This document shows, in pieces, positions 1 through 64,000 of a stretch of DNA of 64,000 nt. This DNA comes from a virus (Duplodnaviria; Caudoviricetes). The notes beneath the pieces were generated by a model that had not been told where the DNA came from, ran no database searches, and was given only the letters and a program-made list of their open reading frames with translations. Where the stretch lies: positions 64,001 through 128,000 of the IMG/VR virus record IMGVR_UViG_3300008740_000001, one strand, 5' to 3'. The position numbers and the translations under genes are program-made. Each line of letters opens with the position of its first letter. Within the stretch, counting starts at the first letter, position 1.

Positions 1-1
1 A

Positions 2-289
2 TTAACCGCGCCCGGCGAAAGGGTTATGGATCCGCTATTTGGTGTCGGATTAAAGAGATATTTATTCCAGCCTTTGACTAGAAGTACGTTGGCCAGTATA
101 GAAGCACGCATAAAAGAACAAGTTTTTCGTTATCTGTCATTTATCACAATTGAGAGTGTAAATTTTCAAAGCGCATTAGATTCCGGACCCGGCGCCACTG
201 TTACTGATATGGATCCAAATCAAGTTAGTATTAATATCACTTATAAATTTGGCCGTGGTGTGTATGGAAATATCACAGTGGGCGCCTAA
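2..289 (+). CDS. Baseplate wedge subunit, T4 gp25-like (5'-truncated by window edge)
   Basis: Frame is open upstream of the ATG at 26: LTAPGERVMDPLFGVGLKRYLF matches the gp25/GPW motif (T.PGER.M.P.FG.GL); directly precedes a gp6-like gene. Confidence 0.85.
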   Translation, partial: LTAPGERVMDPLFGVGLKRYLFQPLTRSTLASIEARIKEQVFRYLSFITIESVNFQSALDSGPGATVTDMDPNQVSINITYKFGRGVYGNITVGA

Positions 290-306
290 ATTTTATAAAA
301 CTATTG

Positions 307-313
307 CTAATTA
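307..313 (+). promoter_or_regulatory. CTAHTTA motif (putative late promoter) before gp6-like gene
   Basis: CTAATTA in 43-nt intergenic gap. Confidence 0.5.
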
Positions 314-332
314 AATGGTGGAGAATTAATTA

Positions 333-2141
333 ATGGCCAAGAACAAGAGATATACAAGAAGCATTAAATATACCAGTAGAGATTTCTCATCCATCAAGAC
401 CGATCTGATAGAGCAAGCAAAAATCTACTATCCAGATACGTATAAGGACTTCAATCAAGCTAGTTTTGGCTCTATGATGCTGGATGCGGTTGCATACGTT
501 GCCGACCAGCTTTCCTTTTACTTAGATTATCAAGCGAATGAGAGCTTTTTAGACACCGCAGTAGAATACAATAATGTAGTTCGGCATGCCCGCAGTCTGG
601 GATATCGGTGGAAAGGTGCACCATCAAGCACAGGTGTCATCGCGCTCTACATAATCGTCCCAGCGGTCGGCTTGGGAATGGGTGTGGACACAGATTATGT
701 TCCGATCCTTAAAGCCGGCGCCCAGTTAAAGTCTGGCGCCACCAATGCTAGTTTCATATTAATGCAAGATGTGGATTTTTCATTAAGTTCTAATGAAGTT
801 GTTGCCGCAAAAAAGGATTCCACCACCGGCTTGCCGTCTCATTGGGCCATTAAGGCTTACGGTAAAGTGATATCGGGAGAACTGATGCGGAAAACGGCCA
901 CAATTGGTTCGTTCCAAAGATTCTTGAAAGTACCAGTGGGCTCTATTAATTCCGTTTCAGAGATCCTCCGCGTCACAGACGACGAGGGTCATGAGTATCA
1001 TCAGGTGGAATATCTATCGCAAGATGTAGTTTATAAAGAGGTGGTGAACCAAGACGCCCGTGCCTCGGGCATTCCATCGGTTATGAAGCCATATTCTGTT
1101 CCGAGAAGGTATGTTTTAGAGACAGAGGGCTCAAACCTGTATGTTCAGTTTGGACATGGATCAGATTCCGAAACTTCAGATCCTTCCGTTGTTGAACCGA
1201 CAAATTTAACCCTCCAGCGATTTGGGAGAGATTATATAACAGACGAGGCCTTTGATCCTACAAACTTGTTATCCACAGATAAGTTCGGAATCAGCCCAGC
1301 TAACACAAAGTTGTACATAGTATACAGGATGAATTCAAAGGAAACGGCTAATGCTGCTGTGGGCACCGTCAATAAGACTGGTGACTATGAGATGGTAGTG
1401 GCTAACGAGCAGATTTTAAGCCAAACTAAGCTTCGTGAGGTCCGAAAATCCCTAGAGTGTTATAACGAAGAGCCATTTGTTGGAGACATCACACTTCCCG
1501 ATTCTGCAGAAATTAAGAGAATGGTATATGATAATTTTGCCACGCAAAACAGGGCAGTCACTCAGCAAGACTATATGGCACTAATCTATTCTATGGATCC
1601 AAAGTTTGGATTAGTAAAGAGGTGCAATATTTTGAGAGATCCGGATTCTCTCAAGAGAAACTTAAATCTATATGTGGTTTCAGAAGGTCCCGATGGAAAA
1701 CTAATTGCTGCAAACGATACATTAAAAAAGAACCTTAAAACATGGATAAACCAATATCGAATGATCAATGACACGATTGATATTCTAGACGCAAAAATAC
1801 TCAATTTTAAAATTAATTTTTCAGTAGTGGCTCACAGGGATTATGATAAACACGATGTTTTAAATCAATGCATTAGTGTCTTAAAAGACAAATTTGCCCA
1901 ACCGCTGTCCATGGGCGAACCATTTTATATCTCAGATATACAAAAGGTGTTAAACGATGTCCCGGGCATCACCGATGTGAAACAGGTTATTGTGGAGTGC
2001 GCATCCGGAGGAACATACTCGACAGCATATATGAACGTCAACCAGCAAAAATCAGCAGATGGTAGATATGTCGCCATTCCAGCAAATTGTGTAGTTGAGA
2101 TAAAGTTTCCGGACAACGATATTATAGGATCTATTACATAA
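333..2141 (+). CDS. Baseplate wedge subunit, T4 gp6 / baseplate J-like
   Basis: 602 aa; YTSRDFSSIK..L....YYPDTYKDFNQASFG.M.LD..AYV.D.LSFYLD N-terminus and QNRAVT.QDY motif typical of gp6-like proteins; SD GGTGGAG. Confidence 0.85.
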   Translation: MAKNKRYTRSIKYTSRDFSSIKTDLIEQAKIYYPDTYKDFNQASFGSMMLDAVAYVADQLSFYLDYQANESFLDTAVEYNNVVRHARSLGYRWKGAPSSTGVIALYIIVPAVGLGMGVDTDYVPILKAGAQLKSGATNASFILMQDVDFSLSSNEVVAAKKDSTTGLPSHWAIKAYGKVISGELMRKTATIGSFQRFLKVPVGSINSVSEILRVTDDEGHEYHQVEYLSQDVVYKEVVNQDARASGIPSVMKPYSVPRRYVLETEGSNLYVQFGHGSDSETSDPSVVEPTNLTLQRFGRDYITDEAFDPTNLLSTDKFGISPANTKLYIVYRMNSKETANAAVGTVNKTGDYEMVVANEQILSQTKLREVRKSLECYNEEPFVGDITLPDSAEIKRMVYDNFATQNRAVTQQDYMALIYSMDPKFGLVKRCNILRDPDSLKRNLNLYVVSEGPDGKLIAANDTLKKNLKTWINQYRMINDTIDILDAKILNFKINFSVVAHRDYDKHDVLNQCISVLKDKFAQPLSMGEPFYISDIQKVLNDVPGITDVKQVIVECASGGTYSTAYMNVNQQKSADGRYVAIPANCVVEIKFPDNDIIGSIT

Positions 2142-3646
2142 TGGCTATTAAAAGATACTTTGCTATAAAAGACAATACGATTACAAACGCGTATGAGACT
2201 AATTTAACTACCCGTGCAACCGGTTCTAACATGGGCGCGGCAGATATTTTAGAAGTATTCTCAATTTTTGGCCAAGCTACCGGCTCAACTGCTGCGGCTT
2301 ACGAAGCTTCTCGAATCTTAATTCAGTTTCATGCGACCGGCTCTGATATACAGAATAGCCAGAATTCGATCAAAAGAGACCGAACGCTCAGCAAACTCCC
2401 CGCTAGTGGAAGTGTAAACTTTTATTTAAGGATGACGAATACAAAACATTCCCTAACTACGCCTAGAGATTTTCGGCTGGTTGTAAGCGCTGTAGAAACT
2501 GCGTGGCAAGAGGGATATGGCTTGGATATGGACAATTATACAGATTTGACATATAACCAGCGCGGCTCAAACTGGGCCCGGGCTTCATCTGAAGCTACGT
2601 GGACCACTGCTGGTGGAGATTGGGATAACGACGATTCGTCGTCTTTGACTGCATCTTTCACTAATGGAACAGAAGATTTAGAACTTAACATTACGCCGAT
2701 TGTGGAGAAGTGGATTGCCGGCACCAAAGACAATAATGGTGTGATAATCCGCCTCACTGCAGATTTAGAAGATGCAGAAACTTCATATTATACGAAAAAG
2801 TTCTATGGGAGAACTTCAGAATTCTTTTTCCGTCGACCGGTCATTGAGGCTCGCTGGGATTCTGCCACTAAAGACGATAGAGCAAACTTTTACTACAGCA
2901 GTTCAAATGCCCCAGCAGCAGATAATCTGAATACACTTTACTTTTATAACTATATCCGTGGTCGTCTTACAAACATCCCCAACGTGGGTACGGGCAGCAT
3001 CTTGCTTAGCTTGTATTCTGGGTCTTCTGGCAACCCCGGAGGAAGCAAACTAGCACTTTCTAAGGGAGGCGGTGTTGTTACAGCCGCCGATGTCAACGTC
3101 ACCGGAGGATATGTAAGCACTGGCATTTATTCTGCTAGTGTAGCAATAACTGCCTCTTCTACAAACCGTCTCACAACATTGTATGATATATGGCATTCAG
3201 GCTCAGTGCAATATCACACAGGCACACTTGAGCCGCAAAGTTTATATGCGTCAAACTACAATCCAAATCCGACATATGTCACAACGGTCAACAACTTAAA
3301 GCCAGTATATCGTAAATCAGAAACAAATAGGTTAAGATTGTATACTAGAACAAAAGATTGGTCTCCAACTATTTATAATAAAGCTAGCAAAACTATTGAA
3401 AGGACGATTATTGACAGCGGATCCTACAGAATTACAAGGAATATTGATAGAACAGAGGTTATTCCCTTTGGCACAGGCTCGGATTTACATACCCAGATGT
3501 CTTTTGATGTATCTGGAAATTACTTCGATTTAGACTTTTCGATGTTGGAGCCGGGTTATTCATATACTCTAGATTTCAGTTATTACAATGGTTCAATAGA
3601 TTCGTGGACAATTCAGCCTGAAAAGTTTAAATTTAGAGTTGAGTAG
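2141..3646 (+). CDS. Virion structural protein (baseplate-associated, beta-rich)
   Basis: 501 aa ORF coupled by TAATG overlap to gp6-like gene; S/T/G-rich; position in baseplate operon. Confidence 0.6.
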   Translation: MAIKRYFAIKDNTITNAYETNLTTRATGSNMGAADILEVFSIFGQATGSTAAAYEASRILIQFHATGSDIQNSQNSIKRDRTLSKLPASGSVNFYLRMTNTKHSLTTPRDFRLVVSAVETAWQEGYGLDMDNYTDLTYNQRGSNWARASSEATWTTAGGDWDNDDSSSLTASFTNGTEDLELNITPIVEKWIAGTKDNNGVIIRLTADLEDAETSYYTKKFYGRTSEFFFRRPVIEARWDSATKDDRANFYYSSSNAPAADNLNTLYFYNYIRGRLTNIPNVGTGSILLSLYSGSSGNPGGSKLALSKGGGVVTAADVNVTGGYVSTGIYSASVAITASSTNRLTTLYDIWHSGSVQYHTGTLEPQSLYASNYNPNPTYVTTVNNLKPVYRKSETNRLRLYTRTKDWSPTIYNKASKTIERTIIDSGSYRITRNIDRTEVIPFGTGSDLHTQMSFDVSGNYFDLDFSMLEPGYSYTLDFSYYNGSIDSWTIQPEKFKFRVE

Positions 3647-3661
3647 CAATGAGAGGGAATT

Positions 3662-6600
3662 ATGGGCATCAAAGATCTATTTGAGAAACCACAACAAATT
3701 CTGACATCGGCCGACGCCGAAAGTACAACAAAAGATAAGGTTGAATCTCTTGATTATCTTGACGCAGTAATGCGCGCCAAGGAAGAGTTTGTTCCTCATA
3801 TTGATTTTTCTTCCGCTTCAAATTTTGCAATTTATGGTTCTGCAGAAAAATACTACGAAGATGCGGTTACAACCATCTACCGTCAATACCCATATGATGG
3901 CACTGCTCGGGAAGTGCAAGAGTTTAATTTAAATTTAAATTATCTCACAAAGCACGTTTTAGAAAGCTTATACCCCCGAACCACCGGATATATTACTTTA
4001 GGAAAAAGCGCTACTTACAGCGGCCTGTCTGGTTCATATGGTAGCCCTGCGGCAAACGAATACATTGAGTTTTTCGGCGGCCCGCATACCGCCTCTAACA
4101 TACAAACCTCGCTGGAAGGAATGGCAAATCGGCCATTACACGAAACGTTTGAATATTCTAATCAACTCTCATCTGATCCATATACTAAAGCCGGCTTTCA
4201 AAAAGACAGCAGTAAGAAAGGCACACAATTATCAAACCTAAGATTCAATCCGGCAGATGGAATGACCGTCGAGTTCTGGTTGAAGAAGGACGCTTTTGAT
4301 TCTACCAAGACCAAAAGGGAGGTAATTTTTGATCTGTGGAATGGGAAAGATGATGATGATATCGCCTATGGCCGTCTTCTTTTAGAGCTTTCCTCATCGG
4401 CAACGGATCCGTTCAGGCTGACCATGGTCTCCGGCTCTGGTTCCCCGGTCCAAGCCGGCTATCAGAGCGCCACTCGCATCGCCCGAGATACATCAATCTC
4501 CTCCGGAATAACATCAGAAAAGATCACGGGCGGGGATTGGAATCATTATGCAGTATCGATTGCAAATAAAGGCGCTAATAAAACTGCTGTAAAGTTTTAT
4601 ATCAATGGCGATCTGGATACTACAACGCTTTTAACTGGACAGATTAACGAGGTGACAGGCGGATTAAGAGCCCACCTTGGCGCACTAACTCATCCAAATC
4701 GACAGCACGGAGGAGCTAAGGGCCACGGGCTTTTGAGTGCTTCTTTAGATGAATTCAGATATTGGAAGGAGGCCCGCTCTTCAGAACAAATCGGCCGTTA
4801 TTGGTGGACACAGGTTCGGGGCGGCTCAAACAGAGAAGTTTACAATTCAAGTTTGGGCGTATATTATAAATTCAATGAGGGTGTCGTGCAAACCGACGCC
4901 ACCGATTTAACTGCATATGCTATTGACAAAAAGGTGCTTGACTACTCAGGACGCGTCTCGAACGGTAATTGGGTCGGCTACCCCGGATATCCTGAAGGGG
5001 CCCGCTCAACGGATTCTGCACTAAACCGAACCGGCTCAGCAGAATTTAAAGATCCAATCATTTATAACTCGCATCCAAAAGTTAAGGCCTTGCTTGCAGA
5101 GCTTAAATCTTCAGGCTCAATCTGGGACGACCAGAACAATGCTTCAATGTTGAACGCGGTCCCCACTTTTATGAGAGAGCAGGACGAGGCCTCTGGTGAT
5201 GGAACGCTGACAAACGTGCTTCAAATGATGGGTTCTTATTTTGATAAGATTTATCATCTCGTTGACGCGCTGCCAAAAATTAGAGCCACTTCATATTTGA
5301 CCGCTTCTGCCAAGCCCTATCCTTTCGCCACCCATTTGTTAGAGAGCGTCGGCATGAATGCTCCACAGATGTTTGTTAATGCAAATGTTTTAGAGTCCAT
5401 TTCAGCCCGCGATGAAGATCGAAAGTATGAAAAAGACATATCGGAGATTAAAAACCTCATATATCAGAACATTTATAACAATCTTGTATATGTGTATAAA
5501 TCAAAGGGTACCGAGAAATCGATTAGAAACATAATACGGTGTTTCGGCGTGGATGAGGAATTAATACGCCTCAACATGTACGCCAATAACATGACGTATG
5601 AACTACAGGACAACGCTAGAACAAAGACTGTAAAGAAGAAATACATCAACTTCAACGATGTAGACAAATTTGATTGCGTAATATATCAGTATCCAGACCC
5701 AAATAATTCAAATACGGTCGGATATATAACTGGCTCTGGGCCAACAACCGTAACGGCTAGCTTGGGACATGAGGATGTTTTGGGAATGACGGTCGAGACA
5801 GAAGTTCTCTTCCCAATCAAGCTTACTCAAAGAGATTCGGGGTTTTTTACAACGGATTTTGAAGAAGCTTCCTTGTTCGGCTTACATACACCATTAAGCG
5901 ATGCGTCCCTATTGACGATTTCTAGGCCCAATTACGCGAACTTCCAAGTGACTGCTATTCGACCTCAGCGTGAATCGAAGCATGTATATTTTAAACTGAC
6001 ATCTGAAGACCCCGGAAACGGTTTCAGTGCCCCAATTCCTGAGTTGACATCTAGCTTGTTTACCGAGGTATATGACAATCAAAGATGGAATCTATCAGTA
6101 AGAGTTAAGCCTAGCAAGCCGTTGAAAAATCTTGTGTCAGGTAGCCACGCTTTGGCTTCTGATAAATATGAGGTTCACTTTTACGGTGTCAATATGGAAA
6201 CTGGTTATAAAGAACACTCGTTCCATCTATCGGCCTCCATTGCGGGCCACGAAGCACGCAACTTCTTGCGCGCCTCAAAAAGACTATATGCTGGCGCCCA
6301 CCGCGATAATTTCGTGGGAGATGTAAAAAATTATACCGATGTTAAGGTTTCATCGATAAGATACTGGGCAACTTTCCTTGAAAATAGTGAACTAGATGCA
6401 CATGCCTCCGATGCAGAAAACTACGGAGTATCAGATCCGTTTGAGAACCTTACATTATACGACAAGCAGCTTGGCGGAATTCATGTGCCTAGGATTGATA
6501 CCCTAGCACTGCATTGGACATTCGGAAACGTAACTTCTGCTTCGTCAGACGCGGCTAGCCCAACGTTGTCGGATTCATATTTTTACGCCGATGACGTTTC

Positions 6601-9600
6601 TTCCGGATCGGTAGAAGCAGTTAGCGCCGCAAGATATGGTTGGCTTAGTAACATTGTTCACAAACAGCACAGCGCTAAGGGCGACTTGTTTCTGCCACCA
6701 GAAAGCGGCGACAAAAACCCTGTCGATGTTAATTACATATCCTCTGCACGCCGTCAGTTACCAGAAGTAATTAGTTCGAATGATGCAGTTCAGATACTGA
6801 CTCAAGATGACGACAAATATACTAGAGAGCATAGAATTGTTGAACACTATTATGCATTAGAAAAGAGCATGTATCAGACAATCTCGGAAGAGATGATAAA
6901 CATGTTTGCATCTGTCGTTGATTTTAACAACCTTATTGGCGAACCCGTTAACAGATATCGGCAAGAATATAAAGATTTATCAAAGTTACGTCAACTTTTC
7001 TTCGAACGCGTTGGAGAAGTTTCAACTTTAGATAGATATATCAATTTTTACAAATGGATTGACAATGCTGTTACTACAGTTATCCAGCAGTTAATCCCGG
7101 CCTCGGCTGAGGTTTCAGAAGAACTCCACAATATGGTTGAAAGCCATGTTCTAGAGAGGAACAAGTATTGGACTAAATATCCAACGATTGAATTTAAGCA
7201 GGACGATCCAGAGGCCGGTGTTCATGGTGTCCACGAGTTAACTTATAACTGGAAATTTGGTCACGCTCCAGTCGATAATTCTGCACAATCTAACAATGCG
7301 CTTTATTGGCGTGAACGCGCCCACCGTGCTTCTGGCTCACTAAGCTCTGGCAATACAAACACTGACCAAGATCGTGAAGATCTTAGGATTAAAATAAACC
7401 AGCATCGTGAAGCCAAGGGCAAGATGTTGGCCAACGAGGATAATACAACCTATACCGGCAGAGTATACGCTCTTAAGAGATTTACAAAGCCATATAGGTT
7501 TACTGTTGATATTCCAAGAGAGTTGCGTTCGGGTACAAACTTCACTAGAAACAGAAATGTGCAGGTAGCCAAGACAGCGCTAGCTTACGGCGCCCCATTG
7601 ACCATCTCCTCGTCAACAAATCGCCCGGGCCTCCCGGGCCTCCCCACGGGCGTCATGTTTGTCGACGGCGATACGCTGGGACAATTTAAAGACATCAATG
7701 ATAATTTGGAGTTAAGGCGAAAGCGCTTCCATGATGGAACGGTGATCTTGGCTAGAGAGCAGGAGTATGATGGCAGGCAGGCAGTGCCCACTTCTACAAT
7801 CGCCAAGATTCTACCGGGCAACGTAGTAAGTAGTTCGGTGATTTCTGGATATAACAAAGTATTCAGTGGGGTTAACACTCCCGGCTTCGTAACAGGCACG
7901 GCGATTACGAACATTCATCATGATTTTTACGGCGAAGATAGGGAGATCCCACTGCAGGGCCCCTTCGTAGCAAAATATGTCGGTGGCCACCAATCTAGAC
8001 ACGTTAGATTGAATCCCGGTACGGATACTTCACATAACCGCCCAGAGGCTTGGAAGCTTTTGATAGGAAAAAGAGACTCCACAGAAGCGTTTAGAAACAC
8101 TAAAACTTCCGGAGCTTTTGGATTTGTGAGTCCTGACTATCCATATCCAAACATGGGCAAGAACCCATCACCTGCCACTGCTGTTTTCACTGCTGCCGGA
8201 AGCCACCCGAAGGCCGGCTCCAAGCTTAGATTAACTGATGGTGTAAATACAGCGACCTTTGAATATTGGGACGACGACATGACGGGGGATCACGATACGG
8301 CTCTCACTGCAGCCGAACAGTTGTTGAGCGCTTCACACATTGCAGTAGATATGGCGGGCCAAACCGGCCTCGCTGGGTCCGCCCTGCGAACCGCAAAATT
8401 AAACAGTATGGCCAATGCAATTAATGAGTCGACTATTGCAATGAACGCCACTGTGGACGGAAATGATATAACAATTACCAATACACGATATGGGCACTCA
8501 ACATCCAAGGGCCCCAACATATACGGAATAAAGGGCAACACTGAAATTTCTTCGTCATATGAAACGGTCTACGATTATCGCATGACGAGCGGCCTGCGTA
8601 TCGATGAGGTTTCTGCTCGCACACTCGCCCCGGGTCATGCCGCCAATGGCTATTCCGCAGGTATTGGATTTGAAGATCAGAGCGACTCCATAGCGGATAT
8701 TTTTGACACTGGCGCATCCGGGTGGGGTGAATTTACCATGACCGGCTGGTTCTACTTGCATGATGGTAGTGTCGGAGAGGCCAGAACAAATCTTCATAGA
8801 ACCCTCTTGACTCTCGGACCCTACTCCGTCCTTGGGAACAACTTGGCGATATCGATTATCAACAACAAACTGCATCTTAGGGTGGATCAGGGTACCATCG
8901 ATGCGCATCGTATGGCATATACAACAAATTCAGCAATCGTCACAGGCTCAGATTGGTATCATATAGGGGTCGCATGGAATCACCATTCCACCCGTAACAC
9001 CCAGACCACTAAAGAAGTTGAGAACGTACCGCGAATGTATGTGAACGGTACTCTTGTTGAGGGAGATTACAAGGATTACGATGGCTCAGTTTATGTTGGG
9101 ACCGGCTCCCTGCCAAGCTTTAACACGATAACTAAGTCCGATGGCGCCAATAATCGCACTCTTGTTGGTACTGTTGGTTGCATGATCAGTTCTGCTGCCA
9201 AATTCATGTCTGCCTCTCATCTTGCGGGCGATGTAATTGGAGATCTGGCCCTCTGGAATGCTAAATTAACTGCTGCTGAAATAACAGAGGCGTATAGTGG
9301 GCAAGGCCACAAACGACTTCTGCCCGGAGCCCAAAATCTCTTTAATCATTCCAAGTATAAGTCCAACTATAGCGACTCCGCTCTTAAAGCATGGTGGGGA
9401 TTTGGCGATGCGACCAAGCCAAATGCTGATAATGAGCTTTACGATGATGTCACCTCCATTTGTGGCACGCGTGGTGCACCCGGCGCCGCCGATGCTAAAG
9501 AGTTCTGCTATAACGGTGTTTATGGCTCCGGCGCCGGCCTCCGCTTAATAGCTTGGGAATACCAAGGAACGAGTTTCGGCGGAGACAATCCCCACCCCGG

Positions 9601-12600
9601 TACTCATTTTTATCAAGAAACCCAAAACACAACAGATGCCTCTTTGCCCGCCGGCGTCGGCGCTATCGGCGCACTATACGGTAATCGGCCTCTCAAGAAA
9701 TATGGCGGCGGCGAATGGTACGATGCTGCAGGCCAACCTTTCGCCTCCACCGGCGGCCCAAGTTCCTTCTCCGGCGGCGAAGACCCGGTGATACTAAATT
9801 ATCACGCACCTAGGGCCACAATGTATCGTGAAGAAGTGGTTAAACGCCCGGTGAATATTCGGAATATTCTGCAAACAACGGCCTCAGTGGACATCGCCCT
9901 TTCTGGTACTTTACAACATGGCCCAATCGGCAACTATGGCCGCAATTATGAAGTTGTGCACACTTCGCCCCGATCAGTCAATGATCTCCAGTTTAGGAAA
10001 GCATTGGGAGCCGAGGCCGGCCCTGCGTGGAACCCTCCCACCGAAGTCGACGCAATGTACTTCAGAAAGCCCATGCAGCGTCCAGTGACGGGCAGCTTTG
10101 ACCCGGCCCGGCCACTTAAATCGACATTATCTGATCCGAGATTTTGGGATAATGCAACGAGTCAACGTGACGGGACAGAACTCGGCGTCAATCCACGAAA
10201 TCTCAATACCCACCAGCGCGACTTTGAGGCTTTGGCCGACCGTCAGAAGAACAAAACAGTTATAGTTACAAAGTTTAGCGCCCCGGGCGGGTTTGAAACC
10301 ATGACTGCGGGATATATGGATTCGAATCATGGTGAGTACGCAGCTAACAATGTGACAACTTTTAGAAATCGTTATGTTCGCGGCCTAGGCCAACATGTGT
10401 TGACATCCGGATCCATGGAGGGCCGCACTTATAGCGGACAATTAACAGCCTCCTCGGGTGTCGACGGCACTGCTCTTCGTCGGCTAGTAGTGGAATCCAA
10501 AGAAAATGGGTACGGCATGGACGATGCCTATGTATACCCAGCTGAAGATGGGGTACCCGTACACAGATTCCAACATGCTACCCGCGAGCAACTGGCCGGC
10601 ACGTATCGCGTTTCAGACATTCACGATGAACCCTTTGGTCTTAGAACCCACTTGGCACGTTACACGGCGAAGTTTGGTCGAGATTCCGCTTTAGTATATG
10701 ATCCATTAGCAACTGGCACAAGTGGAAGCACGCAAGAGCCGGCCGGTTATCACAAGATCCATAGAAATAGGACTGCTGTTAATGATTTTTATGAACATTA
10801 CACGACCTATCATGGCCCCAAAAGCACTTACTCCATGCACTTCAACGATGATTCCACCGGTTTAGAAGCCGAGTCCGTGGACGATAAAAAACTGCTATCT
10901 ATAAATCCCTCGTGGCCTGTAGATATGTCCAAACCATGGTCATTCTCAGCTTGGGTCAAGCAAAGTGCAGCACAATCCGGGGCCCGGGCCCTGTTTTCTT
11001 TGGGTGAAAACCAATGTAAATTTTCGATTAGTATCGATGCAGCCGGCCGGTTTAGGGTCCATATGTACAATGATGATCAAACGGGCTCTGAATTCGCAGA
11101 TTTTTACTGTAGTGCTCCTGTTACATCAGGTGGCTGGGATCATGTGGTCATAACCTACGACCCAACCAAGGCTGAGACTTCACAGTCGGACGTTCCGAAA
11201 TTCTATGTCAATGGACAGCCGGGTAAATTTGCCAACTCCGATACTTTTCCGTCCGCGCCCTTCGCGCTGACATGCCTCAATGAACGCTCTTATATTGGCG
11301 CTCGCTTTGACAATGTTGAGCAGAAAGTGAAAACACTTGTCGATACTGAGATTGCAGAATTGGCGTTTTACGATAGAATTCTAGACTCCGACGAAGTACG
11401 ACGGCTTTGGGGGTACCCGAATGTACTCGGCGGCACCGGCGGAACAGTAAACCTTTCTGGCTCTATAACCCCAGCTAGTGATAAGCTGAAGGTATGGATT
11501 CGCTTCGGTGATCATGCAGATGGGCCAGACAAAGGCGTATCTGGTGGTTCCGCCTATCCAACAGGTCCAACTGGCGCGCCCTATTTTTACGATGTTATGG
11601 GGAACGTTAACTACGATCTCGCCGGTACTAAAGCGGATGCGACGGCGGGCACACCATATGCTGATGGCCTAGAGCCGGCCCAGTGGGAAAACGCCGCTCG
11701 AAATATCCACACATATTCGAAGTATCAGCATGATAACTTCTATGTGAGACATCAGCTTCCTAGGAATCATTCAAATTACAGTTGGGTTAGAGCAGCCCTT
11801 CCCGCTAGCCATGTACCCCAAGGTCTGCCAACAGCATCAAACTTCTATTCAGAACTTATGATTACTGCAAGCGAAATTGGTTCAATTCTGCGAGACGGCG
11901 AAAACGCGGCCGGCAACGTCTCCGTGAACGCCCTAGGTCGCCTGTATGGCGTGAACAAAGACAATGTTAACAATGCGGACACCGGCTACGGCGGGGGGAT
12001 GGATGCAGGCTTCGCCGCAATCCATAAATACAAATCATCATTGATTCTGAATGATATGGTCGGTATGAACTCCAACATCGTCACCAAGGTTGACTGGGAT
12101 AACAGTCTTGAAGGTTACACAGCCGATGAGGTGGTCGCCGCGACCGTAAAGCACGCTTGGGAGGTTGGCGCCAATGCCGATCAGAATAATAAGTCCGCTT
12201 ACAGTCCCTATTTCAACGAAGCTGCTATTGGTATTTGGAACAGATTCGGCACCGGATACAAACACCCCGGCCATCGGACAAGCAGTCCCTATGAATTTTT
12301 CGGAAAACAAGGCGCCTATGGACTTTCGGCGTTAGCAAACTATGACCCGGGCGCCCACCTGATCGGCCACAAAGCCACAAATGATCACGCCGGCGCGAAC
12401 GCAAGCCGCCACTTGCAGGCTATGGTACTCAACGGCGTCCTTCTCCATCGACAAGGGCCATATGGGTGGCCCTCATGGAAGCAGATCCGAGGTGCCCAGC
12501 ATCCTCTGGTGCGTTATGAGCGCAAACATAGTAGAATGTCATATGTTTTGGAAGACGCGCCAGAAAAACACTTGAGTTCTAGTCAGCAGGGCCACATGGT

Positions 12601-15600
12601 CGTGCGGCCCAAATATGGAAAGCCACACAAGTGGACTCGGGTCACTCCGCTTACTACCAAATACTCTCCCTTGACTATTACTCTTGGTATTTCGACTACG
12701 ATGCGAAACAGATTCGGGAAAAACAACACTGTAACTCTTCCGGTTGATATATCAACAACCTATGGAAACGCACTAGTTTACTTTAATAGAGACGAAATTA
12801 ACAAGGAACTTAATCTATCTCGTGCTACAGTTGAGTCTTATGAAGAAGTAAAGAGCATGTACACGCGAGGCGCCCTTGAATCCGATGTTTCTCCTGTGAC
12901 AGAAATTCAAAAACTCCAATATAGTGAGGTGGTGTTCCCTTCACACCTTAACATGTATATGGGAGATGTCCGGAAAAAGACTGGCTACACAAACAACTTC
13001 TGGCAAAGAGGCCATGTGAACAGAATCTCGAATACGGCACGAACGATCCACAATCGTATTGATTACGGGATTTCGTTTCATGACAACCAATATGGCCACC
13101 AAAAACTTGCGACCCTAGGTCGCGGGATTGGTATGTCTATCTGGCCACTTGACGACGCATCATCAAGCGCTGGTCCGCTAGATTCAATTCACTGCCCTGA
13201 CGGAACATGGGCGACCGAGGAAGACCTGAAATACCGGGCCTGTTGGGCCTCTTTTCTCCATCCAGATGCAGCCACTGGGCGCGGAGCAGGAGAGCTACAG
13301 AATCGCTGGACATACCTCATAAAGAACGACGATGGTCGCTATCATTATCACAATGGTCGCGGAGACAACAAAGTGAAGACGAACCCTGAAGCCGGCCCAC
13401 TTTATGCCATGCCACAGTTCTGTGCTGCAACATCGTCGATTGCTTCGCCCACAGCTAATCCCTTGGTTGGCGTTTCAAACGCTAATATTCTAACTGGCTC
13501 TGGGCAGGAAATTGCTGGTGTTAAAATCACCCAACAGTCCGGTGATCGTGGCTTATACCAATCAAGCGAATGGCGCCACGGCACTGCCAACGACGGCGGC
13601 ACCGAGAACGTAAGAAACAAATATATTACGCCCCTTAATAAGAACGCCAACTGGGCTGGTTATGCGCCAATTTTTGGCGGGTTTGCTAAATTTCAAACTG
13701 GCGAACTTGCCGGCAAGATCACGTCGGACACAGTGGTTATTACTAGGGAAGATGGGGTTGTGATTTCTCGTGAAACTGTGCCACAAGTACGCGAATTCGT
13801 GAGCAGTCCGACCAACCCATGGCATGACTCATATGAAGAGTTCTATAATGATATTAGAGTAAAAGCAAAAGATTACGCAGTACTCCCAGAATTCAGGATG
13901 GAAGACCATATTGAGAACTGGATTATGAGTCAAAATTCTGACTTCTTGGCAGAGCAGGATTCGTTGTTTAGGATGATTGGTATGCCATCTGGCTCCAATG
14001 GCCACAACGCCGCAAATAGCTCGGAAGAGAACTTCTATAAAATTTATGCAACATCAGATTTCTTAAAACACTTTGATGTCATTAAGACTGACATGTCAGA
14101 ACATTTTGAGCCTAGCGCACTAACACTTCAGTGTAAGGCCGTACTGAAATTTAACCCATACGATGGGTTTTACCCTGCACAAAGAACGGTGCAGTTGGCG
14201 GAAGCTTTCTCGGGCTCTTACGGAAAACATGTACAATACTCTGGCAACGGCATCCTCGCCACTGGACAACCAAAGCTGTGGGACAGCAGCTCTTGGAGTT
14301 CGGGCGACTGGGATTATCACACCGCTGAAGTAGCCAATGCAAACGAAAGAATGGCCTTTAGAAACTTTCTTACTCCATTGTTCGCGCCCGGAATCATGTA
14401 TAACACGATTAAAGCAGGTGTCGCATGCGATTGGCCGATATTCACAGATGCATCAAAACTATACAAGGTTAGATTAGGAAAGTCGAACTATTGGGGCCTA
14501 GGCTTTCCGAGTCCACAAGAAGATGGAGAACTTATAGGTCGTTTCGAATCCGTCTACGGTGAACAGGTCTCTCCAGACACAAAGAAAATGTTGTATGGAC
14601 TGCAAGGCCGCTCTGTGATTAATTATGGACCATATAAAATTCGCGAGCAATACAGGAAGCAAGCAATCGAGCTTTCTATCGTTCCCGCATCGGCTTCGAT
14701 AGGCGGACTTACTACGGGTACCGGATTCACTGGTATCAAGACAACAGATGCTGGAGGTGCTGGCGGCGCGTCCCGAACATATTATAAGCCCGGATATTAC
14801 ACTACAAAAATCAATGTCAACGAGATTCCCGGCCTCGCAGCATCGTCGATTACAATGGCCTTTGACGACGGCGGTGGTGACTCCGGTGAAGGCGACGACC
14901 AAGAAGACGGCGATGGCATCATGACAAGAATCATGCGGCGTATTGACATTACTGCTTCTTTTGGTCCGGGCCCGAACTTGGGACGATGGGATAAGAGAAT
15001 TCCGTTCGAAGCTCTCGTCAATCCAGAAAACTATCTTAAAGACACAGATCTATATGATTATACTCCGCACCCCTCTGCATCACTAGATGTTACAGCTTCG
15101 TGGGATGGCCAAGGAAACGACGTATACTCGCTAATGGCAAACAACTTCTTGGCAGCAATCCCAGAGTTGTACTTGGCCGGCGGAGGGTTTACAACTATTG
15201 CTTCAAAACCACAAGATGATTTGTCACTATACGCTCAAGCCGGTAAAACCTACGGAATGCGTCTTAAAATGTATCGATCTCTGAACAGATTTCGAAACTA
15301 TAAGACAGAGCGGAGCCTTGCTCTTTCATCAGCTAGCTATGAAGTGCCTCAAGATCCAAGAGATGACCACGGCTTACACGAAACTTTCACGATGTACAGT
15401 CGCCATTCCGCATTCGGATATCCCGTCTGGGGGAGAACCCACACTATTGTAAATAATCTGGCCCAGACCGCCGCCCTTCGGGCCGCGAGAGGCCTCAAAA
15501 CCGGCGTGTCACAGGACCCCACCACCACAGCCTATGAGACGGCCATGGCACTCACAGCATCTTATAAGTTCGAGGATGTCAACGGCGACAACGTAAAGGG

Positions 15601-17923
15601 CAAACTCGGTGCTATTTTCTCACCCATTAATTCATCACACGCTCCCACACCCGGACTGAACAATACCAAGGCCGGCTTCCAGAACGAATATAGTCGCCAT
15701 GGCACCAAACAACAAAATAGAGTACTCTTCCACACTTCATCTTTTTTGGCTACTCCTGCCGGAGCGCTCGACAGCGTAGAAGGTTACTATTGGTCTTATA
15801 CTCCGCCATATGCACATGGAGAGGCGTGGGTCGACATGATCTTCGCGCCACAGCAAAGTCGAACGTACACGCTGGCAGAAATTGTCGACAGTCTGGAAAC
15901 AGTACCATATCGCGTTGATCCCGGCTTCCAGTTCCCCACCGGTGCAAGTGGACAGATGAACCCACGGTTTATTCCCAATGGTTATCATAGTCAATCATTA
16001 TATTCTGCTGAGAATATTAACGCAAACGCCATGCAACTTGATTCTTGTCTCAACATGTTTAGTCTTGGTAAGGTGAAATCATTTGCATATGGTAACATCG
16101 GCCGACGCGGCGGAACAGGCGCTAGAACAACGAAAAGAACAGTGGGAGATTCTCCAGCTTGGATTATCCAGCCAAAGTTTGAAACACCAATGTTGAATTT
16201 TAATAGTTTAACAAATGAACAGGGTGGTACGTGTCCTAGACCATTAACAGACGATTTACTGGACCTGCCAGCTTACGGTTCAGGCTCAACCCCTAGAGGA
16301 ATGTGGCACCAGTTCGGTACTCTCCCAGTGGACGATGAGGGAATTTGGCTCGAAGCAGGGGACATTCCTGCAAAATGGTTGGCAAACAACCCAATTGTGG
16401 AACATGATTATCGATACTCCACCCACAGTGCCAGAACATCTGGCTCTGTCGCTGCCTACAAACGAATGAACGCGCAGTATGAAATGGAGTCTTTGGCTGA
16501 TTTGGTTGGCATGGACACTAGTCCGAAACGGCTTGGCAAGGTGCAAGAAACAGTAACGATTTCAGAGGCCGTCGTAGCTGTACCCTTTATTGAAAAAGAC
16601 AATCAGCGCAACTTCTTTACTATAGACCCGCACATGGTTGATATCGTAATGGGCGAAGAAAGCTATAGGCTGTCTGATGAATCGGACTCCCCCGGACGTT
16701 CTATTGAAAACTTAGTAGAAAAAATGGAGAAATATCTCTTCCCGCCGGTCTTTGATTTTGTACAAAACCGCTCTGTCACTCCTGTGGCCATGTACGTCTT
16801 TGAATTTAGCATGGCTTTCGATAAAGATGATTTGGCACACATGTGGCAGAATGTTCTTCCTCCCAAAGCTTCGGGTTTTGAAATGAGCACTGCTACAGTT
16901 AACCACAACTTGTTGAAGAATGAACTAATGGGCTATTCTAATAACGAGGCGGCAGTAACACTGCAAAACAAGGTACAGTGGCTAGTGTTTAAGGTCAAGC
17001 AACGCGCCCCGACAAACTATTACGATAAGGTCATCAAAAGTTCTCCGGAGCTAGATCGCCTAGATAAGATTGCCAGAAGTAGGCAAGTTTCTCTGGGTGG
17101 CCAAGCAGACGCCTCATATAGTTATAACTGGCCTTATGATCATTGTTCTATCGTCGAAATGGCACAGATCGAGGCCTCAGTTGAATATTCGAACATGCCC
17201 GAAAATGTTGCAACTGCTCAAAGAATTGACGGCCAAGGTGGCCGCCGTGGAAAACAAGGTCAGTATATTGGTCCATCGCTTCCCGGCCAGACATTCCCCG
17301 GATCAATGAATCCTGCTGCAGCAGGTAGTTATGTTGGAACAAGTGTTGCAACTGTAGCTGATTCCGACATCCTTGGTTCCGAAGGTGCTGGCACCGCTCC
17401 CAGCACCTTTGTAGCGAAATGGGGGGATGGTCTCGTACAAAAACAAGCCCAAAAACATCCAGACGCCTTAACCAAAGATCTGACCGTGCGAGAATTTGGA
17501 GGAAGTCCATTTGTTGGTACCAACGTTGCTGAAAAAGAGGCCTCAAAAGTCTCGCGAGACTTCTCCAGCACTGCAGCAATGCCATCGGCGCTACAAGGCG
17601 CCACCGGTGATATGATCCGCGATTTTGCCAAAGGGGGCACCACAGGGCCCATCGTTATGGGAGGTCAAGAAGACGAGTATAGTTTTGGAAAAACCGGCGT
17701 CAGCACCACCTCCTTTAACCCTAGCACGTTTGACAATACAATGAGCAGTATGGCATCCACAATCGCAACAGCTGCAACTGCGCAGTCATTTGCGACAACT
17801 GCCGGAGCTTCGAGTGTTGCACCCGGCTTCACCCAGACTACTGCAGCTGCCACTAGTTTAGTCCAGCCAGTAACGACCACAACGGTTAGTACAGCATACT
17901 CATTCTCGTTTAAGTACTTTTAA
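3662..17923 (+). CDS. Giant 4753-aa baseplate wedge protein (gp7 / P2 gpI-like core) with multiple LamG/concanavalin-like domains
   Basis: Uninterrupted 14.26 kb ORF; YKSKGTEKSIRNIIRCFG wedge motif at ~5495-5545; LamG-like segments starting MTVEFWLKK (4262), MTVETEVLFP (5786), FTMTGWFYL (8732), WSFSAWVKQ (10937); T/A/S-rich C-terminal tail. Confidence 0.7.
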   Translation: MGIKDLFEKPQQILTSADAESTTKDKVESLDYLDAVMRAKEEFVPHIDFSSASNFAIYGSAEKYYEDAVTTIYRQYPYDGTAREVQEFNLNLNYLTKHVLESLYPRTTGYITLGKSATYSGLSGSYGSPAANEYIEFFGGPHTASNIQTSLEGMANRPLHETFEYSNQLSSDPYTKAGFQKDSSKKGTQLSNLRFNPADGMTVEFWLKKDAFDSTKTKREVIFDLWNGKDDDDIAYGRLLLELSSSATDPFRLTMVSGSGSPVQAGYQSATRIARDTSISSGITSEKITGGDWNHYAVSIANKGANKTAVKFYINGDLDTTTLLTGQINEVTGGLRAHLGALTHPNRQHGGAKGHGLLSASLDEFRYWKEARSSEQIGRYWWTQVRGGSNREVYNSSLGVYYKFNEGVVQTDATDLTAYAIDKKVLDYSGRVSNGNWVGYPGYPEGARSTDSALNRTGSAEFKDPIIYNSHPKVKALLAELKSSGSIWDDQNNASMLNAVPTFMREQDEASGDGTLTNVLQMMGSYFDKIYHLVDALPKIRATSYLTASAKPYPFATHLLESVGMNAPQMFVNANVLESISARDEDRKYEKDISEIKNLIYQNIYNNLVYVYKSKGTEKSIRNIIRCFGVDEELIRLNMYANNMTYELQDNARTKTVKKKYINFNDVDKFDCVIYQYPDPNNSNTVGYITGSGPTTVTASLGHEDVLGMTVETEVLFPIKLTQRDSGFFTTDFEEASLFGLHTPLSDASLLTISRPNYANFQVTAIRPQRESKHVYFKLTSEDPGNGFSAPIPELTSSLFTEVYDNQRWNLSVRVKPSKPLKNLVSGSHALASDKYEVHFYGVNMETGYKEHSFHLSASIAGHEARNFLRASKRLYAGAHRDNFVGDVKNYTDVKVSSIRYWATFLENSELDAHASDAENYGVSDPFENLTLYDKQLGGIHVPRIDTLALHWTFGNVTSASSDAASPTLSDSYFYADDVSSGSVEAVSAARYGWLSNIVHKQHSAKGDLFLPPESGDKNPVDVNYISSARRQLPEVISSNDAVQILTQDDDKYTREHRIVEHYYALEKSMYQTISEEMINMFASVVDFNNLIGEPVNRYRQEYKDLSKLRQLFFERVGEVSTLDRYINFYKWIDNAVTTVIQQLIPASAEVSEELHNMVESHVLERNKYWTKYPTIEFKQDDPEAGVHGVHELTYNWKFGHAPVDNSAQSNNALYWRERAHRASGSLSSGNTNTDQDREDLRIKINQHREAKGKMLANEDNTTYTGRVYALKRFTKPYRFTVDIPRELRSGTNFTRNRNVQVAKTALAYGAPLTISSSTNRPGLPGLPTGVMFVDGDTLGQFKDINDNLELRRKRFHDGTVILAREQEYDGRQAVPTSTIAKILPGNVVSSSVISGYNKVFSGVNTPGFVTGTAITNIHHDFYGEDREIPLQGPFVAKYVGGHQSRHVRLNPGTDTSHNRPEAWKLLIGKRDSTEAFRNTKTSGAFGFVSPDYPYPNMGKNPSPATAVFTAAGSHPKAGSKLRLTDGVNTATFEYWDDDMTGDHDTALTAAEQLLSASHIAVDMAGQTGLAGSALRTAKLNSMANAINESTIAMNATVDGNDITITNTRYGHSTSKGPNIYGIKGNTEISSSYETVYDYRMTSGLRIDEVSARTLAPGHAANGYSAGIGFEDQSDSIADIFDTGASGWGEFTMTGWFYLHDGSVGEARTNLHRTLLTLGPYSVLGNNLAISIINNKLHLRVDQGTIDAHRMAYTTNSAIVTGSDWYHIGVAWNHHSTRNTQTTKEVENVPRMYVNGTLVEGDYKDYDGSVYVGTGSLPSFNTITKSDGANNRTLVGTVGCMISSAAKFMSASHLAGDVIGDLALWNAKLTAAEITEAYSGQGHKRLLPGAQNLFNHSKYKSNYSDSALKAWWGFGDATKPNADNELYDDVTSICGTRGAPGAADAKEFCYNGVYGSGAGLRLIAWEYQGTSFGGDNPHPGTHFYQETQNTTDASLPAGVGAIGALYGNRPLKKYGGGEWYDAAGQPFASTGGPSSFSGGEDPVILNYHAPRATMYREEVVKRPVNIRNILQTTASVDIALSGTLQHGPIGNYGRNYEVVHTSPRSVNDLQFRKALGAEAGPAWNPPTEVDAMYFRKPMQRPVTGSFDPARPLKSTLSDPRFWDNATSQRDGTELGVNPRNLNTHQRDFEALADRQKNKTVIVTKFSAPGGFETMTAGYMDSNHGEYAANNVTTFRNRYVRGLGQHVLTSGSMEGRTYSGQLTASSGVDGTALRRLVVESKENGYGMDDAYVYPAEDGVPVHRFQHATREQLAGTYRVSDIHDEPFGLRTHLARYTAKFGRDSALVYDPLATGTSGSTQEPAGYHKIHRNRTAVNDFYEHYTTYHGPKSTYSMHFNDDSTGLEAESVDDKKLLSINPSWPVDMSKPWSFSAWVKQSAAQSGARALFSLGENQCKFSISIDAAGRFRVHMYNDDQTGSEFADFYCSAPVTSGGWDHVVITYDPTKAETSQSDVPKFYVNGQPGKFANSDTFPSAPFALTCLNERSYIGARFDNVEQKVKTLVDTEIAELAFYDRILDSDEVRRLWGYPNVLGGTGGTVNLSGSITPASDKLKVWIRFGDHADGPDKGVSGGSAYPTGPTGAPYFYDVMGNVNYDLAGTKADATAGTPYADGLEPAQWENAARNIHTYSKYQHDNFYVRHQLPRNHSNYSWVRAALPASHVPQGLPTASNFYSELMITASEIGSILRDGENAAGNVSVNALGRLYGVNKDNVNNADTGYGGGMDAGFAAIHKYKSSLILNDMVGMNSNIVTKVDWDNSLEGYTADEVVAATVKHAWEVGANADQNNKSAYSPYFNEAAIGIWNRFGTGYKHPGHRTSSPYEFFGKQGAYGLSALANYDPGAHLIGHKATNDHAGANASRHLQAMVLNGVLLHRQGPYGWPSWKQIRGAQHPLVRYERKHSRMSYVLEDAPEKHLSSSQQGHMVVRPKYGKPHKWTRVTPLTTKYSPLTITLGISTTMRNRFGKNNTVTLPVDISTTYGNALVYFNRDEINKELNLSRATVESYEEVKSMYTRGALESDVSPVTEIQKLQYSEVVFPSHLNMYMGDVRKKTGYTNNFWQRGHVNRISNTARTIHNRIDYGISFHDNQYGHQKLATLGRGIGMSIWPLDDASSSAGPLDSIHCPDGTWATEEDLKYRACWASFLHPDAATGRGAGELQNRWTYLIKNDDGRYHYHNGRGDNKVKTNPEAGPLYAMPQFCAATSSIASPTANPLVGVSNANILTGSGQEIAGVKITQQSGDRGLYQSSEWRHGTANDGGTENVRNKYITPLNKNANWAGYAPIFGGFAKFQTGELAGKITSDTVVITREDGVVISRETVPQVREFVSSPTNPWHDSYEEFYNDIRVKAKDYAVLPEFRMEDHIENWIMSQNSDFLAEQDSLFRMIGMPSGSNGHNAANSSEENFYKIYATSDFLKHFDVIKTDMSEHFEPSALTLQCKAVLKFNPYDGFYPAQRTVQLAEAFSGSYGKHVQYSGNGILATGQPKLWDSSSWSSGDWDYHTAEVANANERMAFRNFLTPLFAPGIMYNTIKAGVACDWPIFTDASKLYKVRLGKSNYWGLGFPSPQEDGELIGRFESVYGEQVSPDTKKMLYGLQGRSVINYGPYKIREQYRKQAIELSIVPASASIGGLTTGTGFTGIKTTDAGGAGGASRTYYKPGYYTTKINVNEIPGLAASSITMAFDDGGGDSGEGDDQEDGDGIMTRIMRRIDITASFGPGPNLGRWDKRIPFEALVNPENYLKDTDLYDYTPHPSASLDVTASWDGQGNDVYSLMANNFLAAIPELYLAGGGFTTIASKPQDDLSLYAQAGKTYGMRLKMYRSLNRFRNYKTERSLALSSASYEVPQDPRDDHGLHETFTMYSRHSAFGYPVWGRTHTIVNNLAQTAALRAARGLKTGVSQDPTTTAYETAMALTASYKFEDVNGDNVKGKLGAIFSPINSSHAPTPGLNNTKAGFQNEYSRHGTKQQNRVLFHTSSFLATPAGALDSVEGYYWSYTPPYAHGEAWVDMIFAPQQSRTYTLAEIVDSLETVPYRVDPGFQFPTGASGQMNPRFIPNGYHSQSLYSAENINANAMQLDSCLNMFSLGKVKSFAYGNIGRRGGTGARTTKRTVGDSPAWIIQPKFETPMLNFNSLTNEQGGTCPRPLTDDLLDLPAYGSGSTPRGMWHQFGTLPVDDEGIWLEAGDIPAKWLANNPIVEHDYRYSTHSARTSGSVAAYKRMNAQYEMESLADLVGMDTSPKRLGKVQETVTISEAVVAVPFIEKDNQRNFFTIDPHMVDIVMGEESYRLSDESDSPGRSIENLVEKMEKYLFPPVFDFVQNRSVTPVAMYVFEFSMAFDKDDLAHMWQNVLPPKASGFEMSTATVNHNLLKNELMGYSNNEAAVTLQNKVQWLVFKVKQRAPTNYYDKVIKSSPELDRLDKIARSRQVSLGGQADASYSYNWPYDHCSIVEMAQIEASVEYSNMPENVATAQRIDGQGGRRGKQGQYIGPSLPGQTFPGSMNPAAAGSYVGTSVATVADSDILGSEGAGTAPSTFVAKWGDGLVQKQAQKHPDALTKDLTVREFGGSPFVGTNVAEKEASKVSRDFSSTAAMPSALQGATGDMIRDFAKGGTTGPIVMGGQEDEYSFGKTGVSTTSFNPSTFDNTMSSMASTIATAATAQSFATTAGASSVAPGFTQTTAAATSLVQPVTTTTVSTAYSFSFKYF

Positions 17924-17966
17924 AAAGTAGTATAAAGGGCTATATATTTTAGGATAGTATATTGAA

Positions 17967-19034
17967 ATGGCATTTTTTAACAAAAAAGAAGAAGTAATAG
18001 ACCTGCAATTGACTCAATACGGAAAGAATCTTCTTTCCAAGGGAGAGTTCAAGCCGGTTTCCTATGCTTTTTTTGACGACAATGTTCTTTATGATAGTAC
18101 ATATGCCGGCATAGACTCGGAGACACAAAATGATATCGAGCCAAGAATTCAGGAAAATACACCATCTTTCAAAACACAATATATTTACTATGGCGCCGAA
18201 ACAGAAATAATGAGAATCGCTGAAGAAATTAGAGGATCCAATGGCGCCGTCCCTGCAATGCAGCCGGTAGCCGACAAACTCTATGCACTATCAGCACCAC
18301 TCGGCACTGGGGCCCTTCATACAACGAATCTACCGGCATGGCAGGTACGCTTCTTTGGCGCAGAACTATCAGGCTCAGTGCAATATGTTACGGGCGCCCA
18401 CCCTACCATGAAGATTCCGCAATTAAGATCTAACATCGTATACAAAACAACAGTTTATGACCCCAATAGTACGGCCCCAGAGGATCCGACAGGCAAGTTT
18501 CCAGAGGGTCCGCCCATTACGAGTAACGCAGAGTATAATATGGTATCTAGTACATTTTCAGATGGAACATATTTTGTTACAACCGGCGACCAACTGTTGA
18601 TCGAGATCGATGAGAAAAATACAGATTTTTTCAAAGAAAACTTTGATATTGAGGTCTTTTTGGTTGAAGAGGTCGATGTTAGTGGCTCTTACATGACTCC
18701 AAATATTTCCAAGACTGACAAAATGGAGCTACTTAAGCCACTAAACTTTACTATTGAGCCCCCCGTGGTTGTGGATAATCTACTGATCGAGCCATCAGTT
18801 CAGAATTCTCGCGACCTCAACCCCGACGATACAGAATACTATTTTAACATTAACGTGGATTCAGAGATACCACCAGAAACTTTGTGCGCCATAATTCAAA
18901 GACTTAAGTCGGAAGGCAGGGACTTGGGATATCTCGATTCTTATGATCTGGTCTGTCCGGATATTGCACCAGCCCCATTCGATCTTTATGGCTCCAGCGT
19001 CACAACCGAGGATATTGAAGAATGCCAAGACTAA
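17967..19034 (+). CDS. Baseplate/tail structural protein; N-terminus paralogous to 25516 ORF
   Basis: 355 aa; MAFFNKKEEVIDLQLTQYGKNLLSKGEFKPVSYAFFDDNVLYD aligns by eye with MAFLDNSGDIILDAVLTDTGRFRLAKGDGSFKITKFALGDDEIDY. Confidence 0.55.
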   Translation: MAFFNKKEEVIDLQLTQYGKNLLSKGEFKPVSYAFFDDNVLYDSTYAGIDSETQNDIEPRIQENTPSFKTQYIYYGAETEIMRIAEEIRGSNGAVPAMQPVADKLYALSAPLGTGALHTTNLPAWQVRFFGAELSGSVQYVTGAHPTMKIPQLRSNIVYKTTVYDPNSTAPEDPTGKFPEGPPITSNAEYNMVSSTFSDGTYFVTTGDQLLIEIDEKNTDFFKENFDIEVFLVEEVDVSGSYMTPNISKTDKMELLKPLNFTIEPPVVVDNLLIEPSVQNSRDLNPDDTEYYFNINVDSEIPPETLCAIIQRLKSEGRDLGYLDSYDLVCPDIAPAPFDLYGSSVTTEDIEECQD

Positions 19035-22000
19035 CGCCAGATGTAAACTATGATTCAATGTTCGAAGGGATACTGCCAACCCCTAAAATTAGAACAGTGT
19101 CTTTGAAGCTTTCGCCTTTGCCTCCTCCGGTAAATAATCCTCATATTGATCATGTGAGGGAAACAATCATATATGAAGGAAGAGATGGAACGCAGCAGCT
19201 TAAGTCCCCCGGGTTTTCAATTAGTAAAGATCCGAGAAATCTTCTGATTGAAGTTACCGTAGTTTTAATAGACAAGATTGAAGATAGTGGGATTTCATCT
19301 TGGTTTAAAGATGAAGACTTGATGAAATATATGAGATTGCAGTTAATTCACTGCGAAGACGCAACATTTTCAGAAAAACTAACCTCTCAAACACTTAGTC
19401 CACTGCCGTCAATGGTTAATAAATACAAAGAGAACAATGGATTGGTCCAGAATGTTGTGATATCTCTAGAAAGCTCAGAAGATCTTGAGGGGTTTTACGA
19501 CAAAGAAGCCGGCGAAAATGTAGTCAAAGAGGCTTCATATAAGTTTAATTTCGCTATCAATACTACGACGCCAAAACACTTGACTTATTTTGCAAATGTT
19601 TATTTAGATACCGATCAATTGATAAATGATTATAGTTTAGATTTGTCTGATAATGGATTAATATCCGCCGTTAGTGATACCACAGTCGAATCAGTATACA
19701 AAGATGGTAAGCAAGTATCATCTGCTTCCATGTACTATACAAAGGGTTCTAATATTTTCACTGGACAAGTATATGAAGCTCCCGGCGGAATTGTGGTGCC
19801 ATCAACGGTTATAAATGACGAACAAATCATCATAGATCTAAATACGATTCTGTCCTCTTTCAGTTCAGATGCACGCTCCTCAACCGCGAATAGTTATAAA
19901 CAGCAGTTAAACAAAGTTATGAACGACCACTCAGCGCCTAAAATGGGACAAATAAACAGGTTGCTCAAATCTTGGCAATCAAGAGATGGCAGGACGAAGG
20001 CCGGCCGCATTTATAAATTATTGAAAAAGAGATATGAGGTATATGAAAAGAAGATTAACGCATCTACGCGCCAGTTAACTAAAAAACAAGTCACCAACCC
20101 CACAATTCGTGATGATCGCACAATAGCAGATTTGGCCGACATTGAGATCACACTAGAAGCTCCAGTAGAAGAGACTTTGGCCCTTGAAGACATCCGTTCG
20201 GCCAACAATAACATGTCGGCCGAAACTGCTGCAGCCAATTTAGAAAACGCACTATACTTTAGTGAGTTGTCGTTAACAAGGCCTACTGATAGTTCGGTCC
20301 GTGGCCTTTTTTTGGTAGATTTCGAAAAAATGGTGTCTAAAAATAGCAAATATTCCGGCTTGCTAAACAACACGAATGCTGAAATTCGGTCTGTTTTACG
20401 AGATCGTGTAAGATTAGAAGGTGTTAGAATAACAAGAGAGAGAATAGACGACCAGAACACCTTGAGTCAGTATGATCTGCATATGGTAAGAGATACAGAA
20501 TCGATTAATCAATTGATAGCTAATGGAGTGATCGACGAAAAAACAAAGGAAATAAAGGGCGCCGCTCTGGAGTCTTCGACAAACAAAAAGAAGGGTGAGC
20601 TTATTGGTTCTGTATCACAGGTCCACTTGGACGGCATAACTAATCGCAACATCATGGCTTTCGAGATACGTGATGCTAACATGGTGGGCAAAACTACTGG
20701 AAAATACAAATACCGAGTTAGCCTGTTGGCAGTCGATAGGATTGGCATATATCTGGCCGACAAGCTTTATGAGCTTGTTCAGGCCAAGGAGAGTATGAAA
20801 GTATATTATAATCTGGCCAACTTACAGTGTAACTATGATCTTAAGAACGAACGTTTTACGGAATTTTTTATTGCGTCTTTATATGAAAAATATAACTTAG
20901 CTAATCCGGATTCCTTAATGTTGGAGAATATAGAAGAACTGAATAAGCTTCTGGTTTCTGAGTCCCCCATGGACGCACCTTGGATGCGACCAATTACGAA
21001 ATATGTTGAGGTACTGAATTTATTTGGGGACATTAACGATGACTCCGGCGCCTCGCTGGCTAAGAAGATGTATCTGAAAGTAGAACCTTCGACAGCCACA
21101 CCGGACTCGATTTTAGAAGTTATTGGTCAATTGGAAGAGCTAGAAACAAAGGCCTCCGACGCACTGGGGCTGTCACAGACACAACTTGCATCATACAACT
21201 CTGCGGGATCCAAAATCACTGCAAACCTAGCTGCCAATATACAAATTGACTATCTTTTCAATAGTGTTCTGGATAACACCACGTTGAGTAATGTCGGCGC
21301 CCGTTATTTGGAATATGCTTCGGAGGCAACTCAGGGCCTCCCGGTGATAAGCAAAAACGACTATGTTCGCAGACTCAATCAAGAAAATTCAAGATATTTT
21401 AAAAATAATCCGACAAAAACTGCAAACGCCTTAAACGATATGGGCACATACAAATTGTCTTATTTGGCGCCATCATTTATGCAGGTCGGAGGTAAAAAAT
21501 TAGCATTATTAGAACGAGGAGAATCTTTGTATGACCCAGATCAATTCCAAGAAATGCTGTTCAGTATCTCTCTCTTAAAGACAAATCCAGCAGCGCGCTC
21601 TTTGACAATGCCAGTGTTGAACAAGTCGGCAACCAGTCTAGATCAGAGCACCAAAGCTTCGTCAGAAATGTCGTCAATTAACACTCAGGCATTGACTCTT
21701 TTGGCTAATTTCGGGATTGCATTTGCCAGCCCTAAGCCATCTAAGTCATCCTTGACGATTACCGCCGATCCTTTGTCTGAAGTAAAAAGCATTCTTGGCG
21801 AGAATACTCTTTTGGCAATCAATAACGCCGTCATGAACGATATTAACACGGCCGACGATTTGTCGATGATAACGGATTTAACAAACGTAGAAGTCTCGGT
21901 TGCAGATGCCACCTCGATGGCGAGTGCACTAGTGGGTACCTTGACTAATCTGGGAATGCAAAATTATTTTGGGATTAATGCTCAGGGCTTACAAGTGGCA

Positions 22001-22939
22001 GAAATGAGTGCAGTAGAAAAAGAACAGGTTCAGTTTTCTAAAACTTTAGACTTCTTTGATCTGACGAATCCTAAAAATGGAATCGACGCAGAAATGAAAA
22101 CGGCTGGGGGGAAAAGCTCCACTTCGAAGATTAGAAAAATTCCAAATCAATTAAAAAGCATATTTTTGACAAAAACTGGCCAAGCTAGCCCAAACAAGAA
22201 CTGGTTCCAAATGGAACAAGATCCTATCACTAGTCCAGATACGAGAGCAATATTCGAAATTCTGTATTTTAACTTACAACAAGTGGAAGTTCTGACCGGC
22301 TTTGAAGTTTCTCCTGAAGGAACTTTGTTGTTGAGGAGTCCGCAATGGGAATTGTTACAAGAATCACACTTTTCTAATGTTGGAAAAATATTTTGTAGAA
22401 TGAGCAGATACAGAAATGATTTATTGCATGTTGGCCAAACCGACATGATAGATTTACCGGCATATAACGATTATTTCGTTTTAAACATGTCAGACAGATC
22501 AACAAAATTTATCAGCCCGGTCACTGATCCCGGCCTTTATACATCCGGTGGAGAATATGAATTGCCTGACGGAACTAATTATATAGGCGATTATCATATC
22601 CACAAGGACGGAACTGTTATGACCGGCACTGATCATACAGAAGCCAGTGAGGTACTGGTGCCTATTGGGAGCACGATTTCGACGAAGGCACGCGCATCTC
22701 GTCGCGCCTCCTCTTTACTGCAAGCAGATGAGTCGGGATACCAGCGTACTTTGTTACAGCAAATGGTTTCAACTCATTATGAACAAGTTGCAGTCTCAAG
22801 CGAGTATTGTTCAACAGCTAAGACGATTACAAGCGCCGGCCAGCGAACAACAAAGAAAGCCAGCAAAAGGGCCACCACGTCGGCATCCACCAGATCTACG
22901 AAGGGTTCCAAGAACAAGAGAAGTAGGAGTAAATATTAA
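19022..22939 (+). CDS. Large hypothetical virion protein (1305 aa)
   Basis: Long ORF overlapping both neighbours; C-terminal YTSGGEY..PDG..Y.GDYHIH.DG.VMTG.DH motif and basic tail. Confidence 0.6.
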   Translation: MPRLTPDVNYDSMFEGILPTPKIRTVSLKLSPLPPPVNNPHIDHVRETIIYEGRDGTQQLKSPGFSISKDPRNLLIEVTVVLIDKIEDSGISSWFKDEDLMKYMRLQLIHCEDATFSEKLTSQTLSPLPSMVNKYKENNGLVQNVVISLESSEDLEGFYDKEAGENVVKEASYKFNFAINTTTPKHLTYFANVYLDTDQLINDYSLDLSDNGLISAVSDTTVESVYKDGKQVSSASMYYTKGSNIFTGQVYEAPGGIVVPSTVINDEQIIIDLNTILSSFSSDARSSTANSYKQQLNKVMNDHSAPKMGQINRLLKSWQSRDGRTKAGRIYKLLKKRYEVYEKKINASTRQLTKKQVTNPTIRDDRTIADLADIEITLEAPVEETLALEDIRSANNNMSAETAAANLENALYFSELSLTRPTDSSVRGLFLVDFEKMVSKNSKYSGLLNNTNAEIRSVLRDRVRLEGVRITRERIDDQNTLSQYDLHMVRDTESINQLIANGVIDEKTKEIKGAALESSTNKKKGELIGSVSQVHLDGITNRNIMAFEIRDANMVGKTTGKYKYRVSLLAVDRIGIYLADKLYELVQAKESMKVYYNLANLQCNYDLKNERFTEFFIASLYEKYNLANPDSLMLENIEELNKLLVSESPMDAPWMRPITKYVEVLNLFGDINDDSGASLAKKMYLKVEPSTATPDSILEVIGQLEELETKASDALGLSQTQLASYNSAGSKITANLAANIQIDYLFNSVLDNTTLSNVGARYLEYASEATQGLPVISKNDYVRRLNQENSRYFKNNPTKTANALNDMGTYKLSYLAPSFMQVGGKKLALLERGESLYDPDQFQEMLFSISLLKTNPAARSLTMPVLNKSATSLDQSTKASSEMSSINTQALTLLANFGIAFASPKPSKSSLTITADPLSEVKSILGENTLLAINNAVMNDINTADDLSMITDLTNVEVSVADATSMASALVGTLTNLGMQNYFGINAQGLQVAEMSAVEKEQVQFSKTLDFFDLTNPKNGIDAEMKTAGGKSSTSKIRKIPNQLKSIFLTKTGQASPNKNWFQMEQDPITSPDTRAIFEILYFNLQQVEVLTGFEVSPEGTLLLRSPQWELLQESHFSNVGKIFCRMSRYRNDLLHVGQTDMIDLPAYNDYFVLNMSDRSTKFISPVTDPGLYTSGGEYELPDGTNYIGDYHIHKDGTVMTGTDHTEASEVLVPIGSTISTKARASRRASSLLQADESGYQRTLLQQMVSTHYEQVAVSSEYCSTAKTITSAGQRTTKKASKRATTSASTRSTKGSKNKRSRSKY

Positions 22940-25458
22940 TGTCTCTAGCTAAGAAGAAAACCTATATTCCCGCTTCCCTTATTGGTACGCCTACAGATCC
23001 TTTGCGCAGTGAACTCGGCGCCCACTGGATTCGTTATAAAAAGTCGGAAAAGTTTTCAAAGCATGAGCAGTTGCTATACTTGGCCGACAATACTAATAAT
23101 GCGGATTTAACAATACCGACAAACATCAAGGACTTTACGTTTTCAGAGGAAACGGATGTAGACTCCGCTCGCTGGACTCAAAAAAAGGTTACTATGAGGA
23201 TTTATGGAGACCCGAACACTTTTGAGAGCCAAAAGCATTGGCGCGCCTTCGTACTCGGCACAGTTTATAATGAGGAGGCTTACGCACCAATCATCAACAC
23301 TGGAACAAAGTATACAGACCACGTATTCACATGTGAGGCTCCTTTTACAGAAAAAGAAGCTAGCCTTTTAGGCGGCTCGTCTTTGGTGAAAACATACGAT
23401 GTGGACTTGGAATACAACTTCTATCAAAGAGAATATGAAAGACTCTCCATACGTAAAGTACCAGAGAGGCTGCTACCTAACTTGTATGTACTATATTCGT
23501 TTAAAGAAGAGGAGGAAAACGACGCTGTTGTAACGAACAAGATGTTCCGCAAGCACGTTTCCTTGGGGGGCGCCCTCAACGACAACACGGTAAATCAGTT
23601 CACAGACATAGGTTCAGAAAATCCAGATGTATCCAATAGTGACGAATACCTTAAATCGTTTTCTTATGCTATTTTAGATCGCACTGTATCAAAAGAAGGG
23701 CTGTCGAGCGTGATTGAGGCATACCAGAATGTTATGTTACCTGCATCTAACCTGAGTATACTTGGCTATAATGTAAAAAGGGAAATGTTCCCCATGTACA
23801 GCGACATTACTTTTGCTACTGACAAGACGACACAGTTCACACAAATATTGCTAGACTGCAATGCTAGTTGCACTTTTATGAAAGACATATACGATTCGAC
23901 AAAGGGCTCTGATTTGACCTTTGTTGATCAGAACTTTACAACACATGTTGAAGTTCCTGTACAGAAGGAAAACGAATTAGGTACAACCACATACGATAGT
24001 GTCAGCATGCTTGGCACTTCTGCTGCTAGAATTTGGAACATGAACGATTGGTATGAGCATTTTCAGACAATAGAACCAACTCCGATGGTAAACGGCATTT
24101 ATCTGGGCCACCAAAATAGAGAAACCCAGCTTGTCACTGAAGCAAATTATGGCTTTTATAAAAAGCTAATGGAAACAATTTTCTCTGGCAAGCTGAGAAC
24201 CCTTATAAAAAGCCAGCAGCGCCGCTTTGCTGATGTTATAGATGGAGACAGTTCATATTCGGAAGAGGTTTTTTACAAAATTGAAAAGTATGCCGGAAAT
24301 GCCACGGGTACCCCCATGCAAACTTTTTGGATTCCAAATACCAACGAGGTCGATATTGTTAACTTTATCGACACACAGGTTAAATATAACAAGAAGTACA
24401 CATATGTAGCCACTGTACACAAGCTAGTTATTGGAGCTTCCTATCGATATAGTAATGTGGCAGTCACAAAGAGAGTAACAGAAGATTGCGTCGAGTTTAT
24501 TGACGCGACTACTGGAGACACAGTATCACCCAGAGTTGAGGGCGATGTCACCGTGAACAACATTACGGGAACTCGTACTGCTATTGCAATAAACAAGGAC
24601 GACAGATTTATGGCAGAGGTAGATGTCACTATGACACCGGAAATCTTTTTGGTCGAGGTACCATTCTTTACTTATTCTGCTAGACTTATTGACGATCCGC
24701 CCATGCCTCCTGAAATCGACATATTGCCCTATAGAACCGACAGTAGATTCTTGAAATTTTTTATGCAAGGCTCTACGGGAGAACTGGAAGTAATGCCAAT
24801 TATATTAACTGACAAAGACAGAGTGATGGTCCAAAAAATACGGTCGGCTAAAAATCTAAGTAAAACAGAACCCATTGTTTACAAAGCGGACGATTATCCT
24901 TCATACTTTGAAATTTATCGATTAGATGAGCCGCCGCGAAGTTATAAGAGTTTCCGAAACAACCGTCGCGCCGTCGTAAAGACAGATATCTCGGATCAGA
25001 CAGCGCAGAAAGCCTCATCGGCCGCATATGTAGAGCAAATTCTGCCAAATATAAAATATTATTATATGTTCCGTTCAATAGATCTTCATGGCAAAACAGG
25101 TTACCCTTCTCCAGTATATGAAATCGAAATGGTAGAAGACAAGGGAGCCTTTTACCCCATAGTCAAGGTACACACAATTAATCCGCGTCTAGATCTTACA
25201 ACAATAAAATCTGGACGAAGATTCGTTCAAATCATACCAAATATTGGGCACACACTAATTAATGAAGTAGACTCGGCTTTTGAAGACTATTCATCAGCGA
25301 AAGATATCCCGGGCGACGTGGCTTATGGGTTCAAGGAAGACCCAATCTGGGGCAAGAAATTTAAGGTAAGAATCACATCGAAAAAGACAGGCAGAAAAAT
25401 GGACTTTAACCTTCAGTTTAAAACCAAAAGAGTTAAAACAGATTTTGAAGCAAGTTGA
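22939..25458 (+). CDS. Hypothetical virion protein with FnIII-like segments (839 aa)
   Basis: TAATG coupling; FIDTQVKYNKKYTYV and ILPNIKYYYMFRSIDLHGKTGYPS resemble FnIII-type strands. Confidence 0.5.
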   Translation: MSLAKKKTYIPASLIGTPTDPLRSELGAHWIRYKKSEKFSKHEQLLYLADNTNNADLTIPTNIKDFTFSEETDVDSARWTQKKVTMRIYGDPNTFESQKHWRAFVLGTVYNEEAYAPIINTGTKYTDHVFTCEAPFTEKEASLLGGSSLVKTYDVDLEYNFYQREYERLSIRKVPERLLPNLYVLYSFKEEEENDAVVTNKMFRKHVSLGGALNDNTVNQFTDIGSENPDVSNSDEYLKSFSYAILDRTVSKEGLSSVIEAYQNVMLPASNLSILGYNVKREMFPMYSDITFATDKTTQFTQILLDCNASCTFMKDIYDSTKGSDLTFVDQNFTTHVEVPVQKENELGTTTYDSVSMLGTSAARIWNMNDWYEHFQTIEPTPMVNGIYLGHQNRETQLVTEANYGFYKKLMETIFSGKLRTLIKSQQRRFADVIDGDSSYSEEVFYKIEKYAGNATGTPMQTFWIPNTNEVDIVNFIDTQVKYNKKYTYVATVHKLVIGASYRYSNVAVTKRVTEDCVEFIDATTGDTVSPRVEGDVTVNNITGTRTAIAINKDDRFMAEVDVTMTPEIFLVEVPFFTYSARLIDDPPMPPEIDILPYRTDSRFLKFFMQGSTGELEVMPIILTDKDRVMVQKIRSAKNLSKTEPIVYKADDYPSYFEIYRLDEPPRSYKSFRNNRRAVVKTDISDQTAQKASSAAYVEQILPNIKYYYMFRSIDLHGKTGYPSPVYEIEMVEDKGAFYPIVKVHTINPRLDLTTIKSGRRFVQIIPNIGHTLINEVDSAFEDYSSAKDIPGDVAYGFKEDPIWGKKFKVRITSKKTGRKMDFNLQFKTKRVKTDFEAS

Positions 25459-25469
25459 TAAGTTGAGTA

Positions 25470-25492
25470 CTATTTATAATTGTTACTATTTA
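25470..25492 (+). promoter_or_regulatory. Tandem CTATTTA motifs
   Basis: TACTATTTATA twice, 16 nt apart (25470, 25486), in intergenic gap. Confidence 0.6.
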
Positions 25493-25515
25493 TAAAAGGA
25501 GAAGAGGATTAACAC

Positions 25516-26430
25516 ATGGCATTTTTAGATAATTCGGGAGATATCATTCTCGATGCAGTTTTGACTGATACGGGACGTTTCCGTTTGGCAAAGGGGGACG
25601 GAAGTTTTAAAATTACAAAGTTTGCTCTAGGTGATGATGAAATAGACTACGCCTTGTACAACAAAACCCATGCCAGCGGCAGCGCTTATTACGATTTGGA
25701 ACTGTTACAAACTCCTGTTCTCGAAGCCTTCACCAACAACACCTCACTGCTTAAGTCAAGACTTGTTTCTATTCCAAGAACAAACTTGCTGTATTTGCCG
25801 GTAACAAAGATTAACGAGATTTATTCCACCAACAATGCACGTCACACCAGCGGCGCATTTTTGGTTGCAGTTAATAAAGATACCGAGGAGGCTCTCGGTG
25901 TCGATTCTTCGGGCAATGCAGTTAGCGGAATCATGTATGGTGAAAATGTGGGAGCCGGTACAACAATTAGGATTGATCAGGGACTGGATACAACAGAAAT
26001 CTCCCCAGCTTTTACAATTGATGCTGACCTTGTTGAGACGCAGTATATCGTTGAGATTGATAATCGATTCGGATCCATGGTCAACCCAACGAATGGTTCT
26101 ATTGCCTCGCCTTCTTTTATTGACGATGACAACATTGCAACCTACTTCTTCTCTCTGGGCACAGACATTGGCATTGTCTCAGAGAATACCGAAAGAGATG
26201 CAGCCGCCTCTACACAGACAATTCAAGGCCCTCGCGGCACTTATTTAGAAATGCAAATGCAAGCTTCGCTGGATTTGAACACGGGTACTTTCTTGTTTAC
26301 CGAATTGGGTTCTACCACGACTGTCAATAGCGTGTCGGTTTACTATATTGACACAACTCTTCGAATTACGGGCGCCACCACAGGTTATAGGCTTGATGTC
26401 CCGGTTCGATTCGTAAGAAAACAATCATAG
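25516..26430 (+). CDS. Baseplate/tail structural protein (304 aa)
   Basis: SD AGGAG/GAGG; tandem CTATTTA motifs upstream; LT..G...LA.G N-terminal motif. Confidence 0.6.
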   Translation: MAFLDNSGDIILDAVLTDTGRFRLAKGDGSFKITKFALGDDEIDYALYNKTHASGSAYYDLELLQTPVLEAFTNNTSLLKSRLVSIPRTNLLYLPVTKINEIYSTNNARHTSGAFLVAVNKDTEEALGVDSSGNAVSGIMYGENVGAGTTIRIDQGLDTTEISPAFTIDADLVETQYIVEIDNRFGSMVNPTNGSIASPSFIDDDNIATYFFSLGTDIGIVSENTERDAAASTQTIQGPRGTYLEMQMQASLDLNTGTFLFTELGSTTTVNSVSVYYIDTTLRITGATTGYRLDVPVRFVRKQS

Positions 26431-26447
26431 GGATATAGGATAAAAAT

Positions 26448-27665
26448 ATGGCAACCACATTTAAAACATTTTCTAGCAATGACGTAATTTCAACAAAGAC
26501 CTTGCTGCACGAAGCGGTACCCGTCACGGGCGCAATCTGTTCCGGAACATATGCAGATGGCAATATTAAGAACTATTCACATGGAATGTTCGAATCAGTT
26601 TACGACTACCCGTATCTAAGTTCTTCGGCAAACCATATTTTTGATATTACCATAGGGTATTCTCCCAAGTCTATTCTGTATGCAACTGGTTCGACCAAAG
26701 TCATGCAAACAAAGAAAAACAGCATCTACAATCAAATGGCGCAGGTGCTCATGGGATTCGACCATACTGGCTCGGTCCAGTTATTCGACGAAGACGGAGA
26801 CCTCCTCGCCGGCGGAAATAAACTTAAAGAATGTTTCTTCCTCAACTTCTCTAGATTGCTGGTTAAGGACGAGATCAAAAAAGGCTCGTTTGCAGTAGAA
26901 TTCGGAGTTGGCTCTAATGCCCCACACTACAATACTGACGATGGAACAAACAATACTTTCCAGAAATTAGTAAAGTTGGCGGACACAAACGCCCAGAATG
27001 ATTTTAGAGTTAACTCTCCGGCCGGCGAATACGGCGTGCTGTATGCATCTGTGTCAAAGGGTTCGAATGTGCTGTTTGGCGATCCCGCAGACGGCGCCAC
27101 CACCGTCCGCGCCGGTTTGATTTATTATCAAGCAGGCATTGCAGTTATCACATCTTCTTTGTTCCACAGGGCAACATCGGATGATACGGGGAATCCCACG
27201 TTAGACTCTTCCAGAACCGGTACGGGATTGCTACACAGAAGCCTAGGCGCCCCACTCACAGCCTCTATTTATGCTCATAAGGGGTATAACACGACTGATT
27301 CACACGGCGGTACACCCGGCGAAACTTTCCAGATGCTATTTACGGGCTCCAACATTACGGCCTCTTGTGACGGCTTACGCGCCCGAATCTTTAATATATC
27401 GTTCAACAATACGACAGAACTTAATTCTACGGTATATTTCTGCAGAGCGAACCACAATGAATTCAATTATAGTTCAAATCCGACCTATTTGAGTTCTTCG
27501 AAGATCCGCGTGAAGCAGCAGAGCACAGACACTCCGGTATCTTATATTACAACGGTTGGATTATATTCGGCCGATAATGAGCTTATGGCATGTGCAAAGC
27601 TGAGCGAACCATTACGTAAAGACCCCACTAACGAGATGACACTGCGAGTCCGCTTGGACTACTAG
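26448..27665 (+). CDS. Tail collar/baseplate protein with C-terminal (I/V)GLY...(N/G)EL.A.AKL module
   Basis: 405 aa; C-terminal YITTVGLYSADNELMACAKLSEPLRKD...RVRLDY, shared with 28379 ORF. Confidence 0.6.
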   Translation: MATTFKTFSSNDVISTKTLLHEAVPVTGAICSGTYADGNIKNYSHGMFESVYDYPYLSSSANHIFDITIGYSPKSILYATGSTKVMQTKKNSIYNQMAQVLMGFDHTGSVQLFDEDGDLLAGGNKLKECFFLNFSRLLVKDEIKKGSFAVEFGVGSNAPHYNTDDGTNNTFQKLVKLADTNAQNDFRVNSPAGEYGVLYASVSKGSNVLFGDPADGATTVRAGLIYYQAGIAVITSSLFHRATSDDTGNPTLDSSRTGTGLLHRSLGAPLTASIYAHKGYNTTDSHGGTPGETFQMLFTGSNITASCDGLRARIFNISFNNTTELNSTVYFCRANHNEFNYSSNPTYLSSSKIRVKQQSTDTPVSYITTVGLYSADNELMACAKLSEPLRKDPTNEMTLRVRLDY

Positions 27666-27666
27666 T

Positions 27667-28356
27667 GTGTCTGATAGTCGCGAGAAACGCCGTCTCAGCG
27701 CAAAATATAAGAAGCTCTTAAACCAGCTTCGATACATATACTCCGATTTGGAATACCACAAAGAAGAGCATGGCTACCGAAAACAAGATTTCCAAGAAGC
27801 ATTCAATGCGTTCTGCAAAGAGCGAGGATATGACTGTTCCCAGAGATCCTCGATAGAGAAGTTCCAAGAAAAACAAGTAGATGTTTACAAAGCCGAAGTG
27901 ACTGACAAAGAAAAAGAGAAAATAAAAGAAGAAACCGATGCAGAGATCCAAGAGGAAGAAAGTCCGGACGATCCTGAGCGCGAAATAAAAGCTTTATATA
28001 GAAAGATAGCAGTCCAGACCCACCCGGATAAAATATCAGATGCAGAGGCTCTCTCAATAAAAGAAAAGAAAAAGAGACTTTTTATAGAAGCGAAAGAGGC
28101 AATGGATAGTAGAAATTTTTTTCGATTATCACAAATTGCAGAAGAGTTAGGCGTAGAACTTCCGCCGCCCTCAAAGCAGCAATTAGTGTGGCTGCGAGAG
28201 GAAAAGAAGAGGATTGAGAAAATTATTGCTGGGATTTGTTCTACATACGAATGGGCTGCCATGGCAGAAGAAGGCATTGGACGCCCCAAGGAACAGTTGT
28301 TCGAAGAATACGCCACCATCTTGGGGTGCGCCCGAAACGTTTCTGCGAGAATCTAA
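27667..28356 (+). CDS. J-domain (DnaJ-like) protein
   Basis: 229 aa, GTG start; IKALYRKIAVQTHPDK...KKRLFIEAKEA = helix II-HPD-helix III of a J-domain. Confidence 0.75.
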   Translation: MSDSREKRRLSAKYKKLLNQLRYIYSDLEYHKEEHGYRKQDFQEAFNAFCKERGYDCSQRSSIEKFQEKQVDVYKAEVTDKEKEKIKEETDAEIQEEESPDDPEREIKALYRKIAVQTHPDKISDAEALSIKEKKKRLFIEAKEAMDSRNFFRLSQIAEELGVELPPPSKQQLVWLREEKKRIEKIIAGICSTYEWAAMAEEGIGRPKEQLFEEYATILGCARNVSARI

Positions 28357-28378
28357 ATAGTGGGCTAATTAATATACG

Positions 28379-29641
28379 ATGTCTGTTTATAAATTCGAGC
28401 GCGGCGACATATTTCACAATCAGATAAAGACTTATCCTAAGTTTAGCTTTTTTGTATATAACAACAAAATATACATAAACAACAAGACTAATATAAGTGG
28501 TTCGTTTACTGACAGCACGCCCGGCGCAGACGGCGACGGGGGTCGCACTGTAGAAACTGGCCACGTTAGCCTTTACGAAATGAACGTAGATAGAGCGAAG
28601 TCCAACACGGGCCGCACCATATTCTATGACGACGTAAGAGATACCGGGATCATATATCCTTTTATCACCAAAGACGGCACCTTAAGTGCATTTAAGACAG
28701 TTTCTGCCGGCAGCTTTGCGACTTTTGGGTATGGCACCGTCATGTCATCAAGCTATCCGATGACATCTAGCCTCACCAGAGATTTTTATCAGCAAGGAAC
28801 TTCACGCAAGCACATCACTGCACTTAAGAATACACTGAATTATTACACGCCCTTGAGTGATCACTATGCGTTCACCTCTTCTCTAGGAGACAAGAGCACT
28901 CAGGATCTCTGCATGATTAGTATCCCTTCGATTTTATATGGCTCATCGATAAAGAAAGGTTCGGTATCGCTAAAATTTTATTTGTCGGGCGCCCTCTTAG
29001 CAGAACTACAAGATCGTGATCGCAATGGAGAACTAATACAGGTTTCTGGTACAACTTACGCACAAGCACAGGGTTCTGGCTCTGTGGCGGGCGTCATACT
29101 GTATAATGAGGGGTTTATTCTTCTTACGGGCAGTTGGCCTCTTGAAGATCCGACTACTGAAAAACGTGACTTTTTAAATGACCCCACAGATCATCGCTCT
29201 AGCGCTTGGAAGTACTGGGGCACTTCAATGCCAAGTGATGGTTATTCGGTTCCTGAATCTGGCCAGACATTAGGCTGGGTTTCCTATGGCTTAGATTATC
29301 GAGGAACCAACTACGTTCCTGTGCTTACTATGTTGGCTCACGCTCCAAAGGGAGAATTGAATTATTCTAATAATCCAACATTTATTAAACACGGCCAGCG
29401 ACGAAAAATGACGCCTATAACTGGTTCGCGAGTTTATAGAGAAGTAGACACAATATCTGCCAAAAATACAATGAGTTCTAGCTATGCAGATCCGACCGGA
29501 AGTTACCAAAAACAGACTTTTATAACAAAGATTGGTTTATACGACGCAAACAATAATTTAATCGCGGTCGCAAATTTAGCAAATCCAGTGAAAAAGTTAG
29601 AAGAATTAGATTATACTTTTAAACTGAAGTTAGATTTTTAG
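28379..29641 (+). CDS. Tail collar/baseplate protein, paralog of 26448 ORF
   Basis: 420 aa; C-terminal FITKIGLYDANNNLIAVANLANPVKK...KLKLDF; shared SSIKKGS / DEIKKGS motif. Confidence 0.6.
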   Translation: MSVYKFERGDIFHNQIKTYPKFSFFVYNNKIYINNKTNISGSFTDSTPGADGDGGRTVETGHVSLYEMNVDRAKSNTGRTIFYDDVRDTGIIYPFITKDGTLSAFKTVSAGSFATFGYGTVMSSSYPMTSSLTRDFYQQGTSRKHITALKNTLNYYTPLSDHYAFTSSLGDKSTQDLCMISIPSILYGSSIKKGSVSLKFYLSGALLAELQDRDRNGELIQVSGTTYAQAQGSGSVAGVILYNEGFILLTGSWPLEDPTTEKRDFLNDPTDHRSSAWKYWGTSMPSDGYSVPESGQTLGWVSYGLDYRGTNYVPVLTMLAHAPKGELNYSNNPTFIKHGQRRKMTPITGSRVYREVDTISAKNTMSSSYADPTGSYQKQTFITKIGLYDANNNLIAVANLANPVKKLEELDYTFKLKLDF

Positions 29642-29649
29642 GAGAAAGA

Positions 29650-30063
29650 ATGTCTATAAAAATGCACAAACATGTAAAAACCGCTTGGGTGACCAAATGG
29701 TCACAGGTCTCAAAGCCTTGGGGTCACGAAATGATATGGTCTAGTTTTTCGGCCGGCCATGGAAAGATGCTCTCGCTTTTAAAGGACAACAGGACCAGTC
29801 TAAAGTACAATCCACAGAAGAATGAATCTTTGATTGTACTTACCGGCAAGGTGTTGGCGAAGTTCGGAGATGAGCACACTTTACAGGATCTGGTAGCTCA
29901 CCCTTGGCAAGAGATTATATTAGAACCCGGAATGACCCTCAACGTCCAGTCGGGTTGTCCTTACCGTCTCACCGCGATAGAAGATTCTACCATAATTGAG
30001 ATCGGTAGTCACTTGACAGATGTCCCAATTCGCATCGAAGATGACTATGGGCGCGCCGAATGA
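29650..30063 (+). CDS. Cupin (mannose-6-phosphate isomerase C-terminal-like), metal ligands degenerate
   Basis: 137 aa; KPWGHE.IW, GK.L, SL.Y..K.E, IEDDYGR motifs; SD AGGAG. Confidence 0.7.
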   Translation: MSIKMHKHVKTAWVTKWSQVSKPWGHEMIWSSFSAGHGKMLSLLKDNRTSLKYNPQKNESLIVLTGKVLAKFGDEHTLQDLVAHPWQEIILEPGMTLNVQSGCPYRLTAIEDSTIIEIGSHLTDVPIRIEDDYGRAE

Positions 30064-30620
30064 TAGTCGGATTAGATATCTCTACAAGCATTTCGGGCGT
30101 AACTGTACTTGACGAAGAAGGAACAATGATTCATAATGAAGCATGGGACACCAGAAAGTACAAAAACATATTTGAAAAAACCACCTATGTCAAAGAGAAG
30201 ATTCTCGACCTTTATGATGAATACGGGCCTGACATTTTTGATTCTCGCCGCGATGGTGTTCAGCATATATTTATCGAGCAAAACTTACAATCTTTCCGAA
30301 GCGGATTCTCATCAGCAAAAACTTTATCTACTTTATCTAAATTCAACGGGATTGTGTCGTGGCTGTGTTATGACACCTTTGAGATAGAGCCGGAATATAT
30401 TGCAGCCACAACAGCTAGGAAGCTCAACGGCATCAGAATTCCTAGAGGGACTAAGGCAAAAAAGGTTGTGATGCAGCACGTTATCGATAAGAATCTCATA
30501 GAAGTAGAGTTTACTCCAGCCGGCAATCCTCGACCGGAATATTATGATAGGGCAGATTCATTGATTATTGCAAAAGCGGGATACTATTTATTGCAAAAGG
30601 AAGCGGAAAATGAGACGTGA
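30060..30620 (+). CDS. RuvC-like Holliday junction resolvase
   Basis: MIVGLDISTSISG, IFIEQ, L..FNGIV, DRADSL: acidic catalytic residues of the RNase H/RuvC fold. Confidence 0.75.
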   Translation: MIVGLDISTSISGVTVLDEEGTMIHNEAWDTRKYKNIFEKTTYVKEKILDLYDEYGPDIFDSRRDGVQHIFIEQNLQSFRSGFSSAKTLSTLSKFNGIVSWLCYDTFEIEPEYIAATTARKLNGIRIPRGTKAKKVVMQHVIDKNLIEVEFTPAGNPRPEYYDRADSLIIAKAGYYLLQKEAENET

Positions 30621-31488
30621 TCTATTTTATGAAAATTGGCGTAACTTCTTACTGAAAGAAGAGACAACTTTACAGAACTTACCAGACGAAGTTTTGTATT
30701 TGATCTTTTCTAAAGAAATTACGGCTATGCTACACGATAGAACGTTGAACGAAGTCGAGTCTTTAGAAACAAAGGCCAAGCGGATAGCTAAGAAATATGG
30801 TCTTCCGATAGCGCTGGCAATGGGATTACTTACTGGCACTGTGGGGCATGAAGTTGTCAAGGCTTTTCAAGATGCATCGGCAGACACCTCAGCAGAGATT
30901 GTAGACGACACACCCAGCGGCTATTGGAACAACTACGATCTGCCGCCCGGATATGACGACTTGTCAAACAAGGAGGCCATGGATACGGCTTGGAAGCAAT
31001 ATGAGGGCAGAAGCTGGCAACAGGCGCCAGTTGACGGCTCGTATCCGCTCATCCGCAATGGTCAGGTTATGAATGTACCCTTTGCCTATTTGCCAGCTTC
31101 TGAAATCAGTGATGATGATGTGTTGCCAATGGCACTCATCACCGCCGGCCAATATAGGGAAGCACTAGTTAACCAGCTTGAATCCGGCAACCCAAAAGAG
31201 GTTGTGTACCTAAAGAAAATGCTTTATGGAAACACGGGGAAGTGGGCATCGGGTGAAGGGAACGCAGATTTTAGATTTCACAATGATACAAACCCTCAAC
31301 TTCCGCCAGAGTGGTCAATTGCGCATGATGTTTATGCGTCTGCTGTTGAGGACCGTGCGAATAACTTGATAGAATATATAAATGAAAATCCAGAGCAACG
31401 CCCCGAAATTGCCGAAATGTTAGGCCTTCAAGGTGAAGAACAACTAGAAGATTATTTTAATCACTTATTTTACGGAATTCAAAGATAA
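30610..31488 (+). CDS. Hypothetical protein, possibly head-internal, with one hydrophobic segment
   Basis: ATG at 30610 after AAGGAAGCGG preferred over 30568; N-terminus MRRDLFYENWRNFLLKEE; YGLPIALAMGLLTGTVG hydrophobic stretch. Confidence 0.6.
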   Translation: MRRDLFYENWRNFLLKEETTLQNLPDEVLYLIFSKEITAMLHDRTLNEVESLETKAKRIAKKYGLPIALAMGLLTGTVGHEVVKAFQDASADTSAEIVDDTPSGYWNNYDLPPGYDDLSNKEAMDTAWKQYEGRSWQQAPVDGSYPLIRNGQVMNVPFAYLPASEISDDDVLPMALITAGQYREALVNQLESGNPKEVVYLKKMLYGNTGKWASGEGNADFRFHNDTNPQLPPEWSIAHDVYASAVEDRANNLIEYINENPEQRPEIAEMLGLQGEEQLEDYFNHLFYGIQR

Positions 31489-31501
31489 TTATAAAAAAAG
31501 C

Positions 31502-31530
31502 TTGACTCTCAACACTGCATGTGTTAGATT
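31502..31530 (+). promoter_or_regulatory. Sigma70-type early promoter
   Basis: TTGACT (31502-07), 17-nt spacer, TG-n-TAGATT extended -10 (31525-30), A-rich UP-like tract upstream; lies in intergenic gap ahead of replication genes. Confidence 0.75.
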
Positions 31531-31548
31531 ATAGTTACAGGAGAAATT

Positions 31549-31710
31549 ATGACTAAACATCTTAAAGTGTTTTTGAGCGGATTCATCTTAGGCTTGTGTC
31601 TTACTTATGTGTTCGCTTCCGGTGCTTCGGAAGAGATCATCTATATTGATGAAGCAAAGTACAACGACCAGAGTGTAGACAAGTTGGTTGAACTTGAATT
31701 GCCGCAGTGA
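31549..31710 (+). CDS. 53-aa membrane/secreted small protein (not in ORF track)
   Basis: MTKHLKVFLSGFILGLCLTYVFASGASEEIIYIDEAKYNDQSVDKLVELELPQ; SD AGGAGA 31539-44; fills gap between promoter and primase. Confidence 0.65.
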   Translation: MTKHLKVFLSGFILGLCLTYVFASGASEEIIYIDEAKYNDQSVDKLVELELPQ

Positions 31711-31713
31711 TTA

Positions 31714-32640
31714 ATGCACGACAAGATCAAGATCGTCACCCAGATTTTGGGTAGATCGTATACATCTGGCGACGAACGACTGTATTTCTGTCCTTATTGC
31801 AAACACCATAAACGCAAACTGTCGGTTAACATCGAACGAGACGTTTACAAGTGTTGGATATGTGATGCCCGTGGAAGGTCAGTTCGTCGCATTGTCCGCC
31901 GGTTCGGCAATTTCACACAATTGCAAGAGTGGGATGCGCTGCATGGCCGTACTAATTTAAGTGATTTCGATAATCTGTTTTCGGACGACATACCCGAAAG
32001 CGAGATGGTTTTGGATTTGCCAAAGGGTTTTCGAACTCTTGCAACCTCGAATCAGACACTGGTCTCTCTCCCGGCAAAAAGGTACCTAAGAGACCGAGGC
32101 TTGACAAAAGCAGATATTCTTAAGTGGAAGATAGGCTATGTTTTAGACGGCCCATATAAGAACCGGGTTATAGTGCCAAGCTTTAATGCAAATGGAGAAT
32201 TAAATTATTTTGTTGCGCGTTCTTATGTCGGTGATTATAGAAAATATATAAATCCACCGGCTAGCCGCGATATTTGCTTTAATGAACTTTACGTAGACTG
32301 GGACAGCGACTTAGCAATCGTAGAGGGTATCTTTGATGCCTTTGTGGCTGGCAATTCAGTACCGATTCTGGGGTCCAGCTTACGAAAGAATTCGAAGCTA
32401 ATTCGACGCATTGTCGAGAACGATACTCCTGTTTATATCGCGCTAGACGCCGATGCAGAGAAAAAAGCAGCAAAAATAATCCAAACAATGTTACAATGTG
32501 ATATAGAATTGTATAGAATTGATGTTAGCGGCTACGAAGATGTAGGCTCTATGACTAAAGAAGAGTTTGCCGGCAGAAAAGCCAATGCATCACCAGTCGA
32601 TAGTGACAGCCAGCTAATGCAAAGCGTAATGTCCATTTAG
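31714..32640 (+). CDS. DNA primase (T4 gp61/DnaG-like)
   Basis: Zn finger CPYCKH...CWIC; TOPRIM AIVEGIFDA and IALDADA. Confidence 0.9.
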   Translation: MHDKIKIVTQILGRSYTSGDERLYFCPYCKHHKRKLSVNIERDVYKCWICDARGRSVRRIVRRFGNFTQLQEWDALHGRTNLSDFDNLFSDDIPESEMVLDLPKGFRTLATSNQTLVSLPAKRYLRDRGLTKADILKWKIGYVLDGPYKNRVIVPSFNANGELNYFVARSYVGDYRKYINPPASRDICFNELYVDWDSDLAIVEGIFDAFVAGNSVPILGSSLRKNSKLIRRIVENDTPVYIALDADAEKKAAKIIQTMLQCDIELYRIDVSGYEDVGSMTKEEFAGRKANASPVDSDSQLMQSVMSI

Positions 32641-32654
32641 GACAAGGAGAAAAT

Positions 32655-35600
32655 ATGAAACTGGCCCATCTTGCCGATACGCATATTAAGAATTTAAAGT
32701 ACCATTATGAATATAGAGAAGTATTTGCTCAACTATACGAGCAATTGCGTGCCCAAGAAGTAGACTATATTATCCATTGCGGAGACATTGCTCATACCAA
32801 GACGCAAATCTCCCCAGAATTTGTTGAATTATGTTCTGACTTTTTTCGGAACCTCGCTTCTATTGCTCCAACGTATATCATTCTGGGGAACCATGATGGG
32901 AACCTGAAGAACAGTAGCCGTCAGGACGCCTTAACGCCCATTGTAGAGGCTTTGGACCTGCAGCACCTACATCTACTCAAAAACTCTGGAGAGACGGTTG
33001 TAAGCCCGTTCTTGACGCTTAATGTGCTTAGTGTTTTTGATGAAGATAATTGGGTCAAGCCATCAAACCCCGAAACGGTGAACATCGCTCTGTATCACGG
33101 GTCAATTAGTGGGGTTTCTACTGATATTGGCTGGGTTATGGATCATGGCGAGCACGATGTTGGCATCTTTGCCGGCCACGATTACGCCTTTTTGGGTGAC
33201 ATTCATAAGACAAATCAGGTTTTAGATACTGAAGGAAGAGTAAGGTACTGTGGTTCGACAGTTCAGCAGAACCATGGTGAGACGAACGACAAGGGATATC
33301 TGCTTTGGGACATTCAAGACAAAGACACCTTTAAGTGTTCGCATCATGTGTTATCGAACCCGAAGCCTTTTGTAACGATTGAACTTACGCCCAAGGGGCG
33401 AATGCCCAGAGGGACTAGTGTCCCAGAGGGCGCCCGATTGCGCCTAGTAAGTAACAATAATTTGGCCCTATCCCAGATGAAAAAGGCCATCGATGTCGCA
33501 AAGCACAGATTTAAGCCCGAAGCTATTACTTTTCTGAACCGCGCCGCCGGCAAGCGAGGTAATGTCGAGGAGATCACTGATAATCTTAAGATAGAAGACT
33601 TGCGTAATTTGGCCATACAAGAAAGGTTAATCAGAGAGTATCTGAAAGATTACGAAATAGATGAGCCTTTGATGGAAAGAGTGATCCGCTTGAACGCTCA
33701 CTATAATAAGGTTGCTGAGCAGAACGAAGAAGTTGGAAGAAACATCAATTGGAAGCTTCGCAAGGTCGAGTGGGATAATCTGTTTAATTACGGCACCAAA
33801 AATAGTGTTAATTTTACTAATCTTAATGGGATTACAGGTATTTTTGGAAAGAACTATTCTGGCAAGAGCAGTATTATTGACTCCCTATTGTACACTGTTT
33901 TTAACTCCACCTCGAAGAACGAGAGAAAGAATCTCAATATCATTAACCAAAACAGAGATAGCTGTCGAGGCATGGTAGAGATATCAGTGGGCGAAAAGAT
34001 TTATACAATTGAAAGGACTAGCGAAAAATATATTAAAAAGCTTAAAGGTGAAACGACGCTAGAAGCAAAAACAGATGTAGATTTTAGTGTATATTGTCCC
34101 GCCACAGATGTTCGTGAGAGCCTTAACGGACTAAGCAGGATCGAGACAGACAAAAACATTAGAAAGCATTTTGGAACCATGGAAGACTTCTTGTTGTCTG
34201 CAATGGCGAGCCAACATGGCGCCCTGCAGTTTATCAACGAGGGCTCAACAAGGCGAAAAGAGATTTTTGCTAAATTTTTAGATCTAGAAATCTTTGAGAA
34301 GAAATTCAAGCTTTCCAAGGAAGACGCGTCAGATACTCGTGGAGCCCTCCGAAGATTTGAGGGCCGTGACTATGATGAAGAGATTTCCGGCGCACTCCAA
34401 AACCTTACAGAGAACACGGAGAGATTGGAGCAGCAACAGTATGCTTGTGAGACTCTCAAAGGCCAGTTGGCTAGCCTTGACACGGAGTTAGCTACTACAA
34501 ACGCCCTGATTGAGTCTATCCCAGCAGAGATTATTGACGTGGTAGATGTTCGACAAAGACTTAATGATGCAAAGAATAAGCAATTTAGTCTTAAATCAAA
34601 GAATGTAGAGTTAGTTGAGAAAAGAAGGAAGAACGAGGATCTATATTCTAAGATAAATGAATTTCTAGAAACGTTCAACGTAGAAGAGCTTGAAGCCAAG
34701 CAGGCAGAAATTGAAGCATTGTCGCATAGCATTTCTGCACTGGAGTTCGACCGGACAGCTGAGTCGACCGAATTGGAGCGCCATCGCAAGAAAAGCAGTC
34801 TTTTAGAGGGCATTCCCTGCGGGACTTCGTTTCCAAAATGTAAGTTCATCAAAGATGCTCATGTAGCCCAATCAAGAATCCCTATTAGTAAAGAGCAAAT
34901 TCAAGAGATCGATAATCAAATCTTAGCGCTTTCAAAGACTCTAGAAGGATTTGCACCGGCAAAGGTAGAAGAGCATTTGGAGAACTACCGCAAGGTTGTC
35001 GAGAAGAAAACTAATGTTTCCAATACGATAGCCGATCTGAACCTTGAAATAGAAAAGAACAAGCTGGCAAAAGAAAAGGTGTATCACTCAATTAAGTCTT
35101 TGGCTGAAAAACTAGCTGAGTATGATCAAAATAAAGAGGCTATCGAGAACTTAGAAGAACTTGTTACGACTCGTAATAACTTGAATTCTGAAATCAAAAG
35201 TCAAAATATGAAACTTGATGTGTGCGAAGCTACGATTTTAGAACTAGTACGACAAAACGGTTCTCTAGAGCAGAAAGTGGAAACAGTACGACAGAGCAAG
35301 CAGGAACACACAGATCTTCAAGAAGAGTATGCAGCATATGATTTGTTCATGCGATGCATGCATTCTAACGGAATTGCCTATGACGTGATCAAAAGGAAGC
35401 TTCCGGTTATTAACCAAGAGATAGCCAAGGTTTTGGCCAATATTACAAATTTCGAGATTTACTTCGAAGACAATGGCAAAAAGTTTGAAATTTTCATCAA
35501 GCATCCGCGCCACGATCCTCGACCGCTGGAGATGGGCTCTGGTGCCGAAAAGACAATTGCTGCCATGTCAATACGACTGGCCATGTTATCGGTATCTTCG

Positions 35601-35807
35601 TTGCCAAAGGGAGACTTGTTCGTTCTTGACGAACCCGGCACGGCACTCGATGAAGATAACATGGAGGGATTTATTCGTATTTTGGAACTAATTAAGATGT
35701 ACTTTAAAAACGTTTTGTTGATTTCTCACTTGGATTCGCTCAAAGACTGTGTGGACACCCAAATCATGATTGAAAAGAAAAACGGGTACGCAAAAGTTAA
35801 CCAATAA
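32655..35807 (+). CDS. Mre11-Rad50 (SbcD-SbcC, T4 gp47-gp46-like) fusion nuclease/ATPase
   Basis: Phosphoesterase motifs HLADTH, GDIAH, GNHD, GDIHK; Walker A GKNYSGKS; long coiled coil; signature-like MGSGAEK; Walker B FVLDEP; H-loop ISH. Confidence 0.9.
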   Translation: MKLAHLADTHIKNLKYHYEYREVFAQLYEQLRAQEVDYIIHCGDIAHTKTQISPEFVELCSDFFRNLASIAPTYIILGNHDGNLKNSSRQDALTPIVEALDLQHLHLLKNSGETVVSPFLTLNVLSVFDEDNWVKPSNPETVNIALYHGSISGVSTDIGWVMDHGEHDVGIFAGHDYAFLGDIHKTNQVLDTEGRVRYCGSTVQQNHGETNDKGYLLWDIQDKDTFKCSHHVLSNPKPFVTIELTPKGRMPRGTSVPEGARLRLVSNNNLALSQMKKAIDVAKHRFKPEAITFLNRAAGKRGNVEEITDNLKIEDLRNLAIQERLIREYLKDYEIDEPLMERVIRLNAHYNKVAEQNEEVGRNINWKLRKVEWDNLFNYGTKNSVNFTNLNGITGIFGKNYSGKSSIIDSLLYTVFNSTSKNERKNLNIINQNRDSCRGMVEISVGEKIYTIERTSEKYIKKLKGETTLEAKTDVDFSVYCPATDVRESLNGLSRIETDKNIRKHFGTMEDFLLSAMASQHGALQFINEGSTRRKEIFAKFLDLEIFEKKFKLSKEDASDTRGALRRFEGRDYDEEISGALQNLTENTERLEQQQYACETLKGQLASLDTELATTNALIESIPAEIIDVVDVRQRLNDAKNKQFSLKSKNVELVEKRRKNEDLYSKINEFLETFNVEELEAKQAEIEALSHSISALEFDRTAESTELERHRKKSSLLEGIPCGTSFPKCKFIKDAHVAQSRIPISKEQIQEIDNQILALSKTLEGFAPAKVEEHLENYRKVVEKKTNVSNTIADLNLEIEKNKLAKEKVYHSIKSLAEKLAEYDQNKEAIENLEELVTTRNNLNSEIKSQNMKLDVCEATILELVRQNGSLEQKVETVRQSKQEHTDLQEEYAAYDLFMRCMHSNGIAYDVIKRKLPVINQEIAKVLANITNFEIYFEDNGKKFEIFIKHPRHDPRPLEMGSGAEKTIAAMSIRLAMLSVSSLPKGDLFVLDEPGTALDEDNMEGFIRILELIKMYFKNVLLISHLDSLKDCVDTQIMIEKKNGYAKVNQ

Positions 35808-35820
35808 AAAAGGAAACAAA

Positions 35821-36015
35821 ATGATGGCAACAGTAACAGCGAAGCTGGATAGACTAGTCGAGAAAATGATATCTCGCAAATTTATGGTGTGGCTCACGGC
35901 CACCGGATTGATGATCGTGGCCGGTCTGGAATCTAGCGACTGGGTAATCATCTCAGGCATTTATATCGGCTCTCAAGCCGTTATTGACGGGATTACAAAA
36001 ATGAAGGGTGCGTAG
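35821..36015 (+). CDS. Small two-TM membrane protein, holin-like
   Basis: 64 aa from ATG 35821 (SD AAGGA); ISRKFMVWLTATGLMIVAG and WVIISGIYIGSQAVID hydrophobic segments. Confidence 0.5.
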   Translation: MMATVTAKLDRLVEKMISRKFMVWLTATGLMIVAGLESSDWVIISGIYIGSQAVIDGITKMKGA

Positions 36016-36395
36016 TGAAGAAGACAATATTACTGTTTTTGGCCAAACACTGGAAAGAAATCGCATTGATTGTACTTTCTGCAGTGGTGATTGGTAAAAT
36101 GCAATATGATATGAACGAGATGCAGAAGGCATATGCTGCCGCGAAAGAGAGCTATGAACAACAAATTATTGGCTTGACAGAGATCCATGATCGCGAACTG
36201 AAAGAGCGCGAAGAGGCTCTCGCAGATTATGAAAAGCATATCGCCAAGATTGAAAAGGACTATCGAGAAGGCCTGCGCAATGCTGAACGCGATGCTCAAA
36301 GAGATGAACACCGGTATGAGCGCGAACACACAGAGGCCCCAGCAGAATTAATCGCAGAAATTGAAGGCCAATTTGGATTTGAATATGTTGAGTAA
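36015..36395 (+). CDS. N-terminally anchored coiled-coil protein (i-spanin-like)
   Basis: N-terminal TM (IALIVLSAVVIG) followed by charged heptad helix; follows holin-like gene. Confidence 0.5.
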   Translation: MKKTILLFLAKHWKEIALIVLSAVVIGKMQYDMNEMQKAYAAAKESYEQQIIGLTEIHDRELKEREEALADYEKHIAKIEKDYREGLRNAERDAQRDEHRYEREHTEAPAELIAEIEGQFGFEYVE

Positions 36396-36858
36396 AGTGT
36401 TACCAGTCCTAGTTGGTATTCTGTTTTTAAGCACTCCGGCATATGCACAGGATTCGGAAGATACGGCATCGGAATCCGAAGCGCCCAAATTTACAATACT
36501 AGATTATGGCCAACCAGCCCCATTTCGAGGCACTCTATTCGATCCGACTGCGACTGCACAAATTTTGACCTTGAAGCGCCGACTAGGTGTGGAATATCAA
36601 CTAGAGTTAGATTATAGAATTTCGGAGTTAACAGCTACGCATCAGTTAGAGATGACAAATATGCAGTCTAGATACACGGCCCTCGATGAAGAATATCGTC
36701 TCAGAATTGAGGCCAAAGATGGCGAGATCGAGCAATTAAACACTTCCCTGTCCAAGCTGAGTAAAGATAATCGCCATTGGTTTGCCATCGGCGGGTTCGC
36801 TATCGGCGTTGGAGTTACGGTTGGGATTGTATCAGCCATCGCGGGAGCCAGCAAGTGA
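36385..36858 (+). CDS. Signal peptide + coiled coil + C-terminal TM protein (spanin partner candidate)
   Basis: MLSKVLPVLVGILFLSTPAYA-Q signal peptide; C-terminal WFAIGGFAIGVGVTVGIVSAIAG; overlaps 3' end of previous gene. Confidence 0.5.
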   Translation: MLSKVLPVLVGILFLSTPAYAQDSEDTASESEAPKFTILDYGQPAPFRGTLFDPTATAQILTLKRRLGVEYQLELDYRISELTATHQLEMTNMQSRYTALDEEYRLRIEAKDGEIEQLNTSLSKLSKDNRHWFAIGGFAIGVGVTVGIVSAIAGASK

Positions 36859-37257
36859 ATGTCAAAGAAAGATTGGAACAAACTAGCAGCTTTTGAGAAA
36901 GCAATATCAAAAAAATATGGACAGGAGACGATCCAAAATCCCAAGTCGGGATGGGATGAAGAAAAGGAAAAGGAATACATTATACAACAGAAAGAGTTGT
37001 ACGAAAAGGAAATCGAGAGAAGGAGCGACACAGAGAAAATAGACCATGATGGTATTTTAATTTCTAAAAAACTACTTAATAGGGAATCTCGAAGAGCATG
37101 TCCAGTTTGCTATAAAATCTTTTTAAAAGCGATGGATGATGTCTGCTTGACAAAGCATGAATGTTGTTTCGAGTGTTATGTAAAGTGGGTAGAAGGAAGA
37201 GAAGAGAGATGGATAAAAGGATGGAGACCAGATGAAGTTCACGAAGAAACAGATTAA
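36859..37257 (+). CDS. Zn-finger hypothetical protein
   Basis: CPVC...CCFEC motif; 132 aa. Confidence 0.6.
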   Translation: MSKKDWNKLAAFEKAISKKYGQETIQNPKSGWDEEKEKEYIIQQKELYEKEIERRSDTEKIDHDGILISKKLLNRESRRACPVCYKIFLKAMDDVCLTKHECCFECYVKWVEGREERWIKGWRPDEVHEETD

Positions 37258-37516
37258 AAAAATTATTGAAGAAGAGTTAGCGTCTTTTAGTCACGGCTTC
37301 TGGCGTCAAGATTTGAAGGAACTCGATGCTTCTGATATAGAACCACCGGTAGCCTCTACTGGCACCGGCCAAGATGGTGTGGTACTCCGAACCCTAACGC
37401 CGGAGCAGAGCGCAGATGTGGAGAACATGGCGGACGCTATTAAAGCAATGGCTCAACAAGACAAAGAGCAAATTGAAGTTATTTTGGCCCAATTGAGTAC
37501 TGAAGCTCTGAGTTAA
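37232..37516 (+). CDS. Small acidic hypothetical protein, possibly head-internal
   Basis: 94 aa; SD GGAGA; N-terminus MKFTKKQIKKIIEEEL. Confidence 0.55.
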   Translation: MKFTKKQIKKIIEEELASFSHGFWRQDLKELDASDIEPPVASTGTGQDGVVLRTLTPEQSADVENMADAIKAMAQQDKEQIEVILAQLSTEALS

Positions 37517-37540
37517 CTAATTATAAAAGAATACTACTTA
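37517..37540 (+). promoter_or_regulatory. Tandem CTAHTTA motifs
   Basis: CTAATTA 37517 and CTACTTA 37534 in intergenic gap. Confidence 0.55.
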
Positions 37541-37559
37541 TTTAAAGGAAGCGAATATT

Positions 37560-38096
37560 ATGGCAACAACTATAGAAATTATCCAAGGAATTCAGCAGGC
37601 CGCCGCCAACGCTTATGACGGTGCACTGGACGAGAATGGCGATCTAGTAAAGGTCGGCTTGAAGAGAGAAGAAGGCAACCCGCTTTTGGACAAGAGAGTG
37701 ATGGATGGATTCAATGTTTCCTTCTATGGCAACAAGTTGTGCCTTTCTTACCACTCGGAGATTCAATTGAAGGAAGTTTATGGCAACAGCTTCGAATCAG
37801 ACATCGAACAAATGTTGGAAGATGTAGCAAGCTTTTTGCGTAAAGAATATAAGAAGGTGACTGGCGAAAGTTTGTCTTTGAAGGGCTTGGGCGAAGTCGA
37901 TATTCTTGTACAGAACACCTCTAGAGTAAGGTCTTGGGTGCAGGCGAAAAAGCATTATGAGATTGGCTCGCTTAACGAAGTGGAGTCCGTCCCCGGATCT
38001 GACGAAACACCCCAGCAGCGCAAAATAGATCCAGAATTCGAAAAGTTTCTCGCTCTTGGCGGCTTGGGCAAGAAGGCCAAAAACGATAAGCGCTAA
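37560..38096 (+). CDS. Hypothetical protein upstream of terminase
   Basis: 178 aa; SD AAGGAAG; two CTAHTTA motifs upstream. Confidence 0.6.
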   Translation: MATTIEIIQGIQQAAANAYDGALDENGDLVKVGLKREEGNPLLDKRVMDGFNVSFYGNKLCLSYHSEIQLKEVYGNSFESDIEQMLEDVASFLRKEYKKVTGESLSLKGLGEVDILVQNTSRVRSWVQAKKHYEIGSLNEVESVPGSDETPQQRKIDPEFEKFLALGGLGKKAKNDKR

Positions 38097-38113
38097 TTAT
38101 AAAATGGCGAACA

Positions 38114-39697
38114 ATGGCAAAACTGTCCAAAAATCAACAAATCAAAGAAATATTAAAGTGTGGTAAAGACCCAAGTTATTTTTTAAGAAACTATGCCAAG
38201 ATATCTCATCCGCTACATGGTCTAATACCATTTAAAACTTATGATTTCCAAGACGACCTTTTATGTGATTTTAACGATTATCGTTTTAATGTTATTCTGA
38301 AAGCACGTCAGCTTGGAATATCCACTATCACGGCCGGATACATTGTTTGGCTGATGATGTTTCATCGGGATAAAAATGTTTTAGTCATGGCCACAAAGTT
38401 TGGCACAGCCGCCAACCTAGTCAAAAAGGTAAAAGCAATTGTCCAGCATATTCCGCCATGGCTAAAGATTACAGATATCAAAATAGACAACAGAACGTCC
38501 TTTGAGCTGTTAAACGGCTCTCAGATTAAAGCCTCTTCGACCTCTTTCGATGCCGGTCGTTCAGAGGCTCTTTCTTTGTTGGTCATTGACGAGGCGGCGC
38601 ACGTAGAGGGTTTAGAAGAATTGTGGACCGGTTTGTACCCTACGCTGTCGACTGGTGGCCGCTGCATTGCTCTATCAACCCCAAATGGTGTGGGTAACTG
38701 GTTTCACCAAACTTATATCGATGCTGACGAAGAGATTAATGATTTCCATCCAACGTGTTTGCGCTGGGATGTTCATCCTGATCGCGACGTAGATTGGTTT
38801 GAACGCGAAACGCGTAACATGTCCAGACGCCAGATTGCTCAAGAATTAGAATGTAATTTCAATACTTCTGGAGACAGTGTGATCCATCCAGATGACATAT
38901 CTATTCTTGTTGAGAACATTCGCGAGCCACAGTATAGAACCGGATTTGACAGGAATTATTGGATCTGGGAAGAGTACATGACCGAGGCCTCCTACCTGTT
39001 GGTGGCAGATGTCGCTCGCGGTGACGGCGCAGATAGTTCTGCTTTCCACATTATAAAACTAGAAACGATGGAAATTGTTGCAGAATATAAAGGAAAACCT
39101 ACAATTGATGCGTATTCTAGGATATTATATGATGCAGGTCTTGAATATGGTCGATGCCTTTTGGTGGTGGAGAACGTTGGAGTTGGATACTCGGTGTTAG
39201 AAAAGCTTATAGAACTAGAGTATCCCAATTTATATTATTCTGTCAAGTCTACGCACGAGTTTGTGGAGCAATACCAAGCAGAAGTCATGTCTAACGCAGT
39301 CGCCGGTTTTACCACTTCTACAAAAACTAGACCATTAGTTATTGCAAAACTGGAGGAATTCATTAGAAATAAACTAATTAAGATATATTCCGAAAGAACT
39401 GTGGAGGAACTTAAAACATTTATTTGGTATAATGGCAAGCCACAGGCTATGAGGGGCTACTCTGATGACCTAACCATGGCATTGGCAATTGCGTGCTGGG
39501 TTAGAGATACAGCCCTAACAGTAAACCAGCGAAATGTTGAATATCAGAAGGCCTTTTTGAGTTCGATCCAAACCACTAGTAGAAAAATGAACACTACAAT
39601 TGCAGGGATGGAAGGACACAAGCGCTCCAAGGGCGACAGAATAACCGAGGAAGAGAAAAAGAGAATGAAAGAATTTATGTGGGTATATAAAGGATAA
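38114..39697 (+). CDS. terL: Terminase large subunit (T4 gp17-like)
   Basis: KARQLGIST Walker A, LVIDEAAH Walker B, LSTPNG motif III, nuclease ADVARGDGADSS and DDLTMAL. Confidence 0.95.
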   Translation: MAKLSKNQQIKEILKCGKDPSYFLRNYAKISHPLHGLIPFKTYDFQDDLLCDFNDYRFNVILKARQLGISTITAGYIVWLMMFHRDKNVLVMATKFGTAANLVKKVKAIVQHIPPWLKITDIKIDNRTSFELLNGSQIKASSTSFDAGRSEALSLLVIDEAAHVEGLEELWTGLYPTLSTGGRCIALSTPNGVGNWFHQTYIDADEEINDFHPTCLRWDVHPDRDVDWFERETRNMSRRQIAQELECNFNTSGDSVIHPDDISILVENIREPQYRTGFDRNYWIWEEYMTEASYLLVADVARGDGADSSAFHIIKLETMEIVAEYKGKPTIDAYSRILYDAGLEYGRCLLVVENVGVGYSVLEKLIELEYPNLYYSVKSTHEFVEQYQAEVMSNAVAGFTTSTKTRPLVIAKLEEFIRNKLIKIYSERTVEELKTFIWYNGKPQAMRGYSDDLTMALAIACWVRDTALTVNQRNVEYQKAFLSSIQTTSRKMNTTIAGMEGHKRSKGDRITEEEKKRMKEFMWVYKG

Positions 39698-39699
39698 AC

Positions 39700-41676
39700 A
39701 TGGCAGATAACGATAAAAATCCAAGAAACAATCAAGCGGATCTGTTTAAGAGACTAACGAGGCTCTTCTCAGGCCCGATTATTAATCATAGAAGCCAGTC
39801 TGGTCGTCGTATCCGACGCCAGCATATGGATAAATATGCTGCACAGTTTAAGTCAGCTAGCGGTCAGCAGTTTAAGAAGAGCACATATAACCCCCTTGAA
39901 CGTATTTCACACGATGCTATCGCTAACCAGCGTAGAGCAGAACGCTATGTAGATTTCGATCAGATGGAGTATATGCCAGAGTTGGCTTCTGCTTTGGATA
40001 TCTACGCTGACGAAATGACAACCTCGTCCGACTTGTCTCCGATGATTAGGATCAACTGTCCTAATGAGGAGATCAAAGCAGTCTTAAGCACGCTGTATGT
40101 AAATATTTTAAATGTCGATTCCAACCTATTCGGCTGGTGCCGCACCATGTCAAAATACGGAGATTTTTTCTTGTATCTAGATCTGGACGAAAGCTTTGGA
40201 ATTCGGACTGTGTTGCCTTTGCCCCCACAGGAGGTCGAGAGACTAGAAGGTCTAGACGCCACAAATCCAAATTATGTTCAGTACCAGTGGAATTCCGCAG
40301 GTATGACATTTGAGAATTGGCAAATTTCACACTTTAGAGTACTCGGCAACGACAAGTATGCTCCTTATGGCACATCTATCCTTGAACCAGCCCGCCGGAT
40401 CTGGCGCCAGTTGACGCTTATCGAAGATGCCATGATGGCGTATCGAGTTATTCGCTCCCCCGAACGCAGAGTTTTCTATATCGATGTTGGCCAGATCGCC
40501 CCACAAGATGTGGAGCAATATATGCAAAAGATTATTACGCAGATGAAGCGCCATCAGGTACTTGACCCCGACACAGGCCGTGTTGATCTTCGCTATAACC
40601 CAATGTCCGTTGAAGAAGACTACTACATCCCTGTCCGTGGCCAACAGTCAAACACTCGGATTGAAAATCTCCAAGGTGGCCAGCACGCCACAGCGATTGA
40701 CGACGTTAAGTACTTGAGAGACAAACTGTTCTCCGCACTAAAGATTCCGCAATCGTACTTAACGATGGGCGAAGGCGCCGAGGAAGATAAGACCACCCTC
40801 GCACAAAAGGACATTCGATTTGCGAGAACGATCCAGCGCTTACAGAGAGTCGTAATCAGCGAATTGGAAAAGATTGGGATTGTGCACTTATACACTCTCG
40901 GATTCAGAGGTGACGATCTTCTGAGCTTTAAGCTTACTTTGAACAATCCTTCACGCATTGCTGAATTGCAAGAACTTGAACACTGGCGCACGAAATTTGA
41001 AGTTGCCGGCGCAGCCACCGAGGGGTTCTTTTCAAGACGCTGGGTGGCACAACACTTATTCTCAATGTCGGAGGAAGAATTCCTACGCAACCAGCGAGAA
41101 ATTTACTATGATAGAAAATACGATGCATCTCTGCAGGCTGTTGCTGAAAGTGCCGCCGCCGAAGCAGCAGGAATGGCCGGCGGCATGCCACCTGCAGGCG
41201 GCGAAGAAGGGGCCCCGCCGCTTGATCCCGGCGCTGAAGGAGAAGAGGGCATGCCAGAGCCCGGCGCCGAGGAAATGCCACCAGATGCCGGTGGAGAGGC
41301 CGCACCCGAGCCTGAAACTGGAGATCTCCTTGCGGCTCCACCCGGATCGCGACCTTCACCCAGAATACACGATGGTCCCCATGGCGGCAAGAAATACTAT
41401 CCCGTTAAGAGTGATAAGAGGGATATGGGCGCCCGCAACAGAAGTTTTAACAGGCTAGCCACCCCAGAATTTGGCACTTATAGAACCACTAATTTAGGCG
41501 CCCCAGAGCTTCGATCTTTATCAAAGGGAATTTTTGCTGAAGAAGGGTCTAATTATAGTGATAGCGAAATAATACAAGAGAAGCGCCTGTTTGAGATAAA
41601 CAATGAGATTAGAACATTGATCGAAAATCTAGAAAAGAATTCGGAGTTGACACAAAATGAAGATGAAACACAATAA
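39700..41676 (+). CDS. Portal protein (T4 gp20-like)
   Basis: KYGDFF, YGTSILEPARRIWRQL.L.EDAM..YR..R.PERRVFYIDVG, EEDYYIPVRG, DDVKYL..KLF.ALKIP; acidic Pro/Gly-rich tail. Confidence 0.95.
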   Translation: MADNDKNPRNNQADLFKRLTRLFSGPIINHRSQSGRRIRRQHMDKYAAQFKSASGQQFKKSTYNPLERISHDAIANQRRAERYVDFDQMEYMPELASALDIYADEMTTSSDLSPMIRINCPNEEIKAVLSTLYVNILNVDSNLFGWCRTMSKYGDFFLYLDLDESFGIRTVLPLPPQEVERLEGLDATNPNYVQYQWNSAGMTFENWQISHFRVLGNDKYAPYGTSILEPARRIWRQLTLIEDAMMAYRVIRSPERRVFYIDVGQIAPQDVEQYMQKIITQMKRHQVLDPDTGRVDLRYNPMSVEEDYYIPVRGQQSNTRIENLQGGQHATAIDDVKYLRDKLFSALKIPQSYLTMGEGAEEDKTTLAQKDIRFARTIQRLQRVVISELEKIGIVHLYTLGFRGDDLLSFKLTLNNPSRIAELQELEHWRTKFEVAGAATEGFFSRRWVAQHLFSMSEEEFLRNQREIYYDRKYDASLQAVAESAAAEAAGMAGGMPPAGGEEGAPPLDPGAEGEEGMPEPGAEEMPPDAGGEAAPEPETGDLLAAPPGSRPSPRIHDGPHGGKKYYPVKSDKRDMGARNRSFNRLATPEFGTYRTTNLGAPELRSLSKGIFAEEGSNYSDSEIIQEKRLFEINNEIRTLIENLEKNSELTQNEDETQ

Positions 41677-42478
41677 GAAACGCAACACAGCTATATTGTA
41701 TGAGGTCCTGACACAACAGCTTACTAAGGCAGTGATCGATAAAGATAAATCAAAAAAGCAGCGTATCGCCAGTGTGTTACGTTCGTTTTTCAGCACCGGC
41801 AAAATTATGAACCGTGAGTTGGAGCTATACAAAGCTTTATACGAGACTAGGGGTCTGGAAGAGGGCCTATGTATTCGGCTGGTTCAAGAAGTGGCCAAAG
41901 CTCACGCGGCACTTGATCAGAAAGAGATCTACAAAGAACAGTCAAAACTGATTGATGTGATTAATAAAGAAGTTTCGAAGTCAGCATTTCAGGCGTTTAT
42001 TCCAAATTATAAATGCCTAGCCAGTATTTCGCAAATGTTTAATCCTTCTGTGACAATCAAGAACAAGGTTTTATTAGAGAAGCAAATTGTAGACTATATG
42101 TCAGTGACCAAACTGGAAGACAAGAAAGATCTGGTGCCAATTGACAACATTGTTTATACTAAGTTTGTGGAGAAGTTTAATGACAAATACAGCGATCACT
42201 TGTTAGAAGAACAGAAGACGCTTCTTAGTAAATATATTTCTTCTTTTGCCGACAACGGTGTTGAGCTTAAGATCTATTTAAACGAGGAAATCGAAAGACT
42301 CAAGGAAGAGATGGCTTCCTGTATTACACTTAAAGAGTTCATCGACGATAGCCACATGCAAGAGAAGGCCAAAAAGGTTGTTGAGTTATTGGACTCCACA
42401 TCTACCCGGGCCGTCAACACGGCTTTAGTAGAAGACGTGGTGAAGATTCAGTCTTTGGTCAAGGAGATAAGGGACTGA
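41657..42478 (+). CDS. Hypothetical head-region protein (273 aa, helical)
   Basis: Overlaps portal end; KHNKKRNTAILYE N-terminus. Confidence 0.6.
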   Translation: MKMKHNKKRNTAILYEVLTQQLTKAVIDKDKSKKQRIASVLRSFFSTGKIMNRELELYKALYETRGLEEGLCIRLVQEVAKAHAALDQKEIYKEQSKLIDVINKEVSKSAFQAFIPNYKCLASISQMFNPSVTIKNKVLLEKQIVDYMSVTKLEDKKDLVPIDNIVYTKFVEKFNDKYSDHLLEEQKTLLSKYISSFADNGVELKIYLNEEIERLKEEMASCITLKEFIDDSHMQEKAKKVVELLDSTSTRAVNTALVEDVVKIQSLVKEIRD

Positions 42479-43020
42479 TGGGCATTAAAATCAAAATTGG
42501 CAAGTCTAAAGTAACTGAGCCGGTTACTAGAAAGTTTGAATTAAAGATTAGAAAGTCGCTGGATGGCAACTTGATGATTTTTGATCATGCCGATATTGAT
42601 ATTGTAATCATGCCTTCCAAGAAAAAGATTCTTACACTTCCAAAAGAGATCATGACTGATGCTGTCTATGGTGCTCAAAATAGATTGATGGCACACCTGA
42701 GAAGAAAGGGTGTTATCGATGTAGCTTCTGTACAGGGCGGGAACGTGTATGGCTCAATAGAAGCGATCATTGCTGAAAGCGTTGATGGTTTAGATTCAGT
42801 AAAGATGGTTTTGTTAAACATTGATAAATTTATCGATGAAGAGCGCCCCTACTTCGACTTTGTTAAGGGCTACGAAGATGAGGCCTCTGACGTGTACACT
42901 GACCCAGATGATCTGCACTCTACCGACCTAGGAGATGTGAGCCATCACGATACGAAGGGATCTATCCGCCCGGGCTGGGTAAGAGATCCATACGGCCTAT
43001 CCCAACTTTACAAAATCTAG
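42478..43020 (+). CDS. Hypothetical head-region protein (180 aa)
   Basis: TGATG coupling to previous gene. Confidence 0.6.
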   Translation: MGIKIKIGKSKVTEPVTRKFELKIRKSLDGNLMIFDHADIDIVIMPSKKKILTLPKEIMTDAVYGAQNRLMAHLRRKGVIDVASVQGGNVYGSIEAIIAESVDGLDSVKMVLLNIDKFIDEERPYFDFVKGYEDEASDVYTDPDDLHSTDLGDVSHHDTKGSIRPGWVRDPYGLSQLYKI

Positions 43021-43029
43021 AGGTGATGT

Positions 43030-43365
43030 TTGAGTATATTAGTGAATTTATTATGGTTTATCCTGTGTTCTTATGGGTTGACCCAGATACTTGTATACGG
43101 TTCTCTCTTTAACAGAATAAGACCCCGTAAGGAATGGCTTAAAGGCGCCGGCGAATTATTCCATTGTCCAATGTGCATGGGATTTTGGGTTGGTGCTTTT
43201 TTGTTTTGTATTTCTTCGCACACCGAACTATTTACATTTGAGCAGAATTTAGTAAACTTATTTATTTGTGGCTGGGTCTCTTCTGGCACATCATATATAA
43301 TGAATGTTTTGTTTTGCGACAACGGAATTCAACTAGGAGTTAACAATGGCAAAGACATGGACTAA
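43030..43365 (+). CDS. Small multi-TM membrane protein with CxxC (DUF1360-like)
   Basis: LFHCPMCMGFWVGAFL motif; three hydrophobic segments; start uncertain (TTG 43030 or GTG 43042). Confidence 0.6.
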   Translation: MSILVNLLWFILCSYGLTQILVYGSLFNRIRPRKEWLKGAGELFHCPMCMGFWVGAFLFCISSHTELFTFEQNLVNLFICGWVSSGTSYIMNVLFCDNGIQLGVNNGKDMD

Positions 43366-43411
43366 AAAGTGGCTACTTCAACCTGTTCGACGCTGCTGCA
43401 AGGGCTCTTAG
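43346..43411 (+). CDS. 21-aa micro-ORF MAKTWTKKWLLQPVRRCCKGS (not in ORF track), in frame with prohead protease
   Basis: SD AGGAG 43335-39, ATG 43346, TAG 43409-11; 99 nt (33 codons) upstream of protease ATG with no other stop in between. Confidence 0.6.
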   Translation: MAKTWTKKWLLQPVRRCCKGS

Positions 43412-43415
43412 CTCA

Positions 43416-43432
43416 CGCGGGTGGCGCCCGCG
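43416..43432 (+). promoter_or_regulatory. GC-rich RNA hairpin 4 nt after the micro-ORF UAG
   Basis: CGCGGG-TGGCG-CCCGCG: six G-C pairs, no U-tract. Confidence 0.6.
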
Positions 43433-43444
43433 AAGGTATTAATT

Positions 43445-44044
43445 ATGAAGAAAGTGCTTTTACGAGAATATTATGAACTATGCGAAGGTGGCGTTTGCCA
43501 AGATCTCTTAACTGAAGAGGAAAAGAGGTATGTGGCAAACGGAGGCATGATTTTGTCTGGCGTTATGCAGAGATCTGACGCCCAAAATGGAAATGGCAGA
43601 ATTTATCCTCACAAGACCCTCCAGCGAGAAGTCGAAAATTACAATAAGCTTGTGCGAGAGTCCCGAGCCTTGGGTGAATTAGACCACCCTGAAGATTCCG
43701 TCATCAATCTTAAGAACGCTTCACACTTAGTCACTGACATCTGGTGGGACAATAAGGATGTGATGGGCAAAGTAAAAGTATTGAACACTCCGGCCGGTAA
43801 GGTTCTGCAAGAACTGGTTAACAGCGGAGTAAAGCTTGGGATATCCTCCAGAGGCCTAGGTTCAGTTTCCGAGTCCACCGGCGGCACAATTGTTGAAGAT
43901 GATTTTCAGTTGATTTGTTTTGATTTCGTCTCTGAGCCCTCAACCACAGGTGCTTTCATGGTGAAGGAGAACAAAGAGCCAAATATTTTCACCAAGGCCG
44001 ATAAGATAAATCGAATTTTAAATGATATTTTGAGAGACAAATGA
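43445..44044 (+). CDS. Prohead core protease (T4 gp21-like)
   Basis: NGNGRIYP, ALGELDHP, NASHLV, GISSRGLGS, FDFVSEPST motifs; ATG 43445 preceded by AAGG. Confidence 0.92.
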   Translation: MKKVLLREYYELCEGGVCQDLLTEEEKRYVANGGMILSGVMQRSDAQNGNGRIYPHKTLQREVENYNKLVRESRALGELDHPEDSVINLKNASHLVTDIWWDNKDVMGKVKVLNTPAGKVLQELVNSGVKLGISSRGLGSVSESTGGTIVEDDFQLICFDFVSEPSTTGAFMVKENKEPNIFTKADKINRILNDILRDK

Positions 44045-44484
44045 AAAAAGAAGAATTAAAGGCAGCCCTAAAACCGCTAATCAAAGAGTGCATCAAGGAG
44101 GTGATGTTTGAAGACGATGTGTTGTCTTCCGTGATTAAGGAAGTCATTAAAGGCACGTCTTCTGCACAAGTGGTAACAGAGGTAAAGACGGAACAAAAGC
44201 CTGCACCGGCGCCCGAGAGGTTCGGTGCAGGCCGTCCCGATCCTGCAAAAGCTCTAGCAGAGAGAAAGAGTAAACTTCTTGGAGCAATCGGCTCGGAAGC
44301 GTTCAATGGGATTGATATTTTTGAAGGTACCGCCCCACTGAGCAAAGGAGCAGAAAGTTCAGATGGCCCACATATCCCAAGCGTGCTGGGGGACGATCCT
44401 GCAGACTCGGGAGTCGATATCACCGGACTGTTCTCTTCTGCTGGCCATACTTGGAAAACAATATCTAGTGGGATGAAGAAGTAA
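44041..44484 (+). CDS. Hypothetical protein (147 aa)
   Basis: ATGA overlap with protease; N-terminus MKKEELKAALKPLIKECIKEV. Confidence 0.6.
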   Translation: MKKEELKAALKPLIKECIKEVMFEDDVLSSVIKEVIKGTSSAQVVTEVKTEQKPAPAPERFGAGRPDPAKALAERKSKLLGAIGSEAFNGIDIFEGTAPLSKGAESSDGPHIPSVLGDDPADSGVDITGLFSSAGHTWKTISSGMKK

Positions 44485-44724
44485 ATGGCAGCAGTAAACG
44501 TATCGGTAAGGGCCCGTGGTAGAGAACCGGCCGAAAAATTAATTCGACGGTTTATTAGAAAGTGTAAGAAAGAGAAAATTGTTGAGAGATATCGAGAGCG
44601 ACACGATCACTACGTCAAGCCCTCGGAAAAGAGAAGAATAAAGAGGAGAAAAGCGAAACGTCTTCGTGAATTAGACGAGCTTAAACGCTCAAAAATCAGG
44701 AAGCGTTCTAAATACAATAGGTAA
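44485..44724 (+). CDS. rpsU: Ribosomal protein bS21 (phage-encoded)
   Basis: V.VR...EPAEKLIRRF.RKCKKE.I....RER..YVKPSEKRR.KRRKA: bS21 signature; basic 79 aa. Confidence 0.85.
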   Translation: MAAVNVSVRARGREPAEKLIRRFIRKCKKEKIVERYRERHDHYVKPSEKRRIKRRKAKRLRELDELKRSKIRKRSKYNR

Positions 44725-44759
44725 ATGTTTGTAGATTTGGATTACTTCTAAATCGCAGA

Positions 44760-44768
44760 CTATTTATA
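44760..44768 (+). promoter_or_regulatory. CTATTTATA motif before fibre block
   Basis: Intergenic, 43 nt upstream of ATG 44803. Confidence 0.55.
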
Positions 44769-44802
44769 AAAAGCAACGTATTGCAATCGTAGGAGTTAGA
44801 AA

Positions 44803-45210
44803 ATGTCATATGATCAATCACAGCCATATACAGTAGGGCTGCACAATGTAGGTTCGTATCAGGTCTCGGCAGTACCGTATATAACGGGCTCGGCTACATT
44901 GGCTGCGAACAGCGAGCATAAACTTGAATTCCCAAATGTGACCAGATCTGTGACGGTCGTAAATCATAGTTCAGAGACCATCCGCATACACTTTGTCTCT
45001 AAAGACGAGGGAAACGTGATGGGCGGGTATCATTACGTCGAACTTGATAGCGACGAGGATTCGTACACATTCAATGTGAAGTGTAATGTAATTTATGTTT
45101 CAACACCTTCTGGTAACTCAGGAGCGGCGGAATATAGAGTAATCGCAGAGTTGACCAATATTGCCCGCCACCGCATGTATGCCCTGACCGGTTCAGGAAT
45201 TTCAGAATAA
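44803..45210 (+). CDS. Hypothetical virion protein (135 aa)
   Basis: SD AGGAG; CTATTTA motif at 44760; GLHNVGSYQVSAVPYITGS; first gene of fibre block. Confidence 0.6.
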   Translation: MSYDQSQPYTVGLHNVGSYQVSAVPYITGSATLAANSEHKLEFPNVTRSVTVVNHSSETIRIHFVSKDEGNVMGGYHYVELDSDEDSYTFNVKCNVIYVSTPSGNSGAAEYRVIAELTNIARHRMYALTGSGISE

Positions 45211-45222
45211 AGGAGAGTTAAA

Positions 45223-48006
45223 ATGGGTTTTGGAGGAGGCTTTAAGGGCGGCGAAGGAGATCTTGGTAGCGACCTTAAAATTAATGACGGTACCATAAAG
45301 ATTAAGGAGCAAGCTAGCGCCGAAAGCGATAGTACCGCGTATGGTCAAATTTGGGTAAAATCAAATGCCCCATGTGATTTATATTTCACGGATGATACGG
45401 GCCAAGATATTCGAATCACCAACGATGGTAGTCTTGCGGCTGCAGGTTCGGCATCTGCCGTCAAGGCCGACGATATTGAGGACGGAGACGCCGCCGTTAC
45501 CCTGCAGGCCGAGTCTGGCAATAATGTTACGGTCAATGCCACAGCCGCACAACTACAGTTAAAGACTACAACTTCCGGCGAACTAGATATTACATCAGCC
45601 GGCACACTTGATATTAACGCAGTCGCCGTAGATCTCGACGGATCCGGGGCTGTCACTATAGATACCAGCGACACTACAAATGGCGTCAAGATTGGCGCAT
45701 CAACGTCTGGCATGCCGATCACTCTCGGCCATGGTACTTCCGAAACCACGGTTGGAGACAATCTGGTAGTTACGGGAGATCTTAAACTCACCGGAAACGT
45801 TATTAAGGCGTCAGACGGCGGAAGCACTATTACATTAGATACTTCTGACAATGTTACGATTGCTGGTGATTTACAGATTGATGGGAACAACATCAAAGAT
45901 GCCGGCGGAAACCAAGGAATTACATTTGATGGAAGTGGACACACAACTATCGATGGAAACCTGACAGTAACCGGAAACGTCATTAAGGCTTCAGACGGCG
46001 GAAGCACCATTACAATGGACACGTCTGACAACGTTACAGTTGCGGGCACTCTTACCTGCTCGACAAGCCTAACTATCGGATCCGCAGCAATGAGCGAGGC
46101 AGATCTTGAACAGCTTGACGGTATCACTGCCGGCACTGCTGCTGCTAGCAAGGCCGTCGTATTAGACGGAAGCAAGAACATCGCTACCATCGGAACAGTT
46201 GGCTGTGGAGCTATCACTTCTACTGGCGCCTCATCTATGGGGAGTCTATCTGTTGCCGGCGCCCTCGATTGCGACACCAGCTTCACGCTTGATTCAGTAG
46301 CAATTAACGCAACAGAGCTTGGTTACATCGACGGCGTAACTGCTGGAACCGCCACTGCTTCCAAAGCTGTGGTTCTTGATTCCAACAAAGATATTGGCAC
46401 TATTCGAAACTTGACTATTGATGGGACGCTTTCAGACGGAAACTATACTTTCGATACAAGCGGGAATGTAAGTGGCCTCGGCACAGTCGGCTCAGGGGCT
46501 ATCACTTCTAGTGGCATAATCAAGACAGATGATACAACTGACGCGACTAGCAAGACTGATGGTTCACTTCAAACTGATGGTGGCTTAAGCGTTGCCAAGG
46601 CAATTTATAACGGAACAGCAGCTACGCTAGCCGCAGATTCCGGCGTTGTGACAATGGGCTCCACTACTGCAGCCACTGTTTCAGCCGCCGGCATCTTGAA
46701 TGTCAACAATACAACAGAAGCAACTTCGGCAACGGATGGTTCACTTCAAACTGATGGCGGACTTTCGGTTGTAAAGAGCGCCGTAATCGGAGACGACTTA
46801 GATCTCTTATCTGATGGCGCCATTCTTAACATCGGAAGTACTTCCAAGTTTACTGTAACAGATCAGGGCGCCAACAATTGCGTAATGGCCACTTCGGGTC
46901 ACAGACTAGCCTTTGGTCATGCTGATGAATATGTTAGCGGCGATGGCACCGATCTTACAATTAACAGTAGTGGAGAAATCAATCTTGACGCAACAACCGT
47001 GGATCTGAACGGGGCCCTCGATGTTTCAGGCGCCTCACAGTTTGGCAGCACCATTACGGTCGGAGTCGATGGCACTGGCTATGATGTGAAGTTCTTTGGA
47101 GCCACGTCCAGCGCGTACATGCTTTGGGACGAAGACGAAGACGATCTTGTCTTGGCCGGCGCAGCCCGGGCAGTTGTCCCAGATGGACAATTGGTTCTTG
47201 GTTCGACGGCAGTTTCTTCTACGGCCGCTGAGTTGAACAAGCTCGACGGTGCAGACAGTAACGTTACGGCAGCCAAGCTCAGTACGCTTTCTGCATTAAG
47301 CGATACAGAGATTGGTTACATCGATGGTTCGGGTACATCAGTTGTGGCCTCTAAAGCAGTTGTCGCAGATAGCAACAGAGATGTTGCCACGCTTCGAAAT
47401 CTTACCATTGATGGAACACTTTCAGATGGAAACTATACTTTTGATACCAGCGGTAACGTCAGTGGCCTAGGGACGGTTGGCTGCGGTGCTATCACTACAA
47501 CTGGTAACTTTACTGGTTCAGGCGCCCTAACTTCATTTGGTTCAGGCCTACACAGGATTACGGTCGATCAAGATATTCGTTACGCCGATACGGCTGACGC
47601 GTCAGTGGTGGTAGAACTATCCGGCGTTAAAATCCCAGCAAACGCAATTATTACGCGAGTCGTCGCAGTAGTAAAGACGATATCAAATCTGGGCTCAGCC
47701 GATTCAGGCGCCCACAAAGTAAACATCCAAATGTCCGCTACCAGTGGCACAAGTGCAGATGCAGCGATTTCCACTGGAACAGAACTTCTGGGCGGCGGTG
47801 TTTCCAACACAATTAGTAGTGACGGCGCCGCAGAGGATGTTGATATGACTTCGCTTGCTGATGTTTGGATGTGTAACGATATTGTCAAAAACGGAACTTC
47901 GGATCAGTATCTCTATATTTGCAACGGCGGCGACGTTGACAATGGAACCACCGACCCGTCTGCTGGCACCTTAACCGTTATTGTTGAATATTATGGTATG
48001 GACTAG
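45223..48006 (+). CDS. Fibre protein with internal repeats (927 aa)
   Basis: G/T/S/A/D-rich; repeated ASKAVVLD, GNVIKASDGGSTIT, DGSLQTDGGLSV, NLTIDGTLSDGNYTFD modules; SD AAGGAG. Confidence 0.7.
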   Translation: MGFGGGFKGGEGDLGSDLKINDGTIKIKEQASAESDSTAYGQIWVKSNAPCDLYFTDDTGQDIRITNDGSLAAAGSASAVKADDIEDGDAAVTLQAESGNNVTVNATAAQLQLKTTTSGELDITSAGTLDINAVAVDLDGSGAVTIDTSDTTNGVKIGASTSGMPITLGHGTSETTVGDNLVVTGDLKLTGNVIKASDGGSTITLDTSDNVTIAGDLQIDGNNIKDAGGNQGITFDGSGHTTIDGNLTVTGNVIKASDGGSTITMDTSDNVTVAGTLTCSTSLTIGSAAMSEADLEQLDGITAGTAAASKAVVLDGSKNIATIGTVGCGAITSTGASSMGSLSVAGALDCDTSFTLDSVAINATELGYIDGVTAGTATASKAVVLDSNKDIGTIRNLTIDGTLSDGNYTFDTSGNVSGLGTVGSGAITSSGIIKTDDTTDATSKTDGSLQTDGGLSVAKAIYNGTAATLAADSGVVTMGSTTAATVSAAGILNVNNTTEATSATDGSLQTDGGLSVVKSAVIGDDLDLLSDGAILNIGSTSKFTVTDQGANNCVMATSGHRLAFGHADEYVSGDGTDLTINSSGEINLDATTVDLNGALDVSGASQFGSTITVGVDGTGYDVKFFGATSSAYMLWDEDEDDLVLAGAARAVVPDGQLVLGSTAVSSTAAELNKLDGADSNVTAAKLSTLSALSDTEIGYIDGSGTSVVASKAVVADSNRDVATLRNLTIDGTLSDGNYTFDTSGNVSGLGTVGCGAITTTGNFTGSGALTSFGSGLHRITVDQDIRYADTADASVVVELSGVKIPANAIITRVVAVVKTISNLGSADSGAHKVNIQMSATSGTSADAAISTGTELLGGGVSNTISSDGAAEDVDMTSLADVWMCNDIVKNGTSDQYLYICNGGDVDNGTTDPSAGTLTVIVEYYGMD
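45790..46047 (+). repeat. Direct repeat pair 45790-45867 / 45970-46047
   Basis: 26 codons, 24 identical aa, 9 synonymous codon differences. Confidence 0.85.
46405..47496 (+). repeat. Direct repeat pair 46405-46506 / 47395-47496
   Basis: 34 codons, 33 identical aa, 16 synonymous codon differences. Confidence 0.85.
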
Positions 48007-48024
48007 GAACAAGGGGAGTGTTGA

Positions 48025-48885
48025 ATGAGTTTTGGATGGGCATATGTAGGATGCGAAGACATAGCGGTTACAAGTCTACTTGGACCCTCCGGGTCCATTC
48101 TTGTCAGAACGGACACGTTTGTCCTCTCCGGTTCGCAGAATTATAAGCTCCTTCAAGAAGAGCCCGGCGAAGATGGCGAAACTCATAGTCACGCCTTATT
48201 ATTAACTGGCTCGTTCAAACAGCTAGGCAATGTTCATCGACTCGGATCCACACATATCACTGGAGCCCTAGGAGTCTCTGGCGATGTGACCGTGCAAGGA
48301 AACATCCATGCGAACTCATATAATGTCGTTAATACATCGATTACCGAAATAGAAGCTGCCGGTTCAAGTAACCTAGGCGACTCATTCGGGGATCTCCACA
48401 CTATAACTGGCTCTCTGGTTGTTGCTGGTCTCGGCACCCAGCGCCCCTCGTTGGTTGTAACGGGCTCTACACTGGGTGACAATGTACCGAGCACAGCTCT
48501 CCAAACTGCTTTTGTTGGTGTCGCGACAAACAGGCCCCCGACAATGTTGGCAGTCAGCGGCAGTTACTCAGTAAACTATGACAAGCTACCAACTAACTGC
48601 TTAGCGGCCACTTTGACGTTAACCAGTTCAATTGTGGGCGTAAACGCAAATTTGGCCGTAGCAGTCACCTTACCTCCAGCTACATCGACTCCCGGCCGGA
48701 TGGTTATTATCAAAGACGAAGCCGGTACCCAGCCGCGCACCACTAGCAACAAGATATCCGTTTTACCCGGCACTTCCAACGGAGTTGCCGACACTATTGA
48801 CGATCAATCTGCATACTACATTATGGGCTCTAGAGCAGCCTTATCGCTCTATTCAGACGGCATCAGTAAATGGTTCGTGTTCTAA
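48025..48885 (+). CDS. Fibre-type protein with shared C-terminal LP...KD(E)...ID domain (286 aa)
   Basis: VTLPPA...GRMVIIKDEAG...TIDD...SLYSDGISKWFVF. Confidence 0.6.
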   Translation: MSFGWAYVGCEDIAVTSLLGPSGSILVRTDTFVLSGSQNYKLLQEEPGEDGETHSHALLLTGSFKQLGNVHRLGSTHITGALGVSGDVTVQGNIHANSYNVVNTSITEIEAAGSSNLGDSFGDLHTITGSLVVAGLGTQRPSLVVTGSTLGDNVPSTALQTAFVGVATNRPPTMLAVSGSYSVNYDKLPTNCLAATLTLTSSIVGVNANLAVAVTLPPATSTPGRMVIIKDEAGTQPRTTSNKISVLPGTSNGVADTIDDQSAYYIMGSRAALSLYSDGISKWFVF

Positions 48886-48908
48886 GCCATGCGTGGAGGG
48901 CACGATAG

Positions 48909-50063
48909 ATGGGATACAATGTATTATCAGGTTCAATTACTTCATACGGCTCAATCCAGATCACTGGCTCATTCAAAGCCATGGGTACGGGAGATCAGGG
49001 ATTCGTCGGAGACGGTTCTTTACTGACGGGTCTGCCCCATACAGAAGTATATTCAATTACAAATGCCAGTACTGATCGTCTCATAACAACGAATGACGGC
49101 AGCGGGAATTCATTCAACGCCGAAGATGGTTTGACATATAGTAGTGCTACGCGCACACTGACTGTAAAAGGTCTCGATGACGTACATGATACAACGATAA
49201 CAGTTGATATTACAGGTTCAAACAAATCTCAACTTCTACACGTAAGATCTAACGCAAACTCAAATATTCTGTTTGTAACGGGTTCTGGCAAAGTTGGTGT
49301 CGGCACCGGTACCCCAATCGCAACACTTGATGTAGCCGGAAAGATAGCGATCTCTGCGGAGAGTAATACTCCTGCTCAGCCGGCCGATGGGAAAGGGTTT
49401 CTATATAGCAAGTCAGACGGCAAACTGTATTGGCGTTCATATGATGTTACGGAAGTCGATTTGACCAGCGGTACTACACCGACTTTTAAGACGCTTGCTG
49501 TGTCGGGACAAGACGATGTAGTGGCCGATAGTACGACCGACACTCTGACTTTGGTTGCAGGAAGCAACATGACAATTACTACAGATGCCGCCGGCGACTC
49601 GATTACTTTTACATCCACCGGAGGAGGTGGCGGAGGCGGCTCTGGCATTTTTACAGAAGTAGACGGTTCAAACGCTTATGTTACTAGCAGTTTGAAGCTC
49701 GGCGGTACCGGCGCGACTAGCCACCAGTTGGCCGTTGTTGGTAGCACTTTACTCCTCGGCGGCATGGTACATAAGAGAGTAAGCAAGACCGCTGATTATA
49801 CGATCACTACGGGAGATTACTATATCGGTGTCGATACGACAGGCGGAACGTTTACGCTAACTTTGCCAGTTGCGAACAATACAGCGGAAGGTCAAACGTT
49901 TATTGTAAAAGATGAAGGAGGCGCCTCGAATACAAATGCTGTGGTGATCCATACTTCTGGCGATGCTGACAAAATTGATGGCGGTGATTCAGTGGTTTTG
50001 GAGTCTCCATACGCCGCTATAGCTATATACAGCGACGGTACATCGCGTTATTATGTGTACTAG
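48909..50063 (+). CDS. Fibre-type protein with shared C-terminal domain (384 aa)
   Basis: GKVGVGTGTPIATLDVAG fibre motif; TLTLP...GQTFIVKDEGG...KIDGGDSVVLESPYAA. Confidence 0.65.
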   Translation: MGYNVLSGSITSYGSIQITGSFKAMGTGDQGFVGDGSLLTGLPHTEVYSITNASTDRLITTNDGSGNSFNAEDGLTYSSATRTLTVKGLDDVHDTTITVDITGSNKSQLLHVRSNANSNILFVTGSGKVGVGTGTPIATLDVAGKIAISAESNTPAQPADGKGFLYSKSDGKLYWRSYDVTEVDLTSGTTPTFKTLAVSGQDDVVADSTTDTLTLVAGSNMTITTDAAGDSITFTSTGGGGGGGSGIFTEVDGSNAYVTSSLKLGGTGATSHQLAVVGSTLLLGGMVHKRVSKTADYTITTGDYYIGVDTTGGTFTLTLPVANNTAEGQTFIVKDEGGASNTNAVVIHTSGDADKIDGGDSVVLESPYAAIAIYSDGTSRYYVY

Positions 50064-50255
50064 TTTTTACAATAGTAGTTCGCTCTTTTAAAAAAAGCCA
50101 TTTTTTTTTCATTTTTTTTGTTTTTTTATTGTGACTAGCCTTTGGACGACTACTTAGAGGTGCTCGTCTGACCGTAATATCATGGCGCTTGCCGTGGTAT
50201 ATAAACAATCTTTTTTATAAAAGAGCTATTAAATCACATATGGAGGGATTAAAAA

Positions 50256-52676
50256 ATGGCTTATAAATTTCAATTAGGATCCGCTGTTCTCAGTGGTTCC
50301 ATTACACAGGAAGGTGACATTACTGGTTCATTCGACCTGTCTATCGCCACAGGTGGTACCATCGGCTGTGCAGCCGATAAAGACCTGATGACGCTCACAG
50401 ACGGCGTTGTCACCGTTGCCGGCGAGGTCTCTATGACCACGCTCGACATTGGTGGCACCAATGTTACGTCCACTGCCACCGAGCTTAACTTGCTCGACGC
50501 AATTACTAGAGGTTCTATCCTTTATGGAAACGCTTCCGGCGCCACGGCCCGGTTGGCAAAAGGTAGCGCGAACACGGTACTTTCATCCGATGGTACTGAC
50601 ATTGCGTACAGTACTGTTAGCAACGACATGCTCGCAGGCTCGATTGGCGCAGGCAAACTCGCAGGTGCTATTCCTGACAGCAAGCTGCAAACGATTGCTA
50701 CTGCAGGCAAAGTGGCACTCACCGCTCTTGAGATCGACGGTGGTACCGACATAAACGGCGCGCTCGCTGATGCAGATTTGATTATTATTGACGACGGTGC
50801 TGGCGGAACCAACAAATACTCTGCAATGTCCAGAGTCAAGACCTATGTGGCTGATCTGACGCTCACAACTGCCGCACAAACCAACATTACTTCTGTTGGC
50901 AACCTCGCCGGCGGCACTATCGCTAGCGGCTTCGGCGCAATCGATAACGGCACCAGCGGCATCACCTCGTCCGGCGTGCTTAAGCAGTCTGCCGACCTCG
51001 CCGCAGCCCCGAGCACTTCTCAGGCCGTCGCAGGTCAAGCAGGCTCAATCACTTTAGGTGTCGGCGCGGATGCTGGTATCGGTGTTCACAATGATCACCT
51101 TTACATTGAGAACAATACTGACACGAAGGATATTATCTTCAGAGTCCACGATGGCACTGATTATGATGACATCTTCTCGGTTGGTGGTATGGGCCTCGAA
51201 GTGGGCGACACCACGCCATTCATCTTCGGTGCATCTGAAGACTTTGCCTTGTCATGGGACGGCAGCGGCGGCGCATTCGTGATGAAAGCAAACGTCGAAG
51301 ATCAGCCTTTCGTAATGGACTGGCAATCCGACCAAGGCGATGACGCTGCGGACGCGTGGAGGTGGAGCATCAACAAAACCTCTGGAGTTATGACACTGGC
51401 CAGCAAGATTGACGGCGACTTCGACGACGTGCTGGTACAGCACACTCCCAATAATACCTTGGCCGATTCGATCAGCGCCTTCGGAGGCTCTGTTACCGTT
51501 GGTAAGGATCTCACCGTGACTGGCAACCTTACTATCAATGGAACAACAACCACTGTCGATACCACAAACATGCTGGTCAAAGATAGTTTGATTGGTTTAA
51601 ACGAAGGTGCCAGTTCTAACGCAAACGACTGCGGATTCATCATTGAACGTGGTTCAACTGGTAACAACGCTGCATTCATTTGGGACGAGTCTGCTGACAA
51701 GTTCACAATGGGCTTAACCACCGATTTGCCGAGCGCCACTGGTGACCTTACCGTCACTGCTGGTACACTTGTTGTAGGTACTTTAGAGGGTGACGTAACT
51801 GGTGATTTGACTGGTACCGTCCAGACCGCTGCACAAACCAACATTACAAGTCTTGGTACACTTACTGCACTTACTGTTGATCAAATTGCTATGGACGGCA
51901 AGGTCATGACCATGACCGGCAACACCGGTGATACTGCAGTCTTTACTGTAGGTACCAACGGCGACCTGAGTATCGTAACGACTGACACGGCCGCAGCCGC
52001 TGCTAACATCGCCATCACCGCAGATGGTACGGCAGAACTTGCTGGCACTACGGTCACCCTGAACTCCGGCGGTGGCGTTACTATTGATGCAGACAACGGA
52101 ACCATCACCTTTGCGGATGGTGGCGTATCTCTGGGAACGATCACATCGTCTGGATACTCCGGTGCTGCCGCTAGCGCGGCAACTGCGACTGTTGCTACAA
52201 CAGTGACAGTTTCAGACAACGAGTCTACAGCTGAGAATAACGCAATTCTCTTTGCCGCTGGCGCAGCCGGTTCTGGTAATGTTGGTGTTGAAGCCGATGC
52301 CGGCGATCTCCACTACAACCCCAGCACTGGTTTGTTGACGGCACCGGTCTTCTCCGGCGCTGTGCTGGCTAGCCTGAATTTTGTTGCTGTGGCTTCGTTG
52401 GGGAACGATTTCGCAAATGCCTACGCTCTGCAAGCCGGTAAGTATAACGTAGTCGATGGCGACCTTGATGCAAATCACTACGTGAAGCTTCCCAGCGGCG
52501 CCGCCGTTGGCGACCTAGTTCATGTTAAGCTGGAAGGAGCCGGCGGGTTCAAACTGTTCATTGAGTCTTATGCAGATGCTGTCAAGATTGATGGAGGCGA
52601 CTCCATTGTTCTCGAATCAGACTATGCTGCGGTCACATTGATTCAGGCTGACACCAACGATTGGCGAGTATTCTAA
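50256..52676 (+). CDS. Fibre protein with shared C-terminal domain (806 aa)
   Basis: TAAQTNITS(V/L)G twice; LTVTGNLTINGTTTTV fibre motif; KIDGGDSIVLESDYAA; SD GGAGG. Confidence 0.7.
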   Translation: MAYKFQLGSAVLSGSITQEGDITGSFDLSIATGGTIGCAADKDLMTLTDGVVTVAGEVSMTTLDIGGTNVTSTATELNLLDAITRGSILYGNASGATARLAKGSANTVLSSDGTDIAYSTVSNDMLAGSIGAGKLAGAIPDSKLQTIATAGKVALTALEIDGGTDINGALADADLIIIDDGAGGTNKYSAMSRVKTYVADLTLTTAAQTNITSVGNLAGGTIASGFGAIDNGTSGITSSGVLKQSADLAAAPSTSQAVAGQAGSITLGVGADAGIGVHNDHLYIENNTDTKDIIFRVHDGTDYDDIFSVGGMGLEVGDTTPFIFGASEDFALSWDGSGGAFVMKANVEDQPFVMDWQSDQGDDAADAWRWSINKTSGVMTLASKIDGDFDDVLVQHTPNNTLADSISAFGGSVTVGKDLTVTGNLTINGTTTTVDTTNMLVKDSLIGLNEGASSNANDCGFIIERGSTGNNAAFIWDESADKFTMGLTTDLPSATGDLTVTAGTLVVGTLEGDVTGDLTGTVQTAAQTNITSLGTLTALTVDQIAMDGKVMTMTGNTGDTAVFTVGTNGDLSIVTTDTAAAAANIAITADGTAELAGTTVTLNSGGGVTIDADNGTITFADGGVSLGTITSSGYSGAAASAATATVATTVTVSDNESTAENNAILFAAGAAGSGNVGVEADAGDLHYNPSTGLLTAPVFSGAVLASLNFVAVASLGNDFANAYALQAGKYNVVDGDLDANHYVKLPSGAAVGDLVHVKLEGAGGFKLFIESYADAVKIDGGDSIVLESDYAAVTLIQADTNDWRVF

Positions 52677-52715
52677 GATACCCTTGGATTCTTACGAATC
52701 TCGACTCTATTTACT

Positions 52716-52750
52716 GGGGGCCCTCTTCGGGGGGCCTCCTTTTTATTTTG
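52716..52750 (+). terminator. Rho-independent terminator
   Basis: 10-bp stem GGGGGCCCTC / GGGGGCCTCC with TTCG tetraloop followed by TTTTTATTTT. Confidence 0.9.
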
Positions 52751-52770
52751 GCGGATTTGTTAACACTCTA

Positions 52771-52779
52771 CTATTTATA
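52771..52779 (+). promoter_or_regulatory. CTATTTATA motif after terminator
   Basis: Lies between terminator 52716-50 and ATG 52813, where re-initiation of transcription would be required. Confidence 0.6.
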
Positions 52780-52812
52780 AAAGAACCTTAGAAGTGTCTT
52801 GGAAGGTATTAA

Positions 52813-55299
52813 ATGTCATATAACTTAATGTCAGGTAGCGTAGAGTTCATCGGTGATACTCTCGGCCAAGTAGAAGATATTGTAAACGTGCACACAGCAC
52901 AGACTATTAGTGGTGCAAAAACGTTTAACAACATCACCGCATCCGGCGGAAACCCGGTTGGGCTCACTGTCGTGGGCCAACTTTCAATAGATCAGGATAT
53001 TATCCACGCCGGCGATAACGATACTAAACTCAATTTTCCCGGCGCCAATGAAGTCCGCCTTTATGCGGGAAATCAGAATTTCCTTCAAGTCAAGGACACT
53101 ACAGGGGTTGATATCAACAAAGCCGCAGATGACACCGGACATTTCACTTGGTGGGCGAAAAGTACTTTTAATTCTAAACAGTTCTATCTAGACGCAGATC
53201 TTGGCACGGTTTCCATCGGAGGTGCCACACCACTAGATGATAGTGTTAAGGTTCATATTTCTGGAAGCGCCGGAGCAGCTGAAGATCCAATTCCGGCCCT
53301 GTTAGCTGTTGGTGACAGAAAACATCCTGTTCTAGCTGTTTCTGGAAATGTGTACGGTCGCGGCGCGAGCGACTGGAAGATCGAGATGTCGGGCGTGTTA
53401 AAGACAAACAGGCCTATTCTGCTCGAAGGCCCAAGTGCCAATCTTGTTTCAGCGGGCCCCATTAGTGCGTCTATTGTACAAGCCAGCCAACTCTCTGGGG
53501 CCCTCAATAATCTTGATTCGCAGTCACTATATTACATGAATGCAGGATCCCCCGGAGCAGAAAAGTATCTAGCAGTGAAACTGGATGCCGATGAGGGTCT
53601 TACCAAAACTGCTTCTGGTCTTGCGCTAGACATCCACAGCATAGCCACAGTGGGCTCTATTAATACGAGCACATCGGGACAAGATTTTATTGCAATTTCG
53701 GATAACGACGATAGCAACTCTATAAAGAAAATGGGCGTTGGTTCTCTTCTCGCCCTCACTATGGATCCTTCAGTAAACAACCTAGGTTCAGGAGGCCAAG
53801 TTGCTAAAACAGTCACAACCCGCGTACCTCAGTTTAGGTCGATTGTCGGCGGAACCGGAATTACTGTTGCGACAAACACTAACGACCTTACTATTAATGC
53901 TGCAGTTGCCGGCGCCGGCGGTGATCATGGAATGGTTACTTATAACTATACCGGCTCTACCACTGGAGCCGCATGGTTACGTTATGATCCTACTCCGAAT
54001 GATCCTACATCAATCTGGGCATCTGGCAATCCCGCGAAAAGCCATGTTCCTGAAGCAGTTAACGGAACTTTTCAAGTTGGTGATTCGGGGTTCTTGACGG
54101 CTTTTACTGGTTCGGTACACGTCACCGGCGCCGCCGCACTGGGCGACAATACCGTCCTTTTCGACGTGTCAAGCAACACGGTGCCTTCAATATTCTTTGT
54201 GAGCGCCTCTTCCAACGCTGGATACGTCGGGATTGGCGGGGATGGTCTCCATGTACCGGCCCACACTCTTTCTGTAAAAGGTAATGTTAATGTCACAAGC
54301 TTTGTGTCCGCCTCCGGCTTCTCTGGCGATGGATCGAACCTTGCAAACGTTCCCATCACGCCCGCAGGCCCAGCCAATGCGCTGCAGCTAAACCAATCTG
54401 GCAGCATCGGAGGATCCGGCGATCTTCTGTTGAAAAGGACAGAGACTCCAGCCCAGAGCGAGATGAGTCTAATAGGTAATTTGACTTGTACAAGTTTCGT
54501 TTCAGCCTCTGGTTTCGCCGGCGATGGTTCAAACATCACAGGCCTACCCGCGTCTGTCGCTGGTCCGCATAACTCAATTCAGGTTAATCGCAGCGGTTCT
54601 CTCCATGGCGATCCCATGTTTAAGGCTATAGCTGCAACTGCACCCGGCGGTGGCGACGAGGTTAGATTGTTCCTTACGGGTACCCTTACAGCCACAGAGG
54701 TTTCTTCTTCTGGAGGATTCAAAGCTGGTGGTTTCGGCGGGAATAACGCTTCTTATGACTTGTATAATTTGGGCGGGGCCAAGATTGCCGATCTTAGACT
54801 TTGGGACGGCGCCGCCCTGACTCTTTATGATTCCGGCAACGCGAGAGCACAACTGGCAATCGGCATGGAGAGCGACGGCCAGCTACAACTAAAAACTCAA
54901 GGTGGTCAAACTTACTTCCATGCATCAGAAATGGACACCATAATCAGCGGAAGCGCCATCCGGCTTCAAGGCGCCGTCCATGTGAATTCGAGCATCAAAA
55001 CTGCCAATTATATCCTTGATGTAGAAGATCGAGTGGTAATCTTTAATTCACCGCATGGCCTCACCGCCTCCTTGCCAAAAATCACAGCGGAAAATGTCGG
55101 AGTTGTATATACTATCAAGAATATTAATACGGGCGCCGTTAAGATAACCGGAAGTGGTGATCCGCCTCTTGGTCCACAGAATATTGACGGAAATGAGTAC
55201 GTAACAATTCCCCAGACATCAGGGATGGGCAAATACAGGACCGTAACGGCTGTTGATACGGGAGCGGACTACGATTGGATCATCATTGGCGAGAACTAA
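52813..55299 (+). CDS. Fibre-type protein with shared C-terminal domain (828 aa)
   Basis: HTAQTISGAKTF, FVSASGF.GDGSN(L/I) twice, TASLP...GVVYTIKN...NIDG. Confidence 0.65.
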   Translation: MSYNLMSGSVEFIGDTLGQVEDIVNVHTAQTISGAKTFNNITASGGNPVGLTVVGQLSIDQDIIHAGDNDTKLNFPGANEVRLYAGNQNFLQVKDTTGVDINKAADDTGHFTWWAKSTFNSKQFYLDADLGTVSIGGATPLDDSVKVHISGSAGAAEDPIPALLAVGDRKHPVLAVSGNVYGRGASDWKIEMSGVLKTNRPILLEGPSANLVSAGPISASIVQASQLSGALNNLDSQSLYYMNAGSPGAEKYLAVKLDADEGLTKTASGLALDIHSIATVGSINTSTSGQDFIAISDNDDSNSIKKMGVGSLLALTMDPSVNNLGSGGQVAKTVTTRVPQFRSIVGGTGITVATNTNDLTINAAVAGAGGDHGMVTYNYTGSTTGAAWLRYDPTPNDPTSIWASGNPAKSHVPEAVNGTFQVGDSGFLTAFTGSVHVTGAAALGDNTVLFDVSSNTVPSIFFVSASSNAGYVGIGGDGLHVPAHTLSVKGNVNVTSFVSASGFSGDGSNLANVPITPAGPANALQLNQSGSIGGSGDLLLKRTETPAQSEMSLIGNLTCTSFVSASGFAGDGSNITGLPASVAGPHNSIQVNRSGSLHGDPMFKAIAATAPGGGDEVRLFLTGTLTATEVSSSGGFKAGGFGGNNASYDLYNLGGAKIADLRLWDGAALTLYDSGNARAQLAIGMESDGQLQLKTQGGQTYFHASEMDTIISGSAIRLQGAVHVNSSIKTANYILDVEDRVVIFNSPHGLTASLPKITAENVGVVYTIKNINTGAVKITGSGDPPLGPQNIDGNEYVTIPQTSGMGKYRTVTAVDTGADYDWIIIGEN

Positions 55300-55336
55300 A
55301 ACATAGTGCAAAAATGTCATTTACAGTTTTTACTTA

Positions 55337-55343
55337 CTATTTA
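55337..55343 (+). promoter_or_regulatory. CTATTTA motif before scaffold/MCP
   Basis: Intergenic TACTATTTAAAA. Confidence 0.55.
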
Positions 55344-55383
55344 AAAGATGAAGAAATCTAATTTTGTTACTAGGAGTATTTGA

Positions 55384-56433
55384 ATGTCTTCGTTGTTAGA
55401 ACAGGCTATTATAGACGCTACCGCGCTTAAAGAGGCGGCCTTAAAAAATGCCGAAACGGCTGTGTTGGAAAAGTATGCCCCCGAAGTCAAGAAGGCTGTC
55501 GAGTCCCTCTTGGAGCAAGAGGTTGATCCGATGGCAGATCCAATGGCTATGGGTGCACCTCCGGCCGACATGGGAATGGAGACAGATGTTGACGCGCCCT
55601 TAGCAGCTACAGATGGAGAAGAGATGTGCCCATGCCCCGATGACGGTGAAGAGCAGGAGATTGAAGTGAACTTTGCAGAACTTGAAAAGATGATTTCTGG
55701 AGATCAGGAGCCGGCCGAAGATCAGCAAGATCTGGCTGCTGCAATTCCGGTCCAAGAAGAAATTGAACTCTCCGAAGATGTTCTTGATGCCCTGCTCAGC
55801 GAGGTAGGCAACGATTGTACAGCAGAAAACGACGACGGACAGGAACAAGAGGAACTTGAAGAGTCAGACGCGTCAGACGAAAACCTCGAAGAGTCCCTAG
55901 AAGACATCATAGAAAAGATGGTTGTCGACATGGCCTCCAGAAAAACTGGTTGGCTAGGCGCAGCCGAAGGCGAAATTGCACACGAAGCTGAGCTTGAGTT
56001 AGCTCGTCGCCAATCCACAGAATTTAAAGAAGAGAACGCAGCGCTCAAGAAGGCAGTTGCAGATTTGCAGGAAAAGCTTACTAAGTATGAAGCCACGTTC
56101 TCTCAAGTGAAAACCAAATTAGAAGAAACCAATCTTACAAACGCAAGATTATTATACGCGAACCGTATTTTGAACAGCAGCTCCTTGAATGAGCGGCAAA
56201 AGAACAAAATTGTTGAAGCTATTTCAAAGGCAGGTTCAGTTAAAGAAGCAAAGGTTATTTATGAGACCCTTCAAGACACAGTGGGTTCTGCGCCGGATCG
56301 ACGCGGACCACAATCACTGCGTGAGGCAGTCACCAGACCTTCTTCTATAATGTCTCTTCGGGAAAACCGAAACAGGCAAAATTCTGATCCACAAGCTGAG
56401 AGAATGCAAATTCTCGCAGGAATTAAAAAATAA
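55384..56433 (+). CDS. Prohead core scaffold protein (T4 gp22-like)
   Basis: Very acidic, coiled-coil, immediately upstream of MCP; C-terminal RMQILAGIKK; SD AGGAG. Confidence 0.75.
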   Translation: MSSLLEQAIIDATALKEAALKNAETAVLEKYAPEVKKAVESLLEQEVDPMADPMAMGAPPADMGMETDVDAPLAATDGEEMCPCPDDGEEQEIEVNFAELEKMISGDQEPAEDQQDLAAAIPVQEEIELSEDVLDALLSEVGNDCTAENDDGQEQEELEESDASDENLEESLEDIIEKMVVDMASRKTGWLGAAEGEIAHEAELELARRQSTEFKEENAALKKAVADLQEKLTKYEATFSQVKTKLEETNLTNARLLYANRILNSSSLNERQKNKIVEAISKAGSVKEAKVIYETLQDTVGSAPDRRGPQSLREAVTRPSSIMSLRENRNRQNSDPQAERMQILAGIKK

Positions 56434-56459
56434 CATAACATTCAAGGAGAAAATTAATA

Positions 56460-58304
56460 ATGTCTATTTTAACAAAATTAACTGAAGGCATCGTTGATCG
56501 TGATCTCTCTAAAGAATCGCACGCACTTCTGACGAAGTGGGAGCGTACTGGTCTTCTTGAAGGTTTGACCGATGACCGTTCGCGGTCGTCGATGGCCCGC
56601 TTGCTTGAGAACCAAGCCAAAGAGTTACTTCGTGAGGCATCTGCTATGTCCGCAGGTGACGTTGAAGGTTTTGCCGCTGTGGCATTCCCCATCGTCCGAC
56701 GCGTATTTGCAGGTCTGATCGCTAACGATTTGGTTTCAGTTCAGCCAATGAGCTTGCCATCCGGTCTCATCTTCTTCTTAGACTTTAAGTTCAGCCCCAA
56801 CATCTCAGATGCGAACGATCTTTCTACAGATACGCGAATCACCGGTATGTTCGGTCAAACTAACGATAAGTCCATTTATGGTACTGATCAGGTCGGTAGC
56901 CAGATTACTGGTGGTGTCGATCTAGTCGGATCTCAAGGTGAAGACCTTAGTGGTCCGCGCACGACGGTAGGTTACGCTTATGGCGCATCCTCCGGTTCGT
57001 GTACGCTTCCCAATGGAACGGCAGCTGCTTCGCACATGCGTGCATCTTTCGGTATTTCCACTTCCACGGAAGCTCAGAAGAAGCTGGTTCTTTATGATCC
57101 AGACCTTATGGCCCTTTCCGGCTCTAGTACTGCGCGTGGCGTTGCTATTATCTCGGTTGCCAAGGCCAGTCTTACCGGTTCTAATGGTATTTCTGCTGAC
57201 TTTGACAACTTAGGTGCAATCAGTCTGCATGGTATCTCTAGTGTTACCGGTCTCGGTTCGGGCGCTAAGCTCGTCCGTCGCCTCACCCGTCCAGATCCAG
57301 ATCAGAAGGATCGTATTCTGTTCACCATTGTTGGTGCTTCTGGTTCTAGCGGTGTTTACGTCAACGGCTCCCCCGCCGCCGGCGTGCAGGTTGCGGCCTC
57401 CGGTGCTGTTGTTGCTGGTACAGCAATGACTGCTCGTTTCCCGATCAAGGATAACCTTACGTCGTCTACGGCGCTTGGTTCCGTTGTCGGTGCAACTCCG
57501 TGGGGACTTGAGAACGAGGCCTCGATCCCTGAGATCGACATTCAGGTGGACAGTATTGCTGTTACCGCGCAGACCAAGAAGCTCAAGGCTAAGTGGACGC
57601 CAGAGTTGGGACAGGATCTTAATGCCTATCACAACCTTGACGCCGAAGTCGAGCTTACCAGCATTCTCTCTGAGCAGATCGCTCTTGAGATTGATCGCGA
57701 GATCCTTGCTGACTTGATCCGTGGCGCCAGCGCTGCTACCTACTACTGGTCCCGTTCCCCGGGCATGTTCCTTAACAGGACTTCCGGTCAAGAGGTTGGT
57801 GCTAGCTCTGCTGCTCCTGACTTCACGGGTACAGTGTCTGAATGGTATGAGACTCTTGTCGAGACCGTTAATGATGTGTCTGCACAGATCCACCGTAAGA
57901 CTCTACGGGGTGGAGCAAACTTCTTGGTGACTTCACCAGAGGTTGCAAACATCCTTGAGTTCACCGCTGGGTTCCGCGCTAGCGTGACTGCAGATGATGA
58001 TCGTGGCACCGTTGGTGCTGTCAAGGTTGGTTCCTTGAGCAAGAAGTGGGATGTCCATGTTGACCCCTACTTCCCACGTAACGTCGTCTTGGTTGGTCGT
58101 CGTGGCGGTAGCTTCCTCGAAAGTGGCTACGTTTACGCCCCATACGTCCCGCTGCAGGTCACTCCTACCATCTTTGGCCCCGAAGACTTCGTGCCCCGTA
58201 AGGGCGTGATGACTCGTTATGCCAAGAAGATGGTTAGACCAGATATGTATGGTCTAGTCGTGGTTCGTGGCTTGGTTGGTGAGTCTGGTCAGAAGACTAG
58301 TTAA
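56460..58304 (+). CDS. Major capsid protein (T4 gp23-like)
   Basis: KWERTGLLEGL, VQPMSLPSGLIFFLDF, KLKAKWTPELGQDLNAYHNLDAE.EL..ILSEQIALEIDREI, GYVYAPYVPL, GVMTRYAK. Confidence 0.97.
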   Translation: MSILTKLTEGIVDRDLSKESHALLTKWERTGLLEGLTDDRSRSSMARLLENQAKELLREASAMSAGDVEGFAAVAFPIVRRVFAGLIANDLVSVQPMSLPSGLIFFLDFKFSPNISDANDLSTDTRITGMFGQTNDKSIYGTDQVGSQITGGVDLVGSQGEDLSGPRTTVGYAYGASSGSCTLPNGTAAASHMRASFGISTSTEAQKKLVLYDPDLMALSGSSTARGVAIISVAKASLTGSNGISADFDNLGAISLHGISSVTGLGSGAKLVRRLTRPDPDQKDRILFTIVGASGSSGVYVNGSPAAGVQVAASGAVVAGTAMTARFPIKDNLTSSTALGSVVGATPWGLENEASIPEIDIQVDSIAVTAQTKKLKAKWTPELGQDLNAYHNLDAEVELTSILSEQIALEIDREILADLIRGASAATYYWSRSPGMFLNRTSGQEVGASSAAPDFTGTVSEWYETLVETVNDVSAQIHRKTLRGGANFLVTSPEVANILEFTAGFRASVTADDDRGTVGAVKVGSLSKKWDVHVDPYFPRNVVLVGRRGGSFLESGYVYAPYVPLQVTPTIFGPEDFVPRKGVMTRYAKKMVRPDMYGLVVVRGLVGESGQKTS

Positions 58305-58329
58305 TAACTCTAGCCAATAGCGATAAAGT

Positions 58330-58368
58330 AAAGCCCTCTTCCAGAATTCTGGGAGGGGGCTTTCTTTG
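58330..58368 (+). terminator. Rho-independent terminator after MCP
   Basis: 15-bp stem AAAGCCCTCTTCCAG-AATT-CTGGGAGGGGGCTTT (with G-U pairs) followed by CTTTG. Confidence 0.85.
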
Positions 58369-58438
58369 TAAAAACACCGATCTGCCAAAAAATACCGCCG
58401 GCAATTTTTTGAGATTTTTGGTTTTGTGAATTTTCAAA

Positions 58439-58447
58439 CTACTTATA
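58439..58447 (+). promoter_or_regulatory. CTACTTATA motif after MCP terminator
   Basis: Between terminator 58330-68 and ATG 58475; a further CTACTTA at 58741 precedes the neck gene. Confidence 0.6.
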
Positions 58448-58474
58448 TAAACAAACCACATAAGGAGATCCCCC

Positions 58475-58714
58475 ATGGGAAAGAAGAGAAAGATAATTGC
58501 ATATCCGCAGAAGTATGGACGTAAATACAAGTATTTGGCCCCGTCAGAGCCAGTAGAGGCCCCAGAGCCTGAGCCGGTTGTTGAACAGGCCCCAGAGCCT
58601 GCACCCGCACCAGCGCCGAAAGCGCCTGCACCTGCTCGCTCCACAAGGGCAAAGAGAGCAGTTAAGCCTAGGACTTCACGCGCCGCAAAAACAGAAACTA
58701 CAGAGACAGAGTAA
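58475..58714 (+). CDS. 79-aa basic / Pro-Ala-Glu-rich low-complexity protein
   Basis: SD AAGGAG; CTACTTA at 58439; AGGCCCCAGAGCCTG repeated at 58557 and 58587. Confidence 0.7.
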   Translation: MGKKRKIIAYPQKYGRKYKYLAPSEPVEAPEPEPVVEQAPEPAPAPAPKAPAPARSTRAKRAVKPRTSRAAKTETTETE

Positions 58715-58766
58715 AACCAGCCGGTTTCCTGATTCCCTAACTACTTATGTCTAGGAGGAACTATGC

Positions 58767-60020
58767 ATGGCTGTGCCTACCTTAACCCCTGCTAGTAATA
58801 CTAGTGCTTCAAGACTGCCAGTAACGGGTAACGTTAGTAGCGTATCCGCAGCTTTGCCTTTTGGTATTTATTCGGCTAACACGGATTTTCTGTCTGGTGC
58901 AGCCGAACAAGTAGCTTATACTTATAAAAAGCTGGGCGGTGATATTCTTGACATAGAGCTTAAAGCAGACAACGTATATGCCAACTACGAAGAGGCATGT
59001 TTAGAATATTCGTATCTTATCAATACCCATCAGGCAAAGAATGTATTATCTGATATATTGGGGTATACAACAGGCACGTTTGACCACGACGGGAGCCTAA
59101 AAACAGGTCCCAGTAATTTAAATCTAAAGTATCCCAGATTTGAGTTTGCATATGCGCGCCGAGTAACAGATGCTATTTCAACAGAGGCCGGCTCGACAGG
59201 TGGCGTTCTCACTGAATATTCCGCCAGCTTTACTTTGGAGAATGCGAAGCAGGATTACGATCTGCAGACAATTATCTCATCTTCCGCAACTGACTCCGAT
59301 TCACCGTTTTATAACGCAGTTGGGAACAACAAGGTTACTATTCGTAGAGTTTATTATGTTTCCCCCCGCGCAATGTGGAGATTTTTTGGCTATTATGGCG
59401 GTGTAAGCGTTGTCGGCAACTTTAATACATATGGACAGTTTGCTGATGACTCGACTTTCGAGATTATTCCAACTTGGCAAAACAAGGCGCAGGCTATACA
59501 ATATGAAGACTCTATTTACACCCGTACATCGCACTATGCATATGAGATTGTCAATAATAAATTGAGACTTTATCCAGTTCCGTCCCAAGATTTCTCCCCG
59601 GGAAAAATGTGGGTTACTTTTACGATCAAGAAGGATCCTTGGGAAGAATATTCGGATAGAAAATCTGGTATTGGAGGAGTAAACAACGTTAATACGGCTC
59701 CGTTTGATAACATACCATACCAGAATATTAACGCTATTGGAAAACAGTGGATCCGGCGTTATGCGCTAGCCCTCTCAAAAGAGACTTTGGGTCAAGTAAG
59801 AGGTAAGTTTAGTACAGTTCCGATTCCGGGCGAAGCGGTAACCTTGAATCATTCGGAACTTTTGTCGCAAGCAAAAGAGGAGCAGGAGAAATTAAGAACG
59901 GAACTTAAAGAAGTGTTGGATCAGCTAACTTACAGTGCGCTAATGGAGGATGACGCCAAAATCGCAGAATCCGCCGGCCAGATTAATAGTGCGATTCCAA
60001 TGAAGATCTTTGTGGGGTAG
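58767..60020 (+). CDS. Neck/head-completion protein (T4 gp13-like)
   Basis: LGG.ILDIEL, YSYL.N, WIRRYALALSKETLGQVRGKF, VTLN; SD AGGAGG; position after MCP. Confidence 0.75.
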   Translation: MAVPTLTPASNTSASRLPVTGNVSSVSAALPFGIYSANTDFLSGAAEQVAYTYKKLGGDILDIELKADNVYANYEEACLEYSYLINTHQAKNVLSDILGYTTGTFDHDGSLKTGPSNLNLKYPRFEFAYARRVTDAISTEAGSTGGVLTEYSASFTLENAKQDYDLQTIISSSATDSDSPFYNAVGNNKVTIRRVYYVSPRAMWRFFGYYGGVSVVGNFNTYGQFADDSTFEIIPTWQNKAQAIQYEDSIYTRTSHYAYEIVNNKLRLYPVPSQDFSPGKMWVTFTIKKDPWEEYSDRKSGIGGVNNVNTAPFDNIPYQNINAIGKQWIRRYALALSKETLGQVRGKFSTVPIPGEAVTLNHSELLSQAKEEQEKLRTELKEVLDQLTYSALMEDDAKIAESAGQINSAIPMKIFVG

Positions 60021-60024
60021 GTAA

Positions 60025-60522
60025 ATGGCAGATGATAACAACAAATGGAAACAGCCTGCAGCACCACCGCCGCCTTTATTTACTGGAAAGCCCGAAAGGG
60101 ACTTAGTAAAACAGGTAAATGACGAACTGATTGAGAGAGTCATTGGCCAGACTGTTGTATATTACCCTATTGACATCGAACACACAAATTTCCATGATTT
60201 ATATGGTGAAGCGTTACGAAAAAGCTTCTTGCCTCCGGTAAGGGTTTACGCTTTGGTTGAGTTTGAGGGCATCAAGACAACATACACGCCCGGTATTGGG
60301 ATTGATAAAGAAGCCGGGATTATAGTTCACTTTCATAAGCGTAGATTGACCGAGGACCAAAATTTATATGTCCGCGAGGGAGATTTCTTGTTATATGGAG
60401 ATATTTACTACGAGATTGTGACGTTAACAGAGCCAAAACAGCTTTTTGGACAGATTGATCACCGAATTGAGATTTCGGCAAAGTGCATCAAGGCACGCGA
60501 GGGTATTTTTGATGGGAACTAA
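60025..60522 (+). CDS. Neck protein (T4 gp14-like)
   Basis: ELIE..IGQ.V.YYP, LYGEA..K.F, VREGD. Confidence 0.7.
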   Translation: MADDNNKWKQPAAPPPPLFTGKPERDLVKQVNDELIERVIGQTVVYYPIDIEHTNFHDLYGEALRKSFLPPVRVYALVEFEGIKTTYTPGIGIDKEAGIIVHFHKRRLTEDQNLYVREGDFLLYGDIYYEIVTLTEPKQLFGQIDHRIEISAKCIKAREGIFDGN

Positions 60523-61450
60523 TTTCATAAGTCCGAGAAAAGAGGCTGAAAGGTCGAATGAAGAGAACGAGAAAGAAGTTGTTGAGTTTTATATGGCGGC
60601 TTCTACTCTCGAAACTGTTGATAGGGCCTTTTTCGAGTTTCTTGATGAAACACTCGACCCGTTTATCTCCACTGGTACTGATTTTAAGAAAGTACCGGTT
60701 ATTTGGACCTCAGCAGAGCGTGCCTTCCAGATTAAGAGTGATAAAGATATTAGGGACAAAGATGGCAGAATCAAAATGCCGGTTATAACCATCGAAAGAA
60801 CATCGATCACTAAAGATTCTAGTCAGCATGGAAAATTGGTCGCCACCTTAGCCCCTTTGGAGACAATGAACGGCGGTAGTTGGGTTGTAGCAAGAAGGAT
60901 TCAGCATGAAAAAACTGCTCTTTTTGCAGCTAGCAATTCAGCGCGAAAAACATCCGAAAAGGCCCTAAATGGCGCCACGTCGACCCCCATAACTACAGGT
61001 AATGGCCAAAAGTGGTTTCCGGGCGAAAACAAGACAATTGTATATGAAACATTGTCTGTGCCCATGCCGGTATATGTAAACATGAATTACACCATAATTC
61101 TTAAGGCCCAATATCAGCAGCACATTAATGAAATGCTAATGCCATTTTTGACTAAAACGGGAAATTGGAATATTTTTGAATTAGAGCGCGATGGTCACGT
61201 ATATGAGGCCTTCTTGCCTAAAGAATTTGGCGCGAATAACAATGTTTCTGATTTGGGAGAAGATGAGAGAATGTACGAGACAAAGTTCGATGTGCGAGTG
61301 TTAGCTTATCTTATCGGCCAAGATGCTAACCAAGAGGGCCCCGAAATCGGTATTACAGAAAACATTGTCAAAGTTCGGCTGCCGCGTGAGCAGGTTATTT
61401 TTGAGGACCCCCATCCCAGAGCACATAAGGGTCAATTTTATAAAGAGTAA
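60512..61450 (+). CDS. Tail completion / sheath terminator (T4 gp15-like)
   Basis: KVPVIW...ER, MP.ITIER, P.PVYV..NY motifs; ATG 60512 with GAGGG SD preferred over 60446. Confidence 0.7.
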   Translation: MGTNFISPRKEAERSNEENEKEVVEFYMAASTLETVDRAFFEFLDETLDPFISTGTDFKKVPVIWTSAERAFQIKSDKDIRDKDGRIKMPVITIERTSITKDSSQHGKLVATLAPLETMNGGSWVVARRIQHEKTALFAASNSARKTSEKALNGATSTPITTGNGQKWFPGENKTIVYETLSVPMPVYVNMNYTIILKAQYQQHINEMLMPFLTKTGNWNIFELERDGHVYEAFLPKEFGANNNVSDLGEDERMYETKFDVRVLAYLIGQDANQEGPEIGITENIVKVRLPREQVIFEDPHPRAHKGQFYKE

Positions 61451-61474
61451 AATGGAGATTGAGGCAAACGGTTA

Positions 61475-61481
61475 CTATTTA
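61475..61481 (+). promoter_or_regulatory. CTATTTA motif before tail sheath
   Basis: Intergenic TACTATTTATT. Confidence 0.55.
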
Positions 61482-61554
61482 TTATACGATAAGGCTCGAT
61501 ATGTGTAGAGAGCGTTTTGCTAAATAAAGTTTGTTTTTAAGGAGTTAAATTAAT

Positions 61555-64000
61555 ATGTCTGTGAAGAAGTACAAATTCGTATCTCCCGGTATTTTTATCA
61601 AAGAGGTAGATCAGTCCTTCCGCCCGGCCGCAAGGCCACGCGTCGGACCGGTCATTATCGGGCGAACCAGAATGGGGCCTGCGATGCGCCCAGTTCGCGT
61701 TGATTCATTCGGTGATTTCGTGAACACTTTCGGAAACACCGTTTCTGGATTCCAAGGAGGAGATATCTGGAGGGATGGAAACCTAGGTGGTCCGACCTAT
61801 GCCGCATATGCTGCCCAAGCATATCTCGCCGCGAAGGTGGGCCCCGTAACCATGATGAGGTTGCTCGGAACAGAGCATGCTAATAGAGAATCGGGCGGAA
61901 AAGCCGGCTGGACTACTTCCGCTGGCCATAACGTCTCAGAAGGCAGCAACGGAGGCGCCTATGGGCTCTTCCTGTTTAACTCTGCTTCGGCCGCAGGGAT
62001 TGGAGCCTCTACGGGCGCCGTTCAGGGCTGTTTGGCTGCTGTTTGGTACCTCAACCAAGGCTCGATCACTCTGAGAGGCACGGATCGAACGGGTGTAACA
62101 ACTTCCGGTTCGGCAGCACTTTTCAGAACTGCAAACGCGTCTACTCACGAGTTGAGAGCAGAAATCCGAGATTCTAGCGGAAATGCAGTGTTAGACACGT
62201 CCTTTAACTTTAGCAGAACTTCCGACCTTTATATTCGCAAGGTGTTTAACACGAATCCTCACAAGACAAACACGGCTTGTACTCCTTCAGCACAAGCTGA
62301 AAAGTATTGGCTTGGACAGACTTATGATCAGCAGATTGAGCATCTTATAACCGGATCAGCCAACAATCACAACTTGGCATGTATCATCGGTCTTAAGAAA
62401 GGGAGCTATGGTTTCCACAATAAGCAGATGCCTTACCAAAATGGTAAGACTGGCTGGTTTGTTGCACAGGACACCGGCACTGCAGGTAGTTACAATGTTA
62501 CGAATGCACAAAAGCTCTTCCGTTTGGTTGGCTTAGAGGGCGGAACCTCAGTTCAAGAGAGATTTAAGGTGTCTATTGAAGATGTGAAACCAGCTGTCTC
62601 TCCAACTGTTAATGCCTATGGTACATTCTCGGTGGTTCTTAGATCTCTTACTGATACCGACAACAACGTTCTTGTCGTCGAAAGGTTTACTAAGTGTGAT
62701 CTTAACCCCAACTCAAATAACTATGTTGCCAAGAAGATTGGTGATAAGTGGCTAACTTGGAGTGATTCTGAAAACCGGTACCGAGAGTACGGCGATTATG
62801 ATAATCGTTCTAAGTACGTCCGTGTAGAGGTGAACGAGTCGGTCAACAACGCCGCAACTGAGCCTGATTTGCTTCCTTTCGGAGTAATCGGCCCACAGCG
62901 TCCGATTAGTTACCGTATCATTGCTGGCCACGACAACGATGGCGGCGGAGGCCACCAAACCTCTGTTTCTCCAAGAATAATTTCTGGAGAGACTACTGGT
63001 TCGACTGCACAATCTAACGCTTATTACTTGGGAGGATCTGGAATCCCCCGTGCCGTAAGTGGTTCCTCGGCTGGAATTGTAACCTACGGACCCTTTACTG
63101 GTTCCGTGTACTTCCCGGCTTTAGCCCAGCGCTCTTCGTCTCTTGACGGTGGTTTGGGTGACCAGACCAACGCGTACTTCGGTGTTACCACCAACAGAAG
63201 TGGTTCTATCGTTTACTGCGAAAGTGTACCTGACTTCTTACGCCCGATTGATGAAGGCTTGGGAAGAGATACATGGGATGCCGACAATTCTAGCACGGTA
63301 CCGTCTTGGACCTTCTCGCTTGACGAGTTGAAATATGATACTACCAAGAAGTGTGCTAACTATGTCTCCGGCTCCCGCGCTGCAGGAACCTCGGTGACAG
63401 CAGTTAGCTCGTCATTCCAGACTATTTTGAACCTTGGTTTCGACCGATTCACGACCGTGTTCCACGGTGGTTTCGATGGTGTGGATATCAAGGAAATGGA
63501 GCCCTTCGGCTTCCATGTAGCCTCAAACTCTACTGATGAGTTTAAGAACTACGCCTACCACTCTATTAAGAGAGCAATCACTGGTATCAGCGATCCGGAG
63601 TTCGTGGAAATGAACCTCCTCGCCGCCCCCGGCGTTAAGGCAACCGGTCTCCAGAACCACATGATGACCACCTGTGAAGATCGTGGAGACGCACTTGCAG
63701 TACTCGACCTTGAGGGTGATTACACCCCCAGAACTGAGTCAACTGATAGTGTTGCAAACCGCCGAGGCACCGTAGCGAGTGTTGTTTCAAACCTTAAGGG
63801 ACGAAACATTGATTCAAGCTATGGATGTGCCTATTACCCATGGGTCCAGATTAAGGATTCTGTCGATGGAGATATTCTTTGGGCTCCGCCCTCTGTTGTC
63901 GCCCTCGGCGTAATGGGCTCTTCTGAGAGAGCTTCGGAAGTTTGGTTTGCTCCCGCCGGGTTCAACCGTGGAGGCCTTTCCGAAGGCGCCGCAGGAATCC
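61555..64000 (+). CDS. Tail sheath protein (T4 gp18-like), 3'-truncated; absent from ORF track
   Basis: MSVKKYKFVSPGIFIKEVDQS...IIGRT.MGP start; YYPWV, PPS and WFAPAGFNRG near window end in the same frame; SD AAGGAG. Confidence 0.93.
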   Translation, partial: MSVKKYKFVSPGIFIKEVDQSFRPAARPRVGPVIIGRTRMGPAMRPVRVDSFGDFVNTFGNTVSGFQGGDIWRDGNLGGPTYAAYAAQAYLAAKVGPVTMMRLLGTEHANRESGGKAGWTTSAGHNVSEGSNGGAYGLFLFNSASAAGIGASTGAVQGCLAAVWYLNQGSITLRGTDRTGVTTSGSAALFRTANASTHELRAEIRDSSGNAVLDTSFNFSRTSDLYIRKVFNTNPHKTNTACTPSAQAEKYWLGQTYDQQIEHLITGSANNHNLACIIGLKKGSYGFHNKQMPYQNGKTGWFVAQDTGTAGSYNVTNAQKLFRLVGLEGGTSVQERFKVSIEDVKPAVSPTVNAYGTFSVVLRSLTDTDNNVLVVERFTKCDLNPNSNNYVAKKIGDKWLTWSDSENRYREYGDYDNRSKYVRVEVNESVNNAATEPDLLPFGVIGPQRPISYRIIAGHDNDGGGGHQTSVSPRIISGETTGSTAQSNAYYLGGSGIPRAVSGSSAGIVTYGPFTGSVYFPALAQRSSSLDGGLGDQTNAYFGVTTNRSGSIVYCESVPDFLRPIDEGLGRDTWDADNSSTVPSWTFSLDELKYDTTKKCANYVSGSRAAGTSVTAVSSSFQTILNLGFDRFTTVFHGGFDGVDIKEMEPFGFHVASNSTDEFKNYAYHSIKRAITGISDPEFVEMNLLAAPGVKATGLQNHMMTTCEDRGDALAVLDLEGDYTPRTESTDSVANRRGTVASVVSNLKGRNIDSSYGCAYYPWVQIKDSVDGDILWAPPSVVALGVMGSSERASEVWFAPAGFNRGGLSEGAAGI

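What the first reader, a model, noticed from the sequence alone, without database searches (positions are those of the whole stretch)
43335..43447. Hidden 21-codon Cys-Cys ORF, single UAG and GC hairpin in frame with the prohead protease: candidate readthrough or leader-peptide switch on head maturation
Seen: SD AGGAG (43335-39), then ATG 43346 encoding MAKTWTKKWLLQPVRRCCKGS, UAG 43409-11, a 4-nt spacer, the hairpin CGCGGG-UGGCG-CCCGCG (43416-32), and the protease ATG at 43445, exactly 33 codons from 43346 with no other stop. The hairpin has no U-tract, so it is not a terminator. The micro-ORF has a better SD than the protease (AAGG). At least ten other genes here end in TAG, so global recoding is unlikely. 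Established: stop codons followed closely by a stem-loop are a known architecture for readthrough or recoding (viral readthrough signals, SECIS-like elements), and leader peptides with tandem Cys or Trp codons drive ribosome-stalling control. Inference: either (a) partial UAG readthrough yields an N-extended protease (…CCKGS-X-LTRVAPAKVLI-MKKVLLRE…), (b) the peptide is a Cys/Trp-sensing or coupling leader that sets protease dose, or (c) it is a free metal/thiol-binding peptide. I cannot tell whether this has been described.
Basis: partly seen in the sequence, partly recalled or inferred. Interest (0 to 1): 0.78.

Follow-up and report, generated by a model that had tools for sequence, protein, structure and literature searches.

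The report
Conserved phage micro-gene with pause hairpin
The 21-codon frame before the head protease of this marine T4-like phage is a real, strongly conserved tiny gene that ends at a slow-to-decode codon just before a conserved RNA hairpin; it is not a signal for reading through the stop into the protease.

Summary
Comparison with about 200 related phage contigs changes the reading.

**The micro-ORF is a genuine gene.**
- It has its own ATG and Shine-Dalgarno site.
- Its 13-residue core, W-x-L-Q-P-V-R-x-C-x-x-G-x, is nearly invariant.
- Variation is almost all synonymous, so selection acts on the peptide.

**UAG readthrough into the protease is not conserved.**
- The stop varies (TAG, TGA, TAA).
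- The frame relative to the next gene is random.
- Other genes are often inserted between the micro-ORF and the protease.

**The end of the core is conserved in an unusual way.**
- The next codon is a stop in a weak context (C at +4 in 88%, TAA avoided), or a sense codon, most often ATA or AGA.
- A distant GC-rich group carries TTA at this position.
- In half of the versions a covarying RNA hairpin starts exactly 5 nt later, next to the following gene's ribosome-binding site.

**Best reading (about 45%).** It is a cis-acting pause or arrest leader that gates the downstream gene.

**Main rival (about 30%).** It is a free two-cysteine micro-protein that works with the CPxC membrane protein encoded upstream.

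No family model or paper in the libraries searched matches the peptide.

The parts
43030..43365 (+). Upstream 111-aa membrane-protein gene (DUF1360-like, invariant CPxC). Its last 20 nt overlap the micro-ORF.
   Evidence: ORF list. Pfam DUF1360 E=2.4e-4, 21.5 bits against a cut-off of 21. 1641 homologues, many with a precomputed PF07098 assignment. CPxC is invariant in alignment A3. The AF2 model has three long helices.
43335..43339 (+). Shine-Dalgarno site AGGAG of the micro-ORF, 6 nt before its ATG.
   Evidence: An SD-like motif precedes the ATG in 154 of 162 unique relatives.
43346..43411 (+). Micro-ORF of 21 codons plus TAG.
   Evidence: Present in 79 of the 80 loci found by protease homology (one as a diverged form; the 80th is truncated) and in 120 or more further contigs.
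43367..43408 (+). Conserved core K-W-L-L-Q-P-V-R-R-C-C-K-G-S.
   Evidence: Codon-position entropy 8.0/9.4/23.4. Synonymous fraction 0.65 against 0.08 and 0.12 in the other frames. All six Leu and all six Arg codons are used. Exactly two Cys in 138 of 138 unique peptides.
43409..43412 (+). Stop codon TAG followed by C (the +4 base): the slow-decoding position.
   Evidence: Codons at this position: TAG 65, TGA 39, TAA 27, ATA 16, AGA 5, other sense codons 13, and one version cut at a contig end. C at +4 in 115 of 131 stops against 7% in control genes; TAA 21% against 60%.
43416..43432 (+). RNA hairpin CGCGGGU-GGC-GCCCGCG, starting 5 nt after the stop.
   Evidence: Found at the same offset in 83 of 162 unique versions. 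Five core pairs have no unpaired cell and four pairs show compensatory changes. The U.G closing pair is kept in 80 of 82. Unique in the 204-kb genome.
43433..43436 (+). AAGG ribosome-binding site of the protease, directly next to the 3' arm of the hairpin.
   Evidence: An SD-like motif lies within 16 nt after the stem in 54 of 83 hairpin versions.
43445..44044 (+). Prohead (head maturation) protease gene, starting at ATG 43445.
   Evidence: Pfam Peptidase_S77 8.9e-30 and PHROG 207 3.1e-53. The start M-x-K-[VK]-L-L-R-E is shared by nearly all of the 80 relatives.

Best explanation
The micro-ORF is an independently translated, strongly conserved leader-type gene. Its nascent peptide and its last decoding step are built to hold the ribosome at the end of the core.

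**Shown:**
- The peptide core is under strong purifying selection.
- The codon after the core is a stop in a poor termination context, or a sense codon that is mostly ATA or AGA (TTA in a GC-rich group).
- In half of the versions a covarying, sense-strand RNA hairpin begins exactly 5 nt later. It is followed at once by the next gene's ribosome-binding site or by a U-tract.
- In the other half the stop lies 2 nt before the next gene's ATG.

**Inferred:**
- A ribosome sitting on that codon covers the 5' arm of the hairpin, or the next start site.
- Translation of the micro-ORF, and the time the ribosome dwells there, would then set how much of the downstream gene is made. In this window that gene is the prohead protease.
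- The effect would come from keeping the hairpin open next to the ribosome-binding site, or, in relatives with a U-tract, from preventing termination.
- The conserved 13 residues would act inside the exit tunnel as a pause or arrest sequence.

It is not a signal for making an N-extended protease.
For: **1. It is a real gene.**
- An ATG in 162 of 163 unique versions and an SD-like motif in 154 of 162.
- Synonymous variation dominates only in this frame.
- There are no indels in the 13-residue core, while the N-terminal part ranges from 2 to 17 residues.

**2. The next position is slow to decode.**
- 131 stops, with TAA under-used (21% against 60% in control ORFs of the same loci) and C at +4 in 88% against 7%.
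- Of 34 sense codons, 16 are ATA and 5 are AGA. Each makes up about 1% of codons in the window's genes.
- ATA needs at least 11 changes on the protease tree, and every ATA or AGA case has the hairpin.
- The phage carries tRNA-Ile(tat), tRNA-Arg(tct) and tRNA-Leu(taa).

**3. An independent replicate exists.** In GC-rich soil contigs the same core is followed by TTA in 12 of 14 unique versions. TTA is 0.13% of codons there.

**4. The hairpin is under selection.**
- Fixed 5-nt offset; 0 of 410 core cells unpaired; compensatory changes in 4 pairs.
- The G.U pairs place the structure on the sense strand.
- 54 of 83 are followed by an SD-like motif and 26 of 83 by a U-rich tail.

**5. The module is portable.** The same core stands 5' of the protease, of tag-bearing head-protein genes, of HNH endonuclease and DUF397 genes, of nnrS in one bacterial MAG, and of a tRNA-Ser gene inside phage tRNA arrays.

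**6. The kind is known.** Leader peptides that block termination at their own stop codon, with interplay of readthrough and rare codons, are described for PepNL, TnaC and SpeFL (PMC11890864, read).
Against: - There is no expression, ribosome-profiling or toeprint data, and no RNA run holds this phage.
- Half of the versions have no hairpin.
- The strict two-cysteine rule, with the second Cys moving from position +1 to +4 at least seven times, looks like thiol chemistry of a finished peptide rather than a tunnel contact.
- Two contigs fuse the peptide in frame to the DUF1360-like protein.
- Whether ATA and AGA are really slow in the unknown hosts is inferred only from phage codon usage and the phage's own tRNAs.
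- The sequences are related, so the counts overstate the number of independent events.
- In this window the hairpin has no U-tract, and the fold energy of the region is not unusual.
Confidence: 0.45

Rival explanations
1. The micro-ORF encodes a free, functional micro-protein of 16-22 aa. It works as a small subunit or cytoplasmic tail of the DUF1360-like membrane protein encoded just upstream. Its two cysteines could join that protein's invariant CPxC in a shared metal site or a thiol exchange. On this reading the hairpin is only an optional RNA stability or termination element.
For: - Strong peptide-level selection.
- Exactly two Cys in all 138 unique peptides, as C-C-x-G-x or C-x-x-G-C, with at least 7 switches on the tree.
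- The DUF1360-like gene lies within about 1.2 kb upstream in every marine contig that extends far enough upstream.
- CPxC is invariant in that family.
- Two contigs carry in-frame DUF1360-like::peptide fusions under the standard code.
- C-terminal extensions of 5-35 residues are tolerated.
Against: - The same core occurs without any DUF1360-like neighbour in a Bacteriovoracaceae MAG, a Saccharibacteria MAG and GC-rich phage-like contigs. The last group has only one Cys.
- This reading does not explain the weak-stop or rare-codon rule, or the fixed hairpin offset.
- Other genes are inserted between the two supposed partners in 9 of 120 loci.
- The AF2 model gives no confident placement of the tail, with pLDDT below 50.
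Confidence: 0.3
2. The micro-ORF encodes a free peptide that acts on a universally conserved host component, such as the ribosome, RNA polymerase or a membrane machine. On this reading it is a small host-takeover factor carried by unrelated phages.
For: - The core is invariant across phages whose proteases are only 50% identical.
- It recurs in GC-rich phage-like contigs and in two bacterial MAGs in unrelated gene contexts.
- No known family matches it.
Against: - It lies inside the late head module rather than among early genes.
- This reading does not explain the pause-codon rule or the hairpin spacing.
- No target can be named.
Confidence: 0.1
3. Partial readthrough of UAG 43409, stimulated by the hairpin, produces a protease with a 33-residue N-terminal extension.
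For: - In this window the spacer is open and in frame.
- The stop context (C at +4) is weak, and a stable stem starts 5 nt after it.
- Seven other hairpin-bearing versions also have a single stop in frame with the next gene.
Against: - The frame of the next start is 25/36/19 (0/+1/+2), so there is no in-frame excess. Only 8 of 80 are in frame and open.
- Stop identity changes at least 47 times on the tree.
- Most relatives have stops 0-4 codons before the protease ATG.
- The database 'fusion' proteins with Q at the stop position translate only with TAG=Q, so they are gene-caller artefacts.
- The genome has no suppressor tRNA.
- The extension follows the hairpin's nucleotides, not a conserved peptide.
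Confidence: 0.03
4. The ORF is a chance open frame in an intergenic spacer, and the hairpin is an ordinary intrinsic terminator.
For: - Short ORFs and GC hairpins occur by chance.
- 26 of 83 related hairpins have U-rich tails.
Against: - The codon-level selection is overwhelming.
- The window's hairpin has no U-tract. The genome's clear terminators have 9-11 bp stems with T-tracts and look different.
Confidence: 0.02

Closest known systems
Termination-arrest leader peptides (TnaC of tnaCAB, SpeFL, PepNL of E. coli)
   Same: - A short upstream ORF of 14-34 codons with a conserved peptide.
- The regulatory event takes place with the stop codon in the A site.
- Stop identity, readthrough and rare codons modulate the effect (PMC11890864).
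- A Trp lies 12 residues before the last residue, as in TnaC. This point is from memory and is only a lead.
   Different: - There is no sequence similarity and no match in NCBIfam or Pfam.
- The ORF sits inside an operon and overlaps the preceding gene, rather than lying at a transcript's 5' end.
- The stop can be replaced by ATA, AGA or TTA.
- There is a strict two-cysteine rule.
- Stalling has not been demonstrated.
Monitoring substrates with C-terminal arrest sequences (SecM-secA, MifM-yidC2, VemP-secDF2)
   Same: - A conserved C-terminal peptide is followed by a hairpin next to the ribosome-binding site of the downstream gene.
- In two contigs the peptide is the C-terminal tail of a small membrane protein.
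   Different: - In nearly all loci the peptide has its own start and no membrane segment, so it cannot sense a pulling force.
- The hairpin does not include the SD; it only lies next to it.
- The downstream genes are head proteins, not secretion factors.
Programmed stop-codon readthrough signals (Q-beta A1, MuLV gag-pol)
   Same: A weak stop context and a stable RNA structure a few nucleotides downstream of the stop.
   Different: - Stop identity, reading frame and openness of the spacer are not conserved.
- No conserved extension product exists.
Amino-acid attenuator leaders (trpL, hisL, pheL)
   Same: - A short leader ORF with repeated codons for one amino acid (two Cys).
- A hairpin that has a U-tract in about a third of relatives.
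   Different: - The whole core peptide is conserved at the amino-acid level.
- There is only one hairpin and no alternative antiterminator.
- The hairpin in this window has no U-tract.
Small membrane-protein partners (for example AcrZ, CydX, KdpF, MgrB)
   Same: A gene of about 20 codons next to, and translationally linked with, a membrane-protein gene, and occasionally fused to it.
   Different: - The peptide is basic and not hydrophobic.
- The same core occurs in other genomes without that partner.

Membership tests
Programmed stop-codon readthrough element | Defined stop codon conserved among relatives | tested here: not met
   TAG 65, TGA 39, TAA 27 and sense 34 among 166 unique versions (one more is cut at a contig end). 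At least 47 changes on the protease tree.
Programmed stop-codon readthrough element | Downstream ORF in frame, with an open spacer, conserved among relatives | tested here: not met
   Frames 25/36/19 among 80 hairpin versions; 8 of 80 are in frame and open. In-frame stops lie 0-4 codons before the protease ATG in most loci.
Programmed stop-codon readthrough element | Stimulatory RNA structure a few nucleotides 3' of the stop | tested here: met
   A covarying hairpin starts 5 nt after the stop position.
Ribosome arrest / termination-stalling leader peptide | Short ORF whose C-terminal 10-20 residues are conserved as a peptide | tested here: met
   13-residue core with W, L, P, V, C and G invariant. 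Synonymous fraction 0.65 against 0.08-0.12 in the other frames. The N-terminal part varies.
Ribosome arrest / termination-stalling leader peptide | Stall at one defined codon | tested here: inconclusive
   Indirect evidence only. The position after the core is a weak-context stop or a sense codon, mostly ATA or AGA, and TTA in the GC-rich group. No toeprint or Ribo-seq data exist.
Ribosome arrest / termination-stalling leader peptide | Downstream RNA element or start site within reach of the stalled ribosome | tested here: met
   Either the hairpin 5 nt after the stop and next to the SD, or the next ATG 2 nt after the stop in 59 of 78 hairpin-less versions.
Ribosome arrest / termination-stalling leader peptide | Peptide-dependent stalling shown experimentally | not testable with these tools
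   No RNA runs hold the phage. No cultured relative carries the ORF.
Amino-acid attenuator leader (trpL type) | Alternative terminator and antiterminator hairpins with a U-tract | tested here: not met
   A single hairpin. No U-tract in the window; 26 of 83 relatives have a U-rich tail.
Intrinsic terminator | GC-rich stem followed by a U-tract | tested here: not met
   The window tail is GAAGGTATTAATT. It is not reported by the terminator scan. The genome's clear terminators differ from it.
DUF1360 (PF07098), upstream gene | Match to the Pfam model above the gathering score | tested here: met
   21.5 bits against a cut-off of 21, which is marginal. Many homologues carry the precomputed PF07098 assignment.
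Peptidase_S77 (T4 gp21-type prohead protease), downstream gene | Match to the Pfam and PHROG models | tested here: met
   104 bits against a cut-off of 27; PHROG 207 at 3.1e-53.

The most novel reading that the evidence does not exclude
The core W-x-L-Q-P-V-R-x-C-x-x-G-x, followed by a stop or a rare codon, would be a portable ribosome-pausing cassette that works across bacterial phyla. Unrelated phages would place it in front of head genes, homing endonuclease genes and even tRNA genes. Dwell time at the hungry codon would depend on release-factor activity, cysteinyl-tRNA supply, or the arrival of phage-encoded tRNAs for ATA, AGA and TTA. That dwell time would act as a timer or translation-capacity sensor gating late genes.
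Probability: 0.25. Interest if true: 0.85.

Novelty: new member of a known kind. Interest (0 to 1): 0.62.

Why it matters
Gene callers miss this ORF, yet it is among the most conserved coding elements of a large clade of uncultured marine T4-like phages. Its core is more conserved than the protease beside it. It recurs in GC-rich soil phage-like contigs.

If it is a pause or arrest leader, it would be a phage-borne family of nascent-peptide regulators acting on capsid maturation genes. It makes a clear, testable prediction: a stop or rare codon, then a hairpin 5 nt downstream.

If instead it is a free two-cysteine micro-protein, it would give the first functional handle on the widespread DUF1360-like phage membrane proteins.

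In either case the attractive idea of a readthrough-extended protease can be set aside.

Tried and rejected
**Searches that found nothing**
- Rfam on the region: no match.
- Cultured-phage collection, by DNA and by peptide: no match.
- The nearest cultured relatives, Flavobacterium phage immuto and Microcystis phage Mel-JY01, lack both the DUF1360-like gene and the micro-ORF.
- Pfam, NCBIfam and the ESM Atlas for the peptide: nothing.
- Full-text search for the peptide motif: no paper.
- RNA sequencing runs: none hold the phage, so expression and transcript ends could not be examined.
- A GC-rich codon version of the motif in viral contigs: no hit.
- The order of the Bacteriovoracaceae MAG: no second copy in 115 further genomes.

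**Ideas rejected or left open**
- Frameshift joining of the DUF1360-like ORF to the peptide. Rejected: the overlap ranges from -119 to +80 nt, and an ATG with an SD is nearly universal.
- Apparent natural protease or head-protein fusions with Q at the stop. Rejected as TAG=Q gene-calling artefacts.
- AF2 of a natural DUF1360-like::peptide fusion, to see whether the four cysteines meet. Uninformative: the tail has pLDDT below 50.
- A pairing of an arginine-rich peptide with a boxB-like hairpin. Considered and left aside: half of the loci lack the hairpin, and it occurs only once in the genome.
Full report
**Setting**

The window is the structural module of a complete 203,859-bp virus record with direct terminal repeats; the window is bases 64001-128000 of it. 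The region holds, in order:
- a T4-type portal gene (39700-41676);
- two unassigned genes;
- a 111-aa DUF1360-like membrane-protein gene (43030-43365);
- the micro-ORF;
- a gp21-type prohead protease gene (43445-44044, Peptidase_S77);
- a 147-aa gene;
- a phage ribosomal protein S21 gene.

The DNA occurs in marine metagenomes. The nearest cultured phages share only 48-56% protease identity.

**Check of the observation**

The AGGAG is therefore inside a coding region, and the true intergenic gap is 79 nt. Within this single sequence the ORF and the hairpin are not clearly beyond chance.

**The micro-ORF is a real gene**

- Eighty loci were collected by protease homology alone, at 71-82% identity. 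Of these, 78 carry the same short ORF, L056 carries a diverged form (M-R-R-I-N-I-P-D-V-R-R-C-C-K-G-S), and the last locus (L044) is truncated upstream.
Protease identity in these falls to 50%. Wherever the contig extended far enough, the DUF1360-like gene lay upstream and the protease downstream.
- Across 69 unique nucleotide versions of the core, column entropy by codon position is 8.0, 9.4 and 23.4. In the micro-ORF frame 65% of differing codon pairs are synonymous, against 8% and 12% in the other two frames. All six Leu codons, all six Arg codons and both Ser codon families are used.
- W, L, P, V, C and G are invariant, and there is no indel in the 13-residue core. The N-terminal part ranges from 2 to 17 residues.
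- An in-frame ATG is present in 162 of 163 unique versions, and an SD-like motif in 154 of 162. The overlap with the upstream gene ranges from -119 to +80 nt, which rules out a fixed frameshift site.

**Readthrough into the protease is not the conserved function**

- The codon after the core is TAG in 65 unique versions, TGA in 39, TAA in 27 and a sense codon in 34. This needs at least 47 changes on a protease tree.
- In 80 hairpin-bearing versions the next gene's start is in frame in 25, +1 in 36 and +2 in 19. Only 8 are in frame with an open spacer.
- Most relatives have an in-frame stop 0-4 codons before the conserved protease start.
- In about a quarter of the loci another gene lies between the micro-ORF and the protease. 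It begins with a tag-like sequence, M-K-I-T-x-x-x-L-K-x-I-I-x-E-E. In 9 of 120 loci a gene is inserted on the other side, between the DUF1360-like gene and the micro-ORF.
- Database proteins that look like micro-ORF::protease or micro-ORF::head-protein fusions carry Q at the stop position. They translate only with TAG=Q on short contigs, so they are gene-caller artefacts.
- The genome has seven tRNAs and none is a suppressor.

**The hairpin is a selected RNA structure**

- It occurs in 83 of 162 unique versions, always starting 5 nt after the stop position.
- In the ungapped alignment A1, five core pairs have no unpaired cell (0 of 410). Four pairs show changes on both sides, such as G-C to A-U or to C-G.
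- The loop-closing U.G pair is kept in 80 of 82, while the triloop varies freely. All five measures exceed every one of 500 shuffles and every slid control except one: for pairs with a change on both sides, the +3 slide equals the observed five.
- The G.U pairs place the structure on the sense strand, that is, in the mRNA.
- The hairpin has been gained or lost at least 19 times on the protease tree.
- It is followed within 16 nt by an SD-like motif in 54 of 83 versions, and by a U-rich tail in 26 of 83.
- In the window it has no U-tract, and it directly precedes the protease's AAGG.
- It is unique in the genome. The genome's clear terminators have 9-11 bp stems with T-tracts.
- No Rfam family matches.

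**A rule at the end of the core**

Compared with 1058 control ORFs in the same loci:
- the micro-ORF avoids TAA (21% against 60%);
- it has C as the base after the stop in 115 of 131 cases, against 7% in controls.

From memory, C at +4 is the weakest termination context in E. coli; I did not test this.

When the position holds a sense codon:
- it is ATA in 16 and AGA in 5 of 34 cases, although each is about 1% of codons in the window's genes;
- ATA needs at least 11 changes on the tree;
- every ATA or AGA case has the hairpin, and the ORF then runs through the stem and stops soon after it;
- the phage carries its own tRNAs for ATA, AGA and TTA.

**A second, distant group repeats the rule**

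A metagenome scan found the same core in GC-rich (58-70% GC) contigs: M-x-[RK]-W-M-L-Q-P-V-R-H-C-x-x-G-E. The next codon is TTA in 12 of 14 unique versions, TGA in one and AAA in one. TTA is 0.13% of codons on those contigs.

In this group the micro-ORF stands:
- in front of, or in frame with, HNH endonuclease genes (my reading of the ORF sequences, not scanned against Pfam) and DUF397 genes (Pfam);
- in the 79-nt spacer between two tRNA-Ser genes of phage tRNA arrays.

Two bacterial MAGs also carry a copy:
- In a Bacteriovoracaceae MAG it lies between what I read as nosY (not scanned against Pfam) and nnrS (Pfam NnrS), with ATA after the core.
- In a Saccharibacteria MAG it follows a sortase gene and runs into a 14-bp terminator stem.

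The first of these copies is absent from 115 other genomes of that order.

**Interpretation**

Five observations fit a cis-acting leader:
- a peptide core that stays invariant across very different phages;
- a variable N-terminus;
- a slow A-site codon at a fixed distance from the core;
- an RNA stem at the point where the mRNA enters a ribosome sitting on that codon (my knowledge of ribosome footprints, not tested here);
- a varying downstream gene.

Translation of such a leader, and ribosome dwell at its end, would control the element that follows. Termination-arrest leaders of similar size are known, and in them stop identity, readthrough and rare codons matter (PMC11890864). I hold this reading at about 45%.

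The main rival, at about 30%, is a free micro-protein acting with the DUF1360-like membrane protein. Its support:
- all 138 unique peptides have exactly two cysteines, as C-C-x-G-x or C-x-x-G-C, with at least seven switches;
- the membrane protein has an invariant CPxC at the start of its second helix;
- two contigs fuse the peptide in frame to that protein under the standard code.

This rival does not explain the pause-codon rule, the hairpin offset, or the copies in other contexts. The two readings are not mutually exclusive.

**Novelty**

No Pfam or NCBIfam model, no Atlas cluster and no paper in the library matches the peptide. Gene callers list it only when it happens to be extended. I class it as a new member of a known kind: a conserved leader or micro-protein ORF with an RNA stem.

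No note covers the peptide on other DNA.

Noticed in passing
L230-L252 (metagenome contigs), e.g. L249:355-513, L241, L252:1581-2306, L233:867-1124: A GC-rich group carries the same micro-ORF core (M-x-[RK]-WMLQPVRHC-x-x-G-E), followed by the very rare TTA codon. It stands upstream of, or in frame with, HNH endonuclease and DUF397 genes, and in the spacer between two tRNA-Ser genes of phage tRNA arrays.
   Followed up: partly
L220:1483-1566 (Bacteriovoracaceae MAG) and L210:437-544 (Saccharibacteria MAG): Isolated bacterial-MAG copies of the micro-ORF. One lies between nosY-like and nnrS genes, with ATA after the core. The other follows a sortase gene and runs into a 14-bp stem with a T-tract. 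The first is absent from 115 other genomes of its order.
   Followed up: partly
G000:C1:19518-19938 (outside the window): ARAGORN calls a phage-encoded tmRNA (tag ANNNYYFEESRLAA) next to a cluster of tRNA genes. The genome also carries tRNAs for ATA, AGA, TTA and AAA.
   Followed up: no
window 44485-44724: Phage-encoded ribosomal protein S21 gene, two genes downstream of the protease (Pfam Ribosomal_S21, 1.4e-9). It is conserved at this position in related contigs and in Microcystis phage Mel-JY01.
   Followed up: partly
L014, L025, L026, L008, L013 and others, directly after the micro-ORF; window 44041-44484: Genes inserted between the micro-ORF and the protease start with M-K-I-T-x-x-x-L-K-x-I-I-x-E-E. 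This resembles capsid-targeting tags cleaved by the prohead protease. The window's 147-aa gene after the protease starts MKKEELKAALKPLIKE.
   Followed up: no
P0132 (L223), P0161 (L222): On short metagenome contigs, public gene calls used TAG=Q. This created artificial fusions of the micro-ORF with the downstream gene. Database proteins of this clade with Q at that position should not be read as natural fusions.
   Followed up: yes
L204-L218 (GTDB MAG contigs): Ten contigs of this phage clade are binned into marine MAGs of inconsistent taxonomy (Flavobacteriaceae, Legionellales, Acidiferrobacteraceae, archaeal bins). They give no usable host assignment.
   Followed up: partly
window 43421: The ORF list offers GTG 43421 as a longer protease start. 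It lies inside the hairpin loop, and no relative supports it. In relatives the conserved start is the ATG equivalent to 43445.
   Followed up: yes
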